Source: Raillietiella orientalis (lineage: Eukaryota). Taken from it: DNA of 20,000 nt. Positions within the stretch are counted from its first letter, which is position 1, and the number at the start of each line of letters is the position of its first letter. The position numbers and the translations under genes are program-made. The stretch covers positions 45,852 through 65,851 of the forward strand of contig JAYWIR010000144.1 in the NCBI GenBank assembly GCA_036172245.1, written 5' to 3'. The notes under the pieces were generated by a model. It saw only the letters and a program-made list of their open reading frames with translations. It searched no databases and was not told the DNA's origin. Shown in pieces: positions 1 to 20,000 of the stretch.

Positions 1-13
1 GGATCTTTCGGAA

Positions 14-3000
14 ATGGTCAGCAGCATCGACCACGTCTTCCTGGATGTCGACCTGTGTTCACGGGTAGGCAAACGGGGGAAAGTTGCGTCGGAGCTGTCT
101 GACCATTTCCGGTTGATATTCGAGGTGTGCCCGCGCGACAAGGGCCCCCCATCCAGGGCGTGGCGTCTGCCTGGGGAATGGACGCGACTCTTAGGTGCGA
201 AGGAACACCTTCGGGAATTCCTGAGAGGCGTCACCATCCGCAATCTCAATGATTGGGACCTTTTTAAGGCCTCGGTCCGCGAGTTTTGCGAGGAGTTCCC
301 CTTGCACCTCCTGCCCCAGGGATTTGGTAAGGGCATCCGTAACGAACGAGCGTACTTGTATGCCCGTCGTTACTCGAGGACCCCCAATGTCCGTCGCCTG
401 GCAGAGTACCGAGCCGGGGCCGAACGTCAAGCCTGGCAATCCGGATCGGCCAGCTTGCTGGACGACCAGGGCCGTAAGCACTCGGCTCCGGCTAGAATAC
501 GGCACCTCGTGCGGCGTTTATATTCCTCCCTTCACGCCAGGGCGCCCCCGGACCAAGATGCCTCTTGGCGCTTGCTTCCGAACGGTGCCCCGGCAATAGG
601 GGAGGAGGAGAAGGAAAGCCTCGACGAGCCTTTTACCACCGGCGAAATTCTCGCCGGTATCAAAAGGCTCAAGAGGCGGAAAGCGCCAGGGGAGTACGGC
701 CTGCCTGCGGAGTTATTTTAATGCTTCGCGGCAGAGTTGGCACCCCTGGTGCTTGAGTTGACAAGGCTGATCCGAGATGAAGGCGATGTACCCGCCTCGT
801 TTCGGTCAGCCAGAGTGAGGCTCCTTCCGAAAGGAGGAGACCTCAGGAAACTCAGCAGCTGGCGTCCGATCACAATTGTGAACACGTACGCCAAGCTGAT
901 CGCCGGACTGTGGGCTTCGCGTCTGGGTCAGGTGGCCAATTCCATAATTAGCCCGGAGCAGAATTACGCTGTTCCCGGGCAAAGTATGGAGGCCAGCCTC
1001 TTGTTCGCGAGCACATGGTTTCATGTGCAGAGTAGTAAAGAAAAGGAAGAGAGAAGGATTGGCAGCCCCGCTTTGGGGGCGTCAGCCGGGCAGGGACAGG
1101 ACTCCCAGGTGGGGAAGGGAGCCCTAGCGATCGCAGCCGATCTGCATAAAGCGTTTGACTGCGTGGACAAGGATCTCCTGCTGGAGCTCCTGGGACGCAT
1201 GGGCTTCCCTCCCTCCCTACTGACCCAGCTGCGCTCTTGCTGGCGCAGCGCGCTGATTAATATCTCTTTCAGAGGTCAAATGGCGTACGGCGTGCCGGTA
1301 CGGCGGAACATACGGCAGGGCGACAGCCTCAGTCCCCTGCTCTTTAGCACCTACTTTGAGTTGGTGCTGAGAGCGTACAGGGTGACTTTGGCCCCCTTGC
1401 CGAGCTCGTGTCCCGGCACGCCCGCCGTTGCAGCGCACGCCGACGATCTTTTGCTTCTGTTGCCGATGTCCACCCCGGCGAAGGCGGTCGGGGATTTCTT
1501 CGATCTGCTTAGCCGCGGGACCGGACTGCAGGTCAACAGGGCGAAGTCGACGGTGGTTCCAGTCGGTGCGGCGTGGGCTGGGCAGATGGACTAAGTCCGC
1601 TTGGAGATCCCCACGGCGAGGTGCTGGAAGTACCTTGGTGTGCCGTTGAAGGACTACCCTCCTGCGGAAGCGTGGTCCGGCTGCCTCCAAAAAGTGGAAA
1701 CGGCGATCGGCCCGTTCCTGGAAGACAAGTTTCTCCTTCCGGAACGGGCCTAGATATGGAACGCGTTCGCGGCTCCTATCCCCTGCCCCCTGCTTTTTGT
1801 TTGCCCCGTCCCCAGAGTGTTGAAAATACGGACGAAGGACCACCTGAGAATTGCTCTTTGGGGAAGAGGGAGGCCCCGAGTCCCGTTGAAGGACTTGTGT
1901 GCTCCACGTCGGGATGGCGGTCTGGGCCTCTTGACGATGGAGCGTTTAGAGATTCAGCTGCGGTGGCGAACCTTCGCCATCGCAGCGAAGTTATGGAGCA
2001 CTTCTTGGTGCGTTCCAGCCCGACTCCTTGCCAGCCGTGTATCCTGGACGGAGGGTCTCGCGTCCTATCTTCTCTGCCGTGGCAAGAAGATCAAGAGATG
2101 CGGACTTCTCCTGGGACGCATGGCAACTCTGGCTAAGGAAAACGGCTGGATAGTATGAAGCCCCGCCAACTCCTCCGCATGTCTGGAGGAGACAGCTGGC
2201 ACGTGGGCGAAGATAAAGCAGCAGAACGGAGAGATGTGGAACTGCGTGCGACGCGGCGCCTATTCCCTCTGCACTCTGCGGAAGATACTCCAGTGTCCCG
2301 CGAGAAGCACGTGGGCAGAGACAACCCCCCTAGCTACGGCAATGCCCTTCCTGAGGAGGGCGCTCTCGAGTAGCCGCAAGCCTAGGTGGCAAGTCTCCTG
2401 TCGCATCGCAGGCTAGGAGAAGTTGATCAGCGGCTGGTCCACGGGTAAACTGGCGGACGCCAGTACCCCTAGTGTCCAGCCGAGAGGACTGCAGAGATGG
2501 GGCGAGCTACTCGGCATCCAGCCGGATGACCTGAAGTGGCCCTCGGTATTAATTGGATCTAGGATCCTCCCCCTGAAGTGGCAGGAGTCGGCGCTTCTGT
2601 TGTTGCATTGGGGTCTACCCTGCAACGCACGCCGTTACCACTGGACCAGGGATCGAGTAGATCCTACCTGCATCAGGTGTGGGGAACGGGAAACTCTCCC
2701 CCACCTCCTTGTTGATTGTGCTGCACTCCGACCCCTGTGGGAACGTCTTCGTGCCTCCCTACGGATCCAGGAGGGCAGCCAGCCCAGAGACGTTTTTCGG
2801 TTTCTGTTCCTGCATGATGCATTGCGTCCAGGCGCTTTTCTGGCTGCACTTTGCTGCGTACGCGGGATTGTGACGTGCTGGAGCAACGTCGGAAGACCGA
2901 GTCACGACAGGGATGCCGTCGTACTTGCAGTCTGCTACCTGCGGTTGGTGACCAGATGGCCCCACGTGGGAATTATACGGACGGACCTCGAGGGCATCCT

Positions 3001-3034
3001 GCGAAGGATGGACCCTTTTCCCAGTGGTCAGTGA
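14..3034 (+). pseudogene. ORF2 (APE endonuclease-reverse transcriptase), single frame with five premature stops
   Basis: Track ORFs 14-721, 737-1594, 1817-2158, 2234-2416 and 2423-3034 share one frame. Stops end at 721, 1594, 1753, 2158 and 2416. YADD reads HADD here. Confidence 0.93.
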
Positions 3035-3243
3035 TCCTTCCCCAACCCTCCCAAATCTTTTTGTTTTTATGTTTTATTTTTCTTTTTGTTTTTCCCCCCA
3101 CCCCTTTCCGCTGCCGAGGAGAGTCGCGCCGGTCTGCGTACCGGCGACCCGGCAGGTCCAGTTGAGTTGGCCGTAGTGGGGCCTCGTACCACGAATCAAA
3201 GAGAATTTTTAATAAACGCCCCGGCGTGACCGGGTGGCAACAA
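3035..3243 (+). promoter_or_regulatory. 3' UTR of copy 1: C/T-rich tract, nested stem-loop, AATAAA, terminal hairpin
   Basis: CTGCCG(3111)/CGGCAG(3150) encloses CGCCGGT-ctgcgt-ACCGGCG. AATAAA is at 3211-3216 and a CCGG-cgtga-CCGG hairpin at ~3218-3238. Homologous to four other UTRs in the window. Confidence 0.8.
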
Positions 3244-4702
3244 TCAACTTGGCATCCGCATTCACTATTGTGATGGGACGCCAGTTGTTCATGCTCCTCA
3301 GATCTCCTCCCTTAGGGAGAAGCTGCACCTTTGCCGAACGAAACGAGGCGGGAACGTCACCTGTCTCGCGTATCAGCAAGGTGAGTTGATGTACCAGGGG
3401 GGTTAGCTCAGCCGCGAAAGTTTGATAAAACTCCGCGGACAGGCCGTCCTCCCCTGTAGCCTTTCGCCTCTTGAGCTTTCCGATGGCCGAGATGATCTCG
3501 CCCATCGTGAAGGACTCGTCGAGGGACTTTTTCTCTTCTTCCCCGATCGCAAGAGCGCCTTCCGGAAGCAGGATCCGTGAGAAATCCCGCTCGGGAGGCG
3601 TTCTTGCGTACAGGGAGGAGTAAAAACGCCGCAGCAGACCGCGGATCTGAGCGGTTGCCGAATGCTCCTGGCCCTGATCTTCCAGCAAGCTGGCCGATCC
3701 TGACTGCCAGGCTTGCCTCTCGGCTCCCGCTTTGTAATCCGTTATCCTGCGGATGTCGGGGGTCCTGGCGGAACGGCGAGCCTGCAGATAGGCTCGTTCG
3801 TTACGTACCCCGTTTCGAAATCCCGCAGGTAGTCGGTGCAGAGGGAACTGGTCGCAGAACTCCTGGACCGAACGTTTACAGCGGTCTCAATCCTGAAGTG
3901 TCTGCATCCTAAAGCTCCGTATAAACGTGCGGAGATGTTCCGTCGCGTCCGGGAGCTTCTTTCAGTCCCTTGGCAAAGGCCACGCTGACGAGGGGGGGCC
4001 CCTCTCGCGCGGATGGATTTCAAACACGATTGGTCGATGGTCGGACAACTCGCACGGCAACTTGCAGCGCCTGCCCACACGAGTGCACAGGTGTTCGTCA
4101 AGGAACACGTGATCGATGTTGTCCTCCATCCCTGGTACACTGGCCAACAAATTACAAGTGTGCACCGCCGCGCACACCTCGTTGACCAGGTCACGCTCGT
4201 GATTCGTCCCATGCGGTTTCAGACGAACGTTAAAATCGACTGCCACCAGATGGGCATTCCGCACGCCTGCCTCGGTCAACCAGTCGCGATGGAGGGCAAG
4301 GAAAAATTCTTTCGTGGCCCTCCTGTTCGTCAGGTCCGCTCCGCTCGGGGCGTAAACGTTCGTAACGATCAGGTCGATGGAGACGGACCAGCTGAGAGTC
4401 AGCTAGCCGACACGACCGTGATCGTCGAATCGAACTCCACGGGCGGCGGCCTTGATGGCGGGCCGAAGCAGGTAGGAGACACCACAACTTCTCGATGTTC
4501 CACACCGATACCACAGCCGCCCTCCGTAGATGCGTTCGATCGACTGCGCTTGTTCTGCAGAGATCACATGGATCTCCTGCAGCAGCACAAGGTCGAACGA
4601 TCCTAGAATGGCGGCCATGTCTCGTCTCCTGCCGGCGTCTGTCATGCCGTTCACGTTACAAACGGCGATGCGCAGACGACAGCGGGAGGAGATTCCCGGC
4701 AT
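3241..4702 (-). pseudogene. ORF2 N-terminal part (APE endonuclease, linker, first RT motifs), disrupted
   Basis: Track ORFs 4403-4702, 3962-4279 and 3209-3688 are successive pieces separated by stops and frameshifts. Confidence 0.9.
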
Positions 4703-6420
4703 TACTGCCGGGAAGATGACGGTGAGAGGGAACCCGCCTCTTCCGACGCGGGTGAGATGACCATTAAGGTTTCAGCCTCCTCAGGCACCTTGGGTACCTT
4801 TCCTGCTTCAGGCCCCTCCATCTCCTCCGTGTCTGTGGGTGGTGGTCTCTTCGGTGACGATTCCCGGGATTCTCCCACGCTCATGGCATCCTCGCAGTCG
4901 GAAGTGATCTCCACGCCTTCGACCTGGAGAGGGACTTTCCGGGGTTTGCTGGACTTCCTTGCAGCCTTCCGGCGGGGTGCCGCGGAGATGGAAACTTGGT
5001 TTCCGGCCTGCGCTTCGGGGTCGGAAGTTACCGACTCCTCGGTGGAGGCCGGACGCCTCACTGCTTTTTTGCCAGCCTTGAAGGGTTCTGGCGGCAACGA
5101 TGCAGCCAGCTCCTCCGCCGCACGCTCGAAGGCGGCGTCATCGATCACGATCACGATGACGGACGCTTCCGCCGGTTCGTTCCCCACGCTGTTTACATTT
5201 TCAACAGTGGGTTGCTCGTCGGTAGCAGCGATTTCTACCTTGCGGCGTTCGGCGGGGACGCGTTCCACGACGATGCTGCATTCTTTTAAATTCTCGCTAA
5301 CCTGCTGTTTTTTATTTTTGTAGGCGAGCTTTTTTTCAATTCGTCGTTCTTTCTTCGACTTTTTTTTCTTTTTCGCTGTGACTTCTTGCCATTCCCACAC
5401 CTGATCGCTTTTGTCGATCTTTTCGGCATTGGTTGCCGGGGTGTCGGCTGAGGCCTGGACCACGGGAGTGGGTGGCACAGCTTGAGCGGCAGCCTTTGCC
5501 GCCAGTTTTTTCTGTAACAGCCGCGCGCGTTTTTTTAGGTTCCTCGCGGAAACCACGCGCACAGCGGATTGTGGACACACTTCCTTCGTGTGGCCCATTC
5601 TCACGCATACCAGGCACTGTACGTTGGGGCACCTCCTTTTGAGGTGTACCGACGTGTTACAGAAGCCACAGTATTTTGGCTTCCTTACGTACCAGAGGTC
5701 GACGCTTTCTCCGCCGACCACCAGTTTGTGGGGAAGGGTAGAGCCCTCGCGAACAATTACACAAGCAGCCGTGAGGCCGCACTCAACTGTGGTATAGTCC
5801 TCGAAAGGACGAGGCTTGGTCCATACTGCATGGACCGTGCCTTCTTTGCCCAACGCGGCGCGTAACTGTTTATTCCGCATCCGCGCGGTAACTCTTAAAA
5901 GGTGGACCACCATAATGTGGTCCGCCGTAACGGGAAGGAGCCTGCGTGTCTCCATTACCACGGGGGTTTTATGCAGACGTTGGGCCAGATCTGCATGTTG
6001 GCAGATCACCTCTACGTACTGCCCCCCGCTACGAATGGTCATAGCGCAGAGCTCCTTCTCTTTAACATCGAAAGCGCGCATCCCCTTCGAAGAGGCGCGC
6101 GCACTCTCAGAAGAATACAAATTTCCTACCTTGTAGAATAGTGATGGGTGATACCCCTCTTCCACATTGGAAGATTATTCCGCCGCGGCTGCAGGCGATG
6201 GCGCCGACACGACGGCGCTATACGCCCGCGCTGCAGCAAGGACCGGTTTTGTGGGGGCGAACGCCCCCACCTATTTCGCCTCTGAAGGCGACGTTGCCGC
6301 CGCCTCCTGGCACTCCACCTTCTCTACAGGCTACGTTGCCGCCGCCACCTGGCACTCCATTTCTTCAGGAGGCGACGTTGCCACCGCCTCCTGACACGCA
6401 CTGGTGGTCGTGTCAGGCAT
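4702..6420 (-). pseudogene. ORF1 (gag-like nucleic-acid-binding protein, two CX2CX4HX4C knuckles, Lys-rich/low-complexity C-terminus)
   Basis: Knuckles read CGFCNTSVHLKRRC-PNVQ-CLVCVRMGHTKEVC. The frame of track ORF 4702-6165 extends to an in-frame ATG at 6418-6420 (MPDTTTS...) through three stops (6331-6333, 6271-6273, 6175-6177) and aligns with the copy 4 ORF1 N-terminus. Confidence 0.88.
6287..6397. repeat. 42-bp imperfect tandem repeat (~2.6 units) in the ORF1 N-terminus
   Basis: ACGTTGCC recurs at 6291, 6333 and 6375. The minus strand encodes a 14-aa unit resembling CQEAAATSPxExxE. Confidence 0.9.
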
Positions 6421-6504
6421 TGCTGCCTGATCGACCACCATCACACACGAAGCCTACACCTAGGGACGGTTCCCGGCACGAGGAGCACCGAGGAAACACG
6501 TCCG

Positions 6505-8670
6505 CTCTAGCCGACGTAAAGCTTTCGACTGCGTCGACCAGGAGCTACTTCTGGAGCTACTGGAACGCTTGGGATTTCCGGCCGTCTTCCTGGCCTACCT
6601 GCGCTCCTGCTTGCGCTTCGCGCTTATCAATATGAATTTCAGCGGCCGGCACGTGTTCGGCGTGCCGGTTCGTCGTGGCATCCAGTAGGGTGACAGCCTA
6701 AGCCCCCTGCTCTTCAGCATTTACTTTGAGTTGGTGCTGAGAGCATACGGGGAGACTTTGGCAACCCTGCCTAGCTCGTGCCCCGGCACGCCTGCCGTGT
6801 CGGCCTATGCCGACGATCTTCTGCTCCTGCTTTCCGGGTCCACCCCGGCATCCGCGTTCTAGGATTTCTTTGACGTGCTATACCGTGGGACAGGTTTCCA
6901 GCTAAACAGGTCGAAGTCGTCGTTGCTTCTCACCGACTCTACGAGGGCCGGACGGTCGGACTGGATCCGCTTGGGGATCCCCACGGGCAGGTACATCAAG
7001 TACCTTGGCGTTTTGTTGAGGGACTTCTGCTCTGCAGAAGCCTGGTCCGACCGTCTACAAAAAGTGGAGCTGGCAATCGGCCCGTACCGGGACGGCAAGT
7101 TTCACTTGAAGGAACGGGCCACGGTATGGAACGCTTTCGCGGCCCCCCTCCTTCTCCCCCTACTTTTTGTGTGTCCTATCCCGTACCAAATCAGGACACG
7201 GACTAGGGGCCTTATACGGAAAGCCCTCTGGTGCAACCGGAAGCCCCGCGTCCGGCTCAAAGACTTGTGCGCTCCAGGCAGCGACGGTGGACTTGGTCTC
7301 CTGACGTTGGAGCGCATGGAGCGACAGCTCCAATTCAGAAAACTTGCCCTTGTGGCAAAGTTTTGGACAGCACCCTGGTGTGCAACGGCAAGACTCCTTG
7401 CTCACAGGGCAACCGGCGGCTTTGGATTGACTTCAATCCTGGTAGCCAACGAACGCAGCCTGAACCATTGTGGTTATCAGCTGCGGGATTTGGTTGCCCT
7501 TCTGAGAGACAACTCTTGGATCTCCTGCATCCCAGCAGACTGGACTACCTGGATTCAGGACTCCGTTTCCGCATGGGCGAAGATCAATGGCACCAGCCAT
7601 GAGGACCTCTCCTGTCTCCGCAGAGGGAGGCACGCTGGTCAACCACTGCAGGAGATCGCCCGCAGCCCACGGAAGCTTCTGTGGGCCTCCTTCTCCCCTC
7701 TTGCCCCGGTGCTGCCCTCCATCAGGGAAGTTCGGGACAGCCAGCAGGAGGCATCGTGGGGAGTGTACTGCCTCATCGGAGGCAGGAAGAAATCACTGAA
7801 GGCGTGGACGCCGAGGGAACTAGCGGACGCTAGTACCCCGAGTGTCCCGCCGAACGGACTTTTAGGCTGAGGCGCGCTGCTCGAACTATCTCCAGAGGAG
7901 GTAAAGTGGCCCCCAGCGTCATGGGACAACGGCACCCTTCCTCTGCAGTGGCAGGAGACGGGGTTGCTTCTGCTCCACTGGGCACTTTTAAGCAGAGCAC
8001 GCCTGTCTCGCTGGACAACAAGAAATGTGGATGCTAGTTGTGCACAGTGCGGGGAAAGGGAGACCTTCCCTCACTTGATTCTGGAGTGTGTTGCCCTCCG
8101 CGAAATGTGGGAAAGACTCTCGTCGATCCTCAACATTTCGGAGGGTGACCCAAAAATTTTATTCAGACGCATTCTGACGCGAGAGGGCTTGTCAGCCTCC
8201 GGGAGCGTAGCAGTACTCTGCTGCATACGCGGTATCCTGGAGAAGTGCACCGCGTCTAGGAGAGGAAGGACCAGCCGGAATGCCATCCACTGGGCAGCGA
8301 TCTCCTTGGAGAAAGCGTGCCGTTGGCGCCGACTTCAAAAACATTTGCCAGCACTTGTTCGCATCCGAAACCGGATGCTAAGGCCTGCTCACGGCGCACC
8401 GTGATCTACTCCCTCCCTTCCCCTCCCCAAAAAAACATTGCCCTCCAGGCGTTTTTCTTTTTTTTGTTTTTGTTTCCTTTCATTTTTCCCTTCCCGGTGC
8501 CAGTGAAGGAACTTATCGGCCTCCGAGTCGATAGGGACAAGTGCTACTGAACTTCTGAACTGAACGTCTGACGTCGTAAAAAGGAAAATTTTAACAACAT
8601 AAACTTTATTACAAAATTTTGTAATGTTAAAATTTTAGTATTTAAAGCCCCGGCTTACCCGGATGAAAAA
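6505..8670 (+). mobile_element. Copy 3: 5'-truncated LINE (RT from KAFD onward, C-terminal zinc finger, 3' UTR)
   Basis: KAFDCVDQELLLELL at ~6519, GDSLSPLLF, intact YADDL (~6806), KYLGV, CAQCGERETFPHLILEC and a stop at 8404. The UTR ends in a CCGG-cttac-CCGG hairpin plus A5. Confidence 0.93.
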
Positions 8671-11160
8671 CCTGCGACAGGAGACGTGAGGCCCACGTCT
8701 CCCCAACCTATGGAGGTGGGGTCATGCCCCACCAGAAAATCAGCCCCCGCCACCCCGGCGAGGGCGTGAAACAAGGTGGCAGCGGCGGCTCCGCCGGACG
8801 TGGCCGCCGAAGTACAGGCATACATAAAGGAAAGCTACAACCCTGCCCTCCTTTACAAGGTAGGAAATCTTTATTCTCCGCTTACCACGCGGAAATTTGG
8901 AAACGCCATCCGTGGGATAGGAATCTCTGACGAGGAGATAATTTGCTTCTCGATTCGGAGCGGCAAGCAGTTCGCGGAGCTGATCTGCAAAGATGCAGCG
9001 CTCACACACAAACTGCTCTGAACGCCCGTTCCGTTCGAAGGGCGGAATCTCCTCCCACACACGGTGGATCACTCTTTGGTGATCCACCTCACTGGAACAA
9101 CGGTGCGGATGACCGAGGAAGCCATAGGCACTGAAATCAACAAGTTCGCGGAGATCTACGCGATGTGGTCGAAGCCCAACGCCTTTACTTATCGAGGCGC
9201 ATTCAGTGGGCGAGTAGCCGCACGCGTAACTCTCCGCGAAAACAAAGAACTTCCCCACAAGCTGGAGGTCAACGACGAGCTCGTCGACCTCTGGTACGTG
9301 GGGAAGGAAAAATACTGTGGGCTGTGCAACACATTCGGGCATCTTAAAAAGAGATGCCCGGATGCCACATGCCCAACCTGCGGCGCGAAGGGCCACACTA
9401 GTGCTGTGTGCCCGAAAAATACCGCGACAACGGCTTCAGCCCCTTTAACAAATGGGGGGAAGAGGGCAGAAAACAAAAAAACGAGCGACCAGCAGCTGAC
9501 CTCAGAAGAAGTCGTGCAGAAGGAGCAGGAGCCTCAAGAGAAGACTTCTGAGCCAACTGCCGACGAGGAAAACTGGAAAGTCGTTTCAAACAAAAAAGGA
9601 AAAGAAACACACAAAAAAACAAAAACTCCAAGAAAAAATCATAATAATACAAATCAGAACGCGAGGGTTCCCAAAAAACCCGCGGTCGGCAAACCAAAAA
9701 TTTTGCCGCGCGAGTCCATAAAGGAATGCCGCGTTACAAGCGAGCGCGTTCCGTCGATCGAGCGTCGATCGGCGAACGCGACTACCGCAACCGTCGCGAA
9801 CGCCGCGGAACCGCCGTAGGAATCCTGCGACAAACACGCGAGCAGCAGCGACGAGAAAAACTTCGCGAAGGCGGCAGAGGAACTAGCGGCCACCTTAATG
9901 CAGCCGCCTAAGCCTGCAAAGAAGGCCGTCAGACGTCCGGCGGAAGTTAAGGGCCCGGAAACTTCCGGGTCCGAGGCGGAATTCGGAAACCCTCCCACCG
10001 TCGCCCTTCCGAAGAGTAATGCGGGCCGGAAGTCGCGCAACCCTATGCGCGTCTCTCCCCCTCAGGCTGAGGAGGAGGAGATGCGCTCGGATAGCGAGGA
10101 GGCGATGTACACGAGGTCGCGGGATCCGTCTATCGACAGCATCCCGTCGGTCCTTCCTATCGACCTCATTCCGGATGCAGACGTTCCGGTCGTTGCCGAA
10201 ACGCCACCACCGCAGATGGACAACGATCATCCGCTTCCCGAACAGGAGGCGGCAATACGCACGCCACCACCATCATTAGTATGATGCGTGGAATCGCCTC
10301 TTGCCGGCAGCTGCGTAAAGTCTGTTGGAATGTCAACGGGCTGCGTAGCGAAAGCAAGAGGCGTAGCGTGGCCGACACCCTGCGACCTTTCGACCTGGCA
10401 CTTCTCCAAGAGGTGCATGCCCTCAGAGCAGAGGACGTCCAGGAAATCGAGAGGCTCACAGGGAGGAGGCTACTTTGGCGTGGTGGAGGAGACCACTCCC
10501 GTGGAGTGGCCTTCCTGCTGAAGCCGGCCGTCGCCAATGCGGTGCGCAGAGCACAGTTCGACGAGGAAGGTCGAGTAGGACAACTTGTACTCAAGTGGTC
10601 CGAATCGATCGACCTCGTAGTTACGAACGTGTACGCGCCCTGCACCACCCACAGGCGCGCAGAAGGCACTGCGTTCTTGGAAGCCCTGCGGCGAGACTGG
10701 CTGGCCGAAGCAGGCGTGCGGCGAGCGCATCTGATAGCGGGAGACTTCAAAGTCCGCCTGCTGTCGGAAGCACCCGACATAAGAGCACAATTGGTCAACC
10801 AGTTGTGTACGGCTATGCACACACGCAACTTGTTAATCGATGAAGCCGGGGTGAGAAGCAGAATCGACCACGTCTTCCTCGATAACCACTTGTGTACGCG
10901 GGTGGGGACTCGAGAAGCAATTGCGTCGAAGCTGTCCGATGACCCTCGGCTAGTAATCAACATCCATCCGCGCGACAGAGGTCCACCCTCCGAAGCGTGG
11001 CGCCTGTTCGGGGACTGGTTGCGACTCGCAGGAGCACGCGAACACCTGCGCGCATTCCTGAGTAGTTGTAAATTGCAGACTCTCGCTGACTGGGACAAAA
11101 TAAAACGCTCAGTCCGAGTGTTCTGTGACCAGTTTCCCCTCCATCAACTTCCTCCAGGAT
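8671..11160 (+). mobile_element. Copy 4: ORF1 + complete APE endonuclease, truncated just after EN
   Basis: ORF1 pieces 8776-9021, 9064-9819 and 9898-10284 share one frame and contain CGLCNTFGHLKKRC-PDAT-CPTCGAKGHTSAVC. ORF2 has WNVNGL, LQEVH, NVYAP, GDFK, RIDHVF and SDD. Confidence 0.93.
10284..11160 (+). pseudogene. ORF2 APE endonuclease domain, open frame but truncated (track ORF 10281-11189 reads into the next fragment)
   Basis: All canonical APE motifs occur in order, but the catalytic GDFN and SDH read GDFK and SDD. Confidence 0.88.
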
Positions 11161-12450
11161 CTCGCTGTGTCCTTGCAGCGTTCCCTTAAATCCGCGAAAA
11201 AGGCCTTAGAACGTCCGAAATCGATCAAGAAGTCGAAGATTCCGAACTCTGACGCAGAACCGGAAAACAGCCTGCGACATCGCGGCCTCTCGCTCGAAGG
11301 CCCTTCGCACGAAAAAGGATAACCCCAAAATTATCTCGTCCGCCAAAAAGGGAGAGATAATCGAGAGAAGCAAGCGTGCGAAGAAAGTGAAGAACTCAGG
11401 GGACTCTCCTAGAGAGGTAACCTCATGCTGCGACCCCGGAGGGAGGGAAAGGGTAGAGTCTGTGCCCCAGGTGCTTCAAGAGCTGGAGATAGCCGCGGTT
11501 TCCTTCCTCGTCCCTCCCACCTGTCCCTTGACAAGTGCTGCAACGACACGTTCCCAGCATTAATGCCGGGAATCGCCTCTTGCCGCCGTTTGCAAATTGC
11601 CTGTTGGAACGTCAGTGGGCTAAGCGACGACGGCAAGAGACGAGACGTGGCCTCCACCCTGGCATCGTTCGACCTGGTGCTGCTGCGAGAGATCCACCTG
11701 ATCTCCGCAGACCAAGCAGCGGGGATCGAGCGTATCTCGGGTGGACGGCAGCTGTGGCGTTGCAGCACCGTTAAATCTTGAGGTGTCGCGTTCCTGCTTC
11801 GTCCAGCTGTCGAGGCTGCGGCAAACGGCGTACGGTTCGATAGTGCCGGTCGCGTTGGGCATTTGACCATCAGGCTGTCCGACTCCATCGATCTGGTCAT
11901 TACGAACCTGTACGCACCAAGCGGTAGCGTCGCGCTAAGGACAAAGGCAAGGAAAGATTTTTTCTTTATTCTGAGACGCGAATATCTGGACAAAGCCGGA
12001 GGGCGCAAAGCGAACCAAATCGCAGGTGACTTTAAACTTCGCCTGCTGTCAGGTGCGTCCGACACACCTAGGGACCACGTGAACAAGCTGTGCGCAGAGA
12101 TGCACACGAGCAGCTTGTTCGCGGGAGATAGGGAAATGGCCGACAGCATAGATCACGTGTTTCTTGAACAGCACCTACGCTCACCCGTGGGGAGGCGCGG
12201 CAAGTTACCGTCGGAACTGTCGGACCATGACCGGATCGTACTCGAGGTGCGCCTACGCGATAGGGGTCATCCGTCATCTGCGTGGCGCTTACCGAAGGAC
12301 TGGATAAAACTCTTGAAAGCCGCGGAGCATCTTCGCCGATTCATACGAGGTTTCAGCTTGCAAATGCCTCAGGACTGGGACCGCTTCAAGCGCTGGGTCC
12401 GGTGGTTTTGCGACGAGTTTCCTATGAACCTTCTGTCTGCCTGGTTTAGT
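11155..12450 (+). mobile_element. Copy 5: ORF1 C-terminus + APE endonuclease, truncated at both ends
   Basis: QDLAVSLQRSLKSAKKALERP matches EELAATLMQPPKPAKKAVRRP of copy 4. TAATG lies at 11561, followed by WNVSGL, NLYAP, GDFK, SIDHVF, SDH and WFCDEFP. Confidence 0.9.
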
Positions 12451-14195
12451 GTTGCAAACTGTGTACGCTTGGGGCATTTATTCAGAAAAAACTCTCTATA
12501 ATTCGTAGTATAAGTCCCACTGTGTCCTTAGTCACGCGACCTGTCGGGACACCGGGAAGTATCCCGGCGTGGCACTCCTCGACAGCGGAAAAAGATGGAG
12601 AAAAAAACAAAAAGCAAAATTAAAGAGATAAATAAGCAAAAAAAAAAATTTGGAGGGCAGGAAGGTGATGATCGGACGCTGTAAGGAGGGCTCATCCGTC
12701 AAAGGGAGCCCTTGAGGTCTGTCCGCATACTTCTTAGATGGGGCCATCAAGCAGCTCTCCGCAAGAAGCGTACTGCGTGCTGGACGACTTCCCTCTGGTT
12801 CCAATCTACATCTTCGCTGCTGGCATCGCTCCAAGGCGCCACAATGCCTCGAACGCAGCACAGGACCGCGACGGCGGCTGCTGGCTGCAGGGCGTCCCGC
12901 ACGAAGAGCAGGCGGAAAACGTCTCTCGATGAACTGCCCGTAGGGTGCCCGAGGGTCGTCCTCAACCTTGCCCAGAGGGGTCGGAGGGCATGACAATCCA
13001 GTATAAGGTAGAAAAGCGACTCCCGCTTCCCGAACTTGGCACACTCAGGCCTTACACTTCCCCGCGTCCAGTGGAAGCGGTGCGCGTTGCAGGGTAGACC
13101 CCAGTGCAACAGCAGGAGCCCCGTCTCTTGCCACTTTAGAGGGAGAAGCCTGGATCCGATGAGTACTGAGCACGCGGGAGGGCTCTAGGGGTCGTGGCGT
13201 CTGCCAGTTCTCCCATGGTCCAACCGCTTATCCTTTTTTCCTTTCCTGCAATTCGGCAGGAGACATGCCACTTTGGCATCCAGGCTCTGGTTGAAGCCCT
13301 CCGTAGGAAGAGCAGCGTCAAAGCTCAAGGGATGGTCTCCGCTTACGTGCTTCTGCCGGGACACTCTAGGGTGCTCCGTAGGGTGCAGCCGGCGTTGGGG
13401 CCGAATCACAAGCGGTTCCAATTTTCGGTTCGTGGGTTGTTCAGCTTGGCCTATGTCGCAACGGATTCCTCCAGCTAAGCGTAGGAGTTGGCGTGGCTGC
13501 ATATCGTTTAGCCGTTTTCCCTCACCCGGTTTTGGATGCGTCCATGGAGAAGGCCGCATCTCCTGACTTTTCGGCCGAGATACAGAAGGAAAGACACGAG
13601 TCCATGCGTTCTGGATACACGGTTGTCGAGGATGCGGCCCGGAGCGCACCAGAGGGTGTTTCATGTCTTTGCTACGATAGCGAGGGTGCGCCATCGCAGC
13701 TGTATGTCCAGGCGCTCCAACGTCAGGGGGCCAAGATCTTCGTCACGACGCATAGTGCACATGTCCTTAACAAACTCACGAGGCCTCCCGCTGCCCCAGA
13801 TGGCGATGCGGAGAAGGCCTTTTGTCCTCTTCTCCAAGTCACGGGGGACAAGGCACACAAAGAGCAGGAAGCGAAGGAAGAAAGCAGCGAACCCGCTTCA
13901 CACGGCAGTCCGTTAAGGCAGAAGAAACTTGCCTTCCAGGAACGGGCCGATTGACAACTCTACCTTTTGGAGACGACCTGACCAGGATTCTGCGAGTCAA
14001 AAGTCCCCCAACGGGACACTCGGGTACTTCAGGTACTTGACCGTGGGGATTCCTAAGCGAATCCAGTTAGGCCGTCCAGCCCACGTCGCACCCACCGATA
14101 CCACCGACGACTTCGCCTTCTTTACCTGCAGTCCATTCTCACGGCTCAGCAGGTCAAAGAAATCCTCGACTGCGACTGCCGGGGCGGACATGAGC
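12449..14195 (-). mobile_element. Copy 6: 5'-truncated LINE (late RT/thumb, C-terminal domain, 3' UTR)
   Basis: DFFDLLSRENGLQV, WIRLGIPTVKYLKY, LGPLTLERLDIQLRW and HWGLPCNAHRFHW match copy 1. The minus-strand UTR has AATAAA at 12477-12482. Confidence 0.92.
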
Positions 14196-14204
14196 GGCCC
14201 GCTT

Positions 14205-14520
14205 TCTAAGGATGACGACGCGAAGGCCCCATCTGACATCCACCATACAGCAACAGCTTGCCGTCATACTCCACAGGATCACGGACAGTGATCCCAGCAG
14301 ACAGTGTTCCCTTCCCGTAACTTCCCCAGTTTTCTTTATTTCTTTGTTTACTTTTGTTTCGTTTCCCCTCCCCTCGGCTTCCGAGGTCGACCGTTCCGGT
14401 CTGCGCACTGGAAGCCTGGCAGGCTCAATGTTTCTAAGTCGTGGCTGCACTACTGATCCAGTCACAGGTTGTATGGGTTTATTTTAGAAAATCAACGTTT
14501 CGGCGAACCGGGTTTCAATT
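14205..14520 (+). mobile_element. Copy 7: ~315-bp 3'-end fragment (last ORF2 codons + 3' UTR)
   Basis: TTRRPHLTSTIQQQLAVILHRI resembles the copy 1 C-terminus VTRWPHVGIIRTDLEGILRRM. It is followed by a T-rich tract, a TTCCGGT-ctgcgc-ACTGGAA hairpin and the terminal TTCGG-cgaa-CCGGG. Confidence 0.8.
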
Positions 14521-15140
14521 CAATTTCTGGAGCGTGACGCCTCCCAGGAATTCGCGAAGGTGTTCCGTCGCACCTGAGAGTCGCTTCCAGTTACCCGGCA
14601 GACGCCATTCCCAGGATGGCGGTCCCTTGTCGCGAAGCCGCATCTCGAAATTCAACCGGGAATGGTCCAACAACGTTGACGCAACTTTCCCTTGTTTGCC
14701 GACCCGCAAACAAAGGTCTGTGTCGAGGAAGACGTGGTCGCTGCTGCGGACCATTCCCTTCTCACCCGCGAACAAGTTGCGCGCACGCATGGCGGCGCAC
14801 AACTCGTTCAACGCGTTCACTTGTGTTTCCGGCTCACCTGTTAGCAGGCGAAGATTGAAATCTCCCGCTATCAGGTGAGCCTTTCGCACGGTCCTTTCCG
14901 CCAGATAGTCGCGTTTCAGGGTTTGCAGCAACCTGTTTCCTCAGCTGTTGCCCTGCTTGCCGTTGGGGGCATACACGTTTGTGACGATCAGATCGATCGA
15001 GTCGTACCACCTGAGAATCGGCTGGTCGACTCGACCGTCGTCATCAAAGAGTACGCCCTTCACATCAGTGTCGATGGCTGGCTTGACGAAGAACGCGATC
15101 CCGCAGGTACTGCGGGCGCGGCATTGCCAGTGCAACCGAC
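14518..15140 (-). mobile_element. Copy 8: internal APE endonuclease fragment
   Basis: Contains CGIAFFVKP, NVYAPNG, GDFN, SDHVFLDTDLC and EHLREFL. Confidence 0.9.
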
Positions 15141-16290
15141 GATGGACTGCAGCGTTATGGTCCATGTCACTGGTATTATTAGCTTTATGACGCTGTCTGC
15201 GTTCAATGGCGAGCTAAAGAAATAAGATGTGCACGCGTTCTGGCCGAAACGCAGGATTTTCTATGGATATGACAGCCTATTTGGGGTACAGACAGCAGCG
15301 CGTGTTACAGTGCATGAGGGTGGTGCGCTGCTTCACAAACTCGAGGTCTGCTAAGAATCGGTAGGCCTCTAACACGTAAAGAAACCCCTTTTTTTTAACT
15401 CTTTCCATGCAATAGAGCACTTACGTAAAAGTTGCCCGCACATTGTGTGCCACTTAAGCGGAGAAAAGGGTCACATGCGCCGTGTGTGCCCTAAGCGCCC
15501 CACTCCAGTGCCGCCTGCTTCCTAAAAGACGCTGGCAACACGAGGAAAGTTGGTTTAAAGACCAAATACAGAATCTGGTCTACAGAAGCTGCAAGCCACC
15601 CTTCCTCCCACACAGGCGTCGGAAGAAAAAACTTCCGAAGACGCGATAGACGAGGTGGGTTGGCAGCTGGTTGACGCCAGAAAGGAAAAGCCTTAAAAAA
15701 AGGCATCAGTCGAAGAGGAAAAGGTCGCGACCGACGCGCGAAAAACGAAAAAGTCGCGTCCGAAAAAACTCTGTCAGTGCTCGGTTGCACTGGAGCGCGT
15801 AGACGTTCCGGTGGCACTGGAGCGCGTAGACGTTCCGGTGGCACTGGAGCGCGTAGACGTTCCGGTGGCAGCCACCCGGGACGACAAGCCTCTCCTCGCC
15901 GCTTCCGCTGTGCCGGAGATTTCGGACTGCGAATTCTCTGTTTACACAGAGAGTGAGACGCGCGACGCGCTTGCCGACGTTGAGGATGTGGACGCGTTCG
16001 CGAAGGCGGTGGAGGAGCTCGCGGCCACGCTGGCCGAGCGTGAGAATCCCTCGCGCAAGGCAGTGCGAAGGCTGGCTCCGCCCAAGAAGGCCCACGCAGG
16101 TGAGTTCGACCTGGGGTTCGGAAGCACATCTCCCTCGTTGGAAGCACCCCTCGGAATGCGGGACGTAAGTTCCAATAGCCGAAAAGGGGCCTCCCTCCAC
16201 CAGCGAGGAGGAGAAGCAGGAAGTAGACGGCAGCCTAAGAATCCTGGAGGGGGAACTCCCACACTCGAAAGTCGTCGAGCAGGCCACCCC
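15135..16290 (+). mobile_element. Copy 9: heavily decayed ORF1 fragment
   Basis: MDCSVMVHVTG resembles VDHSLVIHLTG. Degenerate knuckles read HLRKSCPHIVCHLSGEKGHMRRVCP (~15418-15493). AFAKAVEELAATL..KAVRR is also present. Confidence 0.85.
15787..15870 (+). repeat. Perfect 27-bp tandem repeat x3 (encodes ALERVDVPV)
   Basis: GCACTGGAGCGCGTAGACGTTCCGGTG occurs at 15787, 15814 and 15841. Confidence 0.97.
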
Positions 16291-16294
16291 ATGG

Positions 16295-16403
16295 ACGGTG
16301 TTCAGCAGGCGCTGAGCCAGGCGTGCATCTCTACATGCAAGCTCCATTCGCCAACCGCCACTTAGCACTGAAAGACCTTCGAGGTCTTCTTTTACGTTCA
16401 ACC
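16295..16403 (-). mobile_element. Fragment 10: ~110-bp ORF1 piece
   Basis: NVKEDLEGLSVLSGGWRMELACRDARLAQRLLNT aligns with copy 2 DVKEKELCAMTIRSGGQYVEVICQHADLAQRLHKT. Confidence 0.78.
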
Positions 16404-16582
16404 GCGTTGCAGGATAGACCTCTATTCAACAACCTCTATGCAACAGCGCTCTCTCTTGCCACTTTAGGGGAAGAATCCTGGATCATGTGAATACCGCGGA
16501 CCACTTCAGGTCATCCGTTCGGATACCGAGCAGTTCGCCCCATCTCTTTAGTTTTCTCGGCTGGACACACGGGGTCGTAGCG
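16404..16582 (-). mobile_element. Fragment 11: ORF2 C-terminal-domain piece, inverted relative to fragment 12
   Basis: ATTPCVQPRKLKRWGELLGIRTDDLKWSAV..SRILPLKWQE..CNA matches copy 1 at ~2458-2628. Confidence 0.9.
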
Positions 16583-16599
16583 TGGAAGTTTTTCGTCGA

Positions 16600-17086
16600 C
16601 TTCCCAGATTCGTTTTTCGGCTCCTCTTCCTACGGGACGCCCAGTAGCGAGCCGTATCTGTTGCAGCGTTTTCCTGTTTCCGCTGTATTTTTGCCGTCTG
16701 GAGATGATTTGACGAAGAAGGTGATGACTACGACAGGAAAGTGATTAAATATGCAGTTCGCTTCAAGTGGATGGCAACCCGACCGTTCAACTATAAACAA
16801 ATATGATGAAGGACCTCGACGACATCCTGCAGTAAATGCACCCTGCACCAACCAGGTAGAGATCTCTTGCCGATCCTCCAAGGATTTTTTTTTTTAATTT
16901 TATTTTTTTTACTTTATTTTTGTTTTTATTTTTTCCCCTATCCACGTTTGCTGCAGTGAAGAGTCAAGCCGTTCTGCCCGTCAACATCCCGCCCGGTTCG
17001 CTGTTGTGTTAGCCGTTGTGGGGCCCTTGTTCCGAATCGGTTGTTCTGTTTATAATAAATGCCCCTCCGTGACTGGGAGGCAACAT
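16600..17086 (+). mobile_element. Fragment 12: ORF2 extreme C-terminus + 3' UTR
   Basis: PRFVFRLLFLRDA..YDRKVIKYAVRF matches copy 1 from ~2783. It is followed by a T-rich tract, AATAAA at 17054-17059, a CCTCC-gtgactg-GGAGG hairpin and CAACAT. Confidence 0.85.
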
Positions 17087-18120
17087 GGAAACGGAAGTTC
17101 CGCACCTACCCTTTTACCCTGTTCCGGACAAGGAATAGCATTCTGCAGGCATTCTGTGAGCTTTGCCGTTAATTGTGTGTCCTACCTGAGAGATCGGCGG
17201 CTTGCTGTTCGGAGAAGGCGTGTATCTTCAGCTGCAGGACCAGATGGAACTTCACGCAGTACGTGAGTCAACAACCGCCTATTATCATCAACCTGCAACC
17301 CGTTGACGTTTCAGCAGATCATGAGGACGTGACGAAAGGATACGAGCTTACTTATTACTGCTGCGGAAATGGCGGCGCTTCCCCCGCCTCGTCCGGCGAG
17401 GCATCAGGCTGGAGCGCGTCGTGTTGGGGAGCGCAACCGCACTCGTTCTCCTGCACGCCGCGCGCGGCGCTCTCTTTGGAGTCAAAGAATACTGTCCTGG
17501 ACTTAGAGGATTATCGAAAACCGTTCGCGGCATCTGGCTTCCTCCTGGAAACTTTGGGTTTCCGCGCACTCCAAGGTTTCCAAAGGGCTTGGGGAACCTT
17601 TGTGCTGCCATCGGACTCCAACTCTGAGTCGAAATTTCGTGTGCACGATAAATGTTTTTTCTACCTGCTCTTTTGCTGGCATCTTGGACGTGCTCCAAAA
17701 TTCAGCGAGGGTGCCACCGTCGACGATCCCCCTCTTAAGGTCTCGGCGTTGTCAACTTCCCTTTCGGGGCAGGCGGCACCGACCGCGCACTCAACCGCAG
17801 CGGAAACTTTTTCCTGCGAATTCCTTGACGTACGGGGATGCCTCCTCACCCCTCCTACTTTTCGGATGGGTAAATGGGAAGGATCTTTTGTTTTTCTCTG
17901 TTTCTTCTCCGCTTCCCCCTACAAGAATCCAGACGGCTTCTTCGTCTTTCAGGTTGCCTCGGCTCGATACGAGGGCCTTTCGAATTATTCCCGTTGGGCT
18001 ATGAAAGCCAGTTGCTTTCTCGCTACCTTTGCCTTTTGCACGTTCTTATCGCAAGGTACGGACAAATTCGCAGGATTCTTGAGAGTCGAGCGAGGCTTAG
18101 GAGTCTTTCCCGACTAACGA
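17085..18120 (-). mobile_element. Copy 13: very decayed ORF1 C-terminus + EN N-terminus
   Basis: The minus strand reads IC*NVNGL, FHLVLQLKIHAFSEQQAADL and LFLVRNRVKG*VRNFRFH (EN). TAATA at 17353-17357 is in exact register with TAATG of copy 2. The upstream low-complexity frame is ORF1-like; the right boundary is set by the composition shift. Confidence 0.75.
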
Positions 18121-19034
18121 CTCGCTAAGGACGGACTGTCTTCACATTTTGCACTTAAAGGATGTTATATGTGAGGTAGGCAAAAGAAGGATATGTGTAA
18201 ATTGCGTATGTTAAGACTGGAAATGCAGAATTCTATGATAAAACTGTTGAATGTAAGGAATCGTTTGTGCACATAAGTTCATGCAAGCGGGATTCGGAAT
18301 TCATTTGAAGATTGAATGGGTGTATCTTTTAATATTGCTAATAAAGATGGTCTGAATATCAGTGCAGATTAAGTGCAGAAAAAAGAGTTGAAGGATCAAA
18401 TGCAAAGAAGCTTGAAATTATTATGATCATGTTAATTGTAAATAATCGGTGGTTGTGGTGGCGGATGATGATAATTAATGTCATAGTAAACAAAACCCTA
18501 TAAGAGAAATGGATAATGGCGATAGAATAATTGTTAGTAAACAGTTAGCTATTATGAAAATCAACGATCTAATTAATAATTTAAGTAGATCTTTAAATAG
18601 ATATTTTAATTTGAGTTTAAATGTTTGACATTATAATAACATCCTCAAACAAACCAGTCAACTATTTATCAAAAAATGCACACAACCAGTTGTTTCGATT
18701 ATAAAGGAATAATAAGAAAATATGACAACTGTAAGATAAAATTCGAAAACATAAAAAAATGAAACATGTTTTCAAATGCACAAAAGACAGAAAATGTAGC
18801 ATCGATATCTTTGGAAGATATCAGTTCTGTGCGGGATGCGGAATCGAGAACGTAAACGAGGATAGAAGAAGTCCATTTAATTCTGCTTTTATCGCTAGAT
18901 CGGCACATATGGACCTATAAAGAAAGGGTACCTGTGCAACAAGCTTCTTATTTAGAATAATTCAAAATTCCAAAAAAAATAAACAGCAAAATGCAAAGAC
19001 TTTATTCTACTCGAATTAAATAATAATAACACTT

Positions 19035-19914
19035 CTAGTCAGTTAAGCCCTTCAACTTTACAGTGAATGTCGTTCCAGCTGTCCATGTGCATATCAGTTT
19101 GCTAGGTACAGGCTTCACATTCCGGCCTCGACGGAGCCTAAAAAAATTCCCAGGCATTTGTTCGGAATCGAAAGTTATCCATTAAAATACGGGAAAGCAT
19201 TCATAGGATAGAAAACCTTGCTTCCGCAAATTACATTCCTGCCAGAGGATGTGAGAAAGAAGGAGCAAGGAGAAGTTTGAAATAAATAATTGCAAACTCA
19301 CTCTCTCCGAAAAATTTCTGAAACCTGTGCTAATTCACACAAAAATTTTACATAACAGAGATGCACACAAATCAAAGAGATATTCCCGTTAACGCATTTT
19401 GTATAAAGAACAGAAGAAAGTAGAAACGACTTCTAGACAATGCTTTCCAAGAAGCCATGCACAACAGTAGGGGTCTTAAGGATCTATGTATTCTATTGCA
19501 ATGAGGCCAGAAGCAAAAGCTACCAAACTGAAAAGAAGAATGCACAAAAATACATACGTTTCAACTCTCCCAGAAAAAGTTAAAGAACAAGAACGGTCTG
19601 GTCCCTCAAGGAAGAAATTAATCTGCTCAGAAGCACGAGGTCCCTGCACCTGAAATCAAAAAATATTTGCGGCTCTGATAAAATTTACTCACCTCAATGT
19701 CCAAACTGCAACGACTTCTTGGTGCAGGATGTTTACGATTACTCAGCCACACTTCACAATTAGTTCCAGTGTTGTCAAAATAAAGAAGGCACGGTCCTGT
19801 CTGACTTGTAAAATACAGCTGATCTTCTATAATCCTATCCTCATTTAAAGTGACGTTATTACACAGAGAGAGACATTGACTACCCCTACTACAGAAGAGA
19901 AGAACAATGGATAC
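19035..19914 (-). CDS. Probable spliced host gene (3' part), small Cys-rich, possibly secreted protein of unknown function
   Basis: Exon 19693-19914 is 74 codons without a stop after a TTTTTTGTAG acceptor. A 43-nt intron 19650-19692 reads GTGAGT..TTTCAG. Exon 19558-19649 is open only in the matching phase and ends at a GTATGT donor. A phase-compatible terminal exon 19035-19137 follows TTTTTTTAG, with AATAAA at 19001-19006. Splicing within 19138-19557 is unresolved. Confidence 0.6.
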
Positions 19915-20000
19915 CTACAAAAAACCAACTCTCAGTGAAATGGTAACAACCGGAAATAAAAACGAAAAGCAGATTGCGCAGAATTGAGCAAGCAGTTTGA

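Follow-up and report, generated by a model that had tools for sequence, protein, structure and literature searches.

Nested LINE islands of Raillietiella orientalis: a multi-family variant of Zepp/Tx1-type targeting

In Coccomyxa C-169, Zepp is a single L1-clade family that targets its own copies and forms tandem arrays, with one cluster per chromosome (PMC3446292, PMC8226300). ZeppL of Chlamydomonas, also of the L1 clade, is described in the same sources as forming nested clusters and being absent elsewhere. Chlamydomonas assemblies are reported to break at centromeres (PMC8226300). Target-specific LINEs of the Tx1 clade include Tx1L, Tx1-Mar, Tx1-8_Crp, Tx1-4_AMi, Keno, Kibi and Koshi; the targets named for the clade are DNA transposons, LTR elements, RNA genes and microsatellites, and a target preference is recognized when more than 20% of flanks are of one sequence type (PMC4494074). 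The non-LTR element Cnl1 forms arrays of 5-80 kb in Cryptococcus (bioRxiv 2021.08.11.455996), and G2/Jockey-3 of Drosophila is enriched in a chromosomal domain through insertion bias (bioRxiv 2022.11.25.518008).

The locus considered here is a stretch of 20,000 nucleotides (the window) of contig C144 of Raillietiella orientalis. As with Zepp and ZeppL, its elements are L1-clade LINEs whose clusters are nested by insertion into existing copies, in this case copies of the lineage. Compared by published description, the lineage differs from both in having at least ten families, with different sites in sister elements, mostly antisense, and also in that a contig can carry several clusters and many copies are dispersed. 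An APE endonuclease, family-specific preference, targets in other transposons and tandem copies around the duplication are shared with the Tx1 clade as described in PMC4494074; unlike the targets listed there, those found here are the coding sequence of sister LINEs. Cnl1 and G2/Jockey-3 appear in the available parts of their sources as single families associated with subtelomeres or centromeres, whereas many families are involved here; a fixed site inside sister elements is found here, and none is described for those two in the same parts. Overall, the targeting is real and represents a multi-family variant of the Zepp/Tx1 type. The explanation with the best claim, and a probable one, is that APE-type L1-clade LINEs have undergone a radiation specific to this genome, in which each family targets its own fixed site in sister-family genes and builds nested islands.

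Composition of the window and its flank

Tiling of positions 1-18,120 resolved some 13 LINE fragments, in both orientations and all of one L1-clade lineage, which bears out the first-pass annotation on this point. RT, APE endonuclease (EN), zf-RVT and zinc knuckle domains were found in 6 of the 17 ORFs in a Pfam scan of the window. The features are the following.

1..3240, + strand: family A copy; ORF2 from the last part of EN through RT to the C-terminal CCHC, then T-rich 3' UTR, AATAAA and GC hairpin; terminus ...GGCAA, no poly(A); full-length element starts 2.3 kb left of the window; antisense in the E copy at RT 'DAKL' codons (ORF2 aa ~478)
3241-3255: imperfect 15-bp target duplication of the A-into-E insertion
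3241..6514, - strand: 5' half of a family E copy, interrupted by A; 5' end, an ORF1 of gag-knuckle type and ORF2 aa 1-477; 5' end adjoins the G copy at its RT 'KAFD' codons
6515..8670, + strand: 3' half of a family G copy, with ORF2 aa 560-1186, 3' UTR and hairpin; host of E; 3' end joined to the start of the next ORF1
8671..11165, + strand: untyped family R36; ORF1, ORF2 aa 1-286; ends at the aa ~287 site of B1/C
11166..12451, + strand: untyped family R37; ORF2 aa 1-285 together with the last part of the ORF1 region; interrupted at the B site
12452..14191, - strand: decayed, 5'-truncated B-type copy; ORF2 aa 666-1185, 3' UTR, degenerate hairpin; antisense in R37 at aa ~287
14194..14518, + strand: short 5'-truncated H-type copy; 3' UTR, hairpin; antisense at ORF2 aa ~261
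14519..15137, - strand: B-like fragment of the endonuclease (ORF2 aa 54-260) into which H is inserted; other end at the aa ~57 site of family F
15138..16300, + strand: decayed ORF1 fragment, 55% to B-type ORF1
15,782-15,870: 27-bp tandem repeat inside the decayed ORF1 fragment
16297..16608, - strand: two short decayed remnants, one from ORF1 (aa 95-127) and one from ORF2 (aa 987-1043)
16620..17083, + strand: decayed A-like 3' tail with hairpin; adjoins the F-type fragment
17084..18120, - strand: decayed F-type fragment covering the ORF1 C-terminus and the first part of EN; the cluster ends here on the right
18121..20000, no strand: low-GC multi-copy flank; outer part of the palindrome-bearing module of C108 and C105
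14526..19997, no strand: inverted-repeat arm of 5.5 kb; other arm at C144:1-5494, the two ends of the contig; 4 mismatches and 3 indels before position 5,495

These pieces had been assigned to a single family. The ORF2 proteins, however, are 40-66% identical (13 comparable pairs among the 7 ORF2 pieces of the window), as against DNA identity of about 91-96% between same-family copies outside it. Judged from these identities, the pieces are different sister families and not one family at several ages. The spread of divergence, previously read as a long insertion series of one decaying family, is that of coexisting young families.

The lineage comprises at least ten families, each with a hairpin 3' end. 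The order of ORF2 domains (N-terminal APE endonuclease, RT, C-terminal CCHC) is the layout of the L1 clade in its broad, APE-type sense, and target-site duplications and 5' truncation are present as in that clade. The RT is nearer to L1 (human L1 ORF2p, E = 5.5e-45) than to R2 (E 2.5e-11 or weaker). The best named sequence matches are fish LINE proteins at about 30%, and the ESM Atlas gave generic RT/EN clusters only. In an RT tree with 57 rows and without a curated Tx1 set, the lineage forms a long-branch clade whose placement lacks support, with no supported join to the fish proteins. Target site tracks RT clades with strong support.

The sharp right edge near 18,120 was correctly placed, since 17,116-18,098, which had no tblastn match, shares 68% identity with a copy of the lineage from contig C1; GC content at about 18,120 falls from about 0.55 to 0.29-0.40. 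The sole window piece unmatched among the other contigs compared (11,162-11,517) has a 91% paralogue elsewhere on C144. The LINE cluster occupies ~62 kb of this 65,851-bp contig, exceeding the stretch first described, and contains inverted paralogous blocks of 80-91% identity. Window positions 336-8679 are 92% identical to a block on contig C6. Compound retrotransposition may have moved the A-E-G block: the part common to C144 and C6 stops precisely at the 3' end of G, but no 5' duplication was found in the DNA examined. Some recurrent junctions are duplications, namely those of the C144 inverted blocks, of the 5.5-kb terminal repeat and of window 336-8679 and C6.

The probable host gene placed less than 1 kb to the right of the cluster proved to be a multi-copy palindromic repeat. 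Positions 18,100-20,000 have 10 genomic matches at 75-100% identity, 18 ORFs with 0 Pfam matches, and no codon periodicity in a comparison of the C108 and C105 copies. This DNA forms the outer portion of a module whose palindrome arms measure 3.8-4.2 kb and which lies between LINE stretches on C108. A structured RNA was also rejected, the single sub-threshold Rfam match across 40 kb being taken as chance.

Insertion sites and a proposed mechanism

The site analysis used 168 non-redundant 3' ends; 31 of the 199 raw ends were redundant, partly because loci overlap. Family-specific sites are evident among these ends. The hairpin 3' end of each family meets its own site in lineage ORF1 or ORF2, mostly antisense, with target duplications of roughly 13-16 bp. 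Family A lies in E at RT 'DAKL', and E lies in G, B, D and F at RT 'KAFD'. The other sites are aa 287 (B1/C), 57 (F), 48 (J), 145 (D), 261 (H) and, for B2, a site in ORF1. In genome-wide pattern lists, intersected by hand for E, the KAFD site accounted for 54 of 97 E ends and the DAKL site for 32 of 88 A ends; the strict patterns make these counts lower bounds, and both shares exceed the 20% used in PMC4494074. For the smaller families, most of the junctions (4 each for D, J and H, 11 for F) come from clusters picked as clusters. Among 119 ends in multi-member groups, 41 showed an upstream duplication, of which 36 were judged real. Over 61 typed junctions, the host was a sister family in 45, the same family in 1 and without family assignment in 15; same-family head-to-tail pairs also occur. 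Repeated insertion into lineage copies, as first proposed, is thus upheld and is sequence-specific, but mainly with sister-family hosts and not self into self.

A mechanism can be outlined from the observed junction positions, target duplications, family-site link and enrichment. Transposition would proceed by target-primed reverse transcription from the 3' hairpin end, every family nicking preferentially at a motif of its own, roughly 8-12 bp long. This motif would be matched best at one position in sister-family coding sequence, mostly on the antisense strand, so that new copies would split older ones at stereotyped points. Alternatively, a regenerated site could be hit again, giving head-to-tail pairs. 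As each insertion brings new targets for other families, lineage-only islands would grow by positive feedback, and local inverted duplication could enlarge them further. About half of insertions would go to weaker matches elsewhere. Site preference is presumably set by the endonuclease, the 3' hairpin may serve as the RT recognition signal, and the preference may have been selected as a safe harbour. Any short motif stands a reasonable chance of matching somewhere in a 5.5-kb element, so the sister targets need not have been selected.

The EN model, for which the 79-sequence version was used (the 15-sequence version was poor, pLDDT 63), superimposes on human L1-EN with Z 26.1 and rmsd 2.2 A over 209 residues. 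Human L1 ORF2p/L1-EN is the best solved relative, and the catalytic residues N, E, Y, D-x-N, D and S-D-H are retained in common with it. Across families, EN domains are 45-100% identical to that of family A. Unlike in L1-EN, 14-16 residues are absent before the 'IDH' strand; they belong to the hairpin loop linked to target specificity in L1-EN, a region also shorter here than in the fish LINE proteins. With much of the specificity-tuning loop missing, the determinant of site choice is not accounted for. The elements further differ from human L1 in having no poly(A) tail and in using family-specific, GC-containing nick sites in place of the L1 T-tract/A junction. Closely related endonucleases with at least ten precisely mapped putative nick sites form a natural series, so specificity change in APE retrotransposons can be tested by domain swaps.

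A stronger version of sister targeting is tentative. It supposes that at least ten sister families partition their own coding sequence into private landing sites, the endonuclease having evolved to cut competitors where its own sequence partly escapes, with a determinant other than the largely lost hairpin loop; such a predator-prey network would build self-expanding domains, possibly of centromeric or silencing chromatin. The partial escape it invokes would, for E and D, come from a synonymous codon change. E junctions carry E's own -1 base in 10 of 49 cases versus 43 of the first 100 intact sites listed (Fisher P 0.007). Strict self-immunity was rejected, for E sometimes uses sites with its own -1 base and B1 has a site like its own target.

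Sister targeting might not have evolved at all. Each family would then have an ordinary short nick motif, and chromatin steering or survival in gene-poor islands would let their best chance match collect insertions. This is unlikely, even though off-target E sites keep the core (7/7 non-lineage flanks start with TCG and have normal duplications) and a tighter 8-bp motif occurs just 1-2 times per ORF2. Conserved codons are not significantly favoured as sites either (P = 0.07, or 0.12 for aa 1-600), which also led to rejection of a mobile-intron-like placement at catalytic or conserved codons, although 4 of 12 sites lie above the 90th percentile. A looser motif, however, occurs 4-10 times per ORF2, yet a single site is used. 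KAFD sites number only 951, versus an estimated 32,000-227,000 short-motif sites genome-wide, and E site use is 56% against 0.4-3% expected. Survival or chromatin alone must give this enrichment of about 20-130-fold, yet isolated copies are common. The family-specific targeting favoured here would offer a sequence-level route to lineage-only retrotransposon islands without a centromere cue, and an example of transposon families inactivating one another.

Clusters across the genome

The clustering picture rests on genome-wide pattern lists and about 1 Mb of contig DNA. On C1, the largest contig, lineage DNA followed 16 of 30 unselected 3' ends versus 14 of 200 background tiles; non-lineage DNA lay beside the other 14, and 45 of 83 ends had no neighbour within 20 kb. 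Targeting is leaky, with about half of insertions outside lineage DNA. The dispersal of single copies, named at the outset as grounds for refuting self-insertion, applies to about half of the copies and so counts in part against the first proposal. Lineage-only islands span 50-260 kb; the 12.2-Mb contig C1 contains one of 72 kb. Two large clusters occur on C1 and two on C5 (15 RT sites at 2.34-2.60 Mb, 9 at 3.51-3.61 Mb), while C13 carries several. The largest C13 cluster is ~1.9 Mb from that contig's telomere repeat. A telomere association was rejected, the C13 end having the only TTAGG array among the first 100 of 266 matches listed.

It is very unlikely that one self-targeting family marks a centromere or a master small-RNA locus in the manner of Zepp. 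Large lineage-only islands would fit, as would the many contigs that begin or finish in clusters, comparable to the assembly breaks at Chlamydomonas centromeres described in PMC8226300. At least ten families are involved, however, with a same-family host in 1 of 61 typed junctions, and copies are common outside clusters, unlike those of Zepp and ZeppL. Because several clusters lie within single contigs, the Zepp pattern of one per chromosome does not hold; the nesting in lineage copies stands, while a strict Zepp-type centromere is argued against. The islands are unusual, and centromere identity is not implied; the largest cluster per chromosome may be centromeric, or the genome may be holocentric.

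The recurrent E and A junctions appear, from sequence comparison, to be independent insertion events. In 15 E junctions from 9 host groups, median identity is 89% for inserts and 62% for host flanks, and A copies sharing one site are 585 to 5,961 nt long. An assembly artefact or segmental duplication of a few ancient nests is highly improbable as the source of the mosaic: C144 is small, its inverted ends are almost identical and it contains inverted paralogues, 31 of 199 raw 3' ends are redundant and about 26 of 49 E 5' junctions are of one sequence type, but the same architecture occurs within multi-megabase contigs, bordered on either side by non-lineage DNA. At a given site the hosts diverge far more than the inserts do, 5' truncations differ, and one joint type, the J-type joint at the aa-48 site, was found again in a contig from the public short-read run X1.

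Coexisting LINE families in the window

The window forms the final 20 kb of contig C144 (65,851 bp), in an assembly of 210.5 Mb and 491 contigs, and a LINE cluster occupies ~62 kb of this contig. Self-comparison, tblastn and junction mapping confirmed the ~13 LINE fragments described in the first-pass annotation across 1-18,120 and placed them on both strands; RT, APE endonuclease, zf-RVT or knuckle domains were detected by Pfam in 6 of 17 window ORFs. The proposed right LINE edge near 18,120 was also borne out, the piece at 17,116-18,098 being a decayed member of the lineage with 68% identity to a copy on contig C1. The fragments had been regarded as a single family at different ages, a reading that is abandoned here. 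The 13 comparable pairs among seven ORF2 pieces of the window share 40-66% protein identity, whereas copies within one family have ~91-96% DNA identity and in many cases retain ORFs of >1,000 aa; the pieces are therefore coexisting families of one L1-clade lineage, not ages of one family.

The elements are about 5.5-6 kb long and contain an ORF1 with a gag knuckle and an ORF2 of about 1,190 aa. The T-rich 3' UTR is followed by AATAAA, a GC hairpin whose folding energy lay between -8 and -12 kcal/mol in 7/7 folded ends, and 2-5 terminal A without poly(A). A genome-wide count of the hairpin pattern gave 1,790 matches, against 0 for the control. The best relative with a solved structure is human L1 ORF2p. 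Among the best 150 matches from 1.84 billion representatives searched, only two proteins exceeded 35% identity (66% and 73%), and the named matches, at close to 30%, were LINE proteins from fish. An RT tree of 57 rows united the lineage and a 27%-identical family in one long-branch clade without supported placement. This much more divergent family (27% to the family A ORF2), sister to the lineage in the tree, lies within the same clusters at C144:32,400-36,700 and at the C1 start. Short tandem repeats are present in ORF1 regions, with 42-bp units at window 6286-6397 and 27-bp units at 15782-15870.

The endonuclease catalytic residues are kept in 15 copies, all of which lack 14-16 residues before the 'IDH' strand relative to L1-EN; still more are absent relative to fish-type proteins. 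A short loop occupies this place in an AlphaFold model (79 sequences, pLDDT 92), which matches L1-EN with Z 26.1 and an rmsd of 2.2 Å over 209 residues. In L1-EN, the βB6-βB5 hairpin is described as tuning specificity, with nicking nearly abolished upon its deletion (PMC1950540).

Family-specific sites in sister elements

Nested targeting of fixed sites between sister families is real. The 199 raw 3' ends (hairpin termini) in the sampled DNA were reduced to 168 non-redundant ones, 119 of which fell into 15 groups by 3' UTR, 49 being single.

Insertion sites by group (counted by eye, with regions chosen for being clusters included)
Group A: ORF2 aa 478, antisense, 14/22 ends (one tandem); aa 357, 2 ends
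Group B: aa 287, antisense, 12 (4 tandems); ORF1 site, 8; second ORF1 site, 1; aa 108, sense, 2
Group D: ORF2 aa 145, sense, 4/4 ends
Group E: ORF2 aa 564, antisense, 21/28 ends including tandems; remaining 7 in non-lineage DNA
Group F: ORF2 aa 57, 8/11 ends
Group H: ORF2 aa 261, 4 ends
Group J: ORF2 aa 48, 4/4 ends

The four sites of group B take up 23/31 of its ends, and the site tracks the subgroup. An RT tree built from 36 copies grouped those sharing a site into clades with support (A, B1, B2, C, D, E, J, G); a decayed B-type window copy and the copy at the A aa-357 site had no placement. Two F-family insertions at one position of an antisense family A 3' UTR mark a second, non-coding F site.

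Unbiased genome-wide counts were also made. The KAFD sequence (RT codons near aa 564, the family E target) directly follows 54/97 exact E ends, 6 more such matches falling outside these 97. The DAKL sequence (RT codons near aa 478, the family A target) directly follows 32/88 A-type ends, which include a few from other families sharing that end. The KAFD site occurs 951 times genome-wide, and its short motif versions an estimated 32,000-227,000 times, as extrapolated from 100 kb of background. An observed share of 56% of E ends at this site against 0.4-3% expected implies that the preference is longer, that region or survival biases the counts, or that several of these act together. The E preference is graded, since off-target insertions retain the core (TCG starts the flank in 7/7) and have duplications. 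A test for placement of target sites at conserved codons was not significant.

Lineage DNA follows 16/30 of the first C1 ends (11/25 without the contig-start cluster), compared with 14/200 tiles from 20 background stretches, one of which is a small cluster itself. The earlier suggestion of self-insertion stands as regards insertion into lineage copies, and fails as regards the family of the host, i.e., the older copy receiving the insert. Typing of 61 on-site junctions against labelled copies at 85% assigned the host to another family in 45 cases and to the same family in 1, with no match in 15.

The own sequences of families F, J and D are visibly different from the sites they use; those of E and D depart from the target by a synonymous Asp codon. 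E's own -1 base was found in 10/49 5' junctions vs 43 of the first 100 intact sites in the list (P 0.007). Among 98 E-type ends, 2 are followed by a flank of exactly the own type and several by similar untyped flanks, and a target-like site is present in B1 itself. Avoidance of own-type sites is partial.

Insertion and duplication

The junctions are insertions, mostly independent events. An upstream flank copy was found for 41/119 ends in a search reaching 1.5 kb, many 5' ends lying farther; 36 of these copies were judged target duplications (about 13-16 bp) and the other 5 homologous sites in other copies. At 15 E junctions, median identity was 89% for inserts and 62% for hosts, which fell into 9 groups. 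At 12 A junctions, the values were 94% and 87% (minimum 67%), with 3 host groups; insert lengths here include 585, 884, 4,396, 5,573, 5,896, 5,913 and 5,961 nt. In a public short-read run (X1), one contig, from one study, joins a 3' end to the aa-48 site; the sample comprised 286 contigs, 154 of them with 90-95% likeness.

Duplication also contributes, because C144 carries inverted paralogous blocks (80-91% identity) and repeated ends, window 336-8679 matches a block on contig C6 at 92% identity, and one sequence type is common to roughly half of the 49 E 5' junctions. The C144 ends form a near-perfect 5.5-kb inverted repeat (window 14526-19997 vs C144:1-5494) spanning LINE fragments and low-GC flank, which reflects either inverted duplication in the recent past or a fold-back during assembly. 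The C6 match is a recurrence of a three-layer A-E-G nest and ends exactly at G's 3' end; the nest may have been built twice independently, or a compound read-through transcript may have been retrotransposed.

At window 6501-6528 and its 49 genomic matches, the stretch from target duplication to E 5' end co-varies with duplication type, and duplications of full-length E copies are often mismatched. Target-like sequence may be present at the 5' end of E RNAs. Continuously reading ORF2 mosaics of two families were found at C144:4882-8257, in copy x072 of a C1 cluster and in copy x016 of contig C13. Some change family near the A site (aa ~475), and target-site nicking may promote recombination between families.

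Genomic distribution and the low-GC flank

Lineage copies are both clustered and dispersed. On contig C1, 72 kb at 8.004-8.076 Mb consists of lineage DNA alone and is bordered left and right by non-lineage DNA; the contig also begins with such an island, at least 45 kb long. Contig C5 carries 15 RT sites between 2.34 and 2.60 Mb and 9 between 3.51 and 3.61 Mb. Of the C1 ends, 34/83 have a neighbour less than 10 kb away (mean 10.4 and maximum 29 over 5,000 random draws), and 45/83 have none within 20 kb. This differs from Zepp and ZeppL as described, the first being strictly limited to a single cluster per chromosome and the second absent outside centromeres (PMC3446292, PMC8226300). Some clusters are candidates for a centromeric or small-RNA role. 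The growth of islands through nesting is shared with Zepp, as a likeness in way of working rather than a demonstrated membership. For target partitioning, the nearest analogy is the R1 clade, whose families occupy different rDNA sites. A likeness in way of working, again short of demonstrated membership, also exists with Tx1-Mar and relatives, APE elements described as having other transposons as targets (PMC4494074, PMC4640811). Search listings from the open-access literature, a set without subscription papers and Repbase reports, showed no account of numerous sister LINE families hitting fixed positions in one another's ORFs.

Kilobase tiles of background DNA from across the genome range in GC from 0.29 to 0.72, which is unusual patchiness. 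The source appears to be an animal, as a CCT-gamma exon finds its best full-coverage matches among arthropods and vertebrates (61-68%). The C13 terminus is an array of TTAGG, the arthropod telomere motif.

The right flank, previously taken for a probable host gene, lacks support as one: it is multi-copy (10 genomic matches, 75-100% identity), a Pfam scan of its 18 ORFs gave 0 matches, and codon periodicity was looked for and not found. It is the outer portion of a module containing a 97%-identical palindrome on two contigs.

Low-GC palindrome module
C108, about 153,900-163,800
C105, about 79,000-87,300

Neither coding nor Rfam signal was found in the module. Its palindrome arms measure 3.8-4.2 kb (97% identity), at least 10 copies exist with 75-98% identity, and it adjoins or separates LINE clusters in several small contigs.

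Follow-up and report, generated by a model that had tools for sequence, protein, structure and literature searches.

A nest of decayed L1-like LINE copies

The window analysed here is a stretch of 20,000 nucleotides from Raillietiella orientalis (contig JAYWIR010000144.1, positions 45,852 to 65,851 of the forward strand), and all positions below refer to it. Self-comparison showed that 1-17,100 consists of a nest of diverged copies of one repeat family, lying on both strands and sharing about 65-80% identity. All LINE copies in the window are broken by stops or frameshifts. The G+C content is about 55-60% in the repeats compared with about 34% from about 18,100 on, which shows the LINE family to be far more G+C-rich than the DNA around it. 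The stretch 18100-20000, in which self-similarity to the LINE copies also stops, probably belongs to the host itself or to an unrelated repeat. Just past copy 12, a frame of 314 residues (17173-18117, plus strand) had neither a Pfam match nor similarity to the LINE copies. Two tandem arrays lie inside the repeat nest, one at 6286-6397 (42-base unit, 2.7 copies, 83% matches) and one at 15782-15870 (27-base unit, 3.3 copies, 98% matches). No tRNA-like genes were found in the window.

The window was scanned against Pfam in 21 ORFs or frames, 16 of which had no match to any family. The main coding features are the following.

737-1594: reverse transcriptase match (RVT_1, E 1.6e-17)
2438-3034, plus strand: C-terminal part of copy 1 ORF2 with the CX2CX7HX4C motif, stop codon at 3032-3034 (zf-RVT, E 5.7e-4, 20.9 bits, cut-off 27.5)
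4702-6165, minus strand: probable ORF1 and longest intact frame in the window, 487 residues, rich in Lys and Glu, directly upstream of the ORF2-like sequence of a minus-strand copy
9064-9819, plus strand: ORF1-like frame related to the 4702-6165 frame and upstream of ORF2-like sequence, with a zinc knuckle below the cut-off (zf-CCHC_6, E 4.9e-4)
10281-11189: apurinic-type endonuclease match (Exo_endo_phos, E 5.5e-11)

The zf-RVT domain gave weak matches in two C-terminal pieces, both below the cut-off (E 3.5e-4 and 5.7e-4). A three-copy alignment showed the CX2CX7HX4C motif in the translations of copies 1 and 3, and a replacement of its second Cys in copy 6. The L1-type domain set (endonuclease, reverse transcriptase and Cys-His motif) is thus pooled from different decayed copies of the family. 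The intact 487-residue frame, which we regard as probably ORF1, had no Pfam family and no relative in the protein search.

A protein search with the reverse transcriptase piece returned one close relative, P0001, and four distant ones. P0001 is an intact protein of 619 residues from a public metagenome protein set and is 68% identical to the piece. Its best match among solved structures was human L1 ORF2p (E 7e-40 to 5e-39), followed by R2 proteins at 7e-17 and weaker, in a comparison where LINE clades other than L1 and R2 have no solved structure. A Tx1-named Atlas cluster scored 0.88, which we take as a lead only. We classify the LINE family as L1-like, an assignment made by its ORF2 domains and by the closeness of P0001 to human L1 ORF2p rather than by a phylogeny of reverse transcriptases.

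Five copies share a 3′-UTR of the same layout

A homologous 3′-UTR was found on the sense strand in five copies (copies 1, 3, 6, 7 and 12). After the ORF2 stop codon, a pyrimidine tract of about 70 bases is followed by a hairpin (hairpin 1), a spacer, a short U run with AATAAA, a small GC hairpin and the sequence GCAACA. The elements of copy 1 and the corresponding regions of the other copies are listed below.

3035-3242, plus strand: copy 1 3′-UTR
3035-3110, plus strand: copy 1 pyrimidine tract, (T5N)n and then a C-rich run
3111-3155, plus strand: copy 1 hairpin 1, with outer stem 3111-3116/3150-3155, GG/CC 3118-3119/3148-3149, inner stem 3127-3133/3140-3146 and loop CTGCGT
3176-3196, plus strand: copy 1 GTGGG..CGAAT block, kept in sequence in copies 1, 6 and 12 only
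3211-3216, plus strand: copy 1 AATAAA hexamer, 26 bases before the element end
3220-3234, plus strand: tentative small terminal GC hairpin of copy 1 (hairpin 2), CCCGG-cgtga-CCGGG, segment z 0.41
3237-3242, plus strand: copy 1 3′ terminus GCAACA, without poly(A); from 3243, coding sequence of an inverted copy
8404 to about 8668, plus strand: copy 3 3′-UTR, inner hairpin 8514-8533, outer stem lost by deletion
12450-12660, minus strand: copy 6 3′-UTR, hairpin 1 at 12585-12541 with an inner stem of 9 bp including one G-U, GCAACA at 12455-12450
About 14300-14533, plus strand: copy 7, a short 3′ fragment, inner hairpin 14394-14413, outer stem 14378-14383/14417-14422 with 5 of 6 pairs
16836-17091, plus strand: copy 12 3′-UTR, degenerate hairpin 1 at about 16951-16996; GTGGG..CGAAT, AATAAA and GCAACA intact; terminal hairpin in another register

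The pyrimidine tract after the ORF2 stop is common to all five copies (3035-3110; 12660-12591, minus strand; 16862-16950; 8430-8500; 14320-14372) and is made of T5 blocks split by single other bases, after which it becomes C-rich. In three of the five copies, parts of the tract are able to pair with the purine-rich internal loop (GAGGAG) of hairpin 1; this pairing was set aside as being of low complexity and as one that would cross the outer stem. A role of the U-rich tracts in clamping poly(A) in an ENE-like triple helix was also discarded, since no flanking stems were found.

The GTGGG..CGAAT block, which the sequence-only reading had placed in copies 1, 6 and 12, was found there at 3176, 12520 (minus strand) and 17018. 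These are three of five matches in the window, against 0.86 expected; the other two, at 9981-9998 (minus strand) and 14043-14062, lie outside any UTR. The block is conserved as sequence, without supported pairing. In copy 3, an AT-rich stretch (8575-8645) sits in its place and carries an inverted repeat of its own, with 31-base arms (8577-8607/8614-8644) that are 77% complementary; a small insertion, or a replacement particular to the subfamily, may account for it. The AATAAA hexamer is intact in copies 1, 6 and 12 and degenerate in copies 3 and 7. As for terminal hairpin 2, its folding was indistinguishable from that of shuffled sequences (z -0.66 to +0.68), and a hand comparison on alignment A6 showed that copy 6 has lost it and that copy 12 forms it in another register; its place among the structures of the UTR is tentative.

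Compensatory changes keep hairpin 1 paired between subfamilies

Hairpin 1 was examined in all five copies on alignment A6. The sequence-only reading had described it as an outer stem enclosing an inner hairpin, and the sequences it gave were recovered: the outer stems CTGCCG/CGGCAG of copy 1 (3111-3116/3150-3155) and CTGTCG/CGACAG of copy 6 (12585-12580/12546-12541, minus strand), and the inner hairpins CGCCGGT-ctgcgt-ACCGGCG of copy 1 (3127-3146), ACGCCGGGA-tact-TCCCGGTGT of copy 6, TTCCGGT-ctgcgc-ACTGGAA of copy 7 (14394-14413) and TATCGGC-ctccga-GTCGATA of copy 3 (8514-8533). In copy 1, the internal loop lies on the 5′ side and is purine-rich (GAGGAG-like). RNAalifold, run on an unguided alignment, recovered both stems.

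The inner stem of 7 bp is fully paired in four of the five copies (1, 6, 3 and 7), and four of its seven pairs have changed on both sides. With copy 1 as the reference, copy 6 shows one pair changed on both sides and copy 7 two (CG..CG to TT..AA), while copy 3 has four such pairs, so that 9 of its 14 stem letters differ and all seven pairs are still formed; each of these three copies also carries one G-U pair. Because the CG..CG to TT..AA replacement in copy 7 needs transversions, CpG decay cannot give such changes. The three G-U pairs would be C-A on the antisense strand. Counted over the four intact copies, 28 of 28 pairs can form on the sense strand compared with 25 of 28 on the antisense strand, in line with the earlier claim that the G-U pairs favour the sense strand.

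The outer stem is complete (six of six pairs) in copies 1 and 6, which differ by one compensatory change from C-G to U-A, and has five of six pairs in copy 7; in copies 12 and 3 it is down to three of six, part being deleted, and it is clear only in copies 1 and 6. Copy 12, whose hairpin had been called degenerate, retains three of seven inner and three of six outer pairs. The fold of copy 1 also contained a long-range helix of 10 bp between the terminal hairpin and the 5′ arm of hairpin 1; it was rejected, as by eye it does not occur in the other copies. All in all, the stem-loop in the 3′-UTR has been kept between subfamilies with compensatory changes in its stem.

The inner stem stands out from all other helices of the UTR

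The covariation evidence has a depth of five sequences, all from one window, which is below R-scape-grade testing. As a control, the 13 pairs were treated together over the five copies (65 cells) and compared with 500 shuffles.

Cells paired: 83.1%; shuffled 70.5 ± 3.2; reached in 0/500
Double-change cells: 10; shuffled 3.4 ± 1.5; reached in 0/500
Covariation score: 0.577; shuffled 0.316; reached in 0/500
Pairs changed on both sides, a measure robust to relatedness: 7; shuffled 3.1; reached in 3/500
Further pair types: 14; shuffled 11.8; reached in 69/500, not significant

When the partners were slid by 1-3 columns, pairing fell to 31-44% of cells. The percentage of cells paired and the covariation score have to be read with the caveat that related sequences free of constraint can beat all shuffles in 5-25% of trials. 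Since relatedness alone may beat the shuffles, the 306-column alignment of the five UTRs was scanned for all helices of seven pairs spanning no more than 80 columns. The inner stem was the sole helix among 16,543 that is fully paired in four of the five copies. Two helices were paired in three of the five, both between the pyrimidine tract and GAGGAG. On the antisense strand, the best helix was paired in one of the five copies.

Folding energy was less discriminating. Stretches of 139-150 bases of the UTR folded no better than dinucleotide shuffles on either strand (z -1.13 to +0.47 on the sense strand), and among the 53-base segments around hairpin 1 only that of copy 6 stood out.

Copy 1: -23.8 kcal/mol, consensus fold, z -1.16
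Copy 6: -27.1 kcal/mol, consensus fold, z -2.90, 2 of 200 shuffles as good
Copy 7: -21.5 kcal/mol, other fold, z -0.95
Copy 3: -13.0 kcal/mol, other fold, z -0.44
Copy 12: -5.9 kcal/mol, no hairpin, z +1.71

Within the whole UTR, predicted pair probabilities for the inner stem were 0.74-0.84 in copy 1, 0.97-0.99 in copy 6, 0.90-0.96 in copy 3 and 0.00 in copies 7 and 12, and those for the outer stem were 0.60-0.94 in copy 6 and 0.01 in copy 1. In copy 7, the 3′ arm can pair instead with the upstream sequence GGCUUCCG, the fold with the consensus stem being 2.5 kcal/mol worse. The compensatory changes of copy 7 are therefore ambiguous.

These figures bear on the possibility that hairpin 1 has no function and is a GC-rich palindrome inherited from an ancestor, in which compensatory changes arose by chance among five related, decaying copies. 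The small number of sequences, the success of unconstrained relatives against the shuffles, the insignificant count of further pair types, the folding z-scores that are mostly near zero, the alternative fold of copy 7 and the broken hairpin of copy 12 would all fit such a history. It would have to account, however, for a stem that is still fully paired in copy 3 after most of its letters have changed, for a helix that has no equal in the scan and no antisense counterpart, for a count of both-side changes that is robust to relatedness and that shuffling rarely reached, and for a UTR that has diverged less than third codon positions (see below). We therefore consider a chance origin quite improbable. 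The comparison of the five copies supports the conclusion that hairpin 1 is a real RNA structure, selected on the sense strand, in the 3′-UTR of an L1-like LINE family.

The UTR is constrained and ends at a defined sequence

Constraint was assessed on one pair, copies 1 and 6, aligned over 1466-3254. In the coding part, the difference between the two copies amounts to 45-46% at third codon positions, compared with 19-33% at first and second positions. An excess of this size at third positions indicates that the two lineages diverged while protein-coding and are not merely decaying from one master. Their UTRs differ at 29% of positions (64/219), significantly less than third positions (187/412; Fisher p 8e-5).

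The 3′ end could be mapped exactly in copy 1, where the coding homology of its minus-strand neighbour (NWRPITIVNADAKLI) extends down to 3243. Copy 1 therefore ends at 3242, with GCAACA and without an A run. The same sequence is present in copies 6 and 12, again with no A run after it; 14 unassigned bases separate it in copy 6 from the neighbouring copy that is interrupted. The ends of copies 3 and 7 are approximate. The genomic copies thus end at a defined sequence, independently of a poly(A) tail, as seen at the junction of copy 1 and in copies 6 and 12. In UnaL2 and ZfL2, the stem-loops adjoin tails of short repeats, (TGTAA)n for example; at the 3′ end of the present family, no tail repeat was seen. 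A conserved 17-base tail (ATCAACTTGGCA in copy 1, similar to CTAAACCAGGCA in copy 6) was considered and rejected, the letters of copy 1 belonging to the neighbouring inverted copy.

Both copy 7, a short 3′ fragment, and copy 12, whose 5′ part is inverted, retain the UTR, as expected if priming starts from the 3′ end. Copy 12 (16404-17091) looks like a 5′-inverted insertion: 16404-16583 matches 2457-2628 of copy 1 in reverse orientation (76% over 180 bases), the part from about 16585 to 17091 runs forward with the end of ORF2 and the UTR, and about 150 bases are missing at the junction. Twin priming in L1 insertions yields a 5′-inverted pattern of this kind.

From the end of hairpin 1 at 3155, the element runs on for 87 bases to 3242; the small hairpin at 3220-3234 lies nearer the end, with weak support. 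An internal position of this sort, unlike that in known cases, leaves room for roles in 3′-end processing or RNA stability, or for a role of the ORF1 protein. For the first of these, the hairpin, the U-rich tracts and AATAAA would form one module that is read by host factors and not by the element's own reverse transcriptase, the U-rich elements and the structure aiding cleavage and polyadenylation or protecting the transcript. Such a module would fit the canonical AATAAA placed 26 bases before an end that reads CA, the U-rich runs that copies 1, 6 and 12 have both 5′ of the hairpin and immediately before AATAAA, and a hairpin that is internal to the UTR and not terminal; the covariation and the strand evidence suit any role at the RNA level. 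On the other hand, the genomic copies carry no poly(A), and leaving a polyadenylated tail uncopied would itself require specific positioning of the reverse transcriptase. In addition, AATAAA is only a putative poly(A) signal in the host, and sites for host factors are usually short single-stranded motifs that do not need a covarying stem of 7 bp. Weighing these points, we find a host-read module unlikely.

For the second, hairpin 1 would be a site for binding or packaging by the ORF1 protein, or would serve another step of RNP assembly such as nuclear import or cis preference, and would not be a priming signal. The window does hold an ORF1-like frame with a weak zf-CCHC_6 match upstream of ORF2-like sequence (9064-9819) as well as the intact 487-residue frame (4702-6165, minus strand), and covariation is silent on which protein reads the stem. 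Nothing in the window ties ORF1 to the UTR, however, the intact ORF1 candidate is without detectable relatives or domains, and in the LINEs tested it is ORF2 that reads the 3′ stem-loop, as the account in PMC4176376 has it. A role through ORF1 is in our judgement very unlikely.

Searches for known families and for further copies

No Rfam family reached its gathering score anywhere in the window, and permissive Rfam scans of 3000-3300 and 12400-12700 gave unrelated matches only (E 0.49-3.1), all of them far short of the gathering scores, with no ribozyme family among them. The sequence-only reading had been unable to fit the motif to a known ribozyme fold, and no Rfam ribozyme model matched. 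A self-cleaving ribozyme or other catalytic RNA at the 3′ end of the element, which that reading had raised, has some precedent, certain non-LTR elements having a ribozyme at the 5′ end. The Rfam results just given speak against it, as does the fold, a simple bulged hairpin without supported tertiary pairing; the candidate pseudoknot between the loop and a downstream sequence (GCGU with ACGC in copy 1) was rejected, being absent by eye from copies 6 and 7. We regard catalysis by this RNA as exceedingly improbable.

A covariance model of hairpin 1 (R1), run over the whole window without filters, found the five training copies only (69.4 to 37.8 bits), the next match being at 10.3 bits with an E-value of about 1. 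Beyond the window, two metagenome scans, one with the C-terminal alignment A2 and one with the reverse transcriptase alignment A5 that includes P0001, returned no relative, and neither did a scan of viral contigs. A scan of prokaryote genomes gave two distant reverse transcriptase fragments, 25% and 34% identical; the contigs that carry them, 1,046 and 1,646 bases long, are too short to hold a homologous UTR. No UTR-bearing copies were thus found in the metagenome, viral-contig or prokaryote genome scans.

The motif had been called an undescribed cis-acting RNA motif. Its cis-acting character is upheld as far as a sense-strand hairpin in the 3′-UTR is concerned, by the covariation, the G-U asymmetry and a UTR divergence below that of third codon positions; 'undescribed' holds only in the sense that no Rfam family matches, and motifs of this kind are already in print in the accounts of PMC3747384 and PMC4176376.

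Comparison with known 3′ stem-loops

Stem-loops at the 3′ ends of LINEs are an established class, and the present family leaves the general picture unchanged. Structures in the 3′-UTRs of R2 and of R1-clade elements (SART1, R1Bm) are required for precise initiation of reverse transcription, and R2 copies lack poly(A). These elements belong to clades other than L1 and are site-specific. Unlike them, the copies in the window abut other copies at unrelated positions (copy-1 equivalents of about 900, 313 and 234), and the Rfam scans, which cover any R2 3′-UTR model in Rfam, gave no match.

One likeness is to L1-clade LINEs of plants, namely the monocot 1a lineage with LINE1-1_ZM and the partner SINEs ZmSINE2/3, for which Ohshima described a 3′-end hairpin with compensatory changes (PMC3747384). 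As that source presents it, the plant case shares with ours an L1-like element, a hairpin in the 3′-UTR, a stem whose letters covary and the conservation of some unpaired letters, and the hairpin is read there as evidence of stringent-type recognition (PMC3747384). The conserved loop motif given for the plant hairpin is UCU (PMC3747384); in copies 1, 7 and 12 the loop has UCU at its 5′ edge, a resemblance only. In contrast, the plant hairpin as reported falls within the final 45-50 bases, ahead of poly(A) (PMC3747384), whereas hairpin 1 ends 87 bases early in copies that lack poly(A). The likeness is therefore one of kind, without demonstrated sequence homology to the hairpin of PMC3747384, and whereas the plant lineage of that paper has its partner SINEs, model R1 finds LINE copies only in the window.

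Stringent-type LINEs need a 3′ stem-loop that is bound by ORF2, and in zebrafish the ORF2 proteins of ZfL2-1 and ZfL2-2 bind the cognate stem-loop, with the stem proposed to serve general and the loop specific recognition (PMC4176376). The L2-clade tails (eel UnaL2, zebrafish ZfL2-1/ZfL2-2) resemble hairpin 1 in that a small loop caps a short stem within the 3′-UTR, and their copies end without poly(A). The ORF2 of the window differs in being closest to human L1 ORF2p among solved structures, which points to a different clade. The function of the L2-clade stem-loops was shown by the assays described in PMC4176376, compared with a function of hairpin 1 that is drawn from analogy.

For human L1 and Alu, Grechishnikova and Poptsova proposed a 3′ stem-loop with a loop of 5-7 bases, a stem of 8-10 bp and a bulge at 4-6 bp from the loop (PMC5135761). 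Set against that consensus, hairpin 1 has a loop of 6 bases and an inner stem of 7 bp, which an asymmetric internal loop separates from 6-8 additional bp. Human L1 is unlike the present family in ending in poly(A), being of the relaxed type, and the evidence put forward in that work is positional conservation and not covariation between subfamilies (PMC5135761).

A putative recognition signal for the ORF2 protein

In the light of other LINEs, the best-supported explanation is that hairpin 1 acts in cis as a signal for the ORF2 protein of the element itself, with reverse transcription starting at the exact 3′ end in the manner of stringent-type LINEs, a proposal for which we see an even balance between right and wrong. 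The link of hairpin 1 to a stringent type of priming gains from the mapped 3′ junction of copy 1, because that junction has no poly(A). The protein binding and the priming role are what we infer from other LINEs. In this scheme, the element would be transcribed into an RNA that probably ends near the CA of GCAACA, 26 bases past AATAAA. The ORF2 protein would then recognise the bulged hairpin, the stem supplying the shape and the conserved unpaired letters, in the GAGGAG-like internal loop and the CUGCG-like loop, supplying the identity; the 3′-terminal GC hairpin and the GCAACA end may contribute. Target-primed reverse transcription would then begin precisely where the UTR ends, rather than on poly(A). 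Against recognition by ORF2 stands copy 12, which survives, and perhaps was inserted, with a broken hairpin, although decay after insertion can explain this.

A wider possibility, which we put forward tentatively and think somewhat unlikely, is that the family represents an uncatalogued lineage of the L1 superfamily which lies outside green plants and no longer depends on poly(A) for priming, and whose ORF2 would read a bipartite structured UTR made of the long U-rich tract and the covarying bulged hairpin, with the terminal GC hairpin and GCAACA.

How LINE reverse transcriptases choose their own RNA has been settled for few elements, most of them from clades other than L1. A covarying 3′ hairpin in an L1-like family whose copies lack poly(A) would add a case of the stringent type within or near the L1 clade. 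Hairpin 1 offers a small, defined RNA of about 45 bases for binding and structure work, and the UTR model marks the 3′ ends of the family for annotation and could find non-autonomous elements that borrow its tail. If a poly(A)-independent lineage outside green plants does exist, stringent recognition would be wider in the L1 clade than the plant cases suggest, and this would favour the stringent type as the ancestral state of the clade.

Follow-up and report, generated by a model that had tools for sequence, protein, structure and literature searches.

A 20,000-nucleotide stretch of Raillietiella orientalis DNA, hereafter the window, most plausibly holds nested, decayed copies of one L1/Tx1-like non-LTR retrotransposon family, drawn from several sub-lineages of ancient divergence. 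The family's APE/EEP nuclease is naturally trimmed: it keeps its catalytic positions, has lost two surface elements and would still have nicked DNA. We put the probability of this joint reading at roughly 0.7. Relative to the human L1 endonuclease (EN), the total deficit is 19 residues by phmmer coordinates, distributed over two places that in the human enzyme hold DNA downstream of the nick.

Endonuclease copies in the window

At least nine fragments of alternating orientation are spread over about 17 kb of the window. ORF1 carries a CCHC knuckle, and ORF2 encodes an APE EN, a reverse transcriptase (RT) and a C-terminal Cys/His motif; by ORF layout and domains, we assign the elements to the L1/Tx1-type ORF1–ORF2 architecture. 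The RT matches RVT_1 at 64.2 bits (cutoff 29.6). The zf-RVT match, at 20.9 bits, lies under its cutoff of 27.5, and the matches to the ORF1 CCHC knuckle are weak (20.1 bits versus a cutoff of 22); a CxxC...H...C motif is present at 2669–2719 and at 8039–8089. The EN matches Pfam PF03372 at 43.2 bits, above the curated cutoff of 24.5 (E = 4.9e-11, profile positions 3–210 of 225), and is an APE-type LINE endonuclease of the EEP superfamily. Direct translation yields four measurable EN copies and the end of a fifth, listed here with the two shortened places in the most complete copy, c4:

10281–10967, plus strand: c4, ORF2 start (MMRGIAS) and complete APE-type EN domain (translation, Pfam, AlphaFold2 (AF2)); stop-free, K at the L1 N147 position and D at the H230 position; IDHVF at 10863–10877
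4013–4702, minus strand: c2 EN (translation), one in-frame stop at 4405–4403; VDFN, IDHVF at 4117–4103, SDH retained
11563–12252, plus strand: c5 EN (translation), one in-frame stop at 11779–11781; GDFK, IDHVF at 12148–12162, SDH retained
14638–15141, minus strand: c8 EN (translation), 5′-truncated at about EN residue 62, one in-frame stop at 14943–14941; GDFN, SDHVF at 14742–14728, LDH replacing SDH
2–130, plus strand: c1, EN C-terminal end only (translation); IDHVF at 26–40, SDH retained
10740–10778, plus strand: GDFK strand of c4, followed by a shortened loop (VRLLSEAPD); MAFFT gap between 10766 and 10767
10830–10862, plus strand: short linker LLIDEAGVRSR of c4 (MAFFT alignment, structure comparison)

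No copy in the window is intact, with one EN stop each in c2, c5 and c8 and two catalytic-position changes in c4. Before and through IDHVF, the peptides read HTRNLLIDEAGVRSRIDHVF in c4, CNLLASVPGMEDNIDHVF in c2, SSLFAGDREMADSIDHVF in c5 and RNLFAGEKGMVRSSDHVF in c8. The visible part of c1 is only ...DLSEMVSSIDHVF at 2–40; the window start cuts this copy, so the length of its segment is not measurable. The first-pass annotation had quoted the peptides of c4, c5, c8 and c2 as a uniformly short segment before IDHVF, and translation reproduces all four. The c4 peptide spans 10824–10877; the interval given for it, 10818–10871, was shifted upstream by a trivial 6 nt.

Two missing surface elements

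The spacing from GDF[NK] to IDHVF is exactly 123 nt in each of the four measurable copies. Between the catalytic Asp positions equivalent to L1 D145 and D205, all four window copies have 40 residues, as against 59–70 (median 62, n = 63) in the aligned relatives (alignment A1), a length difference that, judged from this alignment, exceeds chance. The shortening falls on both sides of the interval: the segment before IDH counts 13 residues in the window copies versus a median of 26 (range 24–30) in the relatives, and the segment after GDFN counts 14 versus a median of 23. The first missing piece, of about 13 residues, contains the [YF][TS][WF] strand, with the L1 T192 position, and the βB6–βB5 hairpin; the second, of about 9 residues, contains the D154/R155-type loop. 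In the [TS] column, at L1 T192, every one of the 63 relatives has T or S, where the four window copies all show a gap. The D(154) column is filled in 62 of the 63 relatives and the R/K(155) column in 53, and both residues are absent from the window copies. The earlier estimate of a deficit of about 13 residues fits the segment before IDH but is too low as a total, since it leaves out the further loss of about 9 residues after GDFN. Its caveat that described L1/Tx1 families might commonly share the short segment finds no case among the 63 aligned relatives.

In c4, the linker joins the helix-proximal TRN strand to the IDHVFL strand and stands where the WRxxNP turn, the [YF][TS][WF] strand and the hairpin would be; MAFFT places the gap between codons 10842–10844 and 10845–10847. 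The region of the gap agrees across the phmmer comparison with L1 EN, the MAFFT alignment with the 63 relatives and the structure comparison. One further relative, P0135, was excluded from alignments A1 and A4. It is the sole relative with a short GDFN-to-SDH distance (69), keeps FTH...SRID without the helix and is probably a gene-model artefact.

The AF2 model of the c4 EN (pLDDT 90.9, pTM 0.88) predicts that the four-layer α/β sandwich fold of L1 EN is kept. Its best matches in the PDB are human L1 EN (Foldseek E = 1e-16, TM 0.78–0.80), and 210 of 233 residues align with 1vyb_B (Z 26.2, rmsd 2.1 Å). The full-length relative P0006, modelled in the same way as a control, aligns over 233 of 236 residues (Z 30.6) and has the hairpin. 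By DSSP, the window model contains no strand pair between residues 177 and 188, where the control has strands at 204–206 and 209–211; set side by side, the window model has nothing that matches these two strands or the control's helices at 159–162 and 191–195. The βB6–βB5 hairpin is thus absent from the window EN as modelled. The claim that every copy lacks the conserved Thr and this hairpin is borne out for every measurable copy by the alignment and by the AF2 model, which, superposed on L1 EN as had been proposed, presents no equivalent hairpin. Residue T174, in an HT motif conserved in three of the four copies, sits in a short strand just ahead of the linker. An AF2 model alone is no proof of a stable or active protein.

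Comparison with known endonucleases

The EN of human LINE-1 ORF2p (PDB 1vyb, 7n8s) shares fold and catalytic positions with the window EN (phmmer E about 1e-5), and both lie at the N terminus of ORF2, ahead of the RT. Sequence identity is about 22%, and the window EN, unlike the human enzyme, is without the T192 strand, the hairpin and the R155 loop. In human L1 EN, both elements together grip the nicked strand immediately 3′ of the scissile bond and force the minor groove open: the hairpin consists of residues 193–202, of which P197 and H198 enter the minor groove, and R155 makes two hydrogen bonds to phosphates +2 and +3. N147 contacts the scissile phosphate, whereas c4 and c5 have K there.

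The engineered L1-EN variants L3G, LR1 and LTx of Repanas et al. (2007, PMC1950540) bear directly on such losses. According to that paper, T192 forms hydrogen bonds with D205 and H230. The L3G variant, with three glycines in place of the loop, retained 0% retrotransposition and 10% nicking; T192V retained 5%, with an unstable protein, and R155A retained 12%. Losses of this kind are therefore harmful in the L1 context. Among described systems, L3G comes closest to a loop-less LINE EN, but it is man-made and keeps the T192 strand, whereas the window family has lost the strand as well and carries signs of selection. In the plant RTE-clade EN (PMC6007223), also a natural LINE enzyme, the hairpin is shortened, and an effect of this on cleavage specificity has been discussed; this EN is only 2 residues shorter and, unlike the window EN, retains the hairpin and the anchor residues.

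Catalytic positions and selection

Among the window copies in alignment A1, N14 and E43 are each retained in 3/3, Y115 and D145 each in 4/4, and D205 and D229 each in 4/4 (5/5 with c1 counted). N147 is retained in two of the four copies, with K in c4 and c5, and H230 in three of four, with D in c4 (four of five with c1). The family keeps the positions matching L1 N14, E43, Y115, D145, N147, D205, D229 and H230, with lapses in individual copies, and they stay conserved at 47–58% protein identity. Part of the L1 residue numbering used here follows PMC1950540 and PMC8565326. The changes N147K in c4 and c5 and H230D in c4, like the deletion of the R155-type loop, had been overlooked in the first-pass annotation.

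For the six pairs of copies, pS is 0.58–0.70, pN is 0.26–0.33 and pN/pS is 0.45–0.55, with bootstrap 95% upper bounds of at most 0.69 in every pair; synonymous sites are near saturation, so these ratios are approximate. The GDFN..SDH part alone gives 0.39–0.53 (upper bounds at most 0.74). Such ratios indicate that the copies diverged under purifying selection, which acted across the EN with the shortened part included, and that the short EN is probably a functional form. They also support the earlier proposal that the loss was already present in active ancestors: it predates the copies and was carried by selected lineages.

Possible nested insertions and 3′ ends

Three of the copies are broken within ORF2:

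11160–11170, no strand: c4 ORF2 break, about 107 residues past the start of the post-EN reference
12445–12455, no strand: c5 ORF2 break, at the position homologous to the c4 break, within about 4 nt
14514–14523, no strand: c8 ORF2 break, about 25 codons upstream of the c4/c5 site

The sequence after the c4 break resembles a diverged opposite-strand 3′ end (cx), an identification that is weak. At the c5 break, c5 is adjoined by the 3′ terminus of the opposite-strand copy c6 (...GTTTGCAACA), and at the c8 break, c8 is adjoined by the 3′ end of c7, a short plus-strand 3′-UTR fragment (about 14290–14518). In all, four 3′ ends adjoin ORF2 interiors of opposite-strand copies, two of them at one homologous site, in a small sample of which cx is a doubtful member. 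Two diverged copies broken at one homologous site by opposite-strand 3′ ends are a hint of a recurrent insertion site. For the first-pass suggestion that specificity may be altered, which could relate to the clustering, this is the one hint. A CWGG-like motif lies about 10 nt from five junctions, which is suggestive only, because there are just five, each can be placed only to within about 4 nt and the choice of motif came after seeing the data.

The 3′ ends of c1, c6 and c7 finish in an AATAAA-like signal, a GCCCCGGCG-like hairpin and a terminal G(T/G)(T/G)(T/G)CAA(CA). No A run, whether poly(A) or an A-rich tail, is found at these three ends; a tail may have disappeared since, or these elements may never have had one. 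The Zepp and ZeppL elements, green-algal LINEs of the L1 type, are described as building clusters by inserting, nested, into copies already in place, and as frequently 5′-truncated (Craig et al. 2021, PMC8226300). The truncated and apparently nested copies of the window recall that description, and the 3′ ends without a poly(A) run count as a difference.

Alternative readings

The coding selection could reflect a structural role of the domain within ORF2p, instead of nicking. An element of this kind would integrate at nicks or ends that are already there, or rely on a host nuclease, and its EN, though selected, would no longer choose or cut the target. The loss of both elements that grip DNA downstream of the nick is compatible with such a role, as are the K at the scissile-phosphate-contacting N147 position in two of the four copies and the piling up of copies in one place, to which break- or end-using elements tend. 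However, D145, D205, D229, E43, Y115 and N14 are retained in every copy that covers them, which over such divergence is not expected of a purely structural domain, and the 3′ ends adjoining a recurrent internal site suggest a directed nick. We consider this reading unlikely.

Disfavoured, and distinctly less probable again, is a dead domain, in which a single inactive copy suffered the deletion and was duplicated at the DNA level into the present copies, since decayed. All copies are indeed damaged and lie side by side, and L1 retrotransposition is lost, or almost lost, upon loop deletion or T192V (PMC1950540). Neutral decay of duplicates, however, predicts pN/pS near 1, against the values seen in six of six pairs and their upper bounds; the catalytic positions remain conserved despite the protein divergence, and truncation points and orientations differ between copies. 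An artefact of alignment or reading frame, behind which a Thr strand and hairpin would be encoded differently, is effectively refuted: T174 could be mistaken for a YT motif, but its HT motif lines up with the relatives' L-x-D, which precedes the W-R motif, phmmer, MAFFT and structure comparison put the gap in one region, and the DNA from GDF[NK] to IDHVF is continuous and in one frame in all four copies, its 123 nt leaving no room for at least 13 extra codons.

Relatives outside the window

The nearest RT relatives that do not belong to the family are only 22–30% identical. The family relatives found outside the window are only P0005, an N-terminal fragment of 106 residues, and P0155, an RT fragment without an EN that is 69% identical to the window RT (protein homologue search with the RT). 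Outside the window, the protein homologue searches and two metagenome scans turned up neither an intact copy nor any EN sequence that spans the shortened region. The scans, with an EN C-terminal alignment (A2) and an N-terminal one (A3), gave 122 and 556 pattern stretches, respectively, none of which tblastn confirmed. The near EN protein homologue search returned three weak matches, of which P0002 has the full T motif and P0003 and P0004 are fragments without that region, and the longer search returned one weak match. A Protein Atlas search produced generic EEP clusters only, Rfam had no match within the window, and Pfam gave nothing over cutoff on the flanking ORFs. The short EN of the window is genuine and represents a hitherto undescribed form of a known type of enzyme.

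Implications for target choice

On our preferred reading, of a trimmed but still-nicking nuclease, the EN would still make the DNA nick that primes reverse transcription, but the protein would touch the DNA downstream of that nick far less. The choice of target would rest elsewhere: on other parts of ORF2p, on pairing between the RNA 3′ end and the target, or on chromatin context. Target choice by such means would fit the apparently nested, self-directed insertions in the window. A more specific version is possible though doubtful: a minimal APE nuclease, active without the Thr strand, the hairpin and the R155 loop, would be blind to DNA downstream of the nick, and target choice would therefore have passed to other machinery, which would direct fresh insertions to a specific site within older family members and so build the cluster.

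The present value of the finding is limited by the lack of an intact copy. The βB6–βB5 hairpin and T192 have been treated as fixed anchors of LINE endonucleases, and altering them kills human L1 in the laboratory. If our reading is true, the APE scaffold tolerates much more trimming than thought, and the family would offer a naturally occurring system in which to ask what part of a LINE protein really selects the target, a question that matters for self-targeting, cluster-forming elements and for re-targeting such enzymes.

Composition of the element cluster

Fragments of a single non-LTR retrotransposon family, at least nine in number and alternating in orientation, fill ~17 kb (1 to ~16800), as read in six frames and from a tblastn map built with the window's own open pieces as queries; the number of intact copies within the window is 0. 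At the cluster edge, GC content drops abruptly, from about 54% (52–60% across the cluster) to 34–39% in an AT-rich flank from ~18100 (to 20000), in which there is no Pfam match and no recognisable gene. An Rfam search of the window returned no rRNA, snRNA or other family.

ORF1 gives weak CCHC-knuckle matches. ORF2 comprises an APE-type endonuclease (EN; PF03372, 43.2 bits, cutoff 24.5), a linker, a reverse transcriptase (RVT_1, 64.2 bits) and a C-terminal CxxC...H...C motif (zf-RVT, 20.9 bits, under its cutoff). It opens with a conserved M(R/P)GI(A/S)S(C/S/R)R, shared by P0005, a 106-residue N-terminal protein fragment of the same family:

10281-10300 (+), ORF2 start motif of fragment c4
11560-11580 (+), ORF2 start motif of fragment c5
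4711-4690 (−), ORF2 start motif of fragment c2

ORF1, in a different frame, ends at this motif or overlaps it, an arrangement that points to a fixed ORF1/ORF2 junction, possibly with re-initiation or overlap. Tandem repeats lie inside an ORF1 fragment (27 bp × 3.3, 98% matches, 15782-15870) and in the 5′ region of c2 (42 bp × 2.7, 6286-6397), the latter containing a motif (GGTGGCAAC) that resembles the 3′ terminus of the elements. Fragments c8 (EN) and c6 (late reverse transcriptase to the 3′ end) occupy the same strand with the short c7 fragment between them (14191-15141, −); they may be one element minus ~1.2 kb at the c7 insertion, or two copies.

Two deletions in the endonuclease

The first-pass annotation had described the EN segment before IDHVF as uniformly short, by about 13 residues. 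The four peptides it quoted are all found in the sequence, the interval it gave being displaced by 6 nt, and the GDF[NK]-to-IDHVF spacing is 123 nt in 4/4 copies (c2, c4, c5 and c8). In c1, the fifth copy, the start of the window leaves only the last residues before IDHVF visible.

Scored against 1.84 billion representative proteins, the c4 EN had 248 matches at E ≤ 0.001, of which 150 were listed; 64 among the matches listed had suitable length and both GDFN-like and SDH motifs. One of them, P0135, keeps FTH...SRID and has no preceding helix, probably a gene-model artefact, and was excluded; the other 63 (hereafter the listed relatives) were aligned with the window pieces (alignment A1). The gap between the catalytic Asp residues is 40 residues in 4/4 window copies, compared with 59–70 (median 62) in the 63 listed relatives. 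Window copies, with 13 residues before IDH where the median of the listed relatives is 26, have lost an NP turn, [YF] (55/63 listed relatives), [TS] (63/63) and [WFY] (59/63); just upstream, W (54/63 listed relatives) and R (59/63) are swapped for L/F and I/A. Run against PDB sequences, phmmer likewise locates this gap when human L1 EN is the reference (query 177–185 versus L1 177–203). The uniform shortness is thus borne out by both the spacing and the alignment, and a deficit of about 13 residues agrees with the pre-IDH segment, but a second deletion had been overlooked. After GDFN, 14 residues remain compared with a median of 23 in the listed relatives, and a ~9-residue loop is absent in 4/4 copies:

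10740-10778 (+), second deletion, c4
12025-12063 (+), second deletion, c5
4240-4202 (−), second deletion, c2
14865-14827 (−), second deletion, c8

The columns lost here hold D in 62/63 and R/K in 53/63 listed relatives, equivalent to L1 D154/R155.

Catalytic positions are retained: N14, E43, Y115, D145, D205 and D229 (human L1 numbering) are kept in every window copy covering them, with the copies 47–58% identical in protein. The N147 position is N in c2, c8 and 63/63 listed relatives, and K in two copies:

10749-10751 (+), N147-equivalent Lys of c4, codon AAA
12034-12036 (+), N147-equivalent Lys of c5, codon AAA

Four copies keep H at the H230 position; c4 alone has D (10941-10943). These K and D residues are either post-insertion changes or lineage traits.

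Predicted structure and the missing DNA-gripping elements

The AlphaFold2 model of the c4 EN, with A1 as input alignment, is confident (pLDDT 90.9, pTM 0.88; 88–93 across residues 171–190), and human L1 EN heads its PDB matches (Foldseek E 1e-16, TM 0.78–0.80). VIA-align superposed it on 1vyb_B with Z 26.2 and an rmsd of 2.1 Å over 210 of 233 residues. The full-length control P0006, modelled from the same sequence set, reached pLDDT 91.6 and aligned over 233 of the 236 residues of 1vyb_A (Z 30.6). When the DSSP strings of the two models were matched via a separate alignment (A4), control helices 159–162 (the D/R loop) and 191–195 (WRxxNP) and strands 204–206 and 209–211 (the Thr strand and hairpin) had no counterpart in the window model, where a short TRN strand is instead connected to the IDHVFL strand by a linker of 12 residues containing a single helical turn. 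The predicted structure therefore keeps no equivalent of the hairpin, as the first reading had proposed.

In human L1 EN, as reported by Repanas et al. 2007 (PMC1950540), the hairpin is anchored by T192 and S202, and a T192-D205-H230 hydrogen-bond chain is required for stability. That report gives 5% retrotransposition for T192V, 0% retrotransposition and 10% nicking for L3G (the loop replaced by three glycines), and 12% retrotransposition and 19% nicking for R155A. In the structure described by Miller et al. 2021 (PMC8565326), P197 and H198 of the hairpin (residues 193–202) enter and widen the minor groove, a cleft formed by the hairpin and the αB1-βB3 loop holds positions +1 to +3 of the nicked strand, two hydrogen bonds link R155 to phosphates +2 and +3, and N147 lies 2.9 Å from the scissile phosphate. 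Given these roles, as those accounts present them, the window family has therefore lost both elements that grip DNA on the immediate downstream side of the nick. Two residues past the N/K of GDF[NK] is an Arg that is invariant in 4/4 copies, where the listed relatives have V, C or T; it could take on a phosphate contact.

Selection on the short form

Pairwise Nei–Gojobori counts (155–233 codons, six pairs of window copies) gave pS of 0.58–0.70 and pN of 0.26–0.33, with pN/pS of 0.45–0.55 in 6/6 pairs and 95% bootstrap upper bounds ≤0.69. GDFN-to-SDH alone (68 codons) gave 0.39–0.53, with upper bounds ≤0.74. Jukes–Cantor-corrected ratios are 0.21–0.36, with synonymous sites near saturation. Since post-insertion decay drives pN/pS towards 1, these figures understate the constraint in the active lineages. 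The same values, with the catalytic positions kept across diverged copies, argue against an origin of the copies by DNA-level duplication of a single dead element, and support the earlier proposal that the short EN was already present in active ancestors; selection on coding sequence is not in itself proof of nicking. Protein homology searches with EN and reverse transcriptase and metagenome scans found, among the matches listed, no family EN spanning the shortened region elsewhere.

3′ ends, junctions and clustering

Four features recur at the 3′ ends of c1, c6 and c7: a T-rich tract, a signal resembling AATAAA, a small GC hairpin, and G(T/G)(T/G)(T/G)CAA(CA) as the terminal sequence; none of the three has a poly(A) tail. 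Conserved 3′ untranslated regions each carry a box resembling CCGCTGCCGAGGAG along with a pyrimidine/T-rich tract, the AATAAA-like signal and a short GC hairpin, and finish in G(T/G)(T/G)(T/G)CAA(CA), again with no poly(A) tail:

3040-3242 (+), conserved 3′ UTR
12660-12450 (−), conserved 3′ UTR
14290-14518 (+), conserved 3′ UTR
8440-8671 (+), conserved 3′ UTR

In a small sample (n = 4), 3′ ends adjoin the ORF2 interior of opposite-strand copies:

~3240, 3′ end of c1 to c2, within the reverse transcriptase
~11164, 3′ end of cx to c4 (cx is weakly recognisable as a 3′ end)
12449/12450, 3′ end of c6 to c5
~14518, 3′ end of c7 to c8

The c4 and c5 ORF2s are interrupted at one homologous position, within ~4 nt, and the c8 break lies ~25 codons upstream of this shared site. 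Because c4 and c5 differ at 65% of synonymous sites (pN/pS 0.50), their common break looks like independent hits. The family may thus insert with site preference into its own sequence, and a link between the short EN and the clustering is only suggestive. Zepp, a group of L1-type elements of green algae, is described as inserting in nested fashion into copies already in place (Craig et al. 2021, PMC8226300).

Implications

Among papers listed by full-text searches of the open-access literature, there was no natural LINE EN without the hairpin or Thr strand. For plant RTE elements, a loop just 2 residues shorter was deemed noteworthy in the account given in 2018 (PMC6007223), compared with the loss of both hairpin and Thr strand here. 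Drawn from decayed copies in one window and a predicted structure, with selection in its support, the loss of these parts of the EN is striking to specialists.
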